Virus record (IMG/VR): IMGVR_UViG_3300037755_000497
Location: 44,876-108,875 of that record
Direction: 5' to 3' (one strand)
From: a virus
DNA: 64,000 nucleotides
This document shows, piece after piece, positions 1 to 64,000 of this stretch. The notes under the pieces were generated by a model that was not told the DNA's origin, did no database searches, and saw only the letters and a program-made list of their open reading frames with translations. The position numbers and the translations under genes were made by a program. Each line of letters opens with the position of its first letter. The stretch's first letter is position 1.

Positions 1-2
1 GT

Positions 3-809
3 TTTACCTTTTGTGTCAGTTTTTGCTTTTGATTTTTTTCCTTTCGGTGCTTCCTTTACTTTTGACTTTTTACCTTTTTTAGGCTTTTCGTCTTCGTCTT
101 CATCTTCATCTTCGTCTTCATCTTCGTCTTCTTCGTCTTCGTCTTCATCTTCATCTTCGTCTTCTTCTTCTTCATCTTCGTCTTCGTCTTCATCTTCGTC
201 TTCGTCTTCATCTTCGTCTTCGTCTTCATCTTCGTCTTCGTCTTCATCTTCGTCTTCGTCTTCGTCTTCGTCTTCTTCGTCTTCTTCGTCTTCTTCTTCG
301 TCTTCTTCTTCGTCTTCTTCTTCGTCTTCTTCGTCTTCGTCTTCTTCTTCGTCTTCTTCGTCTTCTTCATCAGAATCATCTTCATCAGAATCATTTTCAT
401 CTTCATCAGAATCATCATCTTCTTCGTCTTCTTCGTCTTCTTCGTCTTCTTCGTCTTCATCACCATCTTCTTCATCATCTTCTAAAGATTCTTTACAATA
501 TGGACAATGATCTTCACCAACTAAAATATCAGAACCACAAACTGGGCAACCACCAAAGCTTCCAGAATCTTGGCCTTCGGCCGCTGCTAATCTTACAGTT
601 TCAATTTGGTCAGCGAATAACCTGGAAGCAACAAGTGTGTTTGTAACACCAGCTAACTCTGTTAAGAAATGCATTAAGTTTAAATCGTCACCAGCTGGCA
701 CTTCAATTTTCTGTGCTTCACAAAACTTTTGAAGCGCACCAAATAATTTTTCATAGTTTGGTTTTGATTTCTTTTCTTTTTTTGATTTTGTTTTTGACTT
801 CTTAGCCAT
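3..809 (-). CDS. Zn-ribbon protein with very long poly-Asp/Glu tract and Lys-rich tail (3' end runs out of the window; missed by the ORF track)
   Basis: ATG at 809 with AGAGGT SD; reads MAKKSKTKSKK...GGCPVCGSDILVGEDHCPYCKESL, then ~132 codons (87-482) almost all D/E, then KPKKGKKSKVKEAPKGKKSKAK; no stop before the window edge. Confidence 0.9.
   Translation of the reverse strand, partial: MAKKSKTKSKKEKKSKPNYEKLFGALQKFCEAQKIEVPAGDDLNLMHFLTELAGVTNTLVASRLFADQIETVRLAAAEGQDSGSFGGCPVCGSDILVGEDHCPYCKESLEDDEEDGDEDEEDEEDEEDEEDDDSDEDENDSDEDDSDEEDEEDEEEDEDEEDEEEDEEEDEEEDEEDEEDEDEDEDEDEDEDEDEDEDEDEDEDEDEDEDEDEEEEDEDEDEDEDEEDEDEDEDEDEDEDEKPKKGKKSKVKEAPKGKKSKAKTDTKGK
87..482 (-). repeat. Low-complexity GAA/GAC/GAT trinucleotide tract encoding poly-D/E
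   Basis: Plus strand is continuous tcttcg/tcttca/tcttct; only a few G, S and N codons interrupt it. Confidence 0.95.
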
Positions 810-848
810 TTGATACCTCTTTTTTTTATTTGTTAAAAATCCCTGTTA

Positions 849-1040
849 TTAAAAATCTGTAGCTTTAACAGTTTTCCTATTATTATTAATACATCTTTGC
901 TGGGCATCAGCTATCATAAGGTAGACTTTTTCATTTAGCTTTTCTAATGCTTCACTTGAAACATTAAGACCAGTTGACTTAAGTGCTTCTTTTGTTTTTG
1001 AACCTATTAACAACATTTCCTTTCCTTGCTTACTTCCCAT
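849..1040 (-). CDS. Prokaryotic histone-fold protein (short-alpha3 type, resembling Leptospira/face-to-face histones and Bdellovibrio Bd0055)
   Basis: 63 aa: LLIGSKTKEALK (a1), GLNVSSEALEKLNEKVYLMIADAQQRC (L1/a2), RKTVKATDF with the RxTxxxxD histone signature at the C-terminus; AAAGGAG SD. Confidence 0.85.
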   Translation of the reverse strand: MGSKQGKEMLLIGSKTKEALKSTGLNVSSEALEKLNEKVYLMIADAQQRCINNNRKTVKATDF

Positions 1041-2583
1041 TTTTATTTCTCCTTTGAATTACGCTTACGCTACTGTAAGTGTTTAGAATGGTTTTACCTT
1101 TTCTTCTTAGCTTCTCACTTTTTGTATCCCATAGAAAATCGAAAGTTGGTTTACTTTTTTTACCAAATAATTTCCTTAATACATCATCGTAGTCACGTTC
1201 TACCCTACCCTTCATCTGGTTAAAGTCTTGGATGTTTATAGGGATGGTGCATATACCATGGTCAAAAGTTTTTATACTTAAACCAGCAATACCTTTTCTT
1301 GTTGTTATTACAACATCAAATTGTTTTTTAATTCCCAGATTTATAATGTCAAAGAATTCTTTGTCAGCACTATATGCCAGCATAAATTCTTTCCAATCTT
1401 CTTTCCAATCTTCTTTATCGTTAATTTCTTGTTTGCTAACGTTACCAACCAACAACTTCACACGCAAATTTTTATTTAATAATTTTTCTCTTAAATACAA
1501 TCCTTGCCATCTTCTTTCAACAAAAATAATTACTATTTTTTTCTTCTTGACTTTTTGAAGCGTCCTGTTGATTACAATTTTGTTCCTTTTTTTATCTCTG
1601 GCCATATTGTAAAGAAGTTCAGTGTTGTTACTTGTATCGTCATAATCATCACCATCGTAATCAGTTGGCACTAAATTTATTTTTGCTGGTAGCCTAGAAC
1701 CTAAATCTGTATCAGGTATGATGTGAATTAATTTTCCAAACAAATCATAAATTAAATATTCTTTCCCATCTTTTCTTTTTTCATCAGCACTAAGTCCTAT
1801 TCTAAATTTTGCTGGACATAAATCTAAACAACCATTGAATGAAGCCGCCCCATATCTTTGAACTTCATCAGCTATTAATATTCCACACACTGGGTAATAT
1901 AAATCTTGGTTTGATTTGTTTCTTAAACTTTGAACCATACAAACATTTATTTTACCAACTTTCCTATTCCCAGGATAAGGTAAATCAGGGAAAGATTCTG
2001 TCCACGCTTTTTTTGTTGCGAATACGCCACCAGCACCACCTATGTCTTCTAATTTTAAATTTAATAAATCATTTCTTAGTGCTTCTTTAATCCATTGTAT
2101 CTGGTGAATCTTTTCCCATAGTACAACTAGACCAACTTGTTCACTTCTTGCAATTGCTTCTAAACCTATTACAGATTTACCACAAGAACATGGGCCGCGA
2201 ACAATTCCCTGTTTCTTTTTTAAAATTATTTTTACAGCTTTCTCTTGGTCTTTTCTTAGGATTGTTTTTGAATCATATTCCGTTTTTTTTGTTACACGTT
2301 TAAATTTTATAACAACATCATGGTTTCGTTTTCTTAGTTCTTTTTTTATTCTTGGTAAGCAACCACGTGTGAATCTTATAACTTTTTTATCATCACTTAT
2401 TTTAAAACTTTCGTAAATTTCAGGTTCATTGTCTGTTGGAAGCCCCATTCTTTCCATACGGATGTACATTGGGTTTATGTGTTTACATAATTTTTTTAGA
2501 TTAAGGATTGCCCTTCTATCATCTTTTAAAAGTTTTTTGTAACTCAAACTTGCGTGTGAATCAACCTTGATTTTTACCTTCAA
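1030..2583 (-). CDS. Superfamily 2 DNA helicase (UvsW/SSL2-like)
   Basis: Q-motif LRKDQEKAV, Walker A GPCSCGKS, Walker B ILIADEVQ, motif III GLSA, motif VI QMKGRVER. Confidence 0.9.
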   Translation of the reverse strand: MKVKIKVDSHASLSYKKLLKDDRRAILNLKKLCKHINPMYIRMERMGLPTDNEPEIYESFKISDDKKVIRFTRGCLPRIKKELRKRNHDVVIKFKRVTKKTEYDSKTILRKDQEKAVKIILKKKQGIVRGPCSCGKSVIGLEAIARSEQVGLVVLWEKIHQIQWIKEALRNDLLNLKLEDIGGAGGVFATKKAWTESFPDLPYPGNRKVGKINVCMVQSLRNKSNQDLYYPVCGILIADEVQRYGAASFNGCLDLCPAKFRIGLSADEKRKDGKEYLIYDLFGKLIHIIPDTDLGSRLPAKINLVPTDYDGDDYDDTSNNTELLYNMARDKKRNKIVINRTLQKVKKKKIVIIFVERRWQGLYLREKLLNKNLRVKLLVGNVSKQEINDKEDWKEDWKEFMLAYSADKEFFDIINLGIKKQFDVVITTRKGIAGLSIKTFDHGICTIPINIQDFNQMKGRVERDYDDVLRKLFGKKSKPTFDFLWDTKSEKLRRKGKTILNTYSSVSVIQRRNKNGK

Positions 2584-2606
2584 CCAACACCCCTGTTAGA
2601 ATTTTT

Positions 2607-2897
2607 TTAAACACCGAATAATTCCTTGAAAGGCAAATCAGTGTTCAACAAAATAAAATTTCCTTCGGGTTGTAGCAAGTCATCGGCCGCAAGTAAAACC
2701 TTTTCAAGTTTTTCTGCACCTGTACCACTTAGCATAATTTTTTCATTGCGCTGTAGCAGTAAGGCCAAGTTATTCGTGAATTCACGAATTTTAGGGTGAA
2801 TAATTTCAATTTCTTCAACTGCATCGACCATGCTTCTTCTTCCCATTTTTTTTCTGTGTTTAGTAATCATCAAGAAAATTTTCTTGGTTGTCAACAA
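2607..2897 (-). CDS. Hypothetical protein (start uncertain)
   Basis: ORF in the operon direction, closely packed with its neighbours. Confidence 0.55.
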   Translation of the reverse strand: MLTTKKIFLMITKHRKKMGRRSMVDAVEEIEIIHPKIREFTNNLALLLQRNEKIMLSGTGAEKLEKVLLAADDLLQPEGNFILLNTDLPFKELFGV

Positions 2898-3093
2898 AGT
2901 TTTCAGGAAAATATTCTGGCACGCTCTGCATTAAGTCCCAAACATCATCTAGGCCTTCCCATTGGCCATTAACAAAAACAAATATTTCACCGCTGAATTT
3001 ATCCTGCGCATAAAGAAACCCATCAGTGCCATAGATTAAATCAAATTCATTTGCATTGAATTTTTTATTATTGAAATTTTCATGTCCCAGCAA
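2860..3093 (-). CDS. Small acidic hypothetical protein
   Basis: TTG start preceded by an AAGGA SD. Confidence 0.6.
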   Translation of the reverse strand: MLGHENFNNKKFNANEFDLIYGTDGFLYAQDKFSGEIFVFVNGQWEGLDDVWDLMQSVPEYFPENFVDNQENFLDDY

Positions 3094-3229
3094 TTTTTAT
3101 CTTCCTTGATTTCGGTGTGGTAATTTAATTTTATCATGCCCCAAATTTTTTGGAAGTTTAAAAGTCATTTGGTCAACTGCTATTATTTCTGGGTATCGAA
3201 CTTTGATTACTTCAAACGTTTAACTAACT

Positions 3230-3603
3230 CCAAACTTTGATTGCTGGAAAACATGTTACGTTAAAACATTGGAACATTGAAACGTTGGATTGCTGGAAAA
3301 CATTCAAAACATAATTTCTGGTGAAAAACAAAAACAAGAAAAAATTGTTAGAAAATTTATTTTCTATATGTATTTATTCTATAATAATATATTCTATACT
3401 TAAGACCCCCCAAAATATGTTCCCGAAAAACTTGTTTGCGGTAACAGAATATGTTCCTGAAACGGTACAAAATATGTTCCTGAAAAACATACCTTTTTCG
3501 GTAACAGAATATGTTCCTGAAAACATGTTTTAAAACTTAATTTGTATGTTTTTCGGTAACAGATACTAGGGGGTAGTGCATAACAGGAACATAATATGTT
3601 CCT
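3230..3603. repeat. Iteron-like repeat cluster with AT-rich segment; putative replication origin
   Basis: AATATGTTCC x5 (about 3414, 3448, 3471, 3508, 3593); CGGTAACAGA x3 (3439, 3499, 3554); ~52-55 bp unit duplicated (3411-3462, 3468-3522); inverted repeat AGGAACAT-AAT-ATGTTCCT at 3585-3603; TTGCTGGAAAACAT x2; AT-rich 3321-3400. Confidence 0.65.
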
Positions 3604-4024
3604 AATCAATTTTAAGTTTTTTAGCTGATTTCCTTAATTTACTTTCACCAGGAACAAGAAGCACTTCCCATTTAGTAAACTTGATTCTTCTTCTACCTAA
3701 ACCATTTTCACCATCAAAAACTGAAATGTCTGTATAAGATGTTAAACCATCTTTGGTTTTGATGTAGTAATGCGGCTTAAGCATTTTCTTCTTTTCCAGT
3801 GACTTCAAAATTATTTCAACACGCTTTTTTGGGTAGCCAAATTCTTTTACTATCTGGTGAACTTGAATCATTGAAATACCCCGTTCACCTTTTTTATTTG
3901 GGAATGCGCATTCTCTTAATAGTAAGTAGAAACTAAATTCTTGATAGGTTATCAGACCTTTCCTGTAGGCATGGTGTAATGCGAATAAATTAATTCTTTG
4001 TTTCTCAAATATAGATAGCTTCAC
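3602..4024 (-). CDS. Winged-helix DNA-binding protein, possible replication initiator
   Basis: Basic; EFSFYLLL...ISMIQVHQIVKEFGYPKKRVEIILKSLEKKKML fits a wHTH pattern; lies directly next to the iterons. Confidence 0.5.
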   Translation of the reverse strand: MKLSIFEKQRINLFALHHAYRKGLITYQEFSFYLLLRECAFPNKKGERGISMIQVHQIVKEFGYPKKRVEIILKSLEKKKMLKPHYYIKTKDGLTSYTDISVFDGENGLGRRRIKFTKWEVLLVPGESKLRKSAKKLKID

Positions 4025-4428
4025 TATTCTTCCCCTAGTTCTTTGAACAGTAGGTAAGAACGTTTCATTCCACGGATTCCAAGTTTCAAAGCTGCTTTAT
4101 AATTATTTACTTTTAAAACTTTCCCTTCAACAACTTCAAATTCATAAATAGTAGATAGCAATTTTATTTTTTTCAGTTTTCTAATATGATAGTCAATTAC
4201 TGAACCATCTATATTTTTTAAACGTTTTTTTGCTTGATTGATTTCTTCCAAACTTAGTTCATTAATTGGTTCTTTAATGTGGGCCAAGTCTGTTAACAGT
4301 ATATAAAAGGCCGCTGTGGCCCATGACATCGAACCCCTACTAACTAAGTTAAAAGCTACATCGGTTCTTAATTTTTTTAATTCTAACAAGTCCTGTTTGG
4401 ACACTTTATTTCTTTTCATCACCATCAC
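4024..4428 (-). CDS. Winged-helix-like DNA-binding protein, likely paralog of 3602-4024
   Basis: AAFYILL...IDYHIRKLKKIKLLSTIY parallels the neighbour; stop/start overlap. Confidence 0.45.
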   Translation of the reverse strand: MMVMKRNKVSKQDLLELKKLRTDVAFNLVSRGSMSWATAAFYILLTDLAHIKEPINELSLEEINQAKKRLKNIDGSVIDYHIRKLKKIKLLSTIYEFEVVEGKVLKVNNYKAALKLGIRGMKRSYLLFKELGEE

Positions 4429-4480
4429 CGTTTAGTTTAATGTACTTAATATGTACCACATCAATATTAGATGTCCAAGA

Positions 4481-4612
4481 ATAGATAGGATTTATTACAT
4501 GGTGTGTCTGGTAATAACCAGAAATTAAAGGATAATTTAAGGTGGTGGGTAACTCAAGGAAGATGTTAGCATTATGAGGGCCAGAATCAAGGAAGATTCA
4601 CCTACCACCTTA
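4481..4612 (+). ncRNA. Candidate structured sRNA with AGGA-loop hairpins (CsrB/RsmZ-like)
   Basis: AGGA at 4487, 4529, 4557 and 4590; hairpins AUAGA-UAGGA-UUUAU, AAAUUA-AAGGA-UAAUUU, GAAUC-AAGGAA-GAUUC; long closing stem UAAGGUGGUGGGU/ACCUACCACCUUA. Confidence 0.35.
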
Positions 4613-4703
4613 GAAAGTATTTAAACCTACTTTATCTTATCAACCTTTTCAAGCCGCACAAGGTGCCCGTATTTTCCCATTTTAGATCGAATAGTTAACT
4701 TTA

Positions 4704-4768
4704 TTGCCAGAAAGTGAAAAAGTATGTTATACTTAGTTATACGATGTTATTGTATAACAATGTAGAAC
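4704..4768 (+). promoter_or_regulatory. Sigma70-type promoter of the RHH gene, overlapped by a GTTATAC array
   Basis: TTGCCA-N18-TATACT with TGn extension; GTTATAC at 4726 and 4736, GTTAT at 4746, inverted GTATAAC at 4752 and GTAGAAC at 4762. Confidence 0.7.
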
Positions 4769-4782
4769 GGGATGGTGATGGT

Positions 4783-5025
4783 ATGGCTAAGAAAAAGATT
4801 CAACGTAAGGTATCAAAAATTACAACCCCAAAGGTCGATTTTGGGGCCAAAGACAAGATGAAGGCCTTTAGGTGTTCTAAGGTAATAGCTGAACTGCTAG
4901 ACAAGGAAGATAACGCTTCTGAAACGATAAATAAGGCCATATTAGAGTATCTAAGCAAGAAACTAATAGAATGTCCAACCTGTAAAGGTAAGGGCCAAAT
5001 ACGGCCCCATAAAGAGTGTAAATAA
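4783..5025 (+). CDS. Ribbon-helix-helix transcription regulator with a C-terminal CxxCxGxG Zn-knuckle; the only convincing plus-strand gene
   Basis: KMKAFRCSKVIAELLDKEDNASETINKAILEYL (beta strand-helix-helix), then CPTCKGKG; ATG at 4783 after GGTGATGG. Confidence 0.65.
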   Translation: MAKKKIQRKVSKITTPKVDFGAKDKMKAFRCSKVIAELLDKEDNASETINKAILEYLSKKLIECPTCKGKGQIRPHKECK

Positions 5026-5026
5026 G

Positions 5027-5725
5027 CTATAGAGATTTAAACCATGCACAAATCTTTTGCCACAAATTTTTCTTGACTATTGGCTTAGGTTTTTGTGCTG
5101 GAATACTATTCGGAACCACATCTTTTACTGGTTCTTGGATTGGTGTATCACCTTTAAAGAAATCTTCGTGTTCAAATATTTCCCTTATAATTGTCATAGC
5201 ACCCATTTGTTTACTCACAGCTGTATCAGACCACTTACCATCAGCAATGTATTTTCCACTATCGTAGTGATTACTAAAAGACCAAAGATAAGGTGATTTT
5301 ACATGTGAATGGTACTTTCTATAACCCCACCCATTATGAGATTCAAAACAAAAACATATTTCTGGGATACCCCAGCTAAAGAATCCTAACGTTTTAAACA
5401 TTTTTAAATGTAAAGTTTCCATAGCATCCAAAGCAGCATCTTCCCAGGAATTCCACGGGCCAAGTCCTACTGGAACCAAAGTGGTTTTCTTAGACCAGCT
5501 TTCACCGTTGTGAATTTGCTTGGAGAAATTTAAACCAGCTTCCATATAATGAATACAACCAACAACATACCAAGGTACTTTGGTTTCTTTTTCAACTTTT
5601 AAATATTCTTCCTTGAGGGAAACAATTTTATTAGCAATTATTTTGATATAACTAGTATGATACATTGGCATCATACTATCCCAAAGTTTCTGGTATTCAT
5701 CACGAAGTTCTTTTGTAAGTTTCAT
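5027..5725 (-). CDS. Lysozyme-family endolysin (COG5526-like)
   Basis: VPWYVVGCIHYMEA, HNGE, GPWNSWEDAALDA, ESHNGWGY, SPYLWS, GKYIADG, SKQMG motifs. Confidence 0.85.
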   Translation of the reverse strand: MKLTKELRDEYQKLWDSMMPMYHTSYIKIIANKIVSLKEEYLKVEKETKVPWYVVGCIHYMEAGLNFSKQIHNGESWSKKTTLVPVGLGPWNSWEDAALDAMETLHLKMFKTLGFFSWGIPEICFCFESHNGWGYRKYHSHVKSPYLWSFSNHYDSGKYIADGKWSDTAVSKQMGAMTIIREIFEHEDFFKGDTPIQEPVKDVVPNSIPAQKPKPIVKKNLWQKICAWFKSL

Positions 5726-5736
5726 ATTAACCCCAA

Positions 5737-5763
5737 ATAAGAAAGGCCCAGTTTCCCAGGCCC
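5737..5763 (-). terminator. Rho-independent terminator
   Basis: GGGCCUGG-GAAA-CUGGGCCU followed by UUCUUAUUU. Confidence 0.7.
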
Positions 5764-5797
5764 AACCGAACAAATCAACCCTGCAATTGATTCATTC

Positions 5798-6028
5798 TTA
5801 TTTTTGAAATAGATTTGCGCCTAAAGACAATGTTGATTCATAATCAACTGATGCATTTGCCACATCAGCAAAATCAGCATCCATTTTAACCGCTAAAGCA
5901 ACAACACCAGCTTTTACCGCATCCAATTCATCACGAATGGCACCGTAAAGTTCTTTGTCAGAAGCTTGACTTTTATTAGCGTGACCTTCTGTAAGTCCAA
6001 CCGCTTTTCTTTGCCCAATTTTTAACAT
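5798..6028 (-). CDS. Small protein, probably virion-associated
   Basis: AAGGGG SD; second gene of a two-gene unit with its own promoter and terminator. Confidence 0.6.
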   Translation of the reverse strand: MLKIGQRKAVGLTEGHANKSQASDKELYGAIRDELDAVKAGVVALAVKMDADFADVANASVDYESTLSLGANLFQK

Positions 6029-6080
6029 GTTTTTTCCCTTGTTAAGGTTTTTAGTTTAAAGCTAAATTACAAAAAGAATC

Positions 6081-6380
6081 TTAGTTGTCAGATTCAGATT
6101 GTGTAGCAACGTAATGGAATTCCTTCGCTGTTACAGCTTCGGCCGCAATCAGTGTAAATCCATCAGCGTTGATAGTGATAGCATCAACATACGTTTTTGT
6201 ACCAGCTGCTATTTCTTTTCTGGCCTTAGCAAGTGGCATTGTTTCACTTTTCTTGTAATCAGCTTGGTCAGTGATGTTGTAGACCTCAACTTTTTTAGGC
6301 TTGAAACCAAGAACAACTTTTTTGTCGGCCCCTGCACCAACGAAACTACCAGCACGTGTTTTGCTTACATTACTTGACAT
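6081..6380 (-). CDS. Small beta-rich structural protein (possible decoration protein)
   Basis: GSFVGAGADKKVVLGFKPKKVEV resembles virion-protein G.Y.G.G...i.lGF.P motifs; strong SD. Confidence 0.5.
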   Translation of the reverse strand: MSSNVSKTRAGSFVGAGADKKVVLGFKPKKVEVYNITDQADYKKSETMPLAKARKEIAAGTKTYVDAITINADGFTLIAAEAVTAKEFHYVATQSESDN

Positions 6381-6475
6381 TTTTTACCCCCTTAAGGTTT
6401 TTAGATTAATAGCTTTAGCACCCCTACCAACCATCAATAGCGTCTACTATTTACATGTAGGATGAATCAAGATTT

Positions 6476-6504
6476 ATTGTATAACAATGTATAACATCAA
6501 TCAA
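6476..6504 (-). promoter_or_regulatory. Promoter TTGATT-N17-TACAAT containing the GTTATAC-N3-GTTATAC site
   Basis: Plus-strand GTATAAC at 6479 and 6489. Confidence 0.7.
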
Positions 6505-6505
6505 A

Positions 6506-6751
6506 TTAAAAAAGGTGGGTCACACCGTTATCAGATAATTCCTGGATAATCATATTATTTATTTCAGCGTATATCTGTCTCTTTTGATTGGGAATTAACA
6601 TTTCTTTTTCCAGATTGTGGGATACCTTGGCCCTAATATTTTTTAGGGCCTGTAGTACCTGTTGACTATACATTGCACACTCGAATACTTCGTTATCATC
6701 TGGAATATTAAATTCTAAATTAGCCTTCATTTTCATTTTCCGATGAAACAT
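6506..6751 (-). CDS. Hypothetical protein
   Basis: MKANLEFNIPDD N-terminus typical of small phage proteins; start uncertain. Confidence 0.6.
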   Translation of the reverse strand: MFHRKMKMKANLEFNIPDDNEVFECAMYSQQVLQALKNIRAKVSHNLEKEMLIPNQKRQIYAEINNMIIQELSDNGVTHLF

Positions 6752-7328
6752 CTTCTATCAGTGATGGATTCTTTTGAACATAAAGAAGGATGTCACGATT
6801 ATAAGTTTTAGCTGTGGCCTGTGCTTCTGTGCAAGCTGATGCTAGGCTACCCATTTTCTCAACAATCATTAACTGAACTTCTTTAATCTTGCCATTAAGT
6901 TCAGCATATTCTTTTGCTACTTCAATTTTTTTACCGACTAAATGTTTTAGAACTGGGTCAGATAGTTTACCAGATTCTTCTAATTTAAGAACTTTTGAAA
7001 TAACTTGTTCCTGGAAAGGTGTTAGTTTTTCTTTTTGAAGCCCACCAACTGAATTAAATTTAGCAAGTATCTCTTTTCTTTGTTGCTCTAATTTATTATT
7101 CATGTGCTGTGATTGTGTTACTTCAATTTTTTTCGTACCAATGTGCTTGTCAATTATTACTTCCTTTTCGTCTTTTTCTAATAATTCTTCAACTTCATCA
7201 GCGGTTTCAATAATTTCCCCAACTTCATCATTAGAAAGCCCAGATTCTTTTTCTGGTGCATTCATAATGTTAATGTCTTTGTTGATTTGTTTCATTTCTT
7301 CGTCAAATTTTTGCTTAGGTGTTTTCAT
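6720..7328 (-). CDS. Coiled-coil hypothetical protein
   Basis: GGAAGG SD before ATG 7328; E/K-rich helical sequence. Confidence 0.7.
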   Translation of the reverse strand: MKTPKQKFDEEMKQINKDINIMNAPEKESGLSNDEVGEIIETADEVEELLEKDEKEVIIDKHIGTKKIEVTQSQHMNNKLEQQRKEILAKFNSVGGLQKEKLTPFQEQVISKVLKLEESGKLSDPVLKHLVGKKIEVAKEYAELNGKIKEVQLMIVEKMGSLASACTEAQATAKTYNRDILLYVQKNPSLIEDVSSENENEG

Positions 7329-7412
7329 TTTCTTCCTTCCAATTTTCGCTAAACGAATTGTAAAGTTCATACTGTTTTTAGTATAAATAATGTTTATACG
7401 CTTTTTAGTATT

Positions 7413-7640
7413 CTATTCTTCTTCTGGTTTAATAACTAGGTTTTTACCATTAAATACGTTCACACCATATTGTGTTTCAATCCAGTACGTGTTTTTTTCT
7501 GGTTTACCTTCAAACTTTTCAAGTTTTTTAACTGTACCTTCTTCTTCACTAAAATTCAAAGTTTCTGGTTCACCAGTTGAAGGATTCTTTCTTAGCACTT
7601 TTCCTGTTGCCAAAACAACATCGTTTAATTCAAAAACCAT
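7413..7640 (-). CDS. Hypothetical protein
   Basis: AAGGA SD before ATG 7640. Confidence 0.6.
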   Translation of the reverse strand: MVFELNDVVLATGKVLRKNPSTGEPETLNFSEEEGTVKKLEKFEGKPEKNTYWIETQYGVNVFNGKNLVIKPEEE

Positions 7641-7641
7641 A

Positions 7642-8145
7642 CTATAATCCTTTCTTGCATTCCATTGTTCCATCCAATAGAAATTTGTAATCTGTTATCC
7701 CATCAAGATATTTTTCAACAGTGAATTCTTTATACTGTTTACAATATCTGGCCCTTGAAAAGAATCTTTTACCCCAACTACTGCATTCTTTATAGAATTC
7801 TTTCCTACAGAAACCAGGCTTATCTGGACAAAACCTGTATCTTTTTCCAGAAACCACGCAAGCAAAACCTAGTTCAATAAAATTTTCCCTAATCTTCTTA
7901 TTGCTTAAGTCATATTCTTTTATGGATTCCTTTTCGCAATCAGGCCCATAAAAATCTGTACATACTCTGTTGGTAAGGAACCCTTCGTGCTTAGGTCTGG
8001 GAATCAAACGCTGTTTTTCAAGTGGCCTATGGTATTGGTGAACTTCATCCATATCAGATTTTGGTTCCATAACATCTTTTGTCCACTTTTTAAAACCAGC
8101 ACACGAAGAAAGCATTAAAATCGAAATCATTAAAATCATTTTCAT
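7642..8145 (-). CDS. Cys-rich lipoprotein (possible o-spanin-like lysis accessory)
   Basis: Signal peptide with LSSC lipobox; lies in the lysis block. Confidence 0.55.
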   Translation of the reverse strand: MKMILMISILMLSSCAGFKKWTKDVMEPKSDMDEVHQYHRPLEKQRLIPRPKHEGFLTNRVCTDFYGPDCEKESIKEYDLSNKKIRENFIELGFACVVSGKRYRFCPDKPGFCRKEFYKECSSWGKRFFSRARYCKQYKEFTVEKYLDGITDYKFLLDGTMECKKGL

Positions 8146-8153
8146 ATCGAATC

Positions 8154-8459
8154 CTATTTGTTTGCTAACATTCTTTCTAGTTCTTTTTTGGCCGCTGACT
8201 CTAAGACATCAGCAAGCTTTTCTAGTTCACGTACTTTGTCTTCAAAGTGTTCAACTACATTGTCATATTGCTGGTCTTGCGGTTTTTGTTTTTCCAGATT
8301 AACTTTATTTTCAGCTTCTAAAGCATTTTTCTTTGCTTCCATCCATTCATCTAAATATTTCCTGGATTCTTTAGTATTACTTTTTTCAAGAACTTGTTCA
8401 GCTACACCCATACCTTTAGTTAATAAGGCCAGTACACTAGTTGTAATTAACTTTCCCAT
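8154..8459 (-). CDS. Coiled-coil protein with hydrophobic N-terminus (possible i-spanin-like)
   Basis: N-terminal LITTSVLALL followed by a heptad-rich helix; upstream of a lipoprotein. Confidence 0.35.
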   Translation of the reverse strand: MGKLITTSVLALLTKGMGVAEQVLEKSNTKESRKYLDEWMEAKKNALEAENKVNLEKQKPQDQQYDNVVEHFEDKVRELEKLADVLESAAKKELERMLANK

Positions 8460-8475
8460 TTTGTTTCCTTGTAAT

Positions 8476-8527
8476 AAAAAAGCCCCAGTGTTTTCCTGGA
8501 TTCATTATCCAAGTTCACCAGGGGCTT
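8476..8527 (-). terminator. Long interrupted hairpin terminator
   Basis: AAGCCCC..GGUG / CACUGGGGCUU outer stem, UUGGAU/AUCCAG inner stem, U6 tail. Confidence 0.65.
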
Positions 8528-8554
8528 GTATTTTTATTTTAATTTTTTTATCAA

Positions 8555-8962
8555 TTAGACTTTATCACACGCCTGTGCTGCAAGCTGATTGATTTTCTCA
8601 CTTAAATCAGATAGTCCACATTCCCATTTAGATGGAACCCCTTTATCTAATAGTGCTGGAATTGCAAGTGAAGCCGCTGCTTTACAAATTTCTGATGCGA
8701 CACCTTCGGCCTGTGAACCTTCTGGTGCTGACTCATTAAGTGCTTTTACAACAAGTGAATTATCACTTTCAATTTTTAATAGTGCTTCAACATCAGCTTG
8801 TACAGCATCAGTGGCCTGACATTCACCAGTTTCAACAATCGCTTTTGTGATTGCATCAGCTGCTTTTTTCTTTGCTTGCGGTACTACTGTGCTTTTGAAG
8901 TAAGAACAACTTGTCACACTCATTAGCATGACCGCTGTAATTAACATAATAAGAATCTTCAT
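8555..8962 (-). CDS. Lipoprotein
   Basis: MKILIMLITAVMLMSVTSC lipobox; four further Cys residues. Confidence 0.7.
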   Translation of the reverse strand: MKILIMLITAVMLMSVTSCSYFKSTVVPQAKKKAADAITKAIVETGECQATDAVQADVEALLKIESDNSLVVKALNESAPEGSQAEGVASEICKAAASLAIPALLDKGVPSKWECGLSDLSEKINQLAAQACDKV

Positions 8963-9019
8963 AATTTTTCCCCTTGGTTCTTTGTTTTTAAGCATTATAA
9001 TGTTTGTTATCATTATAAA

Positions 9020-9496
9020 TCAATCTTTCTTTTTTTCTCGCTTCTTTTCGCTGTGCATATTAAGAAACTCAAGTAATTTCAATGGAACTGGCCACCCTAA
9101 AGCACTTATATTTTCCATAATAGAAATAGCTTCTGTGACCATCAGAAAAGTTTTCATTGTAGTGGTAGCATATTGGCCGGGAAATTCCCTGTCTAAGACA
9201 CCAGCTGTACCCAGCATCATTATGTAGACAAAGAACTTCATGGCCACCCTTGACCAACCACTGGAACTAAGTTCCTTATTTTTACAGGCCTTCATAACAC
9301 CTGTAATAGAGTCAAAAACAACCAGTATAAAAACTGGGACAAAGACATAGCCGTTGCCAAAAATATAAGCATAAGTACAAAAAAATAAAGCTGACACAGA
9401 CTTAGGAAATGTATGGTCACCAATGCTAAAAATAATTTCCCTACATGTTTCTAATTTAAAATGTGTCAAAACGTTTCCCTTCCTTAAGTAACCCAT
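9020..9496 (-). CDS. Holin (phage holin 4_1 / toxin-secretion family)
   Basis: FDSITGVMKA..LSS..K, EAISIMENISALGWPVP motifs; transmembrane segments; basic C-terminus. Confidence 0.85.
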   Translation of the reverse strand: MGYLRKGNVLTHFKLETCREIIFSIGDHTFPKSVSALFFCTYAYIFGNGYVFVPVFILVVFDSITGVMKACKNKELSSSGWSRVAMKFFVYIMMLGTAGVLDREFPGQYATTTMKTFLMVTEAISIMENISALGWPVPLKLLEFLNMHSEKKREKKKD

Positions 9497-9524
9497 AGTT
9501 CCACCACGTCCTTATGGTTTCTCT

Positions 9525-10178
9525 CTATTCGTTTTCGATTGCTGTTTTTTGTGCAACATAAGTTAATATCTGTTGTTCACGCCAAATTGCATAGTCATCG
9601 GCAAGGTTAATTAATGCTGTTGAATACGCAAGAACTTTTTCATCCGTATTTAGAGCGTCACCAATTGATAGGCCAACAATTTCAAACCTGGCAATCAAAC
9701 CTTTATCAGAATATTTTGCTGGATTCGTTTTCATTGAAAGCCAAGTTAGGTAATTGGCAACAGCACTGTCTGGATTTGTAGTGTTGTAAACTTGTTTCAT
9801 TTCAACTTCAACAGCTGTATTTAAAGTTGTGAATAATTCTTGAACTCTTTGTGTTTTATCATAAGCATCGTAACCAGCTTTCTTTTGGATTTCCCAGCGT
9901 GATAGTATAGCTTCATGATAAGTCCAACCAGTTAAATCTTCTGGTTCTTCATTTACTGAATCTTCACCATTTTCCCAGTATGCTGGTTGCGCTTCAATTT
10001 TTACACCTGTAAGGATGTTTAAAGGAAGTTCTTCAAATTCTTCTGGAAAATCTATAATTACCCCGACACCACTTGAATGGGGCCATCCTTTTAAGTCCTT
10101 TTCATTTGCTGTAGGGCCTTTAATTACATCGCCCTTTTCCCATCTATCAAAATCCCTATCTGCTATTAAAATTTTCAT
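9525..10178 (-). CDS. Putative tail fibre assembly chaperone
   Basis: Last gene of the fibre cluster; helical C-terminal half. Confidence 0.45.
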   Translation of the reverse strand: MKILIADRDFDRWEKGDVIKGPTANEKDLKGWPHSSGVGVIIDFPEEFEELPLNILTGVKIEAQPAYWENGEDSVNEEPEDLTGWTYHEAILSRWEIQKKAGYDAYDKTQRVQELFTTLNTAVEVEMKQVYNTTNPDSAVANYLTWLSMKTNPAKYSDKGLIARFEIVGLSIGDALNTDEKVLAYSTALINLADDYAIWREQQILTYVAQKTAIENE

Positions 10179-10199
10179 ATATTATTTCTCCTTTATTAA

Positions 10200-11117
10200 T
10201 TATAGTTCTGCTTTTGCTGTAAATGAGTCAATAAAGTTTGCTCCACCTGTTGCTGTAGCTACGTGATAAACAGAAAACCCATCTACCATATTGTTAAGAA
10301 GGTTTGGTGTTGATGACATGCTAACCACCCCTACGTTGGTTAAACTAACCGAAGGGGTAACTCTTTTATTTACCTTGTATTGATACCCCATTGAAAAGTT
10401 CTGTGCGTTAGTAGCGTAAAAATCAAACCTAATACTTCCTACTTCGTAATATCTTTGAGCATCCAATAATTCTCTACCCTGATTATACTGCTTAAAATCC
10501 CCAACAAATGAACCTTGATTAAGCATAAAGCCAGCAACAATTAAACTCGCTGCACCTGTTGCTGCAACCTTGACTTTTATCTCTATTTCAATTCCACGCT
10601 CTACCTGACTATTTAAAATAAAGTTTTCAAACTTCACTTGTTGCCAAATACCTAATGTACTTAATTCAACTTGCTTATTAGATAATGCGGTTACAGCTGA
10701 AAAATCATCTCTTACATCAGGAATTCTAACTGTCATTGTGAATAAATCAAAATTAGTAGGCTTAACCCAAAGACCTTGAGACAAAGATTTAGAAGCATAC
10801 TTTACAGCATCTTTACTTTCCATTCTGTATCTTAAATAAACTTCATCAGTATCAGCACCAGCAACACCGTCTACAAATTTAAAGCCTCTAAATAAACCAG
10901 TAAAAGGCAAATCAGTATCTTCACTTTCTAGTTCTGGTGGTGTACTCCATGTGCCTTCTCTTTTAATAGCTATTCTATCTGGCCCTACAAAATTAAAAGT
11001 AGCATTGGGTACAGCAATTGAATCATACGGAAATCCAGAATATTGATGCAAATTCAAACCACCGTTTATAAAGTCGTTTGGTATTTGCGTTCCTAGTACA
11101 TGATTTTTTAAGCCCAT
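10200..11117 (-). CDS. Tail fibre / receptor-binding protein
   Basis: EL..AQRYYE...KRVTPSVSL...FTAKAEL C-terminal fibre module. Confidence 0.7.
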   Translation of the reverse strand: MGLKNHVLGTQIPNDFINGGLNLHQYSGFPYDSIAVPNATFNFVGPDRIAIKREGTWSTPPELESEDTDLPFTGLFRGFKFVDGVAGADTDEVYLRYRMESKDAVKYASKSLSQGLWVKPTNFDLFTMTVRIPDVRDDFSAVTALSNKQVELSTLGIWQQVKFENFILNSQVERGIEIEIKVKVAATGAASLIVAGFMLNQGSFVGDFKQYNQGRELLDAQRYYEVGSIRFDFYATNAQNFSMGYQYKVNKRVTPSVSLTNVGVVSMSSTPNLLNNMVDGFSVYHVATATGGANFIDSFTAKAEL

Positions 11118-11127
11118 AATATTTTTC

Positions 11128-12147
11128 CTATAATTCCGCGTTTATAAAAATTCTTCCATTGCCACCAGTCAGTGCTTCAAACATCCCAGATTCACCATTT
11201 CCACCAGCACCATGGGTAAAATTAGCTCTTAACCTACAATTATGCCTAGTGGTAGTATCAAAAGCAGCATTTACTGTTAGATTAGTAGCTACATTTTTAC
11301 AAAAGAATCGCCACCCATTTGAAGTTTGAAATGTTGACGTTACAGCTGGAATTTTCCTTTTTTCTTTAAAATTAAGAATTCCCCAAATTGAACCCGATGA
11401 CTGTATAGTTCCCACTGATATGGCACCTGATGTTCCATACTCTAATGCTTCAAAATAGTATGAACAAACATCCCTTTCATCTAATACTGAACCAGCAAAT
11501 GAAGAAAATTCATTAACGATATTCCCATTGAAACTTATATAATGTCTCATGGCCTCTATTCTGTGAATTACAGTGGAACCAGTTACAGACATATTCTCTA
11601 AGGTTAGTTCAACTTCATAGCCGTTATTTCCAGCTAGTGATGAAATCGGAACTCCTAACCATTTTACTTCTTGATAGATTCCTACAGTTAAAGCTACTGT
11701 TTCATTAAATATTTCTGTTTGTGCTGAATGGTCATCTTCTGCATTTGCTCTAAGGATTCTTAGTCTTGCAACAGTAGCACTTTCTGAATAAACCCATCTG
11801 TGAACATTTACATTTTCGCCACCAACTTCAAAAGAATTTTCTGATGCTATTCTTTGGGCCATTAAAAGCTTCCCATCAGAACTAGATGGTGTTCCAGAAA
11901 ATTCAATGCATCTTCTAACTTTATTTTCCCCTGAAACATTTGATGATTGCTCTGATGTAGGTGCAACAGACCATGTTCCTTGATACTGTATAATGTATCT
12001 ATTTATAGTATTATAGTTTTTAGACGCTACTGGCATAATTCTAGCCCCAAACTCGGATTCTAGTCCTTGCAAAGTATGCCTGAAAAATTCTGCAAATCCA
12101 TTTAATTCAATTTGTCTATCTAGTCTTGCTAATCTTTTTGAACTCAT
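11128..12147 (-). CDS. Tail fibre / receptor-binding protein (paralog of 10200-11117)
   Basis: GTWS..P, CSYYFE...KRKIPAV...INAEL shared with the neighbour. Confidence 0.7.
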   Translation of the reverse strand: MSSKRLARLDRQIELNGFAEFFRHTLQGLESEFGARIMPVASKNYNTINRYIIQYQGTWSVAPTSEQSSNVSGENKVRRCIEFSGTPSSSDGKLLMAQRIASENSFEVGGENVNVHRWVYSESATVARLRILRANAEDDHSAQTEIFNETVALTVGIYQEVKWLGVPISSLAGNNGYEVELTLENMSVTGSTVIHRIEAMRHYISFNGNIVNEFSSFAGSVLDERDVCSYYFEALEYGTSGAISVGTIQSSGSIWGILNFKEKRKIPAVTSTFQTSNGWRFFCKNVATNLTVNAAFDTTTRHNCRLRANFTHGAGGNGESGMFEALTGGNGRIFINAEL

Positions 12148-12156
12148 ATATTTTCC

Positions 12157-12696
12157 TTACCAGTTTATTTTTATAAATATGTTTACTGCAATATTTCGCA
12201 TTCTAGTTTCACCAGCATTGGTTGCTGATGTTCTAGCATTTGGGGAAAATGAAGAGTCGAATGAAAACTGTCTTTCAGAATTAGAACCAGTAGTTGCACG
12301 TGCAGATGTTCCACTAACTGTACTTCTTAAAGCTCCTGCACTTCCTGATAGTGCCCAGACTCTATCTAACGGGCCACCCTCAATTTTTTGCATTTGATCC
12401 ATTTGATTGCTACCTAATGCTCTTTCTGTTTCATCTTCAAACCCATCATTTCTTCCATGGTTCTTACCTCTTAAAACTAATCCTCTAGCATCATCTAAAA
12501 CAGTCATTCCAGTTAAACTAGCTAAGTCAGTTCCTTCAACATTTCTATCATCATAGAGAACCCAGCTATTTCCGTTTAAAGCTTGAAATTGTTCTTCTGA
12601 TAGTCGGCTGTGTCTTATATCACCAATTGAAGGGCCTAACCCTGCTTTTGCTAACAATTGACTAAACTTTTTACTTCCTATTACACCAAAATTCAT
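12157..12696 (-). CDS. Tail collar-domain short fibre protein
   Basis: IGDI, DARGLVLRG, RALGSNQMDQMQKI, ETRMRNIAVNIFIK. Confidence 0.8.
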   Translation of the reverse strand: MNFGVIGSKKFSQLLAKAGLGPSIGDIRHSRLSEEQFQALNGNSWVLYDDRNVEGTDLASLTGMTVLDDARGLVLRGKNHGRNDGFEDETERALGSNQMDQMQKIEGGPLDRVWALSGSAGALRSTVSGTSARATTGSNSERQFSFDSSFSPNARTSATNAGETRMRNIAVNIFIKINW

Positions 12697-12727
12697 ATTT
12701 AGTTACTCCAATTATTTAATTACTACC

Positions 12728-13948
12728 TTATACATTATAAGTTAAATTTCCATAAATAGTAGAATCCGTTCTTGCTGAACCCACCCCACTATAGTTTCTA
12801 TATGTCATAGTAAGGATTCCTGTAGTCGTTGTTGCCATATCAAAAACTTCACTCGCTGATGCCCTATATACATTACTTTTATCGTTAGTAGGCCTTGCCC
12901 AATCCGGTATTAAGGATGCGGCAGAGGACACCGTAACTAATGAAGCATGCGTTGGTAAACTCTCTACGCTTATAGTTACTTGATTATTCACCCTAACAAT
13001 TTTAATTGTTCCAGAGATGAAGCCACCACTCCCAGTTAAATCAATTATAATACTATTATCAGAAGTGTGTATGCTCTCTAGGTTCGATATTTTATTTTCG
13101 TTTACAAGCACTCTTTGGCCGAATAAAGCTAAATCTAAATTAGTAACCCCGTTCCATCTGGAAACATCATAACCAAATTCAGTAGCTAAATCTTGCTTCA
13201 TTAAATCTATGTCACCAGCAAGCTTATCCATAAGTAATTGATGTGAATTGCTAGGTCTATGAATAAATGCACCGATAAAATGTCCAGCAATGTTTTCACC
13301 ACCAGCACCACCAGCATTTCTAAATCTAATTAAATTGCTTCTTCCACCAGAAGTTCCAACTTCTATAAAGTCACCATCATTATTAAAATCATTACTAGAG
13401 CATCTAAACATTGGTTGCATGTTTCCGGCTTCACCACGCATAATAAAGTATTCACCAATTTGTTTTGATGGGTAAGCGTTTATTGTGAAATCTCTGGGTA
13501 ATACAAAATCAGTTTCATCCTCAAGAAGCGTACCAGCAATGGACATAGGTTCAGCATCAACTGCTAAGGTGTGTGTTCTAGGTGCAAAGTCTACATAACC
13601 TAAAAATATTTCACCTTCTTGTGCTGGTTCAATTTTAAGTCTAATTTGTGAATTATCAATCCATTCATAATCATAGTAATCGTAAAGTTGTCCACCACGA
13701 ATTCTTGAAACTAATTTAAATTGATGTCTAAATTCACTTTGAGATAAACCTAGCTGAACAAATAATGAAGGTGATGATTGTTGAAACCCAACCATTGATG
13801 CTGGAAGTGTTAAATCATTCAGATTGATAACTAGTTGTCCACCTGTTGCTTCATGAGCAAACTTTATTACCTTCATTGATCTTGCTAGTGGTTTATGACC
13901 AGCAATCTCTTTTTTAGTTCCAAAATTGTTTGATTTACTAGTAAACAT
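12728..13948 (-). CDS. Tail fibre-associated protein
   Basis: C-terminal RVNNQVTI...LIPDWARP module typical of fibre tips. Confidence 0.6.
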   Translation of the reverse strand: MFTSKSNNFGTKKEIAGHKPLARSMKVIKFAHEATGGQLVINLNDLTLPASMVGFQQSSPSLFVQLGLSQSEFRHQFKLVSRIRGGQLYDYYDYEWIDNSQIRLKIEPAQEGEIFLGYVDFAPRTHTLAVDAEPMSIAGTLLEDETDFVLPRDFTINAYPSKQIGEYFIMRGEAGNMQPMFRCSSNDFNNDGDFIEVGTSGGRSNLIRFRNAGGAGGENIAGHFIGAFIHRPSNSHQLLMDKLAGDIDLMKQDLATEFGYDVSRWNGVTNLDLALFGQRVLVNENKISNLESIHTSDNSIIIDLTGSGGFISGTIKIVRVNNQVTISVESLPTHASLVTVSSAASLIPDWARPTNDKSNVYRASASEVFDMATTTTGILTMTYRNYSGVGSARTDSTIYGNLTYNV

Positions 13949-13959
13949 ATTTTAATTCC

Positions 13960-14646
13960 TTAATATAAATTCCAATCTGGTTCAACTGCATCAATTCCCT
14001 GTTTGAAAACTGTAATATCTACATCTAAATTTTCAAATCCGTTATCACTGAACCTGTTAACATCAAATCTAAATGTTGACGTTGTTTTCTCTCTGATAAC
14101 TGTACCCCTTGAACCAACCCCTAATTCATTTTGAGATACACTTGCTTGTATAACTGGCACCACTATAAGTGGTATATTTATAGTTCCACGAAAATCACCA
14201 GTAGCGTTTCTAGTAGCTGTTATCGCTCCTATAATATCTTCTGAACTTATAGGGATTGGACTAACTACTTGGCTACAGTCAAATCCTGTAGAAAAATTTG
14301 TCTTATTTATTTCGCTAAAAAAATACACTTTAAAAACATCACCACTTCCATCAGTATAAAATGCACCAACTTTTTTATAAGCATTAAATCCAGAAGGTTT
14401 AATCTTACTTGTCGATGTCACTAACCCAACTGTTCCACTTGAAACAACTAGATATACATAATAAAAAGTTGAAGCCGCAATTACACCAGAATCTAATCCA
14501 CCTAAACCAGTTGTTCCTGTATTAAGTAAAAGTTGTGTTTTTTGATTAATTAAGTGCCCACCTACAACAAGCCTAGAACCTAATGGTAAGCTTATTTGCG
14601 TAGCGTTCACTTTTTCTAAATCTGTTAAAATTGTTTTTGCAAACAT
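13960..14646 (-). CDS. Tail fibre-associated protein
   Basis: GLGGLDSGVIAASTFYYVY...PSGF..KKVGAFYTDGSG motif common in fibre proteins. Confidence 0.65.
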   Translation of the reverse strand: MFAKTILTDLEKVNATQISLPLGSRLVVGGHLINQKTQLLLNTGTTGLGGLDSGVIAASTFYYVYLVVSSGTVGLVTSTSKIKPSGFNAYKKVGAFYTDGSGDVFKVYFFSEINKTNFSTGFDCSQVVSPIPISSEDIIGAITATRNATGDFRGTINIPLIVVPVIQASVSQNELGVGSRGTVIREKTTSTFRFDVNRFSDNGFENLDVDITVFKQGIDAVEPDWNLY

Positions 14647-14654
14647 ATCTTTCC

Positions 14655-17600
14655 TTATGGTGTAAACTTACTTGTTGTTATTAAGTTATTATACTCTTTT
14701 AATTCCACAAAAGTTTGCTCTGGTGTACCATCCCCTTGGATGATTTCTGAAACATTAGGACATACTGATTGAAAAGTAATTTCTGTAGCTGTTGCTTGAA
14801 AAGTTATCAATCTTGAAAATCTATATCTTCCTGTAACTGAACCAGTCCCACCCTCACCATTAGCTTCACATCTTAATAAGACATTACTATCGTGGTTTGC
14901 AATAAGTGAAACACCATTACCAACATTGTATTGAGCATCGAAAGACATGTTTAATTCATACCACTTTCCAATGGTTAAGTTAGCTAATTTTAAATCGGTC
15001 ACATCAGCAATACTTGTGCTTATAGGTGCGGTTAAAAACCTTCTTTGAAAATAAATAATATGCTCTTTAACTACTGCACCAACATCATCTTTAATTACAA
15101 TGTTATCATCATTATCAATGGTAAATTCCCTTACTTCACCATCATTTCTTTTACAGGCATATCCTCTACCACTAGTTTTAAATCTACCAGCATGAATTTC
15201 TGCAAGGTCACCAGAATTTTGTTCTAAATTATCTACAGCAACACCATCATTTTGAGTTAAAATAATTTCTAGTATTTCACCTGGAAATTCCAGAACACCA
15301 CTTTCAAGTTTAATAGTATGAGTTTCATTATCTAATGTGAAACCAGCACCGTGCATGAAAGTTTGGCCAGTGTTATTAATTAACATTCTTAAGAAACTAG
15401 GGTGCGGTATAAACCCTGTTACTGGAATAGATTGAATATTATCGTCACCATTTACAGTTACTTTCTGATAATTTTCAACACCGACATCAGAAATATAAAC
15501 GCCATTTCTTCTGAAGGCCATACTGTAACCTAAAATGGATACATCATCATTAGCAGCTGTATATTTAAACCTTAAATCATGGCTTCTACCCTCAAGTAAA
15601 TGACCTATAGAATTGCCAGCTACATCGGCCCATACTGCGCCATCGTAAACTTTTGAATCTGGTATCCCTGGTGCTGATGAATCAACTTCAATTGCAATTT
15701 CATCTACACCAGCATCATAAGATGCTTTATAATCAGCATCAGTATCAATTACGATGTGGTATTTATCACCTGGAACAAGCATTAAGTTTTGTAATGTTAA
15801 TTCGATTAGGTTAGTGCCAGCACTTAGTGTAGAAACTGCAATATAACCTGAATCGTAAACAGCATTTAATAAATCAGGTTCACCAGCATCATCTTTTAGA
15901 ATTAATATTCTGTATGAACCTAAAGGTGTACCAGTTTTAAATACTTCTATTGATAGTTTTCTGTAAGCACTAACTAAAGCATTACCTAAAAATTCTTGTG
16001 ATCTATTAGCAAAGGCCGTTCCATCATCAAGTGCAAGTGTAGCATCATTATTTGCTAGGCCATATTCAACTAATGATGAAATTACAGCTTCATCAGTAAA
16101 TGAATGTTTAAAATACTTAACACCATTGGCCCTGCTTTCAAATTCTACAACTTGAAATTCGTTGCCATCCCTAGTTACTTCTAGTACGCCATCATCTTCT
16201 TCAAAATCATCTGGCATTACAATTAGAAATTCCACTTCTAAAATATCTAGTATGAAATCAAGAAATTCAGATTGCACTTCTGGAAATTCCGTTGTGTCTA
16301 AATGATTAATTGATTGAAGTATGCTTCCAGTATCTAAATTGTATTGCTTATTAACAGTGTCGTAAATTGCAGTTGTTTCACCAGCATCAACATAATCGCT
16401 TCCTGAATTTGAAAATACATTTTTTGCTTGGTGAACAAATGGGCTATCCTGGAACCAATCGTCAATAACATCATCGGTTTTTGAGGCATCGCCACTACCA
16501 CCACCTGAACCACCAACTGGTATTCTTATAATATTTGTTTCAACTAAATCATTAATTGCTGTTACTGATACACCACTGTCATTTTGAACAGCGATTACCG
16601 CAAAAGCAATTGAACCTTCGGCAATAGGTGGGTTAGGTGTATTGGCCGAAGTTGTACCAAAGTTCCCAGCTTGTGTGGTGTCATTCGATAAAACTAAAAT
16701 TTCGTTATTTTGAAGTAAATTAAGTGAATATTTAAACCACTTATCAGCTTGGCCCGTAAAATCAACAGGTGTAAAGGTATCACCACCACCTGTTATAATA
16801 CCTGTAGCAAAATCAATATTTCCACCAGCGTAATTTGAAAGTAATGAACCATTAGGTAAACGATATGTCGAACCATCGGCCAATGAAACAAAAGATGGCG
16901 AAATTAAAATTAATGTACTCGCTGGATTTTCTGGCACAACTCTAAGAAGTTTTCTATTTATTGTTTCATCATAAACTTCATTTAAACTTGCAACAATAGC
17001 AATTTCTGATAAATCACTATTTTTTGCGTAGGGTGATGCACCACCTGTTAAAACATCTTTACCAGCTTTAGCACTTTCTACAGCTATCAAATCCCTACCA
17101 GCTGTTAAGTCCCTTTTAACCGTTACATCACCAGTAGAAAGAATTTCCATTAGCAAATTAGCTGCACCGATTGCTTGGTTATAAAATTTATATGAATTTG
17201 TACCATTAGCATCAGCATCAATTATATAAATTAAATCTGTTAATGATCTTTGAACAGAATTAAAAGTTACTGTATCAGTATTGATGTCATCACCGAAAGT
17301 AGTATTACCAGTAACCGTTAAATTGGACTGGAAAATAGAGCTTACCGCTGCTAAATTTTGGAAGTATGCATTCCCATGGGCATCAATATAAGCAATTAAA
17401 GAACCGCCTGAATCCCTGATACCCCATTTAATACCTTGAAGACCTGAACCACCAATTGAATTAAACAATGTATGCGAAACTGGGATGTCTGGGGTATCTT
17501 CATCGGATGCATTAACTTGTGTATCAAGTTGAAGGCCGGTTGTAGTTTGTTTTGTTGTGATCGTCTCTGGTGTAATATCGGTATGTGTACCATCAACTAA

Positions 17601-18437
17601 ACTATGTTCAGTTCCAAAAAGTGAAGTGATACCAACAAGGCCAAATGAAAGATTATTTACATCAGACTGGTCAAATGTACTTGGTGAATTTCCATTATCA
17701 CCTTCAATAATCCCAATGAATAAAATATCAGGGTCAAGTCTTAGGTCAGTGTTTCTTCTTACAGTAGAACCAATTGCAAAAACTTGGTAATCACTAGGGT
17801 CAACAGATATGCTTCCAATTGTTTGCCCTAATGCTGTTAATGTTTCAATTTTATTATTTACACCATCCCAAATTACTGTTGCTTCTTCAAATGTATCAGC
17901 TTGTGAAACTGGGTTCTTTAAATATACTAAAACTTTTCTTCCAGCATTAGAAACACCAGCTTCAAAAATTGAATCTACAGTTATAGTTAAAGTTTCATCA
18001 CCATCATCAACTACAACATCAGGTTCAGCTAGTTCACCAATTCTTTCTTGTGTGAAGGTATATTTAATTTCACCAGTTCTAACATTTATTTCCGTATTCG
18101 CTGGTATATCTTGAAATCTTAATCCTACATAGTAATCAATACCTGTTGCATTTTCAAAAGGGATGTTATTAGCATCAATCGAATCAAGATTTATTATGTG
18201 CCCAGGTGGGCCATCAGTTCCAATTAGTGGTGTTACAATATCGAATGTGTCTGGTGTATCCGAAGATAAGATTTGTACAACATTTATGTCTGGTTCAAAT
18301 ACGCCGTTTGATTGCCAAACCTGTGCAAAACTTTCTAAAATTAATGTATGTAAATAATCCAAAAAGTTTTCGGTTATTTGTTGCTGTGGAAGAAATTTTT
18401 TCAAATAAATTGAAACTTTTTTATCATTTGTGGACAT
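14655..18437 (-). CDS. Large baseplate-anchored tail fibre / branching protein
   Basis: 1260 aa, acidic and beta-rich, with a GGSGGGSG hinge; follows the baseplate wedge gene. Confidence 0.65.
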   Translation of the reverse strand: MSTNDKKVSIYLKKFLPQQQITENFLDYLHTLILESFAQVWQSNGVFEPDINVVQILSSDTPDTFDIVTPLIGTDGPPGHIINLDSIDANNIPFENATGIDYYVGLRFQDIPANTEINVRTGEIKYTFTQERIGELAEPDVVVDDGDETLTITVDSIFEAGVSNAGRKVLVYLKNPVSQADTFEEATVIWDGVNNKIETLTALGQTIGSISVDPSDYQVFAIGSTVRRNTDLRLDPDILFIGIIEGDNGNSPSTFDQSDVNNLSFGLVGITSLFGTEHSLVDGTHTDITPETITTKQTTTGLQLDTQVNASDEDTPDIPVSHTLFNSIGGSGLQGIKWGIRDSGGSLIAYIDAHGNAYFQNLAAVSSIFQSNLTVTGNTTFGDDINTDTVTFNSVQRSLTDLIYIIDADANGTNSYKFYNQAIGAANLLMEILSTGDVTVKRDLTAGRDLIAVESAKAGKDVLTGGASPYAKNSDLSEIAIVASLNEVYDETINRKLLRVVPENPASTLILISPSFVSLADGSTYRLPNGSLLSNYAGGNIDFATGIITGGGDTFTPVDFTGQADKWFKYSLNLLQNNEILVLSNDTTQAGNFGTTSANTPNPPIAEGSIAFAVIAVQNDSGVSVTAINDLVETNIIRIPVGGSGGGSGDASKTDDVIDDWFQDSPFVHQAKNVFSNSGSDYVDAGETTAIYDTVNKQYNLDTGSILQSINHLDTTEFPEVQSEFLDFILDILEVEFLIVMPDDFEEDDGVLEVTRDGNEFQVVEFESRANGVKYFKHSFTDEAVISSLVEYGLANNDATLALDDGTAFANRSQEFLGNALVSAYRKLSIEVFKTGTPLGSYRILILKDDAGEPDLLNAVYDSGYIAVSTLSAGTNLIELTLQNLMLVPGDKYHIVIDTDADYKASYDAGVDEIAIEVDSSAPGIPDSKVYDGAVWADVAGNSIGHLLEGRSHDLRFKYTAANDDVSILGYSMAFRRNGVYISDVGVENYQKVTVNGDDNIQSIPVTGFIPHPSFLRMLINNTGQTFMHGAGFTLDNETHTIKLESGVLEFPGEILEIILTQNDGVAVDNLEQNSGDLAEIHAGRFKTSGRGYACKRNDGEVREFTIDNDDNIVIKDDVGAVVKEHIIYFQRRFLTAPISTSIADVTDLKLANLTIGKWYELNMSFDAQYNVGNGVSLIANHDSNVLLRCEANGEGGTGSVTGRYRFSRLITFQATATEITFQSVCPNVSEIIQGDGTPEQTFVELKEYNNLITTSKFTP

Positions 18438-18465
18438 ATTAAAATTTCCTTATATTAATCAATTT

Positions 18466-18494
18466 AGTATAACAATGTATAACATGAAATACAA
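18466..18494 (-). promoter_or_regulatory. Promoter TTGTAT-N17-TATACT containing the GTTATAC-N3-GTTATAC site
   Basis: Plus-strand GTATAAC at 18467 and 18477, upstream of the fibre cluster. Confidence 0.7.
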
Positions 18495-18504
18495 AGCAAA
18501 ATTA

Positions 18505-20358
18505 CTACAGGTCAAAACCTGGTGCTATTGTTCGTACATCAGTAGGTATTACCATCATTTCTATTTCGTCAATCTTCATAATAGTTGACGCATTAGTTTT
18601 CATCCCAAATTTCCCTTTTGTAAAGGAAGCATCTATAATTTCATGCTGTTTGTTTGAATCAACATAGGCCTTTATTACAGTGTCACCATTGGCCGCGCTT
18701 AGATCGGTTATAACAGTGAATATATAACTTGCTTGTGGAACTATGTCTTCTGTTACTGGGGCACTAATTTGGGTGGTTACACCACCTACAACCTTGTATA
18801 AAGAAGTTTCCCTATTGACAGTATCAATTCTAAATTCGTAATAGTTATTTATGTCCTGGAAGAAGAATAAAACCGAGAATACGCCCCCAGTTGACGAAGC
18901 ATTTTCTGCTTTAACTTGAAGCACAATGTCTTGAAATTCAGTGTCACCAAAAACCGATGTATTTACTATGGTGCTTGGTGCTAATTCCATTTGAAATTCA
19001 CTATTGACATTAGCTGAACCTTGTGCAACGTTAAATTGCCCGATGCCATCTACAAAATCATCAAAAAATCTAATAAATATTACATTAATTCTTTCTGATA
19101 CTGGACGCATAAGATTTAAGATTCTTTGGATTAGAACCTTGTTTAAATTCCCAGTTCCATCATCAACAATTCTAATATCAGTTTTAAATTCATCTAGCTG
19201 TTCAATTTGATATTCAATGAAGCCACTTAGTGGCGGTGTCAATGTTGCTGAATCAACATTATATACTGAATTAAGTGCAAGCCTAAAATTATCAACATCA
19301 ACTTTAACAGTATTTATTCCAACGCCTTCACCACCAATAAACATTTTTGCGAAATTTGTTACATCACCCATTATACCTAAAGAAGATTTGGCCGTTGATT
19401 CAGTTCCATTTACATAAAGCCTTATACCATCATTTGCTCGGTCAACCATCAGAGCAATATGCCTAACAATATTATTGTCTAAATCAAATGACGTTATTAA
19501 AGAATCAGTTATAGTTGTTATGCCATCGCTTACAGTGTAGGAAACAGTTTTAGCTGCTTTATCAATTTCAATTTTGAAACCTTTACCTGAACCATCCATC
19601 TTATGTACTAAAGTTTTATTCGCTTCGCTTATTGAAGACCTAATAAATAACTCAACTGTAAAGTCCTGACTTAAATCATAGTCATCACTATTATTAATCC
19701 TTACCACACCACCTTGTAGGGCCAGGTGTTTTGTTGAACCGTTCGGGAACCCTGAATTTGGGTTAGTATAGAATTGATATGGTGAAACACCAACAGCTTC
19801 ATTAACTAATATCGACCTATCAAGAAAATTATTTTCAAAAGTGTATAAAGCAACAACATTATTTGAAGTGTCTTCACTACCTTCAACACCTGGAACAGAT
19901 ATTAGCCAAGAATCTTCACCCAGCTGTTCTTCACCGAATGCTTTTTCACCGATAATAAATCTAAAATCGAACCAGTTAAAAATTCTTGCTGTCTTACCTA
20001 CAAATAACCTAACAATATTTGCATAACCTGGTTCAGTTCCTTTTTGTTTCCATAGAGCAACGGCCAGTGAAATTAGCTTTCTTAAATCATTTTCCGAAAG
20101 GTCTTGTGTAATATTATTCAAGTCATTAGTGAAACCAACAATATCTTTTAAATATATTAAAAGGTCAGCACGAATTCTTGCTGGGTCATTAAGTGTTGAA
20201 AGCGTTTTAATTCTCGCTTGCATTTTCTCAAATTCAATTTGCTTACCGATAAGGAATCTTTGAAGAAAATCATTACCTTCACGTTTATCAATATCCCTAA
20301 TTGGTTTATGGATGAATTTGTAAATATCATACTGAAAATTAGGGTCTATTTTAGGCAT
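18505..20358 (-). CDS. Baseplate wedge protein (P2 gpI-like) with inserted LamG/ConA domain
   Basis: DP..I..LLIYL...LRKLI..A..LWKQKGT; LamG: DFTVELFI...HIALMVD..LYVNG...IGG...DNFRL. Confidence 0.8.
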   Translation of the reverse strand: MPKIDPNFQYDIYKFIHKPIRDIDKREGNDFLQRFLIGKQIEFEKMQARIKTLSTLNDPARIRADLLIYLKDIVGFTNDLNNITQDLSENDLRKLISLAVALWKQKGTEPGYANIVRLFVGKTARIFNWFDFRFIIGEKAFGEEQLGEDSWLISVPGVEGSEDTSNNVVALYTFENNFLDRSILVNEAVGVSPYQFYTNPNSGFPNGSTKHLALQGGVVRINNSDDYDLSQDFTVELFIRSSISEANKTLVHKMDGSGKGFKIEIDKAAKTVSYTVSDGITTITDSLITSFDLDNNIVRHIALMVDRANDGIRLYVNGTESTAKSSLGIMGDVTNFAKMFIGGEGVGINTVKVDVDNFRLALNSVYNVDSATLTPPLSGFIEYQIEQLDEFKTDIRIVDDGTGNLNKVLIQRILNLMRPVSERINVIFIRFFDDFVDGIGQFNVAQGSANVNSEFQMELAPSTIVNTSVFGDTEFQDIVLQVKAENASSTGGVFSVLFFFQDINNYYEFRIDTVNRETSLYKVVGGVTTQISAPVTEDIVPQASYIFTVITDLSAANGDTVIKAYVDSNKQHEIIDASFTKGKFGMKTNASTIMKIDEIEMMVIPTDVRTIAPGFDL

Positions 20359-20509
20359 CTAATTCTTCCTTTGAATCATTATCTTCTTCCAGCTTTTCCG
20401 AACAATCTTTACAGTACAATTCAAGTTGATTACCTTTCGGTTTGTTATCGCTGGGAAAGTATCCTAGAACCTTTTCACACGCCCCACAATGTACTTTCCC
20501 AAACGTCAT
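20351..20509 (-). CDS. Small CxxC...CxxC Zn-finger protein (52 aa, not in the ORF track)
   Basis: AAGGA SD; MTFGKVHCGACEKVLGYF...LYCKDCSEKLEE...DA*; exactly fills the gap between its neighbours. Confidence 0.75.
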   Translation of the reverse strand: MTFGKVHCGACEKVLGYFPSDNKPKGNQLELYCKDCSEKLEEDNDSKEELDA

Positions 20510-20518
20510 AACTATTCC

Positions 20519-21133
20519 TTACGCTGCAACCAAAACTGGTGTTAAAATAATTTGTCCTTTTTCAGACTGTTTTAGAAGATCACGTGCAATGTAACCAATA
20601 ACGTATGGTACAGAAGTAGCGTGCGCTTTTAAATGGCCAAATCCAAAATTGTGTAGTGCTTCATGAATAACGTTACCAAATATTTCCCAAATATAAAACC
20701 TATTAAAAAACTTTGAATTAATCCAAGTTTTCCAAGTATTTGGATACGTGAACCCCACTGTAGAAGAAAAGTTCTTAGTGTACATAGTAGAGAATACATC
20801 AATATCACGGTCTTCACTTTCATTATAAAGGTCTTTACCTGAACAAATTAAATTGTAAATTTGTAGGTTACTAAGGCCATTAGTTTCAGTCAGTTTAGCG
20901 GCTAGAATCCTATCTTTAAATTGTTGACTGTTTAAAACCTTTTTACCTTTAGTACAGGCTTCAAGCATTTTTTCTTTTTGCTTACCAGTGTAATTATCCA
21001 AACCATGAATCTCAATATCTAATTCACCAAATGTCATTTGGTCTGGTGTTGTAGGTACTGGGCCTGTGGCCGGTTTTACCCTTCTTTTATTTCCAAATAA
21101 ATTCATAAACCACCTTTTCATTCTATAAAACAT
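20519..21133 (-). CDS. Zinc metallopeptidase (metzincin-like)
   Basis: HEALHNFGFGH = HExxHxxGxxH; VGFT; SVPYVIG. Confidence 0.8.
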   Translation of the reverse strand: MFYRMKRWFMNLFGNKRRVKPATGPVPTTPDQMTFGELDIEIHGLDNYTGKQKEKMLEACTKGKKVLNSQQFKDRILAAKLTETNGLSNLQIYNLICSGKDLYNESEDRDIDVFSTMYTKNFSSTVGFTYPNTWKTWINSKFFNRFYIWEIFGNVIHEALHNFGFGHLKAHATSVPYVIGYIARDLLKQSEKGQIILTPVLVAA

Positions 21134-21143
21134 AATTGTCCTT

Positions 21144-23603
21144 TTATATTACTGTTGCTGAAATGCTACCAGCGAATGGTAGTTCCCTTGTGTTCATTGG
21201 TACTGCATCACCTATTGCTTGTGGAACTGTTATTACAACTTTCTTGATATTAACTGGGTCAACTTCAAATATTTCTGACACAATAACTGAAAGCGGTACT
21301 TCTTGACCGAAATCCCATCTTTTTGTTACACCATCATTAAATGTTGCTTCTGGGTTTAGTAGGGCCGTTATTGCATTTTCAATTTCAGCTTTAACCCCAC
21401 CTGTTACTGTCGCTGTTACATCAATTACTTTTGGTGTGTAATTCACAATAGTAGCTTCATGGTTGCTAACAATCACTGGGTCAATATCAAGTGCCTTGCT
21501 TCCATTGAAGAAGTCAGTTAGTTCATTTCTTTGAACTTCTGTAAGTAGTGCCCCAGCAAAACCTACAACTACAACTTCAACTGTCTTAACTCCAAATGTT
21601 TCTTCAATAGCTAACGCCCTAGCTACAAGTGATGAACCATTAGAATCAACAAATTGAGTGGCCAAGAATTCAAAATCAATTGTTGCGATTGCTCTACCAC
21701 GTGTTCTTAAAGTAGCTGGGCCTTCAACTTTTAATCTTGCTAAATCTTGTTCAGTAGAACCTTCTTTCGGTGACCAACCAATAGCTTGACGTGGGTTGAA
21801 AACTCTGGAAATAAAAGATATACCGGATTTGTTAACTGATACTGTTCTTGCACCAACGTTACCATCAACATCAGCACCAATTCTGTACAATGCACGAATA
21901 TTATCAACACCAGGTGAAGGTATCCTACCTTGTTTACCATCACCAAATTTAATTGTTGCATTGTCATTAGCATCAATTTGTAAAGTATAATCCTTGGATG
22001 CACTATTAGATGAAAGGAAATTTTCTTTTTGATTCCATGGTTGAAATCCAGAACCTTCATCAACTTCAACTAATAACGTTCCTTCAATAAGTGGCCTTTG
22101 TGTTAATAAGAATTCTAAATTTACATCACCATTAGAAGAACCAACTGGGTCATCTGTTACAGTTTGCCCTTGTGATACAGGTACAAGAACATATTGTGTC
22201 CCAGTATCAATTCTAATTCTATCAACATTTGGGTTTACTGGTGCTGTTACTTCAATAATCCTTACACGTATTGCGTAGCCTTCAATTGCATTTGTAACTC
22301 TTTTCAACCAATTTTTAGACTGACTTTGCGGCAATGTATAAGAAAGTTTACCATCTTCTGTAAATCCGTTCGTTAAATCACTTGTATCACCAACTTCATT
22401 CCATTTTGTTCCTACAACGTAATCTTGTTCGTTTAGTGAAACCGCTGATTGCCCTAGTAGTCCACCAGTGGTAAGAACATTCACACCACCAATATATTGG
22501 GAAACTAAAGTTTCTTGTGCCCCAGTGCTGGAAAGAACAACTCTTACGACTGAACCGCTTCTATTCTCTGTTCCTAGTAGCGTTGTTAAGTCTAACGTTA
22601 AATTTGAACCATTATTAGTTACTAAATCTGGTTTAGCATCTTCTAAAGTATTATCATAAAATTCCACAACGTATTCAATACCGCTACCAAAAGTGTTGAA
22701 TATGAATTCAAGCGTATTAAATAATACGTTTTGATGAATTACATATAGTATGTCACCTTTTTTAGGTGTTGCCGGAAATAAATCAAAGAAGACACCATCA
22801 GTAGATGCTAAACCAGTTCTATTGGCCCCAAATGATGCGTTCTTTACATTGAAGTTTGCTACACCCGTATCAATTTTTGTAATTGCTATTGATTCAATCG
22901 AATCATTTAAAGGTATGATTGAAAGTTTGCTTGTTTCATCACTTATGGCGTGAACTCTTTTTAATATATTTTCATTGCCACTTGTATTAATAGCAGCTGC
23001 TAAACTTGCTAAAGTTGTTGGTATATCGCCACCAACTGGATATTCTACCCCAGCACGAAAATCAACGCCTTCAATATTTACACCATTACCAGCTTCAATT
23101 GCATTGTCTATGATTTCTACTAGGCCAGCTTCAAAAACAAAAATACCTGTTGGAACATTTGATGGTTGAATTGTGAAGCTAGTATTTGTTTCATAAATTA
23201 CTTGTGGAACTTCTTCTGTTTCAACTGTTGAAAATTGGCTATCCCTTGGTACAAGTTCTATTGCAGTTGTAAACACTTTAGATAGTTCAAGCACAATATC
23301 AGTTACAGCTGGTGTTGCCTGTCTTAAAGTTACATCAATAAGTGCAAGGTGACCCCTAACACTTTCCAATAACCTTGCTGTCGGTAACAAACTTTCGTTA
23401 GCTGTAATATCTAATAAAACGTTATTTAAATGTCCAATTAATGAATAACAACGTAGTAGTTGTTGAAATGGTTCTTCATCAGATTCATCAGTTATTTCTG
23501 GTACATTTACACGTTGATACTGTATCAATGAACGCAATAAATCTGGGTAATAAAAACCGCTAAAATCAAAGTCCGGTATCTCAATAGTTCTTGCTTCGGC
23601 CAT
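21144..23603 (-). CDS. Baseplate J-like / baseplate assembly protein
   Basis: NESLLPTA..ESV, FGDGKQGRIP, YRIG..GNV, RAIATIDFE motifs. Confidence 0.9.
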   Translation of the reverse strand: MAEARTIEIPDFDFSGFYYPDLLRSLIQYQRVNVPEITDESDEEPFQQLLRCYSLIGHLNNVLLDITANESLLPTARLLESVRGHLALIDVTLRQATPAVTDIVLELSKVFTTAIELVPRDSQFSTVETEEVPQVIYETNTSFTIQPSNVPTGIFVFEAGLVEIIDNAIEAGNGVNIEGVDFRAGVEYPVGGDIPTTLASLAAAINTSGNENILKRVHAISDETSKLSIIPLNDSIESIAITKIDTGVANFNVKNASFGANRTGLASTDGVFFDLFPATPKKGDILYVIHQNVLFNTLEFIFNTFGSGIEYVVEFYDNTLEDAKPDLVTNNGSNLTLDLTTLLGTENRSGSVVRVVLSSTGAQETLVSQYIGGVNVLTTGGLLGQSAVSLNEQDYVVGTKWNEVGDTSDLTNGFTEDGKLSYTLPQSQSKNWLKRVTNAIEGYAIRVRIIEVTAPVNPNVDRIRIDTGTQYVLVPVSQGQTVTDDPVGSSNGDVNLEFLLTQRPLIEGTLLVEVDEGSGFQPWNQKENFLSSNSASKDYTLQIDANDNATIKFGDGKQGRIPSPGVDNIRALYRIGADVDGNVGARTVSVNKSGISFISRVFNPRQAIGWSPKEGSTEQDLARLKVEGPATLRTRGRAIATIDFEFLATQFVDSNGSSLVARALAIEETFGVKTVEVVVVGFAGALLTEVQRNELTDFFNGSKALDIDPVIVSNHEATIVNYTPKVIDVTATVTGGVKAEIENAITALLNPEATFNDGVTKRWDFGQEVPLSVIVSEIFEVDPVNIKKVVITVPQAIGDAVPMNTRELPFAGSISATVI

Positions 23604-23609
23604 AATATT

Positions 23610-23990
23610 CTACCTTTTTTCGGATTTACCTTTTAAACCTTGTGTGAATTCTTCTTCTTTATTCGTTAAAAGGTCTATGTATTTAAAACTAATTACCAAT
23701 TCACCAATTTTACTTTCATCAAATGAAAGTGTTGTTTCATCCATTCTTACTAGTTCAGAAAATTTGGCCAATATCCTTCTTACAGCTTGCGTGGCCTTAC
23801 CACGGAAAGATGCTGTCTTTATAGAGAAAATTAACGAATCATCAATCCCTAAAAGTTGGAATGCATTGTCATCATTACCTTCCTGGAATGCTAATGATAA
23901 AATCTTTTGGGTGTTCTTGCTTTGATCTTTTTCAATAGCTGCACGGCCTCTATTGTCAACACCCACTGGAATTTTTAAACCTTTTGGCAT
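23610..23990 (-). CDS. gp25/gpW-like baseplate wedge / sheath initiator
   Basis: Size, GLKIP N-terminus and position before baseplate J. Confidence 0.65.
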   Translation of the reverse strand: MPKGLKIPVGVDNRGRAAIEKDQSKNTQKILSLAFQEGNDDNAFQLLGIDDSLIFSIKTASFRGKATQAVRRILAKFSELVRMDETTLSFDESKIGELVISFKYIDLLTNKEEEFTQGLKGKSEKR

Positions 23991-23992
23991 AA

Positions 23993-24190
23993 TTAGTACC
24001 TTTTTAGTAAACGCTTCTTTTTACCATATCTTTTCTTCCAGTGCTTTATACAATATATTCTAGTATCGCCTTCATTCTCTGGATTTTTTTTTGCTTCATC
24101 TAATGTTAATTCATCACCGCATACATAACAATTTGTTTTTAAAACTTTGTCTTGCGCATCCCTTTTCTTCATCGGGCTATCAGTAAACAT
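23993..24190 (-). CDS. Small basic Zn-finger protein
   Basis: CYVC...YCIKH. Confidence 0.6.
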   Translation of the reverse strand: MFTDSPMKKRDAQDKVLKTNCYVCGDELTLDEAKKNPENEGDTRIYCIKHWKKRYGKKKRLLKRY

Positions 24191-24200
24191 ACTATACTTC

Positions 24201-25481
24201 CTAAGTTAACAAATTATCATATCTACTTGCTAGGGCCGTAGCTTCTGCACCACCGGCCTGCACATCTGATTTTGCTTTAGTTAAATCGTTTAGTAATACT
24301 ATTGAACCATTATTCAAACGGCAACGGCCTTCTGTAGTATTAAATCTTTGGTCATAATAAGATAGGGCACCTGATGCACCGAAAGCGATTGCAGCGGCTA
24401 TATCAGCTATTCTCTGTAGTGCTTGCGGCCTTCTAATATCCTTTTCATCATCAATGTCTGAAATACCTGTGTCACTAATATCAATTGTCCCTGGTGGCGT
24501 AACGCCCAGCAAAGCAGTAATTGCCGCTATTGAAGTTTGGCAATTTGTTTTAGCTGTTAAATCAATATTGTCATCTTCATTTGAATCAATAGCAGAAATC
24601 TGATTATTTAATGCAGCAATTCTATTGTTAAATACATCTTCTAATTGACCCAAAAATAAATTCATTATTCCTTGGAAATCAGAGTCACTTGCAATTTGAT
24701 TTGTTCTTTCAGTGTCAGTAAAACCACCGAATGTTTTTTGACCAATGCTACTATTTGCCGGTATGGTTCCAGCTGGTGTAATAATATACTCAAAAGTTAT
24801 ATCACCATTTTCTGTCCAAGTTCCACCATTGGCCGTACAAGTCGGTTCATCAACACCTGATTCAGCTGGTGTTTCACCAGTACAATAACCAGTCACACTT
24901 AAAACTTTTAGTAAACCGATGTTGCCACCACCAGAAACAAATAATACATCGTTAATATCAATATCTTCTAGGTTATTTATAATTCTAACTGAATTACTAT
25001 TACCATCAATTTCAGCAAAGATTTCTGCACCGTTTGATATTGTTGTTTGTCCTGGGTAACCACTTTGTAAAAGCTGTAGAATCGTATCTTGTGATGTGAA
25101 CAAATCAATTTCATTCAATTGCTCTAAAGCTACTAAAGGCCCACCATCAAATTGCGCTATTCTTGTTGGTGAAAAATCACCGCCATTCCAAAGCCTAGAA
25201 CTATCGTCACCGTTGGCAAACTTTTGAACATCTGTTTCAACTATTTTTGAAGCTATATCTTGGCCATCAATCCATCTTCTTTCATTTTCGTATTTACCAA
25301 TTATATTATCATTAATAGTATCAAAAGTTTCTTTTTGAAAATCTTCAACATCTTGTTGCTTGTCTAATGCACCTTGAATAGCAGCAACCTTACCAGCTGT
25401 AGCACTAGCACCGGCCAAGGCCACATCTTTTAATGCAGTAAGTGCAGCTGTCTGTGCTGGTGAAGGTGTTGGTAATCCCAT
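24201..25481 (-). CDS. Virion protein of the baseplate region (helical termini)
   Basis: Long ORF translationally coupled to the spike gene. Confidence 0.6.
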   Translation of the reverse strand: MGLPTPSPAQTAALTALKDVALAGASATAGKVAAIQGALDKQQDVEDFQKETFDTINDNIIGKYENERRWIDGQDIASKIVETDVQKFANGDDSSRLWNGGDFSPTRIAQFDGGPLVALEQLNEIDLFTSQDTILQLLQSGYPGQTTISNGAEIFAEIDGNSNSVRIINNLEDIDINDVLFVSGGGNIGLLKVLSVTGYCTGETPAESGVDEPTCTANGGTWTENGDITFEYIITPAGTIPANSSIGQKTFGGFTDTERTNQIASDSDFQGIMNLFLGQLEDVFNNRIAALNNQISAIDSNEDDNIDLTAKTNCQTSIAAITALLGVTPPGTIDISDTGISDIDDEKDIRRPQALQRIADIAAAIAFGASGALSYYDQRFNTTEGRCRLNNGSIVLLNDLTKAKSDVQAGGAEATALASRYDNLLT

Positions 25482-26356
25482 TATGTGTTTCCCTTTAAAA
25501 ATATGCTTAATGCTGTAGGGTCAAGTGGTGTACCAGCTTTTGAACTCATAGGAACAATAGGTGCTTGCGAAGGGTTGATACCAGCTTGTGATTGTGGAAC
25601 TAAATGAATATGTTGGTCATGAAGACCTATCATGTTTTCTGATAGTGTTGCATGAAATGATGGTGAAGTTCCAATCTTCGCTATCGGTGCATCCAAAATA
25701 ATTTCAGCTGTTGCTTTAGCATTTATTTTTCCAGCTTCTAATACTATTTTCTGGTCACCGCTTACATCAACAAGCGTTACTTGCGTTTCATTTATTTCTA
25801 GTTTACCACCGCCACTGTGTAACATTTTTACTATTTTATTTTTATCATCGAATAAAAGTATGTGCCCTAGTATTGATTGCATTTTAATTAATTGACCTTC
25901 CTTCTTATCATCAAAAATAAGACTGTGACCTTTACCAGAAACCATTTTGTAGAACTGCTTATCTTCTGTATCATCAAATATAAAATAATGGCCGCTATTA
26001 GATTTCCACCCCATAGACTTGCCGTAATTTGCTTTAAAGATGTCATCAATATCAGCATCATCAGCATCGCTGTACAACATGCAAACATAAGTTGGTTCTG
26101 GAAGTTCAACATCAGTTGTGTCATCACCGCCATCATCAGCTTGAATTTCAACTTCAATTTCATCACCAACTTGTGGAACCCAGAACATGCCAGCACCATT
26201 AGCACTAGCGAACGGAAAACATGGTTCAGCTGGTAAAGGGTATTCACCTTTGTATAAAGTAGGTGCATTAAAGAAAACAGCACCACGTAATCTTAACCCA
26301 ATATCTTCATCAGTAATTCTTGTTACAATCGCACGGTGCTTTTCAGTTACAGACAT
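25481..26356 (-). CDS. Baseplate central spike (gpV/gp5-like)
   Basis: OB-fold GMFWVPQVGDEIEV, repeated GH..iFDD beta-helix, C-terminal HxH (HIH) metal tip. Confidence 0.88.
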   Translation of the reverse strand: MSVTEKHRAIVTRITDEDIGLRLRGAVFFNAPTLYKGEYPLPAEPCFPFASANGAGMFWVPQVGDEIEVEIQADDGGDDTTDVELPEPTYVCMLYSDADDADIDDIFKANYGKSMGWKSNSGHYFIFDDTEDKQFYKMVSGKGHSLIFDDKKEGQLIKMQSILGHILLFDDKNKIVKMLHSGGGKLEINETQVTLVDVSGDQKIVLEAGKINAKATAEIILDAPIAKIGTSPSFHATLSENMIGLHDQHIHLVPQSQAGINPSQAPIVPMSSKAGTPLDPTALSIFLKGNT

Positions 26357-26357
26357 A

Positions 26358-27740
26358 TTAAATCCCCTTTAACTTTCTAAAGCGTTTATCAGTATCGCTT
26401 AAGTTAAGTTGTGGTGATGCCTGAACTACTACATCATCAATTACTTTTCTTGCTGAAAATTCTGTGTAGTACCCTTCACCTTTTGTCATAGCATGTTTAA
26501 CCCTAGTAAAATAATACCTTCCACTAAATTGCGAGCTAATGCCTTCAAGCCTATGTATTTGTCTTGATTGTAAAACTTCATTACCGACTAATCGGCCATC
26601 ACCGGAAATAAAATTTTCCTTTTGTCTTTTTATAAATTCTTCTATTGATTTTTTAGCAGCGGCTTCATTTTTAAACCTTTTATGCTTTGGAAAAGAATAA
26701 CTTCGGCCATAGGCCTTAAATGCTACTTGGATACCATCATCAATTTTTGGCTTTTCTCCACCACGTGCGCCTATATTGGCACCAGTGAATCTTGTTTCTG
26801 TATCAGCTTTTGTTTTTTTAGATTCTTCCTGGCTTACCCTATCCATAGGTTTATGTGAAGTGGAAGAAGTTTGCTTATCTTTTAAAACAAAAACTTCAAA
26901 ATCTGTGGCCTGGTCATGTGCTTCTAATATTGGTGAAAATGAAAGTAAAGTGTTAGTATAGCTTAGGTCACCTTCATTATATGCGAATGTAAACACTTCC
27001 CTATTATTTTTAGTTGGTGGGGGTTGGAAAAATAATCCAAACTTTTTACGTTTCGTATCCCACTTAGAAAATAAATCAAAGCCATTAATATCAGCAATTT
27101 TTTTAAGGTAGGTGTAATCTGATACCCCTTTCTTTTGTGGTGCCCTGTTTTGAATACCAGGAACCTTTCGTATCCCAGCAAATGAACGTGGGTCATTCGT
27201 CTTAATATCGAATCCATTTCTGGAACCAATAATAGAGGCTATTTGCGAATCTCTAAAGCCTTTGTATGATACACCATCTTTAGGTTTTCTTCTTGATGCT
27301 CTATGAAGTAAGTCATAGCCGATAATAGTTAATGTTGGTGGGCCACTATCAGGGAAGTCTGGTTTTATAGAAACAATATCAGATGCACCAACTGTTACTA
27401 GGCTTGAACCATAACCCATTTGAACTTCCACAATATGACCTTCGCTAAAAAGTCTGGAATCAATAATGGAATTAATTTGACCCCCACCATAGTTATCAAT
27501 TTGCGCTGACATGGTAATTGTTAATTTATCAAATTGGTCAGCGTTATCTTCAAAAGTTACTGACTCAATAAATTGTTTAACCTTGTCACTAACAGCATAA
27601 GGTTTAGCACCAGGGCCACCATAAATTATTAGCTCATAGTTAGGTGCAAAGGGGTCACGGCTTAGGCGTGCGCCCGTACCCACTGGTGTAACAGCTGATT
27701 TTGGTAATCCTAATGTGTTTACAAGGCTAACTATACTCAT
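26358..27740 (-). CDS. Baseplate hub / gpD-like late control protein
   Basis: VQMGY, GYDLLHR, RDSQIA, SDYTYLKKIA, FSGRYYFTRVKH. Confidence 0.88.
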   Translation of the reverse strand: MSIVSLVNTLGLPKSAVTPVGTGARLSRDPFAPNYELIIYGGPGAKPYAVSDKVKQFIESVTFEDNADQFDKLTITMSAQIDNYGGGQINSIIDSRLFSEGHIVEVQMGYGSSLVTVGASDIVSIKPDFPDSGPPTLTIIGYDLLHRASRRKPKDGVSYKGFRDSQIASIIGSRNGFDIKTNDPRSFAGIRKVPGIQNRAPQKKGVSDYTYLKKIADINGFDLFSKWDTKRKKFGLFFQPPPTKNNREVFTFAYNEGDLSYTNTLLSFSPILEAHDQATDFEVFVLKDKQTSSTSHKPMDRVSQEESKKTKADTETRFTGANIGARGGEKPKIDDGIQVAFKAYGRSYSFPKHKRFKNEAAAKKSIEEFIKRQKENFISGDGRLVGNEVLQSRQIHRLEGISSQFSGRYYFTRVKHAMTKGEGYYTEFSARKVIDDVVVQASPQLNLSDTDKRFRKLKGI

Positions 27741-28612
27741 ACAAAAATTGTTGTTTTCCTATTTCTTTTGGTTAAAAATTCTTCCCTTAATGCTTGGTTT
27801 TCTTGTGTCGCTTTAAGTGAAATAGTTTGTGGCGTAATATCAATTGTCCCGATTTCTGTTGCCTCAACCAAGAATATCTTGTCACCAGCTTTTAAATCAG
27901 CTTTATCTGGTTGTGTTCTTCTTAGTATGTCACCTAAAATTGCATCACCATATTCTTGTTGTGCAACCCTTTCAAAACTATCACCACTACGAATTTCACG
28001 TGTCCTATCAATCGTGTGAAGTGAACCACCAGGAATGTTAATCTTACTTTTTATTTGTGAGAAGATACCAGCTGCACCAGCAATAACACCAGCTGCAAAT
28101 TTAATTTGCGAAGCCAAACTTGTTGCTGCATTTTCTGTTACAGTGTCTTCTAATTTTTGTAATGTTATTGAGGCAATAACACCACGAATTGAACCATCAC
28201 TTCTTAATTCATCATAAGCATAGTCAACCCGTTTCACGAAACATGTAAACCCAATTTCTGTACCGTAAGTGAATAAAAATTTTGGTGGCCTTTTTAAATC
28301 AGGGTCACGTTTTTTAAATGAACGTAAAGTTTCAATTTGTTGTTTTATATTTTTGAATGAGTCAGTAGCGTAAAACCTAGCTGTAAAAGTTACAGTTTCA
28401 CCATCATTATTTAGATATTGAAAGTTTGGTTCTTTTTTATTTATTGTACTAGCTTCACCAATAGCTACATCACCACCAGTTTCAGAAAAATTCTGTGGTA
28501 CATACTGACCTTGAAATTCTAGGTTCCTATTTTTTCGGTCATCACCTGTTAGTGTCCACGCTTTATTACTGGCAAAACCAAACAGTTCCCCTACTACATC
28601 TAATAACGCCAC
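27737..28612 (-). CDS. Tail tube initiator (gpU/CIS-tube-like) with LysM-like domain
   Basis: RPPKFLFTYG, DGSIRG; GDSFERVAQQEYGD LysM pattern. Confidence 0.8.
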   Translation of the reverse strand: MALLDVVGELFGFASNKAWTLTGDDRKNRNLEFQGQYVPQNFSETGGDVAIGEASTINKKEPNFQYLNNDGETVTFTARFYATDSFKNIKQQIETLRSFKKRDPDLKRPPKFLFTYGTEIGFTCFVKRVDYAYDELRSDGSIRGVIASITLQKLEDTVTENAATSLASQIKFAAGVIAGAAGIFSQIKSKINIPGGSLHTIDRTREIRSGDSFERVAQQEYGDAILGDILRRTQPDKADLKAGDKIFLVEATEIGTIDITPQTISLKATQENQALREEFLTKRNRKTTIFV

Positions 28613-30972
28613 TATTGCCCCCCAGCTAATGCAAGCCCATTACTTCTTTTTTGGTGCTTGTTCTTTACTTCCCTTCCTTGTTCAAAGGAATTGTTTATCT
28701 GGTCTTCGGTCACTTTCTTGTTAAGAATCTTTCCAGCATCACCACGCAATTCAAGTACAACTTTAGTTGTTCCACCACCTGAACCACTGGTTGTAACCGT
28801 GTTGTTATTTATAACGTTCCCAACGGCCCTAGCTGTCTGTTCAGCTGATGCTGGTTGCACTAATGCTTTTTGCCCTGTTGCTTCTTTTTGAATTGAATTT
28901 GAATCCTGTACAGCATCGGCTATGTTTGTTCCACTGTTAGCTGCATTTTCTGCAACACCAGCAACCCTAGTTTCACCTTTCCCAAATCCAAAGAAACCGC
29001 CAATTGATTTTGCAATTTCAATCCCTTTAGTAACACCAGCTGTAGCAAACCTTGTTATACCAGCAATTATTGCTGCAATACCTTGTACTACTGGAATGAT
29101 AAATTTAGCTATTTTCCCTAGTGCATTTGCAACACTGGAACCGAATGAAGTTAGGTCATTTTTTGCTGTTGATGATTGCCCAAATATTACCCCGAATAAT
29201 TCGCTGAATGCAGCACCTACTTCTGAAAAAGCTGGGCCTAATTCACTCTTTACTAAATCAATTACTGGGCCAATATTCGCCATAAATCCAGCACCAAAAG
29301 TTAAGGCGGCTTCTTTTAATCCCTCAAAGCCACCGAACGCTTTAAAAGCAGCAAACCCTATAGCAGCAAGGCCAGCTACAATTATCCCAATCGGTGAAAA
29401 TAGGAATCCTAATGCAGCACCTACTAAACCAAGCGCACCCCAAAGGAATCCAAAAGCTGATGACACAATTCCAACAACACCACTAAGGCCTGTTAAGATT
29501 GGGCCTATTACAAAGAATGCAGCACCGAGTGCGGCCAATATAGGTGCGGCTATTGCACCTATAGCAATAATCTTTGCTACAAGATTACCCATTGATTGCG
29601 TAGAACCTTCACTGTCTTCTGTCCATTTACTAAAGAAAGCTACAACTTTTTTACCAACATCTGTTACAAAGTTTCCTACTTCTTTAAACCCATCAACAAA
29701 ACCAGTTATAAATTGAAGAATGGCCTTACCACGTTTTTCACCAAAGAATTTGAAGAATACTTCACCACTTTTCGATGTCCGATCTATTTGCCCAGTAACA
29801 AGCTGGAAACCAACCGCTAAGTTAGACACAACATCAGCTGCATCCCTTATTGGTTGTGTTAAGAACCCAGCTACTAAACCACCAGTTTCAATTAATACAC
29901 CGCTGATTGCCGATTTCATTATTGTAAATGCACCAGCTAAGTTATCAAGTCTTTCACCAGCTTGTTTTGCAGCTGTGCCCGTTGAATTTTTTATTCCTTC
30001 CTGTAATCTTTTAAAACCATCAACACCTTCGTTTGCTAATGCGTTGATAGCCCTTTGACCCCTTACACCAAAAATTTCTTGCGCAATCGCTGAACGTTCA
30101 GCACCACCACCAGCATCTTTCATTGCTTGCGTAATATCACCTAATAAATCTGGTAAAGGTCTAAAGTCATCGTTTGAATCACGAACCTTAATATTAAACC
30201 GATCAAGAAGTTCTTGTGCTTTCTTAGATGGTTTAGCTAATTTATTAAATGCATTTGTTAATGCTGTACCACCTAACGAACCTTTCAAACCAGCATTCGC
30301 TAATGCACCCATAGAAACAAGGATGTCATCAAGTGGTATCCCAGCGGCGGCCAAAGCACCACCACCGAATTTAACAGCTTCACCTAATTGTGTAATATTG
30401 GTGTTTGTCTTACTTTGTATGAAAGCAAATTTATCACTTAGTTCAGTTAATTTTTGAACCTTTGTAGCATTTTTATCGAAAGCTGGTGCTAGTGCTGACA
30501 TGGAATCTGTTGCAATATCAGATGCAGCACCTAATTCTAGTGAACCAGCGGCGGCCAAGTTTAAAACTGTTTCTAATGAACTTATCTGTTCTTCTGCATT
30601 AAAACCTGCGAGTGCTAAGAACTCGAATCCTTGGCCCGCTTCCTTGGCCGAAAAAGATGTACTTGCGCCTAAGCGTTTAGCCTCGGCCGTCATATCAGCA
30701 AATTGTTTTTTAGAAATATCACCTGTCAAAGATTTAACAACTGACATCTGTTTTTCAAAGTCAGCAAATTCTTTTGTGGCCAATGCAACCCCAGCTGTTA
30801 ACGGGGCACCAGCTAAAGTTAGACCCTTTAAACCTTGACCTAGTTTACCTATAGATGCGCTTGCCTTTTTGACAGAATTGGTCATGGTGCTAAAGCTTCG
30901 GTTGGCCTTCCCGATTTGCCTTGCTACACCATCACCATTAAATTTTAGAATTGCATTGAATTTAAATGCCAT
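28612..30972 (-). CDS. Tape measure protein (TP901 family)
   Basis: FEKQMSVV, LGASTSFSAKEA, LAAAG, GS.GGTAL, DNLAG; Ala/Gly-rich. Confidence 0.95.
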   Translation of the reverse strand: MAFKFNAILKFNGDGVARQIGKANRSFSTMTNSVKKASASIGKLGQGLKGLTLAGAPLTAGVALATKEFADFEKQMSVVKSLTGDISKKQFADMTAEAKRLGASTSFSAKEAGQGFEFLALAGFNAEEQISSLETVLNLAAAGSLELGAASDIATDSMSALAPAFDKNATKVQKLTELSDKFAFIQSKTNTNITQLGEAVKFGGGALAAAGIPLDDILVSMGALANAGLKGSLGGTALTNAFNKLAKPSKKAQELLDRFNIKVRDSNDDFRPLPDLLGDITQAMKDAGGGAERSAIAQEIFGVRGQRAINALANEGVDGFKRLQEGIKNSTGTAAKQAGERLDNLAGAFTIMKSAISGVLIETGGLVAGFLTQPIRDAADVVSNLAVGFQLVTGQIDRTSKSGEVFFKFFGEKRGKAILQFITGFVDGFKEVGNFVTDVGKKVVAFFSKWTEDSEGSTQSMGNLVAKIIAIGAIAAPILAALGAAFFVIGPILTGLSGVVGIVSSAFGFLWGALGLVGAALGFLFSPIGIIVAGLAAIGFAAFKAFGGFEGLKEAALTFGAGFMANIGPVIDLVKSELGPAFSEVGAAFSELFGVIFGQSSTAKNDLTSFGSSVANALGKIAKFIIPVVQGIAAIIAGITRFATAGVTKGIEIAKSIGGFFGFGKGETRVAGVAENAANSGTNIADAVQDSNSIQKEATGQKALVQPASAEQTARAVGNVINNNTVTTSGSGGGTTKVVLELRGDAGKILNKKVTEDQINNSFEQGREVKNKHQKRSNGLALAGGQ

Positions 30973-30981
30973 TTTGCTTCC

Positions 30982-31203
30982 TTACATTTTCCCTAAATAC
31001 CTTTTTCCCTTGGTACTCGGTTTAGACATTGAAGCATTGGCCTTTTTTATTGCTTCATTTTCGTCTTTCTTCTGTTTGGCCAAACGCTTTAAACTCCAAA
31101 TAAACTTCTTTTTCCTCATTTTTTTTACATCGGAAAGGCTAAGACCACCGTTGTAATTATAAATCAAATTATGCTGGGCTTCCCATAAATCGCCCCTATC
31201 CAT
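30982..31203 (-). CDS. Tail assembly chaperone C-terminal (T) segment, reached by -1 frameshift
   Basis: In the -1 frame of the upstream ORF, directly before the tape measure gene. Confidence 0.75.
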   Translation of the reverse strand: MDRGDLWEAQHNLIYNYNGGLSLSDVKKMRKKKFIWSLKRLAKQKKDENEAIKKANASMSKPSTKGKRYLGKM

Positions 31204-32069
31204 TATAGGGACGAAGAATCGAAAAAAGATTCATACCCCCAATTAATTTGTGTTTCAAAATCTTTCTTACAAAATTGACAATTACCGGAAATCTTCATAT
31301 CTGGCCCAGCATTGTTATTCACAATTTCTTTACCAATTCTCTCAATATCAAATTTCTTGATTTTTTTAACTAATGATTTTAAATCAACATACCCTTCAAC
31401 AAGTTCACCGTTGTTGGTACAACCTGTAATAGCACTATTGAAAATTGCCTTCTTTACATACCCAGCGTTTGCCGCTTTTTCTGTAGGCACACTTTCCAGT
31501 GCATCCCATTTAGAAACTGATAGTAAAAGACCAGTTACAACTTTAGCTGGTGCCCCGTTGATTCCTGGCATAGTTATAGGTTTTTTTAATTCATATTTTA
31601 CTGTTTGTTCATGTTCCTTATCTTTACATTCGACATCCAGGCCGCGTAAATCAGCTACGAAATTTTCAATTTTCTTTTTACAATGTGGGCATTGTACAGA
31701 ATCAAAATGTAATTCATGACCTAGTTCTTCAACTCTTAATACCATGTACATGTACATCATATTAGGAAAATGTAGCTGGGAAAGTGTAATAAGTTTTTCT
31801 TCTTTGCTTAATGATTGGTAGTCTTTACCCTTGAATTCATCAAGTAGTAAATCCATCATTGATCTTACGAAGGTTCCAACATTCGCTGATTGTTCTTGTA
31901 GGTCGGATAAAGTTTCTTCAATATCCATGTCCCATTCTTTAAAAGAAAATGTTGGCGTTTCGCATCCATCAAAAATTGGAAGTCTTGCGCCCAATGTACC
32001 TAGATTTGTTCTTCTACTTTTTTCAACTTCACCATTTTCTGGCTTTACTTCGATCATTTGTTCCCCCAA
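31203..32069 (-). CDS. Tail assembly chaperone (G) with CxxC motifs
   Basis: Lies between the tube and tape measure genes; CPHC and CQFC motifs. Confidence 0.75.
   Translation of the reverse strand: MGEQMIEVKPENGEVEKSRRTNLGTLGARLPIFDGCETPTFSFKEWDMDIEETLSDLQEQSANVGTFVRSMMDLLLDEFKGKDYQSLSKEEKLITLSQLHFPNMMYMYMVLRVEELGHELHFDSVQCPHCKKKIENFVADLRGLDVECKDKEHEQTVKYELKKPITMPGINGAPAKVVTGLLLSVSKWDALESVPTEKAANAGYVKKAIFNSAITGCTNNGELVEGYVDLKSLVKKIKKFDIERIGKEIVNNNAGPDMKISGNCQFCKKDFETQINWGYESFFDSSSL
31221..31227 (-). other. Slippery heptamer T TTT TTC for a programmed -1 frameshift
   Basis: 0 frame TCT TTT TTC GAT..CTA TAA; -1 frame continues CGA TTC TTC GTC CCT ATA ATG GAT into the next ORF. Confidence 0.75.
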
Positions 32070-32107
32070 ATAACTTATGTTTTGTGAAGATTACATAAAT
32101 TTGAAAT

Positions 32108-32139
32108 ATAGGGGCCTTTAATAAATAGGTGGCCCCTAT
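32108..32139 (-). terminator. Hairpin terminator after the tail tube gene
   Basis: ATAGGGGCC...GGCCCCTAT inverted repeat. Confidence 0.6.
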
Positions 32140-32153
32140 TAACCTGTTTAAAA

Positions 32154-32591
32154 TTAATCTATTTTGTCTATAGAAAGTAACCAAGTAATCATTGCTGGTT
32201 CGCCTTCGTTAGCCATTTCTAAATCATCATCTGTACGTTTTTTAACCCATACACCTGAAACAAGTCTTACACTTGCAACAGCACCACTGATTGAACGCTT
32301 AATAAGCGTACCGCTTTTTTTGTACGTTGCTGAAACGGGGTCAACCCCTTCCCTACGCCATAGCTCCAAAGCAGCTGTTTCAACTTTGTGGTGTTCAAAT
32401 GTTTTAATATCATGTTCACTAGCTTTCACATTACCACCAGAAACAACAGTTCTGTCTGGCATTTCTGCACTTTCAGTTTCCTGTTCTAGCCCAGACATTT
32501 CGGTAATCAGAATTGGCGGTAAACCAACAATGATTAGTTCAAAATTGTTCTTAGGTATGTGATCTGCTTTAACTGCACCTTTCATAACCAT
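32154..32591 (-). CDS. Tail tube protein (T4 gp19-like)
   Basis: 145 aa after the sheath gene; EMSGL, W...KKSGTL, W.K...L.M. Confidence 0.85.
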   Translation of the reverse strand: MVMKGAVKADHIPKNNFELIIVGLPPILITEMSGLEQETESAEMPDRTVVSGGNVKASEHDIKTFEHHKVETAALELWRREGVDPVSATYKKSGTLIKRSISGAVASVRLVSGVWVKKRTDDDLEMANEGEPAMITWLLSIDKID

Positions 32592-32635
32592 ATTTTTTCC
32601 CCTTCCTTAAGTTTCGTTAGAAAAACGATGCAGTA

Positions 32636-35272
32636 TTAAACTGCACCTTCTGTTACACCTTGTTTACCGATTCTAATAATAAATCTTTCAACAGTATCAA
32701 CAATCGCAAGTGCCATGTCAGCGAATAAATCACCATCAGCACGTGTAGACGTTGTATTGTTTTCACTATCTATTTTTAGTAACGTTGCTTCCTGAACATC
32801 CTTACCTACCAATGCACCTTTTGCAAGTTCACCACTAAAGAACTGGAAGAATGCTGCTTTTAGGATTTCTTGCGTTCCAGATTCTTCACTGTTAAGTGCA
32901 AAGATGATGAAGTCAAAATTTTCAATGAAAATATTTTCTACATGCGATAAGTATTCTCTGTGATGCTTAAATTTGAAAGCTGGGTCAAGTCCAACAGTTC
33001 TATCACCCCAAAGAATAAAATTCCCACTCTTTTCAAGTAGAATGTTAATACCTTGTGGGTTAAGAAATTCTTGGTCAAGTGGTTCACGATTATCAAAACC
33101 AGCTGGCAATGCTAGTGCTTGGCTAAGAATAGCATCAGTACCAGCGGCGGCCTTATGGTAACCGTCAAAGTCCCTTGCAATTCTGGCTTCTACACCATGG
33201 ATAGCACCTGTTGCTGAAATCAATTTCAGACCACCACCATCTTTAGAAACCCTAATGAAAGATGGCCATGATACAACTGCAAAGTCATTTCTTCCAAGTG
33301 TATCATTAATAAATTCTTCACAAGCTACTTCATCAGTAATGTTTGCTGGAACTTCGTAACGATATTGCCAGTTTTGTGAACCAGCAAATGCTACCCCAGC
33401 TTTTTGAACAGCACTTGAAGTAATACCTGGTGTTGCTAGTTTTACTAAACCTAAATTTTTACCACGTAGGCTTCTAAGTTTAGATGTACCAACATCATAA
33501 GCATTTTCATAATCAAGGTCAGCAATATCAGCGATACCATCATAACCACCAGAAAGTTCCTGGATATACTGCGCTCTAAAAGTTTCCCCAATAGCTGTAT
33601 CAACTGTAAGGTCACTTCCAGGTTTAACAGTAATTGTGTTTGCATTATTTGAATCAATCAAATAACTTTTTCTTGAGTTATCTTTATTTGGATAAACACG
33701 CCCACCCTCAAGTGCATTCAATTCTAAAGGTTCAACATAAACTGTAATAGTATCGTTGACTGACCAAGTAACCGCTGAATTAAGTGTGTTGTCTTCAAGT
33801 GTGAACCCGTAACCAAAGTCATTAAGTGCAGCAACAGCGATACCAGATGTAACAACAGTTGTACCTGTGAATGGCATCTTTTCAGAAACCATATCCCATG
33901 TTTGGTCAACACCACCACTTAATACACCAGCACCAGCTACAACGTTTGCATCACTAGAAACTAATGTGTAAGCATTACCAGCAAGACCAGCTGTCCTAGC
34001 ATGGATGTGCGCAACAGTAGCACTATCTTTTTCAGCAAATGTTAATGGACTGTTTGCAAGTACAAATGCAACCAAGTTGTCAATTGAACCTTCTGCATCA
34101 GCACCAATTTCAATTTGCGTAGCTGGGGTGGCAACAACAGTTTTCCAAGTGTAAACTACACCAGCAATTTCCAATGTTGCATTATCAGCTGGTTGACCAC
34201 CGAAAGTTAAAATTTCTTCGGCCCTTGCACCGGCAACAGTGTTTGTTAGGGTCAACTTATCTTTGATAATTTCTGAACCTAATGATACAGATGAAAGTTT
34301 CATCTTCGCATTGTTAACGCTAGAAAAAACAGGGTAATGAATCTTTGTTGTTAAAACAGTTTGTGTTAAAGAAACAATTTCATTGGCGTAGTTTGCTGGT
34401 CTTTGCCCTGCAACCAATGAACCACCCATATTTAAATCAATTGCCTTGATTAGAAAATCTGAATCACTTTCTGCATTGATTGCATCAACAAAATAATTTG
34501 GTTTTGATGGGTCAATTGAAAGGTCAGTAAAATTCTTTTTAAGTTCAGCAACATTGCCTTCAATTAGGTAGAACTCAAGACCAAATTCAGAATTTGGTTG
34601 TAGCAAACCTGGTTTAACTAAAACACCCAGTGATTCACCATCATTACTTAGAACAATTTCAGTTAAAGTATTTGCTGGGTCAGAAGATTCTGCAATTTCA
34701 TCAAGCAAATTAATATCAGCTGCAAAAGTTAAAACCCCTGCATCAGTATTAGATTCAATTGGGAAACTTTTACCTGGAACTGCTTTCAATTTTACTAGTG
34801 CGCCAACAAGTTCATCTTTTTTTAGATTCGCTGGGGCATTTGAAAGTGTTAAAGTGATTTCAGTTAAGCTTGCATATTCATCAACAATTCTGAATTTTTT
34901 ACCGGCCCAACGTCCACCGTTACCAGCTTCAAAAGTAGCTACTAGTGCGCCACTATTTACTTGGTTATAAAGTGATAGTGATGATTTTTTTTCTGAACCA
35001 TCAGTAACACGATTATACCAAACTTCACCAGCACCGTTCGATGCTCTATAGTATGATAAAGCTGCATCCGGTAATAAGGATGCTGGAATTAAACCACCAG
35101 CTTTAAATAAATAATCACTTTTTGTAGATGCTCTAAATGCTTTTTTAGGGCCTTTCTTTAGAATACCTGTGTAAGCTGTAGTACCCAATGCACCTGGAAC
35201 AATTGCACCACCTGATTCTTGTTCGATGATTGCAACACCAGCTGCACGTGTTGGGCCAAATCGTCTTGCCAT
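32636..35272 (-). CDS. Tail sheath protein
   Basis: AGVAIIE N-terminus; LSGGYDG, G.I.GV.AR, HKAAAG, LNPQGIN, LWGDRT, ERFIIRI. Confidence 0.95.
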   Translation of the reverse strand: MARRFGPTRAAGVAIIEQESGGAIVPGALGTTAYTGILKKGPKKAFRASTKSDYLFKAGGLIPASLLPDAALSYYRASNGAGEVWYNRVTDGSEKKSSLSLYNQVNSGALVATFEAGNGGRWAGKKFRIVDEYASLTEITLTLSNAPANLKKDELVGALVKLKAVPGKSFPIESNTDAGVLTFAADINLLDEIAESSDPANTLTEIVLSNDGESLGVLVKPGLLQPNSEFGLEFYLIEGNVAELKKNFTDLSIDPSKPNYFVDAINAESDSDFLIKAIDLNMGGSLVAGQRPANYANEIVSLTQTVLTTKIHYPVFSSVNNAKMKLSSVSLGSEIIKDKLTLTNTVAGARAEEILTFGGQPADNATLEIAGVVYTWKTVVATPATQIEIGADAEGSIDNLVAFVLANSPLTFAEKDSATVAHIHARTAGLAGNAYTLVSSDANVVAGAGVLSGGVDQTWDMVSEKMPFTGTTVVTSGIAVAALNDFGYGFTLEDNTLNSAVTWSVNDTITVYVEPLELNALEGGRVYPNKDNSRKSYLIDSNNANTITVKPGSDLTVDTAIGETFRAQYIQELSGGYDGIADIADLDYENAYDVGTSKLRSLRGKNLGLVKLATPGITSSAVQKAGVAFAGSQNWQYRYEVPANITDEVACEEFINDTLGRNDFAVVSWPSFIRVSKDGGGLKLISATGAIHGVEARIARDFDGYHKAAAGTDAILSQALALPAGFDNREPLDQEFLNPQGINILLEKSGNFILWGDRTVGLDPAFKFKHHREYLSHVENIFIENFDFIIFALNSEESGTQEILKAAFFQFFSGELAKGALVGKDVQEATLLKIDSENNTTSTRADGDLFADMALAIVDTVERFIIRIGKQGVTEGAV

Positions 35273-35287
35273 GTTTTACCTTCCTTT

Positions 35288-35304
35288 GTTATACAATGTT
35301 ATAC
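35288..35304. promoter_or_regulatory. GTTATAC-N3-GTTATAC site upstream of the sheath SD
   Basis: GTTATAC at 35288 and 35298. Confidence 0.65.
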
Positions 35305-35319
35305 CTATTTGACAAAAAA

Positions 35320-36651
35320 TTAAAGTGTTTGTCTTCCTATATTTAATCCGAGTGATGTTATCAGTGGAACATCTTTACTTGGTTTGTCGTAAAAAACAAC
35401 CCCCTCTATATCAAATGCACCTTTAGACAAATTGGTTCCACTTGAATCATTTCCTTCTTCTAATGAATTGCCCACCGTATCAATTTCATCAACTATTAAT
35501 AAATTATGCTTATTGGCCAGACCATACGTTATTACGTTCTTCACATTGGCAAAGAATCTTCTAATGCCATCTGTAAGCCTAAATTGGTCTATTTCGCCTG
35601 TGTAAAGGGTGAAGTCGAACCTATATGACTGTTGGGTTAAGGTATCGTGTACAACGGCCATATCGTTTTCTTTATCACGTATAAAATCTTTGTGGGAAGA
35701 ATTAGTGTTACGCATCACAAGACCCTTCTTGTCAATAGCGGTAATTCTATTGAAAACAATATGTGGGTAGGAAGGTTTTTCGTAATAATCTTGATTGACT
35801 TTGACAGAAATTTCTGGGACATAAATAAAGGTGACTTCAACCAATTTGTCAACTGGTATTGGTGCTGAAAATGTTTCAATCCCTGCTTCAAAAGTAAACC
35901 CATCTTGTTTCCCACTTCCTGGTGCATAGCTGTCATGTAAGTTTGACAGCTTTAAAGGGTCATCAGTTAAATTATAAACTGATGCAACATCAAAAATATT
36001 GTAACCCTTGTTTTCCAGTATAGTGGCCAAGTCTATGGCACTACTACTTGAAGAATCAGTGTAGAATTGAACCACTGATGTACTTCTGAAATTCAAATTC
36101 AGTAAGCGTAAAATAGTATCATAAACTAGGTCATCGAAAAATTCAATGTCAAATTCACCCAACAATTTTAGTTCACTAACCTTTGGCGTAACTGTTTTGT
36201 CAGTTGTTTTTAAGTTGACTACAAAACCAATTTTCTTATTTCCAATTGCCGGTATTGGGAATGTACTTATATTAAGCCTTATTTCTGATTCAGTATTCCA
36301 ATCCGATGCACCAGCGATAACCCAATTTGCCCCATCCCAATAGTAATTCCCAGCTGTGGTCTTAACTTTGAATCCAAGACTTGTTCCTTCTGGAAGGTCT
36401 AAAGTTCCCTGTTGACTTTCGTAAATGGGTTCAAAAAGTAACCACTTTTTCAATGCCATGGGTTCAAGAAAAGGCGTTTCAAAATATATATCATCATCCA
36501 ATGGGTAAAAATTTAAAGCATCAGCTTTTAAATGGATACCTGGTGCCATTGCATTTTCTGTATTTAGCCTAATTTTTGTCGGGTCAGAAAGTGCAATTTC
36601 ATTTCGCATATCTTCATCAAAGCAAAAATTTTTTATAATTCTATTAATCAT
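35320..36651 (-). CDS. Tail completion/terminator-like protein
   Basis: Directly upstream of the sheath gene; C-terminal YPHIV motif. Confidence 0.55.
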   Translation of the reverse strand: MINRIIKNFCFDEDMRNEIALSDPTKIRLNTENAMAPGIHLKADALNFYPLDDDIYFETPFLEPMALKKWLLFEPIYESQQGTLDLPEGTSLGFKVKTTAGNYYWDGANWVIAGASDWNTESEIRLNISTFPIPAIGNKKIGFVVNLKTTDKTVTPKVSELKLLGEFDIEFFDDLVYDTILRLLNLNFRSTSVVQFYTDSSSSSAIDLATILENKGYNIFDVASVYNLTDDPLKLSNLHDSYAPGSGKQDGFTFEAGIETFSAPIPVDKLVEVTFIYVPEISVKVNQDYYEKPSYPHIVFNRITAIDKKGLVMRNTNSSHKDFIRDKENDMAVVHDTLTQQSYRFDFTLYTGEIDQFRLTDGIRRFFANVKNVITYGLANKHNLLIVDEIDTVGNSLEEGNDSSGTNLSKGAFDIEGVVFYDKPSKDVPLITSLGLNIGRQTL

Positions 36652-37304
36652 TTTTTATCCCTATGTTCCCCATCTTTAGCACCACGTTTTTTCCACATAT
36701 CTTCGATAGCTTTTCTCCAATTTTCTTGTAGAACTCTATCAATAGTTGGGTCTTCTTCAAAAACTTTACTAAAAACTTTTCTTGATGGAACAGTTAATGT
36801 ACTACCAGTTTTCATACTGCTTACCGATCTTTTTTTAGTCGAACTACCTTTTCCTTCTTTCTTACTAAGTGCTATTGCTATAGCTTTCTTCATTTTATCA
36901 GTTACAGTTATGTCATAGCCTTCTTCCATTAACTCAACAAGTGTTTCCATACTTATTTGGCTTTTTGCTTTACCAAATTGGCTACCAGTTGAACCAGCTT
37001 TTTTTATAATACCAACTTCAACTTCAAAAGCACTTTTCATTTTAAAATCAATAGCGTTCCAAAGATTTCTTTGGTTAAGTAAAGGTAAATCTGAATTCTT
37101 CATTGCTAAAGTTAATTCAGAATTACTGTCAAATTCACGGTTCCTAATATTGTCTTTTACTTTTTTTATTAGGAATAGGTAATTCCTAATTGTGCCTTTT
37201 CTAATGGCATTAACTAAATCACTTTGTGCAGTTCCAGGTTTAATAAACTTTTCAAAGTTCTTTATGTCACCAGTAAATGTGAAACTTGCTGGGTTACTTG
37301 CCAT
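36648..37304 (-). CDS. Neck / virion morphogenesis protein
   Basis: NSELT..K.S..PL..., EEG, VPSRKVF pattern. Confidence 0.65.
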   Translation of the reverse strand: MASNPASFTFTGDIKNFEKFIKPGTAQSDLVNAIRKGTIRNYLFLIKKVKDNIRNREFDSNSELTLAMKNSDLPLLNQRNLWNAIDFKMKSAFEVEVGIIKKAGSTGSQFGKAKSQISMETLVELMEEGYDITVTDKMKKAIAIALSKKEGKGSSTKKRSVSSMKTGSTLTVPSRKVFSKVFEEDPTIDRVLQENWRKAIEDMWKKRGAKDGEHRDKK

Positions 37305-37720
37305 TAAGCATCCCTTGGCCCAACAGGGTCACGGTCTTGGAATGGATACCTTACTAAAGTAAAACCACCAATACCTGTAAAATGTGCAGCTGGGTCACCA
37401 GTTGAATGTGAAAGGTAAAGTTCGGTGCTAAGTTGTCCTATCTTTATAATTTTATCACCACGTTTTAACTGGATACCTTTATTTACTAGGTCTTCGTACC
37501 TAACAAGTATGTAACCCTTTCTTTCTTCATCAGCACCAAGTTGTGTAAAGTTACCCCGTTGGTCACGGTCACCATGTACTACTTGTGCTGGTAAAATCAT
37601 TTCCACTTTTCTACCAATATTGTTAACAGGGTATTTCCTACCAGACACACCAGTTGGATAAGGGGTGGAATCTTTGTCAATCTGTTGTATTGTAACGTCA
37701 ATTGGTTCTATTAAGTCCAT
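37304..37720 (-). CDS. Head closure protein
   Basis: Size, position and LKRGDKI motif. Confidence 0.55.
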   Translation of the reverse strand: MDLIEPIDVTIQQIDKDSTPYPTGVSGRKYPVNNIGRKVEMILPAQVVHGDRDQRGNFTQLGADEERKGYILVRYEDLVNKGIQLKRGDKIIKIGQLSTELYLSHSTGDPAAHFTGIGGFTLVRYPFQDRDPVGPRDA

Positions 37721-38700
37721 TACCTAAACCCTTTAGAAAGTTCATCAGTTTTTCTATGCATAAAACTTCCACCCACTCTTATTGGTGTTCTGAATAAAGA
37801 TATAATCCTGTCAACTTCTTCGTTACCTGAATCAGATGAACGTACACTTTCTTTATTGCTTGATGCCTCAAAAAATTCTTGTTCGTGCAAATCAACTTTC
37901 AATCTTTTTAATGGGCCTGTACCTGATGTTGCTGAAACAGAACTTCCAACTGGTTTATTAATATCCAACATAACTAATATTAGAACCGCTTTCTGGATAA
38001 GTAATGGCGTGCTACCATCTGGTTCTAGGTATCCAAATGAACCAGTTATATGTGTCAGTGACCCTTTAACAAAAAGTCTGGAAGTAATAGAATTTGTAAA
38101 TATGCTACCCTTGGCCCTTCCAATGTTAAGCTTTATTCTAGGGTTCTTTCTGTCATCAGTAGGTGTTTGCCTTCCTTTGAAAGCTACAAAGTCGTAATCT
38201 TCACCTTCTGTTAAAATTGTAGATGTCGAATTAATTCTTAGTTCATCAATTTCAATAATCGGAACAGGTAAGTGCATAAGTGCTGTATTTCTTCCTTCAA
38301 TCGGGAAGGTTCCTTCACGCTTATTAAAAAATTGGCCAGTCTTTTCATCTATTAAATTCATAGCTGTCTTAATATACCTTTCAGCTTTTGATTTAGGTAA
38401 AGTTTCCGAATGAAGAAATTTGGCCGGGCCATTAACAATTAAGTTTTCAGAACCAGTTTTTTCAACTCGAATTCTATCAGGGCCAGATAGTATTTCAATG
38501 ATACAATCAGTTTCACCAGCTTGTGTTAGAACGTCTTTTATATTCAGTGCCCCAGTTGTAACGTATTCATAAATATCGCCACCAGCATCAACTGTTTTAT
38601 TTGATAAAGTAATATCACTTGCAGTAACTTTTGTATTAGATGCCAAATACATTTCCAAAAGCAATTGCCCGTAAGTTACATAAAGTCCAGTGTTATCCAT
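37720..38700 (-). CDS. Head-tail connector/adaptor
   Basis: AMNLIDEKTGQFF, GSFGY...P..IQKAVLILV. Confidence 0.7.
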   Translation of the reverse strand: MDNTGLYVTYGQLLLEMYLASNTKVTASDITLSNKTVDAGGDIYEYVTTGALNIKDVLTQAGETDCIIEILSGPDRIRVEKTGSENLIVNGPAKFLHSETLPKSKAERYIKTAMNLIDEKTGQFFNKREGTFPIEGRNTALMHLPVPIIEIDELRINSTSTILTEGEDYDFVAFKGRQTPTDDRKNPRIKLNIGRAKGSIFTNSITSRLFVKGSLTHITGSFGYLEPDGSTPLLIQKAVLILVMLDINKPVGSSVSATSGTGPLKRLKVDLHEQEFFEASSNKESVRSSDSGNEEVDRIISLFRTPIRVGGSFMHRKTDELSKGFR

Positions 38701-39233
38701 TATTTCACCCTTATTGATTTTGTTATTTCTTTGTTTATATTAAAACAGTCTTTTAAAGTAATGGTTTCAAAATCTTCATCAATCGGGAATTTGCCACCCA
38801 CAATTGTTAAAACCTTTCCAAGATATTCAGAGCAAACCAGCTTCTTCCAACCATTACCAAATAAATTTTTCTTTACTTTATAATTAAAGCACTTTAGCAT
38901 AAAAATTGCAAAGGCGTTCCCAACTAACTGTAGCAATGAATATTTCTTCCCTTTATTATCTGATATTACTCTTATAATAGCTTTTAATTCTTCCCTTGTT
39001 ATCGGAACCTTGAATTCAGCTACAACAAAAGAATGATTATTTATAAATTTATCAAATTCGGTTGCAACAACGCCATCTAATGTGGCCTCATTAATTATTA
39101 TTGGTCGGGTTCCATCATCTGATATACCAAAACCAGCATGGTCATATTCAGTGCCCTGGAATAGTCTTACTAGGTGGGATAGTACCTTAGTCCACTTCCT
39201 TTTTGTTACGTAATATATATGAAGGTAAACCAT
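38700..39233 (-). CDS. Permuted papain-like amidase (YiiX/YebB-type NlpC/P60)
   Basis: YDHAGF (His) precedes GKKY and LVCSEYL (Cys). Confidence 0.8.
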   Translation of the reverse strand: MVYLHIYYVTKRKWTKVLSHLVRLFQGTEYDHAGFGISDDGTRPIIINEATLDGVVATEFDKFINNHSFVVAEFKVPITREELKAIIRVISDNKGKKYSLLQLVGNAFAIFMLKCFNYKVKKNLFGNGWKKLVCSEYLGKVLTIVGGKFPIDEDFETITLKDCFNINKEITKSIRVK

Positions 39234-39235
39234 AC

Positions 39236-40306
39236 CTATCCTTTCCAGTCTGGGTCAACTAATGAGATTATGTAAAAAGATACAGTACCCCATGAACCTG
39301 TTAGTGGTACAACTTCACCATCTGAATTCGGGCTTAGGCTAAGTATTAATTGTGCATATTGTGAACTTCTTAATGGTTGAAGTGTTATATAGTTGAAAGG
39401 GAAAATTATTGTATCATCCGGTAAATTTCCCCATTGCGGTATAAAACCCTGTCCCAAATTCGCTGCATTTATAATGTCTTTTTCATTCTTATATTTTTTG
39501 CGTTTGTATAAAAACCTAAGTGGGTTAATTTCAGATATTGGATTCTTAGGGTCGAAAAAAGGATTACCGGCCCAAATTTCAAAATTTATAGGCACATTAA
39601 TCAAACAGCTTTTAGAAAAATTTAATTCAGCATGTTCTAATATTAAAATCTTGCCTGGTTTTGGTTCCAATAGAAAATTAGATGTCGTTGCGTATGAATA
39701 CGTTGCAGTTAATGAACCTTGTAAAGCATACGAATCACTAATGGTAACTTTGCCATCTTCGTAATTAATAGTGTAGTCCCTATCTTCCAATAGTTCTTGT
39801 GCGCCATCATACACATAAGGTTTATAATTATTATGAATGTCATCTTCATCTGTTATTCTACCATGTGAAGTATCAATCCATTTCTGTTTACTGGAATTAT
39901 ATAATTTCCCAGTTTCCAATTCTAATACTTCGTTTTCAACCCTAACTGAATTCATATACCAAGTACAAGCATCACACCAGTCATGTGAAATTAGTGTAGT
40001 TGATGGCATGTCTGGTTTCTCAACTGAAACCCTTTCCACCCCAGTTGAATCAGAGTATTGTGGTGATAACTTTTTATTACTTTTCTTAAAATTTGTCTCG
40101 AAATCATATTGGATACCATTTTTTGGTTCTGTTAATGGTATCTTTGTTGATAGTATGAATTCTTCATCTATTAAAAAAACTTGGTAATATTTTTTACTGG
40201 AATCTTCTGGGTCAGTTCTAATTAACCATTGAAGCCTATTACGCATTTCCTTTGCGATAATATTTTCTTTCAATTCTTTCCAAGTAACTTCAATAGCACT
40301 ATTCAT
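39236..40306 (-). CDS. Virion structural protein
   Basis: LLEDRDYTINYEDGKVTI...ATYSY Ig-like motif; lies in the head-neck cluster. Confidence 0.5.
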   Translation of the reverse strand: MNSAIEVTWKELKENIIAKEMRNRLQWLIRTDPEDSSKKYYQVFLIDEEFILSTKIPLTEPKNGIQYDFETNFKKSNKKLSPQYSDSTGVERVSVEKPDMPSTTLISHDWCDACTWYMNSVRVENEVLELETGKLYNSSKQKWIDTSHGRITDEDDIHNNYKPYVYDGAQELLEDRDYTINYEDGKVTISDSYALQGSLTATYSYATTSNFLLEPKPGKILILEHAELNFSKSCLINVPINFEIWAGNPFFDPKNPISEINPLRFLYKRKKYKNEKDIINAANLGQGFIPQWGNLPDDTIIFPFNYITLQPLRSSQYAQLILSLSPNSDGEVVPLTGSWGTVSFYIISLVDPDWKG

Positions 40307-40313
40307 TTTTTAC

Positions 40314-43300
40314 CTATGTTAACCCTAGTGAATAAACCTTCACTTGCATTCTTGCTAAATTTACAGGTATTGTGATTGCAGAACCATCCGGTGCTGCAAA
40401 CCTCATTTCAAGTAAATCATCTACTGCTACTGGTTCTATCCAATCTATTGAAACTTGTTGCCCTTGTGTTGCTGCACCTTTAGCAGAAGCTTGCGTTAAA
40501 GTGCCAGCTATTGGGTTCCCATTTTTATAAAGTTGAAACTGCCCCCTTCTGTTGTTAGCACCAGCATAAAAATAAGCACTAAATGCAATTTCAACTCTAC
40601 CTTCAAAATTTGATTGGAACTCGGTATTACTCGCTTTAGTTAAGTAGGTATTTGCGAAACTGTTTATATTATTCTGAAATAATATTGCTTGAAAAGTGGC
40701 ACCTGGAACTGTTTGGTCAGTGCTGTTTACATACTGTAAAAAACCTGTTGCTAGTCTATCTAATTTTACTTTATCAACCCCTTGCATATAACCATTAGTC
40801 GATGGCCCTGATGCAGCTGGGATAGAAAATTGTCCTGTTGTAGAATTGTAAGCTAATGGTGCTAGTATGGATAGTGCAGCACGTGCCCTAGCATCGGTGA
40901 AATAAAGATTCGTACCTTCATTAATATGAGTGGTTAAAAGGGTGATTATCCCAGTAAAACCGTTAACTGAATTTACTTCTGATGGTGATATTTCTGTATA
41001 TACTGAACCACTCCATCGGTAAGTTTTGTTTGAATCAAGTGCTACATAAATTTTACCAGTTTCACCTGTTACTGGGAAACTTGCTAGGTCAGCAAATTCT
41101 AAAACATCATCAACAAAACTTGGTAGATATATAGCATCAATTAATGAACTTGCGTTTAATGGTGCTAGTCCATTGGCCGCGCCTTTCAAAGCTGTTATGA
41201 TTGTATTTACAGCTGTTGAAAAATCAGAAATTGTTGATGCTAATTGTGTCCCAGTATGTGTTGACCTGGCCCTTAAATTCGCATCAGTGTCATTCTGTGT
41301 TGCACCTGTTTGTATTGTATCAAATTTAACCTTATCAACAGCTGACATCAGACCACCAAGAACAGCTGTAGCTACAGCAATCGGGTCAACACCATTAGGT
41401 AAATGTCTAGCAGCATGGTTACTAACATCAACACCATCTACCTGACCAACATTAGTGATATTCTGGCCGCCCATATTAAGATTGCCAGACATCGCTTTGG
41501 AACCATCCCTATTTAATAATTGTGGGTGGGCATCAGCATTACCCCTATCTAATAATTCATCATGAAATGAACTTGCGGATAAACCAGATGCACGATGCTG
41601 TGGCGTAGGTCTAGCATCATAAATCCTAAGTGCTGGGTTACCTTCTTCCACAATTATAGTGGCTATTAAAACCATAGCATCATCAAAAGAAATAGGTGGC
41701 AATGCCAAATTAGATGCTTCGGCTTCAATTAATGTATCATGTATGGCCTGACCCGTAACAACTGAATACTGTTCATTATCACCATCACCTATTAAATAAA
41801 GTGAATGCTTAACAAATTTACCAGCTGGTATTGCTACCAACGCACCACTGTTATCATCATATTGGGTGTTAGTTACCTGTGTAACTTCACTTATAACATT
41901 AAATTCCCCTAACCCATCCCTATAAAATAAGAAAAATTCCACCGCTTGGCCTCCACTTGGTGCAAACCTATTAGTTCCAAACCAATAAATACCAGGGCTA
42001 ATATCCAGTGCCCTTGCTGTGGAACCATTTTCACTAACCTGTGAACCAGTATTGTAAATTGGGCCGAACGCTTCACGGTTAAAAGCAGCTATCTTATTTC
42101 CAATATGACTTAATAATATTGGCGTGCTTTCTATAAAATGAATTTCAGTTACAAATGTAGCAACCCTACCCAATATAATATTTTCTTCTGTATCTGGAAG
42201 TGTAGATGCTTGTGATACAACACCAGATGATGTTACGTATATGTATGATACACTTAAAGGTAGTAGGACAAGTGTTGCTGATTCCCAGAAAACTTCCCTT
42301 ACAAATTTATCAACTGCATCCAAACAAAATCCGCTACCAATGCTAACACCAACATTTAGGCCGCCACCATCTGATAATACACCGCCACTATAAACACCCA
42401 TAGTTGAAGCTGCACGGCCAAGTTTTGATATATTTACCTGTTGGCTAAACTTATCAGCTTGTATTATTTCACCACGTAAGAAAACACCTATTGCACTTTC
42501 TGGGCTTGGGTCATCTATTCTTAATTTTATAGGTGCATCGTCATCAACAAATACTTTTGTACTAACATTGGCCTTGAACAACCCTGCGCCCATAGTTCCT
42601 GGATGCTCAATATCTAAATCAGCTGTTACACCATTTCTTAGCATTACTGTTGTGGTTCTTATAGTTGGTGCTGTACCAGAATTTTCAGCGAATAAATTTT
42701 TATCGAATCCTTCAATTTCAGCACCAGATTGTGAAACTAATTCTGCACCATTATTTATACGAATACCGTTACCAGAACCAACTGTACTTCTGGCCAAAAC
42801 TGTATTAGCATCAAGTCTTACCCCTGCCCCTGTTAATAATATAGCGTCTTCAAATAATGTCCCATCGTCATCAGTAAGTATTGCTGAATATATTCTAACA
42901 ATTGATTGGAACCCACCATTTGATTGTATTCTTAAAAGTTTCTTAGTTATAGAACTTGATATTAACCTTAAATTTCTGAAAACTGCTTGAATGTCTTTAG
43001 TTGTTGACTCTATTACAACTGATTCTGTGCAATTTAATACTGTTACAATATCACAAATTGAAATTAATGTACTTACATCTGTAATTCTTATCCCAGCTGC
43101 ATTTGCCCCTGTGGCCCCTCGAATAGTTACCCCTTGTAACCTAGAAGTTGATTGATTTATTTTTACAACGTCATTATCTGGGTCAGCTGGTTCTAGTATA
43201 ACTGAACCATGCCCATTTACTTTTACAGTTACATTACCCTTTATAACAAGTGGTTCACTTAATGAATAAATACCAGGGCCAATCTGTAATACATAAGGCT

Positions 43301-43574
43301 TAGTTGGCGAAGCATCTAAAATAGATGCCATTGCTGCTATAGGGTCAGAAAATTGGTCGGGGCCAGGGCTTTTCTGTACAACTACTATATCTTGTATTGC
43401 TGATGCATCGGGGCCTTGTGGGCCTTGCGGGCCTGTATCACCTAAATCTGAAAGCGCACGCCACTTTAATGAACCGTCTACATCTTTAATCATAGCACTT
43501 TCATTTGCTGCATCCTCAAAATCTTTAGGTAAGTGCCTTTCAGAGTTTACTAAATCCCGATGTATTTTTGTCAT
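40314..43574 (-). CDS. Head/neck fibre or whisker protein with collagen-like, beta-helix and C1q-like segments
   Basis: GDTGPQGPQGP; pectin-lyase-like IGPGIY..; RSTHTGTQ, LPSFVDDVLEF..FP.TGETGKIY, EGTNLYFTDAR fibre motifs. Confidence 0.75.
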   Translation of the reverse strand: MTKIHRDLVNSERHLPKDFEDAANESAMIKDVDGSLKWRALSDLGDTGPQGPQGPDASAIQDIVVVQKSPGPDQFSDPIAAMASILDASPTKPYVLQIGPGIYSLSEPLVIKGNVTVKVNGHGSVILEPADPDNDVVKINQSTSRLQGVTIRGATGANAAGIRITDVSTLISICDIVTVLNCTESVVIESTTKDIQAVFRNLRLISSSITKKLLRIQSNGGFQSIVRIYSAILTDDDGTLFEDAILLTGAGVRLDANTVLARSTVGSGNGIRINNGAELVSQSGAEIEGFDKNLFAENSGTAPTIRTTTVMLRNGVTADLDIEHPGTMGAGLFKANVSTKVFVDDDAPIKLRIDDPSPESAIGVFLRGEIIQADKFSQQVNISKLGRAASTMGVYSGGVLSDGGGLNVGVSIGSGFCLDAVDKFVREVFWESATLVLLPLSVSYIYVTSSGVVSQASTLPDTEENIILGRVATFVTEIHFIESTPILLSHIGNKIAAFNREAFGPIYNTGSQVSENGSTARALDISPGIYWFGTNRFAPSGGQAVEFFLFYRDGLGEFNVISEVTQVTNTQYDDNSGALVAIPAGKFVKHSLYLIGDGDNEQYSVVTGQAIHDTLIEAEASNLALPPISFDDAMVLIATIIVEEGNPALRIYDARPTPQHRASGLSASSFHDELLDRGNADAHPQLLNRDGSKAMSGNLNMGGQNITNVGQVDGVDVSNHAARHLPNGVDPIAVATAVLGGLMSAVDKVKFDTIQTGATQNDTDANLRARSTHTGTQLASTISDFSTAVNTIITALKGAANGLAPLNASSLIDAIYLPSFVDDVLEFADLASFPVTGETGKIYVALDSNKTYRWSGSVYTEISPSEVNSVNGFTGIITLLTTHINEGTNLYFTDARARAALSILAPLAYNSTTGQFSIPAASGPSTNGYMQGVDKVKLDRLATGFLQYVNSTDQTVPGATFQAILFQNNINSFANTYLTKASNTEFQSNFEGRVEIAFSAYFYAGANNRRGQFQLYKNGNPIAGTLTQASAKGAATQGQQVSIDWIEPVAVDDLLEMRFAAPDGSAITIPVNLARMQVKVYSLGLT

Positions 43575-43592
43575 GGTTCTTTTCCTTCAAAA

Positions 43593-43763
43593 TTAGGGGC
43601 TAGTAATAAGCTGCCCATTAGTGTCAAAAATTATTTCACCCGTTGACAAAACAACTAAGTTGTCAGTAGGTAAGTTTAATAACTCGAATGCTTCAATGGA
43701 ATTTAATGCCCTTAAATTCGCACCGTCTTCTTCATCACCCCTTCTTCCACCAAAACCTGACAT
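43593..43763 (-). CDS. Small hypothetical protein (56 aa, not in the ORF track)
   Basis: MSGFGGRRGDEEDG...GQLITSP*; GGAG/AAGG SD; fills the gap between its neighbours. Confidence 0.65.
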   Translation of the reverse strand: MSGFGGRRGDEEDGANLRALNSIEAFELLNLPTDNLVVLSTGEIIFDTNGQLITSP

Positions 43764-43766
43764 AGT

Positions 43767-44072
43767 TTACCTTCTCCAAGCCCAGACCCTAACCTTAATA
43801 GGTGGGTCACCAGCTTCCTTAGCAAAGTGTAATTTCGTCCATGCTCCATGGTCAAAAGTAATAGGTGTTTCCTTCTTAAATAAAATACCATCTAAGCTTG
43901 AACCATTAAAAGAAAAATATAGAGTTTTGTCATTGCTTTCGTTAGAAATCATTAAAGATGTTGGCGTGAATGGCAATATAATATCTGGTTTCTTATTAAA
44001 TCCTAGCGAGTCGTAATTACGACTAACATCTATTAAATTAAAATAGAAGTTCCTGTTTATTTGCCCAGACAT
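43767..44072 (-). CDS. Small beta-sandwich virion protein
   Basis: LMISNE..LYFSFNG..DGIL..E...RVWAW; paralogous to 44094-44384. Confidence 0.6.
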   Translation of the reverse strand: MSGQINRNFYFNLIDVSRNYDSLGFNKKPDIILPFTPTSLMISNESNDKTLYFSFNGSSLDGILFKKETPITFDHGAWTKLHFAKEAGDPPIKVRVWAWRR

Positions 44073-44093
44073 AATAATATTCCTTCATAACTA

Positions 44094-44384
44094 TTAATAG
44101 TACGCCCATAGCCTATAAGCTGATGCTACTGCACCTTTTACCGCTACTGAATTTAACCCCTGGTCAATATCATTTAACGTAAGTTCTTCATTGGCCAGTA
44201 CAATACCATCAACCACTTCTGAATCACTGGAACGGTTAATCATAAACTGTAAAGGATTTCCACCATCATTTTTGATCTTCAAAGTTGTTATAGCACCTTT
44301 AAGTGCAACATAATTATCTTCATAATCAGCTGTAGTGTTATCTTCTTTGAAGGCCCAACCTGGTCTAATTGTTTCTGTAGCCAT
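44094..44384 (-). CDS. Small beta-sandwich virion protein
   Basis: LKIKND..LQFMIN..DGIV..E...RLWAY. Confidence 0.6.
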   Translation of the reverse strand: MATETIRPGWAFKEDNTTADYEDNYVALKGAITTLKIKNDGGNPLQFMINRSSDSEVVDGIVLANEELTLNDIDQGLNSVAVKGAVASAYRLWAYY

Positions 44385-44385
44385 C

Positions 44386-44775
44386 TTATTTCCTTTCCTT
44401 TAAATTATCCAAGGCCCATGTCCTATTTCTAATTTTCACCAAATCCGTTCTGGAAAGAATCGGTGGTGGTGGGTTTTTGTAAGTGTAAACCATAATGGAA
44501 AGTTGAATGTTGTCAGCTTGACAAATTAACCTTTCACCTAGTTCACGTTCCACACCCTTTTTTTCCTTAGTAACAAGTTCGGCCATAAACCGCACCCTGC
44601 TAAATCCTTTTGGAAAAGGAAGTGTGTGAAATTTTTTATTGTGAAGAACTCCAATACCAGTTATCCTGTCCTGGAAGTCTTTCACGGATGACCATTCCAA
44701 CCACTGTTTCACGTCATCTTCTTTTTTCAAATCAAATTCAAGTGTGCTTCCATCCTTGAAGTTCAACTTAATCAT
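44386..44775 (-). CDS. Hypothetical protein
   Basis: AAGGA SD before ATG 44775. Confidence 0.7.
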   Translation of the reverse strand: MIKLNFKDGSTLEFDLKKEDDVKQWLEWSSVKDFQDRITGIGVLHNKKFHTLPFPKGFSRVRFMAELVTKEKKGVERELGERLICQADNIQLSIMVYTYKNPPPPILSRTDLVKIRNRTWALDNLKERK

Positions 44776-44830
44776 GGTGTTTCCTTTTGTGCTTAGGTGC
44801 CAATTAAGATTCACACTTACTTAAACCGTT

Positions 44831-45154
44831 TTATCTTCTGTTCTTTTTCTTCCCAGTTCTGCTTTCTTCCTGTGCTTTAGCTTCCTTCTCAACAGCTTTT
44901 TCTTCCAACTTTTTAGGTTCAGATTCCTTGGCCGCTTGCTTATCAGCTTGTGGTTCCATTACGGACAACACTCTTAGCTTAGGTAACATGTGCGCATGAG
45001 TTTTTTTAATATGCTCATATTCGTCTTCTGTTACCGCCAACTGTCTTCCAGGATTGACGTGTAAGGCCCCTTTACAAGAACGCTTACAGTCTTTCCCAAA
45101 TTTCTCAACACATTCAGGGGCATCACCGTAATACACAATTAAATATTTTTTCAT
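44831..45154 (-). CDS. Hypothetical protein with charged tail
   Basis: GGGGA SD before ATG 45154. Confidence 0.7.
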   Translation of the reverse strand: MKKYLIVYYGDAPECVEKFGKDCKRSCKGALHVNPGRQLAVTEDEYEHIKKTHAHMLPKLRVLSVMEPQADKQAAKESEPKKLEEKAVEKEAKAQEESRTGKKKNRR

Positions 45155-45189
45155 GTTCAGTTCCCCACTTATTTTCAAGTTTTAAAAAA

Positions 45190-45480
45190 TTACTTTTTAC
45201 TGGATTTTTTGCCAGCTTTTTTCTTGCTTGAAGACTTTAATTTTTTATCAGACTTGCTTTTCTTTTGGTCACCTTCACTTGAAGATTTTTTCTTTTTCTT
45301 AGCCGCTTCCTTTGGTTCTAATTCTGTACAACTAAATCTACCATTGTTAGCAAATTCTTGACATGCGCTACCACGTACAATTTTTGGTACATTTCTGATG
45401 AATTTTTCCCCAGCAAGTGTATAAGTTTTCCCTCTAATCAAAGTAACTTTTGCCCGTCTAATTAATTTTTCTGTTGCCAT
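45190..45480 (-). CDS. Basic protein with Lys/Ser-rich tail
   Basis: AAGGA SD; KKKKKSSS...KKSSKK tail; follows the major capsid gene. Confidence 0.7.
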   Translation of the reverse strand: MATEKLIRRAKVTLIRGKTYTLAGEKFIRNVPKIVRGSACQEFANNGRFSCTELEPKEAAKKKKKSSSEGDQKKSKSDKKLKSSSKKKAGKKSSKK

Positions 45481-45536
45481 TTGTGCTTCCTTTGTTATTG
45501 CCAAATATAGCTGTTAATAAGTTTCAATACAACAAT

Positions 45537-45559
45537 GGGGCCTATTATTGGAAGACCCC
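45537..45559 (-). terminator. Hairpin after the major capsid gene
   Basis: GGGGUCU...AGGCCCC followed by AUUGUUGUAUU. Confidence 0.5.
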
Positions 45560-45572
45560 GAAACCAGTTAAA

Positions 45573-46880
45573 TTAGTTTAATCCGATGTTGATACCAAGA
45601 ACACAAGCATCAGTTTCTTCCATTTGAACAGCAACCCTTGCGGTCATTGCAAATTCAGTTACAGAAGAATAGATATTTCTATCTTTTTCAACTTGAATAT
45701 CACGGCCAATACCTAGAATCATGTTTCTGAATTCTGTTAACCACATTTGAGATTGTGATAGGTAAGAAATCTTAACATCACTTGGTGAAGATAAAGCACC
45801 GCCACCGTTTCTTGCGATTGTCCCAGCTGCATAATCCATGTCATAGTCAACGCCTTCAACGTAAGGTGTAACTGGTGAAAGTGGGTTATCATCAATTGAT
45901 TGAAGAACAACAGTTTCGCCACCAACAACTAGGTTCTTGTGATCTAGGGCAACAGGTGTTGTACCAGTCAAAGTAACGTGTTGAGTGATAAGCGGTGTCT
46001 GTGGTAACAATGCTAAAGGAACAAGTTCAATACCAAATGGCATTAAATTCATTTCAGAAGTAGCGGCTTGGTCACCAAGTCCTGTTGCACGTGCAGCAAG
46101 ATTGTTTCTGAAAAGTTGTTCAGTTGTATCAGAGATAAAGAATTTAAGATTTCTCTTATTCTTCTTAAACTTAGATGGCATTTCAACAATCATGTCACTA
46201 AATACTTGGTGACTGATGTTTTGCCCATCATGGTCAACAACGTGAGATTGTCCAGCAAGTTTTAACCAACCATCTTGAAGCTTAAGATATGTATCAACGA
46301 TAACATCAGTAGGTGAACCACCATCAACTAAGTCACCTTCTGGAACAACAGCACCTAACTTGTCACCTTGAATGTAAAGTTCTTCAAGGTCGTTAGACAT
46401 TTGTGTTGCCATCAAACGCATAATTGTATCTTCAACTCTTTCGCCTTCCAAGTTTTCCATTACGAATTCATCAGAAAGTTCCCATGGAACCATGATTTCT
46501 TCTGGTTGCAATGTAACTTTTGAGAAGTTAGCTTTTCTTCTAACACCTGGGTCTTTAGCTTCTTTCTTAGCTACGGCAACACGTCTACCAACACCAATTT
46601 TGTCGATGTCTAGTTTGTCGTTTCTGAAACGTACAACACGTGTTTTACCTTTAAGACCAGTTACATCAATAACGAAATCAATGAACATGTCAGCTTGCGC
46701 ATCATTCAATCTACCAGCGGCCGCAATATCAGCTGTAGTTATGGCCGCCTTTTGAAGAATTTCTTCATTCGACATACCTTTTTCTAATTCTTTGTCTTCT
46801 GCTACTGCTTTTTTCAATTCAGCATTTTCAGTTTCAAGTGCCTTCAATCTTTCTTCAACAGTCAATTCCTTCTTAGCCAT
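45573..46880 (-). CDS. Major capsid protein (HK97 fold)
   Basis: N-terminal coiled coil; AGRLNDAQADMFIDFV, ENLEGE..EDTIM, DLEELYIQGD, DGWLK, MPSKFK. Confidence 0.92.
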   Translation of the reverse strand: MAKKELTVEERLKALETENAELKKAVAEDKELEKGMSNEEILQKAAITTADIAAAGRLNDAQADMFIDFVIDVTGLKGKTRVVRFRNDKLDIDKIGVGRRVAVAKKEAKDPGVRRKANFSKVTLQPEEIMVPWELSDEFVMENLEGERVEDTIMRLMATQMSNDLEELYIQGDKLGAVVPEGDLVDGGSPTDVIVDTYLKLQDGWLKLAGQSHVVDHDGQNISHQVFSDMIVEMPSKFKKNKRNLKFFISDTTEQLFRNNLAARATGLGDQAATSEMNLMPFGIELVPLALLPQTPLITQHVTLTGTTPVALDHKNLVVGGETVVLQSIDDNPLSPVTPYVEGVDYDMDYAAGTIARNGGGALSSPSDVKISYLSQSQMWLTEFRNMILGIGRDIQVEKDRNIYSSVTEFAMTARVAVQMEETDACVLGINIGLN

Positions 46881-46913
46881 TTTTTCCTTCCTTTGTGTTT
46901 TTCCGTAAGTTTA

Positions 46914-46930
46914 GTTATACAATGTTATAC
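46914..46930. promoter_or_regulatory. GTTATAC-N3-GTTATAC site upstream of the major capsid gene
   Basis: GTTATAC at 46914 and 46924. Confidence 0.7.
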
Positions 46931-46953
46931 ATTAATATTAAAAAGTTAAAGGT

Positions 46954-48303
46954 TTATTTTCTCTTTAAGTTACGCTGTTTCCTTTGGATATTTTTTGAAA
47001 TATCAGAAAGGCCAACAAGATTACTAAAAACAGATTCACCTTTTTCAACTTCATCATCAGCATCAGATTCTTCTTCATCATCATCGCCTAGATTGAAACT
47101 AGCACCCCCTGATTGCTCGATGTCTTCAAGTTTGGTGTTTATTTTTTCCAGTTTTGAATCAATGTCTTCCTTAAAGCTGGAAGAAGAAGTTTTTAATTCT
47201 TCTTTAATTTCTTCCTTAAAGCTATCAAGTGACTTTTGAAGTTCGGTCATGGCACTTTTTGTCACGCCTTTTCTTGAATCATTGTTTAAAACAGATTCAA
47301 TAAGTTCGGACAATTTACCTGCGATTTCACGCAATACGGCCATTCTTTTACCAGAAATTTTTGCACCAGCCTTTTCAACATCTTGACGAACAGACTTGAT
47401 ACTATCATTAATGCTTGTAAAAATTGATTCTTGTTCTTTAGCTTTTTCGCTGTCACCTTCTTCTTTTCTTTCGGCCATCATTGCCATAAGCATGTCGATG
47501 GATGCAAAAGTAAGAGATACAACTTCATTCAATGCACCAGCTGCAAAATCATGTAGCTCTAAACTTCTTTCAAGCATACCCGAAACATCTTCAAGATTTT
47601 TTTCTAGCTTAACAACTCTTTTAGAAAGTTCATCATTATCCAATTCTGAATCATCTTCACTTTCATCTTCTTCACTGGTTGCAGTACCAGCTGCTTTATT
47701 TTTTCCTGATTCGTCTTCATCTTCTGAATCTTCATCATCAGCGTCTTCTTCATCGCCTTCTTCTGATTCGTCTTCATCTTCTGAATCTTCATCATCTTTT
47801 TTGTCTTTATCTTTGCCTTCATCATCAGCTTCTTCTTCTGATTCGTCTTCATCTTCTGAATCTTCATCAGCTTTTGTTACTTCGTGAAGTTTTACATCTG
47901 GGTAAGATTCTTTGAATTTTTCAATGTCAAAACTAAATGTACAACATTGATCGAAAACACCTTTTTCAAAATGTTCTAAAGCACATCCAATACAAACGCT
48001 ATTCCTTAGTCCAGCACCCATTGTTTCAGCTTCCACTTCTTTAGTTATCCCACAAAAGTGACAGTGTTCACCACACTTGTCTGAATCAGCTTTCGCAATT
48101 TTTTCAGACCACTTAGGCATAGCTTTAATAAGTGGTAATTTTTTTACTTTGGCCACTTTTGCCCCCTTTTTATTGTTTTTATTAACACTTTTTGTTATAT
48201 AGAATGATTCACCAATAGCCGCCATATCAACAGCTGATACTTCATCAACTTCTAAATCAAAGATTTCCTTTACACCCTTCTGAACTTTTTTTGTCTTAGC
48301 CAT
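46954..48303 (-). CDS. Capsid scaffold-like protein with a Cys cluster and acidic repeats
   Basis: DLEVDEVSAVD..A N-terminus, KAGAKISGKR motif, coiled coils; lies between the protease and capsid genes. Confidence 0.7.
   Translation of the reverse strand: MAKTKKVQKGVKEIFDLEVDEVSAVDMAAIGESFYITKSVNKNNKKGAKVAKVKKLPLIKAMPKWSEKIAKADSDKCGEHCHFCGITKEVEAETMGAGLRNSVCIGCALEHFEKGVFDQCCTFSFDIEKFKESYPDVKLHEVTKADEDSEDEDESEEEADDEGKDKDKKDDEDSEDEDESEEGDEEDADDEDSEDEDESGKNKAAGTATSEEDESEDDSELDNDELSKRVVKLEKNLEDVSGMLERSLELHDFAAGALNEVVSLTFASIDMLMAMMAERKEEGDSEKAKEQESIFTSINDSIKSVRQDVEKAGAKISGKRMAVLREIAGKLSELIESVLNNDSRKGVTKSAMTELQKSLDSFKEEIKEELKTSSSSFKEDIDSKLEKINTKLEDIEQSGGASFNLGDDDEEESDADDEVEKGESVFSNLVGLSDISKNIQRKQRNLKRK
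47706..47869. repeat. 32-bp direct repeat x3 encoding DEDSEDEDES
   Basis: ctgattcgtcttcatcttctgaatcttcatca at 47706, 47763 and 47838. Confidence 0.9.
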
Positions 48304-48307
48304 GATT

Positions 48308-49705
48308 TTATTCCTTACCTGTTACGGGTCTTGATTTTGCACGTCCACCAATAGAGAAACCAGTTATTTTCCCAGTCTTAACCAGTGCCCAAACTTCATC
48401 ATCAAAAACCTTCATGGTCATTACCCATGTACCTTTTTTAATATTCCTACCATTCATATCAAATTCTACTGGTGCAATAAATGTTTCGACAACGGCCATC
48501 TTCCTGGAAAAGTCCATGTGTTGGAACCCAGTTTCACCAGCTTTATCAACAACGCCAAAACCTAATGACTTTAAAAAATCAGGGTCATCTTTAAAAGCTA
48601 ACTTAACCATGTATCCATGTGCAGCTTTTTCAATTTCTGGTGAAGAAATAATATCGTCTTGAAGGTCAATATTATCAGGGATTAAAACAGGGCCAGTCAT
48701 CAATCTTTTTTCGTCATTCTTTTGGATAACATCATATCTTAGTGCGAATGATTTATTAAGTTCTTCTTTGAAGTTTTCTACATCATAATGTGACATAGCT
48801 TTTTTAAATTTGTCCTTCAAACTCATTTGTTGTTCCCCTTCATCCTGTTCAACATCAGTCATTTCATCTATTGTTCCAGATGCTACGACATTATCATTTT
48901 GTGGTTCTTCTTTTTCGGCCATGAACCCAATAACAGCTTCAACACCTTCGGTTATTCTGATTCTCTGTAATGTACTTTCTTCAAATGCATCACGTGACAT
49001 AACTTGAAATGTAAAAATTCCTTGTTCTGGTAAAACTTGCGAAGACTTGATATTCAAACCTTGGTCTAAAACAAAAATTGTTGCTTGACCAACATCAGTA
49101 AATCTTTCCCTTGAAAGGATTAAGCTTTCAATTCTTAAACCTTCGCCTAGTCTTGTCATTCTTTTGATAATGATTTTTTCAACAGCTTTTGACAGAATTT
49201 CTTTGTACTGTGTTTGATTTAATTTTTTTACTAAAGCAAAATCCATTTCCATGGGGTCTTCACTTCTTTTTAAATTCAAACTTTGAAATTGTTTTACTGA
49301 CTTCGCTGCATCCATCACTTCTTCGATTAGGTCACCTGGAACCAGGCTTACATATTCTTCGTCCATGATTGGAAGAACATGTTCATGGACACCACTTAAT
49401 GTTGTGGTGTTGACTTGTAATTCATGGTAGTGGGGTTGGCCATCTTGTGTTTCAAATTGTATTGGGCCATCTTGTGTTCTTACGGTAACAACATGTTTAT
49501 GCCTTTCCAATTCTGGGCCAACTGTGTTTGTTGATGGGTCGAATTTATGTTGATGTTCACCGCTAAGGTCAGTCATTAAAATTCTGTCGTTAACAAAATA
49601 TATGTGCTTATGTCTTCCATCATAATCTGTTTTTCTAGCAGTAAGAATTAGCTTGTGGGCATGTGCCCCACCTTCACCTACTGTTTTGATAATTGTTTTC
49701 GCCAT
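48308..49705 (-). CDS. XkdF-like prohead serine protease with N-terminal HxH repeats
   Basis: KRLMTGPVLIPD..DLQDD..EIEKAAH, VVETFIAP, KKGTWVM, W..VKTGKITGFSIGG. Confidence 0.88.
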   Translation of the reverse strand: MAKTIIKTVGEGGAHAHKLILTARKTDYDGRHKHIYFVNDRILMTDLSGEHQHKFDPSTNTVGPELERHKHVVTVRTQDGPIQFETQDGQPHYHELQVNTTTLSGVHEHVLPIMDEEYVSLVPGDLIEEVMDAAKSVKQFQSLNLKRSEDPMEMDFALVKKLNQTQYKEILSKAVEKIIIKRMTRLGEGLRIESLILSRERFTDVGQATIFVLDQGLNIKSSQVLPEQGIFTFQVMSRDAFEESTLQRIRITEGVEAVIGFMAEKEEPQNDNVVASGTIDEMTDVEQDEGEQQMSLKDKFKKAMSHYDVENFKEELNKSFALRYDVIQKNDEKRLMTGPVLIPDNIDLQDDIISSPEIEKAAHGYMVKLAFKDDPDFLKSLGFGVVDKAGETGFQHMDFSRKMAVVETFIAPVEFDMNGRNIKKGTWVMTMKVFDDEVWALVKTGKITGFSIGGRAKSRPVTGKE

Positions 49706-49754
49706 TAGGTTTTTCGTCCTTAAAAACTTCAAAAATAATTGTCAGTTCTATTAT

Positions 49755-49771
49755 GTTATACTTTGTTATAC
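49755..49771. promoter_or_regulatory. GTTATAC-N3-GTTATAC site upstream of the prohead protease gene
   Basis: GTTATAC at 49755 and 49765. Confidence 0.7.
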
Positions 49772-49824
49772 ATTTAAAGCAAATTTTTTTTTAAATTACC
49801 ATACTAAAATTGTTTGGCGTTGCA

Positions 49825-50034
49825 TTAACTTACTTGTTTAAAAGTGTTATATTTTTGGCCTTCTTCTACCAATTGGAATGAACCTTTACCCCAACCAATT
49901 CTTTCACCATTGGGCACATACCCCATTGTGATTACCTGTCCACGTTCTTGGATTAGATCAACAGGGTGTATTTCAACTTCACCGTTCAAGTATATTACCT
50001 TGGCCCTGTGTTTTTTGACTGTTGATTCTTCCAT
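49825..50034 (-). CDS. Hypothetical protein
   Basis: AAGGGGA SD. Confidence 0.65.
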   Translation of the reverse strand: MEESTVKKHRAKVIYLNGEVEIHPVDLIQERGQVITMGYVPNGERIGWGKGSFQLVEEGQKYNTFKQVS

Positions 50035-50043
50035 ATTCCCCTT

Positions 50044-52254
50044 TTAAGCTGGTTGAAGTTCTGACCTACAATTTGTACCCCAGACTACCTTTCCATTGCG
50101 TCTAACAAGCATTATATGGTTTTTCTTCAATTCTAAGTCATATACAATACCATTATATGGCACTCTTTTCACTATCCTAGGCACCCTAAATTCAGAGTTT
50201 ATTTCGGTGATTTTATGCCCATCATAGTTAATTGTATAAATTCCATTTTTAAATTGCTTCTCTACACCGGCAGATTTATCTAAATAATAGGAGCAACTTT
50301 TACCTACTTTAATCAAAAGTTCGCCTAAATCTGATGCTAATTGCGGTGATGATGTGTAGTATAATTTAGTATTTTCAAAATCACCATCTTTAAAGTTTGT
50401 ACTTTCCTTAATAGAACCATCACAGCTATTAAAGGCATCTAAAAATATTCTAATATTACTTGGTGACATTTTTTTAATTATCTCCGGTACAAATTTTTCA
50501 TGCGAATGCCCAAATTGTTCACAGTATTCACCAACACGGGTATCATAAATATGCAGTTTTTCTGTTGTCCTTGTTACGTTTTTGAATCCCATTAGTTTTA
50601 ATCTTTCAAACATTTTTTCTGAACCTATTTGTTGTGCAATATTAGCATACCTAGATTCACTACCATAACCTGTACTTCTTGTTGAACCATCTGATAGGTA
50701 ATACCCCATAAATTCACAGAAATATTGTGGCTTCATTTCTAGGCCACAAACATCAACTGTTCCTATATTCCCACCCTCCCATTTGGACGATAAATATAAT
50801 TTAGCTTCTTTACCAGCTTTCAAAAATGAATCCATTTCACAGTAAAATTTACTTAGGTTCCTACCACTCTTACCGTTATCAACACGTTTAAAATAAAACA
50901 TCATATGATCTGGTGTAACCATCATATCCAAAGATTTTTGGTTATTAGTTAAGTGAACCATTTCACCGCTGAATGGGTATTCTTGTTTCAACCTAAAATC
51001 TGTATACTCTGGTATTAATGTATCTGGGTTAAGACTAAATATCTTATCTAATGGTTCAACATCCTTAAATAATTTCCACCCAGTATTTGTTAACACTTCT
51101 GTTATGTCATCATAACATCTTCCATGTAATGGTGGAACCACAACACCAGCTTCGGCCAATGCATCACTAGACTTCTTATCATTTAGCTTCTTACCGGCCT
51201 CTAAATTGAAGTCTGAAAGGTTCCTAGTAAACGGTGCTATAACCTTTAACTGTTCTACATTTTCTGCGCTTAAAACCTTTTCCTGGTGTTCTACAGCGTG
51301 TTCAATGGTGAATATCCTTCCATCCATCTGACTACAAATGGTAGATGTTGTACGGTCAATAATAGCATTAAAAATCAAATTCTCAATACCAACTTCTGAC
51401 ATCAGATTTATTTGCCCGAAATTCCTAGCATAGGTAACATTTGTAGCGTTTAGCATTTCAAAATAAGCAGTTGTTGAGGCCTTACCAGCTGCTACTGATG
51501 CTGGCAAAGCACCTGATGCATTACCACCCAATGACTTTGTAAGTTCTTGTTCCAGAAATTCACTAGCATCAGCTTGATTTAGTCCACGCTCTAATGCTGT
51601 TTCCAAAGTTCTTGACACTTTATGTTTTAAAGTATTAGGGAAGTGGTCACCTATGGAAACATTTTCCAACCTTGCTAAATTTTCATAAGCTGCTTTATCT
51701 AATTCACCCAAAGTATTCACTTTAAATACTTCTTCCAATTTCTTTATTTTTTTCTTGGTAAGGTACTGCCCTTTTTCCCAATCTTTTATTACCTTCTCAT
51801 TTTTGAATATACCCTTATCTGGGTTAAAGTCATAAAATTCAAATTTAATAAAACTTTTACTAGATGCAGTTGGTGATGAAAGTTTAAATTCTTTACCAAA
51901 TCTTTTCTTGTTGATTTCGTAGATTTCTTTTATGTCATCCTCAACACGTTTCTTTGTTTTATTTTCTATACCATTAAATGATTTTGTTAAGCTGGAAAGA
52001 ACTCTGTCAGCGTCCTTTTTAGAAAATCTTTTGGTAGAATTCCCGAACGTTTTAATTGATTTATTAATCGCTTTGGTTGCAGTTGTGTTCCAGTTATTAC
52101 TTAGAATCCTAGTTAAACTTTTCTCAATCCTATTTATTTTTTCACCATCATTATCCTTTTCGGCCTTAACTAATTTATCAGAAAGACTTCTGAATAATTC
52201 TTCACGCTTTTCAAAGGGTAATGACCTAAAACTTTCTATCCATTTAGTGTTCAT
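50044..52254 (-). CDS. Head morphogenesis protein (SPP1 gp7 / Mu gpF family), interrupted by an intein
   Basis: AIIDRTTSTICSQMDGRIF...PPLHGR|intein|CRS. Confidence 0.9.
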   Translation of the reverse strand: MNTKWIESFRSLPFEKREELFRSLSDKLVKAEKDNDGEKINRIEKSLTRILSNNWNTTATKAINKSIKTFGNSTKRFSKKDADRVLSSLTKSFNGIENKTKKRVEDDIKEIYEINKKRFGKEFKLSSPTASSKSFIKFEFYDFNPDKGIFKNEKVIKDWEKGQYLTKKKIKKLEEVFKVNTLGELDKAAYENLARLENVSIGDHFPNTLKHKVSRTLETALERGLNQADASEFLEQELTKSLGGNASGALPASVAAGKASTTAYFEMLNATNVTYARNFGQINLMSEVGIENLIFNAIIDRTTSTICSQMDGRIFTIEHAVEHQEKVLSAENVEQLKVIAPFTRNLSDFNLEAGKKLNDKKSSDALAEAGVVVPPLHGRCYDDITEVLTNTGWKLFKDVEPLDKIFSLNPDTLIPEYTDFRLKQEYPFSGEMVHLTNNQKSLDMMVTPDHMMFYFKRVDNGKSGRNLSKFYCEMDSFLKAGKEAKLYLSSKWEGGNIGTVDVCGLEMKPQYFCEFMGYYLSDGSTRSTGYGSESRYANIAQQIGSEKMFERLKLMGFKNVTRTTEKLHIYDTRVGEYCEQFGHSHEKFVPEIIKKMSPSNIRIFLDAFNSCDGSIKESTNFKDGDFENTKLYYTSSPQLASDLGELLIKVGKSCSYYLDKSAGVEKQFKNGIYTINYDGHKITEINSEFRVPRIVKRVPYNGIVYDLELKKNHIMLVRRNGKVVWGTNCRSELQPA
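50071..51117 (-). mobile_element. Intein (349 aa) with LAGLIDADG homing endonuclease
   Basis: Starts CYDDITEVLT; block B VTPDH; LAGLIDADG motifs FMGYYLSDGS and FLDAFNSCDGS; ends VYDLEL..NH..VVWGTN with +1 Cys. Confidence 0.93.
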
Positions 52255-54058
52255 GCTTAAAATAATCCCTCTTAATTTCACCGAATGCTTCAATATCAAG
52301 AATAGATTCCATAGCATCAAGTAGTGCTTTATGTGGGTCTATAGAATCATGAAGCACATCAACAATACTTTTTTCTTCTTCCTGATTATCTGGGTTCTTA
52401 TCTTCACCCTTATCACCTTCTTCTTGGCCCTTCGGTGCAAGTGTACCTTCACTATTACTTCTGGCCATACCACGTGCGAGTTTACCAACAGAAATGCTAA
52501 AAGGTAAATCAGGGTTGAAGTCTGGGTCATTTTCAATAAGTGCTGGTAATTTTCTGTTAAGTACATCTTCAAGAATCATGTGTGCAATTCTAGGCGTAAT
52601 ACCACCAGTTTTTTCAGCTGTTGAAAGAATCTTTACCAGGTCTTCGTCATTAGTTACGTTAGGTGATTGGCCCTTAATTTTATGGAACCTGATACCTTGC
52701 TGGACAAGAATTTGGTTCCAGCATTCATCAATAGATTCCCTTTCAGGGTTATATACATATTTTTCGGCCATCTTTTCAGAAGTCTGTGCTGAATCACGTG
52801 TTATTTCTTCTGTTTCACCAACCATAACTGGTGGTTGTCTAAAGCCACGTCTAATTTTTGCATTATTTTTATCATCATACTTATCCCAAAGTGCATCAGT
52901 ATGTTGTTCATTTGTTAACGGCTTAATTTCAATTTTCATTGAAGAAGCACCACTAAGTGCATCGTGATTTGATTCACCTTCTAAGATCAAAAATTTAGAG
53001 TAATTTAAATCACCTTTTATTGATGTATCAACAAATTCTTGTAACCTTTCAATGGAACCATCAGTTAACATACCACCAGAAACCATTACGGCCATTGATG
53101 GAACGTTGTTATTTTGAAGCGTAAGAATGTTTGATTCTTCACCAGACCTGGAACCCTTAATCGCAATTATGTTACCAGCATAAGATGGCATACCATAGGG
53201 TGTTCTTCGTGTAGTAGGTATTTTAAAATGGTAAAGTTCACGGGCCAGCATATCCCTTGGAACTTTCTTACCCTGGGAATCAACAATAGCTGGTTTCCCA
53301 TCAATATTTCTTTCCCTTAATACTTCACCAGTTCCAGCATGAATTGGCCGTGGGTCACGAAATTCTTTGAAGAAAACTTTTTTCTTGCCAACAATTTGGA
53401 CATATTTTCTAAGTCTAACTAAAAATGTTTTTTCTTTTAGTTGATAATTTTCATTAACATATTTCTGTGCAATTCTTGTGAACTTATTGTCAGCTTTCAC
53501 AATCCACATATTTGATGGTTCAATTCTATTATAACATGAAAACATTCCATCAACTAAACCAGGAACAAGTTCTAGCCACGCATTACCTGTTGCTTGCTTA
53601 TCTTTTTGAAGTTGTTTTCTTAATTCTTTTAATGTCTGGCTAGGATTAGGATTTTTCATCAGATGCGTTTCAAGCCATCTTCTTTCTGTGTTTATTTCAG
53701 TCTTAAAGAATTCTTCCTGGGCCTCTGTTAGGTTTTCATCCAGCATAATTCTTTGGCCAAACCCTTCAACACCGATTGCCATAGCATCTAAATTCTGACC
53801 TAACGAACCAGAATATTCTGAAAGAACTGCAAGTTCACTTTGGGATAAAGGCGGTTTTACAACTTTGCTGGAAAAACCAAGTTCGTAAATATCTTCGTCA
53901 ACGATAGCACTAGAACGTTCCTTTCTGATGTTCTTTGTTTCAACACCTATTACGGTTGCCCTTAATATGTGCTTATTCCCATTTACATCTTGAACAGGTA
54001 TTGTTTTAGTTTGCCTTAACGTAGGGTTTCCCCTTTTGATTAATTTCTTCTTCGCCAT
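52244..54058 (-). CDS. Portal protein (PBSX-like)
   Basis: TGNAWLE, TPYGMPSY, NNNVPS, FRQPPVMVG; follows the terminase gene. Confidence 0.9.
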   Translation of the reverse strand: MAKKKLIKRGNPTLRQTKTIPVQDVNGNKHILRATVIGVETKNIRKERSSAIVDEDIYELGFSSKVVKPPLSQSELAVLSEYSGSLGQNLDAMAIGVEGFGQRIMLDENLTEAQEEFFKTEINTERRWLETHLMKNPNPSQTLKELRKQLQKDKQATGNAWLELVPGLVDGMFSCYNRIEPSNMWIVKADNKFTRIAQKYVNENYQLKEKTFLVRLRKYVQIVGKKKVFFKEFRDPRPIHAGTGEVLRERNIDGKPAIVDSQGKKVPRDMLARELYHFKIPTTRRTPYGMPSYAGNIIAIKGSRSGEESNILTLQNNNVPSMAVMVSGGMLTDGSIERLQEFVDTSIKGDLNYSKFLILEGESNHDALSGASSMKIEIKPLTNEQHTDALWDKYDDKNNAKIRRGFRQPPVMVGETEEITRDSAQTSEKMAEKYVYNPERESIDECWNQILVQQGIRFHKIKGQSPNVTNDEDLVKILSTAEKTGGITPRIAHMILEDVLNRKLPALIENDPDFNPDLPFSISVGKLARGMARSNSEGTLAPKGQEEGDKGEDKNPDNQEEEKSIVDVLHDSIDPHKALLDAMESILDIEAFGEIKRDYFKHEH

Positions 54059-54071
54059 AATTATTTCTTCC

Positions 54072-55595
54072 TTAAACTAAACCAGGTTCTTTATCTCTTA
54101 CTCTTTTCTTATTATTAAACGCTGTATTAACTGCAATATCAAGCGCATCAAATAAATCTTTATACCTTCCATCAGGCATTTTTAAAAGGTGTTCTTGAAG
54201 GCCATGCATTCCTTCATTCAGAAACACTTGACCCCTTTCAAAATAGGCCGATAGTTTCCAGGCCCTCATAGTCTTATCAGTGTCAGTGAATATAGGTACG
54301 GCCCTAACGTTAGATAACTTTTTGTCCGTGCGCATATCCTGTAATAAGGCCCTCTGGTAACCATTTGCTTCCACCGCCACACGTATTGGGTCATACTTCC
54401 TAAACATTCTTCCAATAACTTCTTTCTGTTTAGTATAATGCGTTACTCTGTTGTAATAGTCTAGCACATAAATGTTCATTGTCTTAGGGTCAATTCCAAT
54501 TGTGCAATGTGCAAACTTATCAGCATTTTCGGCCTGCTTAATTGCAAGGTCAACGCCTTGGAAAATTTTAAGTTTACTTCTATCAGGTAGTTCATCAGCT
54601 GTGTACCATTGGAACCAGTCAACTTGGAAAATTTTACCCTTCATGGCCTCAACATCATTCTGCATCTGGGAATTGAAGATGATAGTACCCTGTTGCTTCT
54701 TAAGTCTTAGAAGGAATTTAACACTAAACTTTTCTGGCCAGAAAGATTCGTACTTCTTATGCATTGGCCAAGACTTCTTATAATATTTCTTTTTGAAAAG
54801 TGAAGGGATACGAATGTACAGTTTCTTTTTAACTTTACCTTTTTTGTTTTTAACCGTGAAAACCGAGTCAATTAATACACCATAAATATCATCTGGGTGA
54901 TACCTAGTACCAATAACATTCATGTCACCATCTGGTTCTAATGTTGGGTGAAGAATTTTATATAACCACGTTTTTAGTTTTTCACGTTGTGCTTCTGTTT
55001 TTGAATTTTCTTCATCAACTAAATCGTCCGCATAAATTTTGTCAAAGTGTTTCGAGGCCAGGGCACCAGTATAACCAACGGTTGATACTGTAGGTTCTTT
55101 TGCAGTTGAAGTTCTTTTCTTTACATTTATTTCACCATCATTCCAAAGTGTACCTTTTTGTAAACCAAAAATTTCCGTTACCCTTGGTGATGTTAATTTC
55201 TGTTTTATTTCCCTTAAGAATCCGATTGCGTTTGTATCAGTTTTACTAGCAATCAATATTCTGATGTCTGGGTCTTTTAAGATGTCCAAAATAATATTTG
55301 AAATAGTAAGAATTGTAGATTTACCACCACCCCTTGGTGCCAATGCCAAGTGCCACTTCTGGCCCTCAATATCAACGTAGGAATTTTTTTGGTGATACCA
55401 CATCAGCATGTGGAAATCTTGAAGCTTGTTGTACCCCAGAACTTCTGTCATTAATAAATCAATCCTATTATGATTTAGGATTTGATCTTTTAACCATGAA
55501 TTTGTTACTAGCTTCTGTTTCTTATGTGCATCAATGGCCGCTTGGCGGTTCTTAATAGCTGAAACATGTCTAGGGTCTGTGACTAAGTTTCCCAT
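54072..55595 (-). CDS. terL: Terminase large subunit
   Basis: APRGGGKS Walker A, IYADDLVD Walker B, IGTRYHPDD, GVDLA, EANGYQ, DLFDAL nuclease motifs. Confidence 0.95.
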   Translation of the reverse strand: MGNLVTDPRHVSAIKNRQAAIDAHKKQKLVTNSWLKDQILNHNRIDLLMTEVLGYNKLQDFHMLMWYHQKNSYVDIEGQKWHLALAPRGGGKSTILTISNIILDILKDPDIRILIASKTDTNAIGFLREIKQKLTSPRVTEIFGLQKGTLWNDGEINVKKRTSTAKEPTVSTVGYTGALASKHFDKIYADDLVDEENSKTEAQREKLKTWLYKILHPTLEPDGDMNVIGTRYHPDDIYGVLIDSVFTVKNKKGKVKKKLYIRIPSLFKKKYYKKSWPMHKKYESFWPEKFSVKFLLRLKKQQGTIIFNSQMQNDVEAMKGKIFQVDWFQWYTADELPDRSKLKIFQGVDLAIKQAENADKFAHCTIGIDPKTMNIYVLDYYNRVTHYTKQKEVIGRMFRKYDPIRVAVEANGYQRALLQDMRTDKKLSNVRAVPIFTDTDKTMRAWKLSAYFERGQVFLNEGMHGLQEHLLKMPDGRYKDLFDALDIAVNTAFNNKKRVRDKEPGLV

Positions 55596-55600
55596 TCTGT

Positions 55601-56239
55601 TTAGCTTCCTACAATTTCATTAGTACCATCCCAAACAAATTCTTCTAGTGAAAAATGTGCTCCACAACCGCAACAATAAGTACCATTATAAAATTTGGGG
55701 TCACGTGCATAGGTTTCTGCAATTGAAATTCCCATCTTAGTTAATGTCCCACATTTTACATGTACATAACTTGTTCTTACAGGTCTTACAAAACCTTTTT
55801 TCCTTTCTTCTTCACTAAGAACAACATAACCTTTTTGTTGGCCATTCTCTTTTAATTCCCTATGGTCATCAGTTACAGGGCCACCATCAGTTAGTGTCCT
55901 TTGACTTCTATCAACTTCTGGAATATTGATTTCTTCTTTTTTTATTTCTAACGGTTGTGTGATGTAGCCTAAAGCATTACTTCTTTTTCTTGCCCTTTCA
56001 TATTGGTACTTCTCAACATAAGCAGCTTTATCATGTGATTCCCTATCTGATAGGTCTTGGAATTTCATACCTTCTTCATCATCTGTGCAAGTTACATCAC
56101 CGAACCCGATAACTTCACCATTTTCATCAGCAACAACTTGAAGTGCTAAACCCATCGGGTGCAAGAATTGTCTGTTTAATTCCTGTAAGAAACCTTTTTC
56201 CCTAAACTCTTTTGCTTTCATATTTCTTCTTTTGCTCAT
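55601..56239 (-). CDS. Two-domain hypothetical protein with a C-terminal Cys/His metal-binding domain
   Basis: LQELNRQFLHPMGLAL; HVKCG...TYCCGC. Confidence 0.7.
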   Translation of the reverse strand: MSKRRNMKAKEFREKGFLQELNRQFLHPMGLALQVVADENGEVIGFGDVTCTDDEEGMKFQDLSDRESHDKAAYVEKYQYERARKRSNALGYITQPLEIKKEEINIPEVDRSQRTLTDGGPVTDDHRELKENGQQKGYVVLSEEERKKGFVRPVRTSYVHVKCGTLTKMGISIAETYARDPKFYNGTYCCGCGAHFSLEEFVWDGTNEIVGS

Positions 56240-57144
56240 TTGACTACCCTATTTTTTTGAAGAAGTTCCCCATCACCTTTCTTATGCGGTTTTACCCACG
56301 TCCAACCATCAACATTTTTTTCGCCTTGACGGTTTTTCCCTGTACCTTTAAATGAACGCCAATGGCCCCTTACTTCCCATGAATGTGACCACTCAATATT
56401 CTGATTAAAAAATTGAGTGTCACTACACCTTTTGCTGGGGTCAATATAAATTGCGTTGGCCTTTATTTTAATAGTTTCTTTTTTACCGTTAAACCTACAT
56501 TTAGTTCTTGCGGTAAATTTAAAATTAGCTGTTCTGTTATTTAGTTTGGCCAGGTAAATTGATATTGGTGCATAAACTGAATCGACATTTGAAGGCTTGT
56601 CATCATCCGTAAAAGTTAGAATAGACTTCTTAACATATTCTTCAAAAGAACCATCATTTCTTAATTTATTGTAAGAAGCAAATGTTATTAACCTTGTCGG
56701 TGATTCTTCATGCACTACAATCATTTGCATGTTTTCCATAGAATTGTTATCTCTTACAGTGTACAAACTATGCCAGTCATCAGCTGGTTCTAATGAAAAT
56801 GTCTGGAAAGGAATATCAATCGGTAATTCACCGCCCAGTGTTTCCTTGTCTACTTGCGAATTCGCTAAACCTTCCACCATTTTAAACATTAATGGTTTTA
56901 TGTTTTTAATTATCTCAAAGAAAAACTTTTTATCTTCTTCACTTATAGGATAGTAGCCATCAACAGTTTTCCCGTGCAACATTATACTGCACATTTTTTC
57001 TAGTTTATTGATACGCATTTCTTTTATAGGGTCATAACCCATACGCTCTACAGCTTGTTGATGAAGTTCACCATTATCTACAGTGGTCAAATCTTTAGAC
57101 TTGTTAATTGTATCCAATATAAATTGCGTGGCCTTAGTATCCAT
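56236..57144 (-). CDS. Conserved phage hypothetical protein
   Basis: C-terminal WEVRGHWR...WVKPHKKG motif. Confidence 0.7.
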   Translation of the reverse strand: MDTKATQFILDTINKSKDLTTVDNGELHQQAVERMGYDPIKEMRINKLEKMCSIMLHGKTVDGYYPISEEDKKFFFEIIKNIKPLMFKMVEGLANSQVDKETLGGELPIDIPFQTFSLEPADDWHSLYTVRDNNSMENMQMIVVHEESPTRLITFASYNKLRNDGSFEEYVKKSILTFTDDDKPSNVDSVYAPISIYLAKLNNRTANFKFTARTKCRFNGKKETIKIKANAIYIDPSKRCSDTQFFNQNIEWSHSWEVRGHWRSFKGTGKNRQGEKNVDGWTWVKPHKKGDGELLQKNRVVK

Positions 57145-57145
57145 T

Positions 57146-57823
57146 TTATATTCTCTTTTTTAACTTAACTTTCATTTTCATTTTTGTTTTCTTCTGCTTA
57201 GGTTCTTCTTCAATTATCGAACCGCTGGGAATGTACTTCCTGACTTTTTCTTCATCATCTTCTAACGTTGCAAGAAGTTCAGGCCGCATTTCAATAATGT
57301 TACCATTGGCCATAGCATTCAATCTTGCTACTTCATCGGCCACTTCTTTCTTAACATCATCTGTAGACATTGTAGAAAAAGTCATTTCAGTTTCAACAGA
57401 AACTTCGTTACCTTTCTTCTCGATGAACCCCATTTCCTGCCCAGTCTTCAAAACGTCTTTGTTAATCTCATGCTTCATTTTTATACAGGCAACCAGTGCT
57501 GTGTATTGATGCTTCCATTTAAAACGTTGTTGCATTTCTTCCAGGTCATTTATGTTTTGACGGGATTTCTCAACGAATTCTGTATAAACTCTTACGTTGT
57601 TTAAGTTCTGGAAATTATCTGTGTCAGTTACATGGATTCTTTTTTTAACTGCACTAAGAACTTGCGGTTTAGAAGTCAAACCTAACTTCTCTAAAATTTT
57701 AAAGTCAGAGTGCCCACGGCCAATTAATTGCCTTACTTCTTCTTCAAGTGCATTCTGTTCAGTGGCCGTTAGTCCCTTACTTTTTTTAATTTTATTTTTT
57801 TTCTTTTTAGATTTTGTTGCCAT
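57146..57823 (-). CDS. Putative terminase small subunit
   Basis: N-terminal HTH-like segment, helical core, near TerL. Confidence 0.5.
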   Translation of the reverse strand: MATKSKKKKNKIKKSKGLTATEQNALEEEVRQLIGRGHSDFKILEKLGLTSKPQVLSAVKKRIHVTDTDNFQNLNNVRVYTEFVEKSRQNINDLEEMQQRFKWKHQYTALVACIKMKHEINKDVLKTGQEMGFIEKKGNEVSVETEMTFSTMSTDDVKKEVADEVARLNAMANGNIIEMRPELLATLEDDEEKVRKYIPSGSIIEEEPKQKKTKMKMKVKLKKRI

Positions 57824-57825
57824 AA

Positions 57826-58497
57826 TTATTCTTCTATTTCGCCTGTGTCATAAACTGTTATTAAATTTTTACCTTTATCTAAACCATCTGGTGAAATATA
57901 CGGAACGCCTAAACCCATTAGGTCATCCCAATTAACATCAAGTATATTGTCTTCATCAGCTTGTGTTACTAATTGTGAACAGTAATTTGTTGGATGTATC
58001 TTGTCACCATTTTTATTTCTAGGGTCTAGTTTCTCTTTGGCCAGAAATGCGTAATTATATTTTGAACCTTTGTGCTTCCAAACATTAGTAATAAATTTAT
58101 CTACACCCCATCGTGGGTCAACAACTCTTTTTATTCTTACACGTTCACTTTCTGAACATACTTTGTGTAAATCAGTTTCGTAGAATCCTTTATGGGTCAT
58201 TTCTACAACTTCAATTAAACCTTTGCCCTTGCCAACCACGATAGCAGCATGTGACCAATCACCTGGAATAAGTATTGAAGTTAATTTCCTATAATCAACG
58301 GTAAGAAGGATGTCACCAACTTGAACTTCACTGTAGAATATTTGGAATTTAAAGCGTGGGAATCGGGGGTAATAGGTAGTAAACCGAATATAAGGAATAT
58401 ATTTTTCCAATATATTAGACCAGAAATGACTTCCAACAATTGCGTAAGCTAATTTTCTTTTTAAACGTACAAGTAAACTAGGTTTCTTTTCTTCCAT
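57826..58497 (-). CDS. Second permuted papain-like amidase (YiiX/YebB-type)
   Basis: QVGDILLT, IPGDWSHAAIV, GSKYNY, YCSQLV, ISPDGL. Confidence 0.85.
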   Translation of the reverse strand: MEEKKPSLLVRLKRKLAYAIVGSHFWSNILEKYIPYIRFTTYYPRFPRFKFQIFYSEVQVGDILLTVDYRKLTSILIPGDWSHAAIVVGKGKGLIEVVEMTHKGFYETDLHKVCSESERVRIKRVVDPRWGVDKFITNVWKHKGSKYNYAFLAKEKLDPRNKNGDKIHPTNYCSQLVTQADEDNILDVNWDDLMGLGVPYISPDGLDKGKNLITVYDTGEIEE

Positions 58498-58831
58498 GTT
58501 TCTTCCCTGATTTCCTAACGAATCCAAATCCATTGCATTCGTCACATTGTTTCCTACCGTGAACTACTGTTTCGATAATTTTTTTAACTGTCTCACTATT
58601 TAGTTTACCATCATCATTTAATTTTTCCAGTATTTCATTACCCTTATACTTGATTGTTGTGATTCCTTCTAATATGTATTCACTGGAAGAACGTACTTTG
58701 TGCCCTTCACCTTTACAGTGCTTACAGATTTCAAAATCTTCATTGAACTTGTCCATTGCTTGACCAACAGTCATTGGTTCTGTGCTTACGCAATTTCTTA
58801 CAGAGATATAACCTTTTGAACGTTTTGGCAT
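58478..58831 (-). CDS. DnaJ-type CxxCxGxG Zn-finger protein
   Basis: CKHCKGEG and CDECNGFG. Confidence 0.7.
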   Translation of the reverse strand: MPKRSKGYISVRNCVSTEPMTVGQAMDKFNEDFEICKHCKGEGHKVRSSSEYILEGITTIKYKGNEILEKLNDDGKLNSETVKKIIETVVHGRKQCDECNGFGFVRKSGKKHGRKET

Positions 58832-58833
58832 AA

Positions 58834-59022
58834 TTAGTCCTTTTTCTTGGCCCTAGTTGAAACATACTTTTCATAGAATGCTTTCTTCTCTGTTATCGCA
58901 TAGGAACCTAGAACTTTACCCGTCATTGAAGTAACAACCAGTGTACCGCCTTCATACTTTTCAACAATTACTGGTTTACCCGTTTTAATACTCTTATGGG
59001 TTGATCTATCATTTTTTGCCAT
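58834..59022 (-). CDS. Small basic hypothetical protein
   Basis: AAGGA SD; first gene after the promoter at 59046-59076. Confidence 0.7.
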   Translation of the reverse strand: MAKNDRSTHKSIKTGKPVIVEKYEGGTLVVTSMTGKVLGSYAITEKKAFYEKYVSTRAKKKD

Positions 59023-59036
59023 CTGTCATTTCCTTT

Positions 59037-59077
59037 GTATAACTACATTGTAAGAATATGTTTCCTACAATGTCAAA
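59037..59077 (-). promoter_or_regulatory. Promoter TTGACA-N18-TACAAT carrying two degenerate palindromic operators and one GTTATAC heptamer
   Basis: AACTACATTGTAAGA 59041-59055, TCCTACAATGTCAAA 59063-59077, GTATAAC 59037-59043. Confidence 0.7.
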
Positions 59078-59085
59078 CACTATTA

Positions 59086-59238
59086 TTAAACTTCATAAAC
59101 TGATAGTATAGCATCTAAAGCTTCACTCATTGAACCTATTCCATCTTCCAGTAGCACCCCATCTTTATAAACAGCAATTGTGCTACCCATCTTATAAATT
59201 TCATAAGTAATACCATCTATGATAAATGTTCTGTCCAT
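59086..59238 (-). CDS. Small hypothetical protein (50 aa, not in the ORF track)
   Basis: MDRTFIIDGITYEIYKMGS...SVYEV*; starts 2 nt after the upstream stop. Confidence 0.6.
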   Translation of the reverse strand: MDRTFIIDGITYEIYKMGSTIAVYKDGVLLEDGIGSMSEALDAILSVYEV

Positions 59239-59239
59239 A

Positions 59240-59485
59240 TTAAACCGCCTTCCCTTCTTTCACCCTATCAAGAACAAATGAATTACCAGCTTTTAAGTCA
59301 TCAATTATTTTGTCCATAATTCGGCCTAATTTTTTCAAGCTTTGTACATCTTTTTTATCGTGTGCTAACCAAAAGTTCTTTTCAAATTCTGGTAAAACTT
59401 CGTGGAACATTTTGCCAACCATATCTTCAATTGAATTCATACCTTTTAAGATGTACTTTGCATGGTAGTTAAATTGGTCAAACAT
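59240..59485 (-). CDS. Hypothetical early protein
   Basis: AAGGGGA SD; downstream of an operator/promoter. Confidence 0.7.
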   Translation of the reverse strand: MFDQFNYHAKYILKGMNSIEDMVGKMFHEVLPEFEKNFWLAHDKKDVQSLKKLGRIMDKIIDDLKAGNSFVLDRVKEGKAV

Positions 59486-59520
59486 ATATTCCCCTTGGTT
59501 GGTTTGTTAATATTATTATA

Positions 59521-59535
59521 TCCTACATTGTAGGA
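59521..59535. promoter_or_regulatory. Palindromic operator TCCTACATTGTAGGA next to a TATAAT -10 box
   Basis: Perfect 7-1-7 palindrome. Confidence 0.8.
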
Positions 59536-59541
59536 TTATTT

Positions 59542-60111
59542 TTATTCAATGCCTACAATATTAAATAGTGGTTCCATCTTGGATGGATTGTTTGCCATCT
59601 TACCAAGCCCAGCAAATTGAACTATTAAAGTTACAGCTGACATTTCTTCACCAGCTGTTTGCATGATTTGTTTGCACCCAATACCTTTCATACTCTGGAA
59701 GTAGTATTGACCTTTTCCCATTTCCTTTTCAAAGCCTGTATCATCTACCAGTTTAAGGTAAGTAAATGCGCAAGCTGATGAATCACCATGTGCTGCAATC
59801 ATTGTGTCACCGATAACTAGAACTTTAAACTTCTTACCCATAAAAAACTTAGGGTCATTAACATAGTCATTTGCAATACTAATGAATGGTACTTTATTTT
59901 GCTTTTTCTTCTGTACTTTCTGGTGCTTCTTAAACTCTTTTTCTGTTACAACTTCACTTTCAGCTGGTGCTTCGTAATTAACATAATCTGTCCCACCATT
60001 GCTGTGTGCTGATTGCATGGCCCTTGTGTTCTGTTCATTGATAGCCTTAATCTGTTCTTTAGTTAAAGCGAAGCAATTAATTGATACTAATAAGATTAAT
60101 AGAATTTTCAT
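59542..60111 (-). CDS. Exported protein with signal peptide
   Basis: MKILLILLVSINCFA. Confidence 0.7.
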   Translation of the reverse strand: MKILLILLVSINCFALTKEQIKAINEQNTRAMQSAHSNGGTDYVNYEAPAESEVVTEKEFKKHQKVQKKKQNKVPFISIANDYVNDPKFFMGKKFKVLVIGDTMIAAHGDSSACAFTYLKLVDDTGFEKEMGKGQYYFQSMKGIGCKQIMQTAGEEMSAVTLIVQFAGLGKMANNPSKMEPLFNIVGIE

Positions 60112-60126
60112 ATTCCCCCCTATGTA

Positions 60127-60492
60127 TTAGCTGGCCACGGCCATTTTGTATTTTTTTATGTACCCTTCTAATTCATTAACATCTTTAGCGAATATTTCCT
60201 GTATGTCGTACTTCTTTTTATAGCGTTCTTTGTCCATAACAATATCAAACCAAGAAGTGAAAAGTATTACTGGTATGGCCTTATTATTTTTTCTAAGTTC
60301 CTGGATGAATTCTAGTCCGTTCATTCTAGGCATCTGGTAATCACTTACTATTAAGTCGAATTCTTTAAAATCCCTTAATTGCCTTAAACCTTCAACACCA
60401 TTTTCTACATGTACTATTTCGCAATAGTCTTCAAGAATCATTTTTACAACCCCAGCTAATTCTTTAGTGTCTTCTAATAATAAAACTTTCAT
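60127..60492 (-). CDS. Single-domain response regulator (CheY-like receiver)
   Basis: KVLLLED, FDLIVSDYQMPRMNGLEF (phospho-Asp), IPVILFT, conserved K in FAKD. Confidence 0.92.
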   Translation of the reverse strand: MKVLLLEDTKELAGVVKMILEDYCEIVHVENGVEGLRQLRDFKEFDLIVSDYQMPRMNGLEFIQELRKNNKAIPVILFTSWFDIVMDKERYKKKYDIQEIFAKDVNELEGYIKKYKMAVAS

Positions 60493-60501
60493 CTTATCCC
60501 C

Positions 60502-61404
60502 TTATTTCTTGTTGTAATATCTAATTTTAATAATTTCTTTAATCTGTGACTTAGGTATCCAAACACTTGTAAATGTACCTTGTTCCTTACTAAGTTTCTC
60601 TAAAGCAGCAACAACTTCTTTAGCCTTTTCCATAGTTGGTCTTCCTAGGCCAATCTTTTCAGCGCAAATAGGGCCAATTCCAGTAGCACGTGAAATATCA
60701 TTAATTAATTCACGGCCACAAACACCGCAACGTGAAGTAATACCACTAAAAAATTCAGCGTCAACACAATAAGCTTTAGCAGTTTCACGCTTAACTTTAA
60801 TTACTTTAAGGTTACGAAATGCAAAAGCAGTACCCATATTTTCTTTTAAACGAACAGAAAGCCATTTTGATACTTCAAAAATATTACCGTCTAAATCATG
60901 GGGTAACATAATAGTAGGGTCATCATCCATAGAATTAGATTTAAGTTCTAAATCCATAGACTTTGCTTCTTCAAGAAAAGGTATAATGTCAGAAAATTCT
61001 TTCACATAAATACATTGAATATCATCACCAATGGATTCTACAGCATCACTCCAAAATCTATACTTATCTGACAAAACTTCTCTATACCATGCCCAAGTGA
61101 TACCAAATTTTTTAAGTGTAAAACCTAAAGCTTGAAACTTATTATTTAATCCGTAAGTCTTACCATAAGCAATAGCGTAACCATCAGAAATGGGTGGTAA
61201 TTCTAAAGTATCTTCTATTTTTTTAATATGGCTTAAAGTCTTTTTAACTACTGTTTTATAATTAGTGCGTAAAGCATAATCTACTTCATCACGTAACGAC
61301 TTACCTTTGAACTTAGTGTGCGGCTTAGTAGCTAAGGTTGCACCGTACTTATCAGATAAAATCTTAAGTTCAGCTTGCAATTTTAATAAGTCAGACATAA
61401 GCAT
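60502..61404 (-). CDS. DUF6011-like Zn-finger protein
   Basis: CGVCGRELINDISRATGIGPICA; RETAKA...WIPKSQI. Confidence 0.7.
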   Translation of the reverse strand: MLMSDLLKLQAELKILSDKYGATLATKPHTKFKGKSLRDEVDYALRTNYKTVVKKTLSHIKKIEDTLELPPISDGYAIAYGKTYGLNNKFQALGFTLKKFGITWAWYREVLSDKYRFWSDAVESIGDDIQCIYVKEFSDIIPFLEEAKSMDLELKSNSMDDDPTIMLPHDLDGNIFEVSKWLSVRLKENMGTAFAFRNLKVIKVKRETAKAYCVDAEFFSGITSRCGVCGRELINDISRATGIGPICAEKIGLGRPTMEKAKEVVAALEKLSKEQGTFTSVWIPKSQIKEIIKIRYYNKK

Positions 61405-61431
61405 TTCCCTTGATTAGTTTCTATATAACTA

Positions 61432-61504
61432 TAATATCCTACATTGTAGGAAAGATCAAACAAAATCGTGCAACCTAAGTACATGTTTTTCCTACATTGT
61501 AGGA
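61432..61504 (-). promoter_or_regulatory. Early promoter TTGATC-N17-TATTAT with paired palindromic operators
   Basis: TCCTACATTGTAGGA at 61437-61451 (fills the spacer) and at 61490-61504. Confidence 0.8.
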
Positions 61505-62293
61505 TTATTTTAATCTATTACCCTTTTGGCCCCAATGATTTAATCTTTTTAATAACTCTAAATCCTTGAAGTCAACCTTAACGTTACCATTTTTAAATAT
61601 TGTCAAAGTAAAGTAAGGGCCATCAACGAATTTTGAACCTTTCCTTAACTCTATGTTTGTAAGTGCTGTTATGTTATTCTGTACATCTGGTTGAATTCCA
61701 CTGTCAACTAGGTAACAGGCCCTTTCTAAGTCATCTATTAAGTTAAATTTAGAATTCATGCTGGAAACATACCATGGTAATTCTGAACCGCTGTAAATGT
61801 GGAATATGGTGGCCCTAAAACTCTTTGGTATGCCAGTCTGTATTCTTTTTTCACGGTTATTGTGCTTGTTACCTTTACTAAAGACAATATTGGTTACTTC
61901 TTCATAAATCTTCTTAATCATTGCCGTTGCTGTAGCATCTTTAGAAGTCATAAACTTATTTATAGTGTTCATTACATTATCGTAATTAAATACAGGTGAA
62001 TTGTTTTCCAGATTTTCAAATAGCTTTTCCTTGTCTGTAGTGGTTAAGTATTTTTCCACTTGGTATTCATTAAGGCAATCATGCCAGAAAGTAATGTCCA
62101 GTTTCTTCCTTACAACTTCAATGTCATCATCGCCAATGAATTCTGGGTATCTTATTATTTTCGATAACTCGCATGTTGCGTGCTTTAACTTCTTGGCCAG
62201 CTCTATTATTTCCATTATCAGCTTGGCCTGTTCATCCCTTCGCTTGCATTTTTCCTGTATTGATTCCTTTATTGCTATTTCCCTATTATACAT
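61505..62293 (-). CDS. DUF4942-like protein
   Basis: LDITFW, PVFNYDNV..T, DDLERA, YFTLTIFKNGNVKVDF..LL.RLN. Confidence 0.75.
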   Translation of the reverse strand: MYNREIAIKESIQEKCKRRDEQAKLIMEIIELAKKLKHATCELSKIIRYPEFIGDDDIEVVRKKLDITFWHDCLNEYQVEKYLTTTDKEKLFENLENNSPVFNYDNVMNTINKFMTSKDATATAMIKKIYEEVTNIVFSKGNKHNNREKRIQTGIPKSFRATIFHIYSGSELPWYVSSMNSKFNLIDDLERACYLVDSGIQPDVQNNITALTNIELRKGSKFVDGPYFTLTIFKNGNVKVDFKDLELLKRLNHWGQKGNRLK

Positions 62294-62306
62294 AGGTTAC
62301 CCCTAT

Positions 62307-62328
62307 GGCCCCGAAGGGCCTTTTATTT
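62307..62328. terminator. GC hairpin (cUUCGg loop on the minus strand; U-tail on the plus strand)
   Basis: GGCCC-CGAA-GGGCC-TTTT. Confidence 0.55.
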
Positions 62329-62329
62329 A

Positions 62330-62572
62330 TTATGCTGCTATTGCTTTTCCTAAGTGTCTAAAGAAATCTAAAACATCACCGTTAGCAAAATCAATTTTAA
62401 CAATTACGTTTTTGATTTGTACTTGTTCAGATGATGGTGCAATTAATATGTGTTCAAGGATAACACCGTAAGTAAAAAAGTTTGTTCCACTTGGCCCTTC
62501 AACTTCAAAAGATGCTTCCATGTCTAAACCTTTTTCTTCAATAAAAGTATTAATCCATTTTGTAAAGTTCAT
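62330..62572 (-). CDS. Hypothetical early protein
   Basis: AAGGGG SD; IVKIDFANGDV..F..HL. Confidence 0.75.
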   Translation of the reverse strand: MNFTKWINTFIEEKGLDMEASFEVEGPSGTNFFTYGVILEHILIAPSSEQVQIKNVIVKIDFANGDVLDFFRHLGKAIAA

Positions 62573-62603
62573 ATTAACCCCTTCGGTTGTTTTGTTAATA
62601 CAA

Positions 62604-62676
62604 TAATATCCTACATTGTAGGAAAAGTAAAGCGAATTCGTGCGTGTTAAGTTGCTAAAATTCTTACAATGTAGGA
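62604..62676 (-). promoter_or_regulatory. Early promoter TTTACT-N17-TATTAT with paired palindromic operators
   Basis: TCCTACATTGTAGGA 62609-62623 and TCTTACAATGTAGGA 62662-62676. Confidence 0.8.
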
Positions 62677-62680
62677 TTAT

Positions 62681-63133
62681 TTATAGATTATAGTTAGGTT
62701 TATCATGCTTTAATTCGTATTCATCAGAAATGTAACCCTGCTTTTCAAGTAAGTTCATAAACTCAATAGCTATTAATGATTCAAGTTTCTTGTGTGCTGG
62801 GGTATGGTTCCAATGGTTCATGTGCGCTAGTTCGTGGGCCAGGTGTTCCAGTATCGTTATTTTACCGTAAGTAACTTTGTATCTGGAATATGGATTAAGC
62901 CTTTTAGTTCTGTAAACATATAGGTACAGAGATATATAAAAGATTTCATCAGTTAATTCATCCTTCATAATAACGGCCCTGAAATTATGAACCTTATCTA
63001 CCCTTCCCTTTAAGGCCTGTATCTTAGGAAGCCTAGCAATCGGTACTAAGTGTTCTACACATTCCAGGAACGGTCTAACCCACTCAAGTTCTGGGGCAAT
63101 CTTTGTTTTATTTGAAGATGACAAGTTTTTCAT
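62681..63133 (-). CDS. HExxH zinc metallopeptidase-like protein (SprT/YgjP/WLM-like)
   Basis: LAHELAHMNHWNHTPAH. Confidence 0.7.
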   Translation of the reverse strand: MKNLSSSNKTKIAPELEWVRPFLECVEHLVPIARLPKIQALKGRVDKVHNFRAVIMKDELTDEIFYISLYLYVYRTKRLNPYSRYKVTYGKITILEHLAHELAHMNHWNHTPAHKKLESLIAIEFMNLLEKQGYISDEYELKHDKPNYNL

Positions 63134-63998
63134 TATTATCTTTTACCTTATCTTCGTATGAATCACATAATATAGGTGTTCTTAAAACCATTCCATTTTC
63201 AGGGTGGTTTATAAATAATGCTTGCTGTGGCCTTTCAAAAGAGAAGTTGAATTCATTTGCAAATTCGTCATAGCCTTTAATAGAACCATTAACAATTAGT
63301 TGATTGGTATGAATGTACTGGTGAAAATGTCCTAGCATCATTACATCAAAGTTCCTATTGATAGCTTGCGCCTTCTGTTGTTTCCTAGAACGTCCCAGCA
63401 TTAACGGTGTAAAGATTCCACTAATACCACTACCACCACGGAACTGGTCACCGTGTGTTAGTAGGAAACCTTGGTCATATATTTTGAAATGTGCATCAGG
63501 GCCATCAGGTATTAGGAAATTTACACGTTTATCATTTTTGAAATGTCTCTTAAGGAATTGGTAAATTAACCATTCGTAATTATCGAATACTTTATTTTTC
63601 ATCCTTTTCTTTTGGTGATGCCTTCCATGGTTCCCAACAACAGCTGGAATAAAAATCTTATCAAAGTATTCCAGGTGAAGTTCAATTCCACCAATTAATA
63701 AATCAGTTAATAGCAGTAATGAACGCTGGATAGAATCTTCATTTGTTTCTGCAAGTTCTTCATGTATGTTACCACTTAATAAATCACCACCAAGTGCTAT
63801 AACCATTCCATCGTATTTAGGTTTAACAGTTTTATTAAATAGAATATCAATTGAGGTATTGAATGTGTGCTGAATCCTTTTTGTTGCTACTTCTCTGTTG
63901 TATTCATTCACACCGCCAATCTGGGTGGAACTTACCACTTCATCAAAATGTATATCAGAAAGAAATAGGCAAGGGATACCATGCGTTTCACTTTTATT
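63108..63998 (-). CDS. Calcineurin-like metallophosphoesterase (5' end outside the window)
   Basis: Frame stays open to the edge and includes LFLSDIHFDE; GGDL, VGNHGR, THGD, GHFH motifs. Confidence 0.88.
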   Translation of the reverse strand, partial: NKSETHGIPCLFLSDIHFDEVVSSTQIGGVNEYNREVATKRIQHTFNTSIDILFNKTVKPKYDGMVIALGGDLLSGNIHEELAETNEDSIQRSLLLLTDLLIGGIELHLEYFDKIFIPAVVGNHGRHHQKKRMKNKVFDNYEWLIYQFLKRHFKNDKRVNFLIPDGPDAHFKIYDQGFLLTHGDQFRGGSGISGIFTPLMLGRSRKQQKAQAINRNFDVMMLGHFHQYIHTNQLIVNGSIKGYDEFANEFNFSFERPQQALFINHPENGMVLRTPILCDSYEDKVKDNNEKLVIFK

Positions 63999-64000
63999 TT

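Follow-up and report, generated by a model that had tools for sequence, protein, structure and literature searches.

Does this phage encode a chromatin system of its own? The question is raised by three genes at one end of the window, the 64,000-nt stretch of DNA analysed here, which corresponds to bases 44876-108875 of a virus record of 108,875 bp (G000, the window's own genome). G000 is a tailed virus with terminase, portal, sheath and capsid genes. The sequencing runs that carry this DNA are two sediment metagenomes, with no RNA run among those listed, and no tRNA genes were found in the window. The first-pass annotation of the locus proposed that a helicase, a histone and an acidic zinc-ribbon protein make up a single module in which the phage histone is served by a chaperone and a motor. 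The arrangement that it described is correct. The three genes are contiguous on the minus strand (ORF listing: helicase 1030-2583, 63-aa protein 849-1040, acidic protein 3-809), the helicase stop and the histone start share the 11 nt at 1030-1040, and a 39-nt spacer (810-848) separates the histone stop from the start of the acidic gene. A scan gave no promoter or terminator signal above chance between the three genes. This is consistent with co-transcription without proving it, and the genes are probably co-transcribed.

The middle gene (849..1040, minus strand) encodes a 63-aa protein that, judged by its sequence and predicted structure, is a genuine bacterial histone of the alpha3-truncated, face-to-face (HLp) type. 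The histone fold first assigned to it is supported by an AlphaFold model (pLDDT 77.6), with helices at residues 14-22 and 29-52 and a very short third helix at 60-62, and by a sequence match to HLp (PDB 9qt0; E-value: 9e-11, aligned without gaps). The best fold matches of the model are HLp, HBb and HTkC (TM 0.71-0.81); the values for HLp are 0.73-0.81, with 45% identity. The Pfam match (PF00808, E-value: 0.046) is below threshold taken alone. The shortened alpha2 and the 3-4 residue alpha3 of face-to-face histones are both present in the model.

HLp of Leptospira perolatii (PDB 9QT0, 9QT1 and 9QT2; PMC12701072) resembles the phage histone in length and in its alpha3-truncated fold. The dimer-dimer interface of HLp is formed by R49, N53 and R55, with T61 and F63 (PMC12701072), and all of these tetramer-interface residues are found in the phage histone under the same numbering. 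The R55-D62 clamp and the DNA-contact residues of HLp (S14, K15, K17 and K21) are likewise kept at identical positions, the clamp forming the RxTxxxD motif R55-K-T-V-K-A-T-D62. Across 20 homologues, including phage-linked ones, S14, K15, K17, K21, R49, N53, R55, T57 and D62 are invariant. Changes from HLp to the phage histone include S52 to N, K54 to N, T56 to K, R59 to K, T27 to V and G29 to S. Unlike HLp, the protein is phage-encoded and lies inside a replication operon. HBb (Bd0055) of Bdellovibrio bacteriovorus (PDB 8CMP, 8FVX and 9EZZ) is also alpha3-truncated with an RKTxxxD motif (TM 0.75), but its identity to the phage histone is only 30%. Dimer histones of the HBb type lack the R and N pair of the dimer-dimer contact (PMC11390915); assignment to this type was rejected, as R49 and N53 are present and invariant here. 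The 'Phage histones' category of Schwab et al. 2024 combines an alpha3 histone fold with a C-terminal tetramerisation helix and lacks RxTxxxD. The present protein ends at F63 without a C-terminal helix, has RKTxxxD and does not belong to that category. With these HLp-type residues and fold matches, the claim that the phage encodes its own histone stands.

Histones encoded in Bacteriovoracaceae and Halobacteriovoraceae chromosomes (MAGs) are 73-82% identical to the phage protein; they have the same length and motifs and are the likely donor lineage. The best 80 genome matches of the phage histone lie almost entirely in chromosomes of Bacteriovoracaceae, Halobacteriovoraceae and other Bdellovibrionota, at no more than 82% identity. 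In a quick tree, the phage-linked histones fall inside the Bacteriovoracaceae/Halobacteriovoraceae/Bdellovibrionota clade, with a branch of 0.39 for the phage histone against a median of 0.046. Because the nearest cellular relatives are these chromosomal histones, the gene is probably host-derived, taken from predatory Bacteriovoracaceae; a tree of 65 columns with weak support does not firmly settle how many transfers took place or in which direction. The histone is also what points to Bacteriovoracia as the probable host lineage: a comparison of the major capsid protein with 401 Bdellovibrionota genomes gave one weak match (32% identity), which lends no independent support. No match to the histone was found in 50,697 GenBank phage records. 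Single-sequence scans of viral contigs with the histone and with the helicase also gave nothing, but alignment-based scans did find matches. Contigs of 100,610 and 94,673 bp occur among both the histone and the helicase matches and so seem to carry both genes, each pair being equated by its matching bp figure only. Among approximately 160 cellular or metagenome histone loci, a single one (L029) has genes of this phage nearby.

The gene at 1030..2583 (minus strand) encodes a 517-aa SF2 helicase/translocase. Its sequence is XPB/Rad25-like rather than Snf2-like. This protein has the conserved domain PF04851 (ResIII; E-value: 1.7e-7), with only ResIII, DEAD and Helicase_C found in Pfam at E <= 1, and it matches phrog_16 ('DNA helicase'; E-value: 1.3e-25). 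A profile of its family matches Sulfolobus XPBII (6p4f/5tnu; E-value: 1e-19) over positions 83-453, covering both lobes, as well as Archaeoglobus and human XPB. The PDB profile matches at E <= 0.01 are mainly of the XPB type, the others being one 'putative helicase', Dicer-related helicases and UvrB. An R-K-D triplet follows helicase motif III, at the position where XPB has its RED motif, and two of its residues, R270 and D272, do not vary across 16 homologues. The protein thus resembles XPB/Rad25 (archaeal XPBII 6P4F, AfXPB 2FWR and human XPB) in both lobes and in the R-x-D after motif III, but its score against the NCBIfam XPB equivalog (E-value: 6.7e-12; 44.7 bits) is far under the cut-off of 610, and its first 100 residues match no assigned family. 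In archaea, the XPB partner Bax1 is encoded adjacent to XPB, whereas the neighbour of the phage helicase is not Bax1-like. Snf2-type remodellers are defined by the SNF2 ATPase domain (Pfam SNF2-related family), and no Snf2 match was found for the phage protein in Pfam at E <= 1 or in the PDB profile search at E <= 0.01. The caution voiced from the start, that this could simply be a common replication or repair enzyme, holds.

The acidic gene (1..809, minus strand) is cut by the window edge, with 288 nt more beyond the window start in the full virus record (G000 44587-45684), so that the window holds the first 269 of 365 residues. The protein had been described as a zinc ribbon, approximately 130 Asp/Glu residues and a Lys-rich tail. 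The CxxC...CxxC ribbon and the tract are there, but the supposed tail is a linker and the protein is longer: beyond the linker come a helical C-terminal domain, modelled with good confidence, and a second lysine tail. The N-terminal part (486..809) comprises a Lys-rich segment (residues 1-16), a helical domain (17-80) and a C4 zinc ribbon (84-108), modelled as helices at 19-32 and 45-78 (pLDDT about 80) and strands within 85-96. It has weak zinc-ribbon Pfam matches and no fold match beyond the zinc ribbon, an atlas search giving generic zinc-ribbon clusters only. F29, C30, L45, F48, P89, G92 and L109 are conserved in the family. The Asp/Glu tract (87..482; residues 110-241) is modelled as disordered (pLDDT about 50), and 127 of its 132 residues are D or E. 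The basic linker starts at residue 242 (1..86) and leads into a long helix, a SAP/HeH-like domain (approximately residues 290-340) and the lysine tail, all three of which lie beyond the window.

The C-terminal domain is modelled as helices over residues 271-336 with pLDDT 85-95. In VIA-align, it resembles the Ku70 SAP domain (Z 5.0, rmsd 2.3, 52 aligned) and the Rho N-terminal domain (Z 4.8), values in the chance-level range for small helical domains, as are those of at least six further SAP/LEM domains (Z 3.4-4.3). Atlas leads for this domain are Rho_N, SAP and Ish1. Pfam SAP gave no match to the protein at E <= 0.1, and Foldseek gave nothing below E 0.8 besides small zinc-finger look-alikes. 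A word-index search with the N-terminal domain found nothing, but an exhaustive HMMER search did yield relatives, a small phage family of which 12 sequences were used (E-values: 1.7e-18 to 5.6e-4). All pair a long acidic tract with basic blocks. The family profile detects members in G000 and in the phage genomes G001, G002 and G004. Because no member was found with this validated profile in four Bacteriovoracia genomes, the family appears to be phage-specific.

DEK and nucleolin are eukaryotic acidic histone-binding proteins, and DEK (8kcy, Z 4.0), with its SAP-like fold and acidic stretches, recalls the phage protein. Sequence searches revealed no homology to DEK, nucleoplasmin or NAP1. The only Pfam matches at E <= 0.1 to 1 are zinc-ribbon families, with no histone-chaperone family among them, and neither Foldseek nor VIA-align gave a chaperone fold. 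Identification as a known chaperone (nucleoplasmin, NAP, ASF1 and others) was rejected, the likeness being one of composition only. A complex prediction for the helicase and the acidic N-terminal domain scored 0.00, which, run without controls, weighs neither way.

Related phages show which of the three genes belong together. G001 (98.7 kb, 94% complete) and G002 (106 kb, terminal repeats, 100% complete) are near-complete, and 134 G000 ORFs (six frames, >=50 aa) are matched in G001 at a mean identity of 56%. In both genomes, the helicase is followed directly by a clear homologue of the acidic protein, and no histone is found anywhere at E <= 1 (positive control on G000: 9e-39). Two more distant phage fragments, L170 and L171, likewise have the helicase followed by a zinc-ribbon acidic protein without a histone. 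In these four, the helicase and acidic genes overlap by 4 to 23 nt or lie a few nt apart. Conversely, in four further viral contigs that carry a histone (L005-L008), neither gene lies within about 3.5 kb of it. In L029, the helicase is followed immediately by the histone, as in G000, so that phages diverged to only 49-55% helicase identity have retained the histone in one position. The helicase and acidic genes, as far as sequence comparison goes, are an older replication pair and not a dedicated chromatin module, and the histone gene was most likely inserted into a pre-existing replication operon. The lack of a histone in G001 could be a secondary loss, in which case the three genes may still work together in some members of the clade.

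The setting of the locus also points to replication. The gene string runs from a candidate origin through two small genes, the XPB-like helicase, the histone and the acidic zinc-ribbon/SAP protein to an HNH endonuclease, primase-helicase, PolA, gp32-like SSB, UvrD, FEN and a RecA-like protein. The downstream replication genes are syntenic in G001 and G002. The two small genes (span 2607..3093, minus strand) encode 96 aa (2607-2897) and 77 aa (2860-3093); they are 57% and 40% identical to G001 ORFs in the same order, and Pfam and phrog searches gave them no family assignment. Upstream of the string, an intergenic iteron-like cluster (3405..3607) contains CAGAATATGTTCCTGAAA-type repeats and a palindromic copy, and by its sequence is a candidate origin or operator. 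The adjoining 140-aa gene (3602-4024) has weak matches to phrog_186 (E-value: 0.019) and phrog_428 (E-value: 0.053), families of DnaD-like loaders and replication initiators, so that a related function may be supposed. The best explanation of the locus is that it forms part of the DNA-replication gene string of a large myovirus.

One product of this string, P0036, is encoded outside the window and is similar to phrog_224 (E-value: 9.4e-5; residues 65-328 against profile positions 60-307 of 318), a weak but full-length match by which it can be classified as a putative gp32-like single-strand DNA-binding protein. It carries a 96-residue Asp/Glu tract and a lysine tail; the G001 SSB has an acidic tract of 83 residues. 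The tract of the acidic protein and that of the SSB (G000 36823-37139) are 76% identical at the nucleotide level, and the two genes share 37 identical nucleotides over the ribosome-binding site and first codons. The proteins are not full paralogues: these 37 nt, the low-complexity tract and the lysine tail are all that they have in common, and family scans gave no match of the acidic protein to phrog_224. Because the SSB of the same phage carries such a tract, a long Asp/Glu tract does not single out the protein next to the histone; in this phage, replication proteins carry it as a portable feature. T4 gp32 and T7 gp2.5 also have acidic C-terminal tails. The acidic tail of the phage SSB is of this known kind, on a DNA-binding replication protein. 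The tract of the acidic protein is about ten times longer than the tails of gp32 or gp2.5.

A dedicated chromatin module, with the acidic protein as chaperone of the phage histone and the helicase as remodelling motor, would account for the tight adjacency and probable co-transcription of the genes, for the recurrence of the helicase-histone order in L029, and for the make-up of the acidic protein, whose 132-residue D/E tract between basic segments and SAP-like domain recall DEK and nucleolin. It is nevertheless very improbable. Near-complete relatives hold the pair without the histone, which is the very pattern that the first-pass annotation had named as refuting its model, and other histone-bearing phages lack both neighbours, so that the linkage expected of histone and acidic gene is absent; the helicase is XPB-like with no Snf2 family at E <= 1, the acidic protein matches no histone-chaperone family at E <= 0.1, and the SSB bears the same kind of tract. 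The histone might instead be a neutral passenger (moron), recently obtained from the host and without a role in the phage cycle. Its patchy distribution among close relatives, including its absence from G001, and its great similarity to host genes agree with this, but its retention at one site in diverged phages, the invariance of its HLp-type DNA-contact and tetramer-interface residues and the overlap of its start with the helicase stop, which fits integrated expression, make such a passenger decidedly unlikely.

Phage inhibitors of nucleoid proteins are known, T4 Arn and T7 gp5.5 acting against H-NS, and this precedent allows another reading, in which the acidic protein is a DNA mimic or polyanion sponge against host histones in every phage of the group with a histone-bearing Bacteriovoracia host, be the phage with or without a histone of its own. 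The phage histone would then replace the stripped host histone or resist stripping. The phage-specific family, with its constant pairing of acidic tract and basic blocks, is compatible with a sponge, as is the suggested host lineage, in which histones are described as major nucleoid proteins (PMC10627809; PMC11789641). A replication partner is favoured instead by the acidic gene's conserved overlap with that of the helicase and by its place in the replisome gene string, and the acidic tract of the SSB suggests a replisome-wide habit, not an anti-histone weapon; a sponge is therefore unlikely. A bolder version, and a long shot, is that the acidic zinc-ribbon/SAP family is a polyanionic histone sponge or chaperone that strips or handles HLp-type histones of Bacteriovoracia at the replication fork together with the XPB-like translocase, some phages having added a captured histone to re-coat their own DNA. 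If this is true, it would be the first case in bacteria of a virus encoding a system to handle histones.

The proposed model, which is reasonably probable, combines an ancestral helicase-acidic pair, a later insertion of a Bacteriovoracia-derived histone between the two, and an acidic protein that works independently of that histone, as follows. The helicase and the acidic protein would be the ancestral, tightly linked pair of this phage group. The histone would be a later arrival between their genes, from a chromosomal face-to-face histone of Bacteriovoracia. It would be produced together with the replication proteins and, like HLp, may assemble into tetramers able to wrap or bridge DNA irrespective of sequence, adding to the host histone or mixing with it on phage DNA during replication. 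The acidic protein would act independently of the phage histone. Its architecture and position suggest a replisome or helicase accessory factor, tethered to DNA through the SAP-like domain and the lysine-rich segments. The Asp/Glu tract could serve as an electrostatic, DNA-like or auto-inhibitory, protein-recruiting arm, comparable to the shorter tails of T4 gp32 and T7 gp2.5.

It was only from 2023 that bacterial histones came to be seen as functional chromatin proteins, and metagenome mining brought reports of phage copies in 2024. The first-pass annotation knew of no described phage histone-chaperone system. Phage-encoded bacterial-like and face-to-face histones (VFFH) of Caudoviricetes had, however, already been obtained by mining IMG/VR (preprint 10.1101/2024.12.06.627149), from which the present window also comes. 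The VFFH are FtF-like, are predicted to form tetramers and are proposed to have been acquired from hosts, as is the histone described here; their N-terminal lysine tails have 5-40 residues, whereas only about 8 residues precede the fold in this protein. The statement is thus only partly right. In the main text of that preprint, a helicase is never mentioned and 'acidic' occurs once, where certain histone triplets are said to have acidic helices at the C-terminus; of two uses of 'chaperone', one refers to known histone-chaperone domains in an HMM survey (10.1101/2024.12.06.627149).

The reading of the locus as histone, chaperone and remodeller is at odds with the present comparative genomics, since the flanking pair persists in histone-less relatives. 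As a by-product, the analysis brings to light a small, hitherto uncharacterised phage protein family, with a zinc ribbon, a giant Asp/Glu tract and a SAP-like domain, whose partner is an XPB-like helicase. It also reveals an SSB whose acidic tail is unusually long. The locus itself is a concrete and well-resolved case of an HLp-type histone, approximately 80% identical to the chromosomal ones of predatory Bacteriovoracia, inserted at a definite point of the replication operon of a myovirus. It ties a phage to a bacterial host that uses histones, in a way that can be tested, and the natural contrast between G000 with the histone and G001 without it bears on what a phage gains from a histone.

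The IMG/VR virus record comprises 108,875 bp (estimated 76% complete), of which the window covers bases 44876-108875. It derives from a contractile-tailed phage with identifiable genes for a large terminase, portal, capsid protein, protease and tail sheath. The three adjoining minus-strand genes reported by the first-pass annotation at the window's left end are borne out by the ORF listing: a 517-aa helicase (1030-2583), a 63-aa ORF (849-1040) that begins within the helicase gene, sharing its last 11 nt, and, 39 nt further on, an acidic ORF (3-809) that extends past the window edge and encodes a protein of 365 residues in the whole record. A scan for promoters and terminators gave only chance-level signals between these genes. 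The histone gene (the 63-aa ORF) is part of a replication operon, where it is flanked by the genes of an XPB-like helicase and of its conserved acidic partner. A 500-nt intergenic region contains at least five CAGAATATGTTCCTGAAA-type repeats and a palindromic copy (3405-3607), a cluster that could serve as a replication origin or as an operator. Two small genes adjoining it (3602-4428) show weak matches to DnaD-like loader and replication-initiator families. The sole plus-strand gene of the region (4714-5025) encodes a small protein with a terminal CxxC motif.

Against Pfam alone, the 63-aa ORF shows a sub-threshold match to PF00808 (E-value: 0.046). In a PDB sequence search, it matches HLp, the face-to-face histone of Leptospira perolatii (9qt0; E-value: 9e-11), in a gap-free alignment that gives both proteins the same residue numbering. 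A model built from 20 homologues (pLDDT 77.6) has helices at residues 14-22 and 29-52 and a three-residue alpha3, and matches HLp (TM 0.73-0.81), the Bdellovibrio bacteriovorus histone HBb (0.75), archaeal HTkC (0.71-0.77) and then eukaryotic H4. The PDB match and the model's likeness to HLp uphold the earlier assignment of a histone fold to the middle gene. In HLp, F63, T61 and R55 are contacted by R49, S52 and N53 at the tetramer interface, R55 and D62 form a clamp, and the main DNA binders are S14, K15, K17, K21 and R59 (PMC12701072). The window histone also has R49, N53, R55, T61, D62, F63, S14, K15, K17 and K21, but has lysine rather than arginine at position 59; most of the matching functional residues are invariant in the family alignment. 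Two other classes were considered and rejected: HBb-type "bacterial dimers", which are recognised by a missing R and N pair (Schwab et al., PMC11390915) whereas R49 and N53 are present here, and the "phage histones" of the same study, which carry a C-terminal helix and no RxTxxxD motif. Sequence and model together place the window protein among the face-to-face (HLp-type) histones. Because bacterial-like and face-to-face phage histones have already been reported from IMG/VR mining (preprint 10.1101/2024.12.06.627149), the histone itself is of a known kind; among cultured phages, no match to it was found in 50,697 GenBank phage records. No earlier description was found of its neighbourhood, its insertion site, its link to Bacteriovoracia or the acidic protein family.

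The first-pass annotation had proposed that the helicase, histone and acidic protein form one phage chromatin module. The comparison of genomes does not support this proposal: related phages, reached through helicase homologues, keep the flanking pair without the histone, which the annotation had itself named as a refuting finding. G001 (98.7 kb, 94% complete) matches 134 ORFs of the present phage, G000, at a mean of 56% identity (ORFs of at least 50 aa from all six frames), and the two replication regions are fully syntenic. Its acidic protein homologue (53% identical) starts within a few nucleotides of the helicase stop. The two ends of the contig (98181-98729 and 6-497) each carry part of this gene, which is interrupted within the Asp/Glu repeat; assembly apparently stopped at this low-complexity tract, the genome being otherwise circularly closed or terminally redundant. 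In G002, a 100% complete record of 106 kb with terminal repeats, the helicase has an intein-like insert and shares 4 nt with the acidic protein gene after it. Two more distant phage fragments, L170 and L171, share the order helicase, zinc-ribbon protein with an acidic C-terminus, one gene, primase-helicase, two small genes and PolA; the L171 zinc-ribbon protein is a member of the acidic family (E-value: 2.5e-7). No histone was found in any of these four at E <= 1 with a profile that detects the histone of the window's own genome at 9e-39. Four other IMG/VR viral contigs (L005-L008) carry more distant histones of the same superfamily, whose neighbours are unrelated to the helicase/acidic pair (e.g. 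nucleotide kinases). Among these, L007 encodes a fused doublet (117 aa), L006 a histone with a 35-residue Lys/Glu N-terminal tail and L008 one extended N-terminally by a 30-residue acidic stretch.

In the helicase tree, G001 falls among histone-bearing phages (G000, the 1.7-kb contig L029 and two contigs inferred from their matching lengths to bear histones), with G002, L170 and L171 outside. This pattern suggests that the histone was inserted once, between two older genes, and subsequently lost from G001; more than one independent gain is also conceivable. In a scan that covered one genome per prokaryotic species, the histone had 168 relatives. Of the best 80, nearly all lie on chromosomes of Bacteriovoracaceae, Halobacteriovoraceae and other Bdellovibrionota, with up to 82% identity, and a few are from Gemmatimonadota, Omnitrophota and others. 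When all phage ORFs were compared with approximately 160 cellular and metagenome loci, L029 alone had another gene of this locus, a helicase (49% identity) with the histone directly after it (67% identity). In a quick maximum-likelihood tree (65 columns, weak support), the window histone and other phage-linked histones nest within the Bacteriovoracia clade, on longer branches. The simplest reading of these sequence relationships is capture from a Bacteriovoracia host; a capsid protein search of 401 Bdellovibrionota genomes provided no independent evidence for this host.

The helicase appears to be XPB/Rad25-like. Its family profile matches Sulfolobus XPBII across both lobes (E-value: 1e-19) as well as Archaeoglobus and human XPB, an R-x-D after motif III is invariant, and no Snf2 domain was detected with Pfam. 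The match to NCBIfam XPB (6.7e-12) scores far under the equivalog cut-off. Replication genes vary in length across the group: the helicase has 782 aa in G002 (L172:5765-8113) and 857 aa in P0042, a homologue with PF14528, compared to 517 aa in the window; a RecA-like gene encodes 745 aa in G000 (G000:C1:30815-33052) and 372 aa in G001; and the primase-helicase has 984 aa in G001 and 629 aa in G000. These differences suggest inteins.

The acidic protein is a member of a small family of phage proteins; a validated profile of this family found no member in four Bacteriovoracia genomes. The protein is modelled as a helical and zinc ribbon N-domain (pLDDT about 80), a disordered tract at residues 110-241 (Asp or Glu at 127 of 132 positions) and a confident C-terminal helical domain (pLDDT 85-95). 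The last aligns repeatedly to SAP, LEM and Rho-N helix-extended-loop-helix domains with modest Z-scores (Ku70 SAP 5.0, Rho 4.8), and an atlas search also leads toward SAP/Rho-N-type domains. The gp32-like SSB of the same phage (phrog_224, 396 aa; G000:C1:36761-37951, minus strand, equivalent to L002:1439-2629 and outside the window) likewise has an Asp/Glu tract, of 96 residues, and a lysine tail. The first 37 nt of the two genes, covering the ribosome-binding site and first codons, are identical. SSBs rarely have acidic tails of such length. As the G001 SSB also has a long tract (83 residues), giant tracts are not specific to the histone's neighbour and instead recur among the replication proteins of these phages. 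A 449-aa head-module protein (46954-48303, minus strand), which has weak matches only (head maturation protease phrog_3017, E-value: 0.0044), contains a third acidic stretch; at the nucleotide level, this is 75% identical to the tract of the acidic gene.

The proposed model is as follows. The histone would be produced together with the replisome and, by analogy with HLp, could form tetramers that coat or wrap new phage DNA or mix with the host histone. The acidic protein would serve the helicase or replisome, with its SAP-like domain and lysine segments keeping it on the DNA. Its polyanionic arm may act as a DNA-like, auto-inhibitory or recruiting element, in the manner of the short acidic tails of T4 gp32 and T7 gp2.5. 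Action of the acidic protein against host histones is rather unlikely; it would be the interesting outcome if true.
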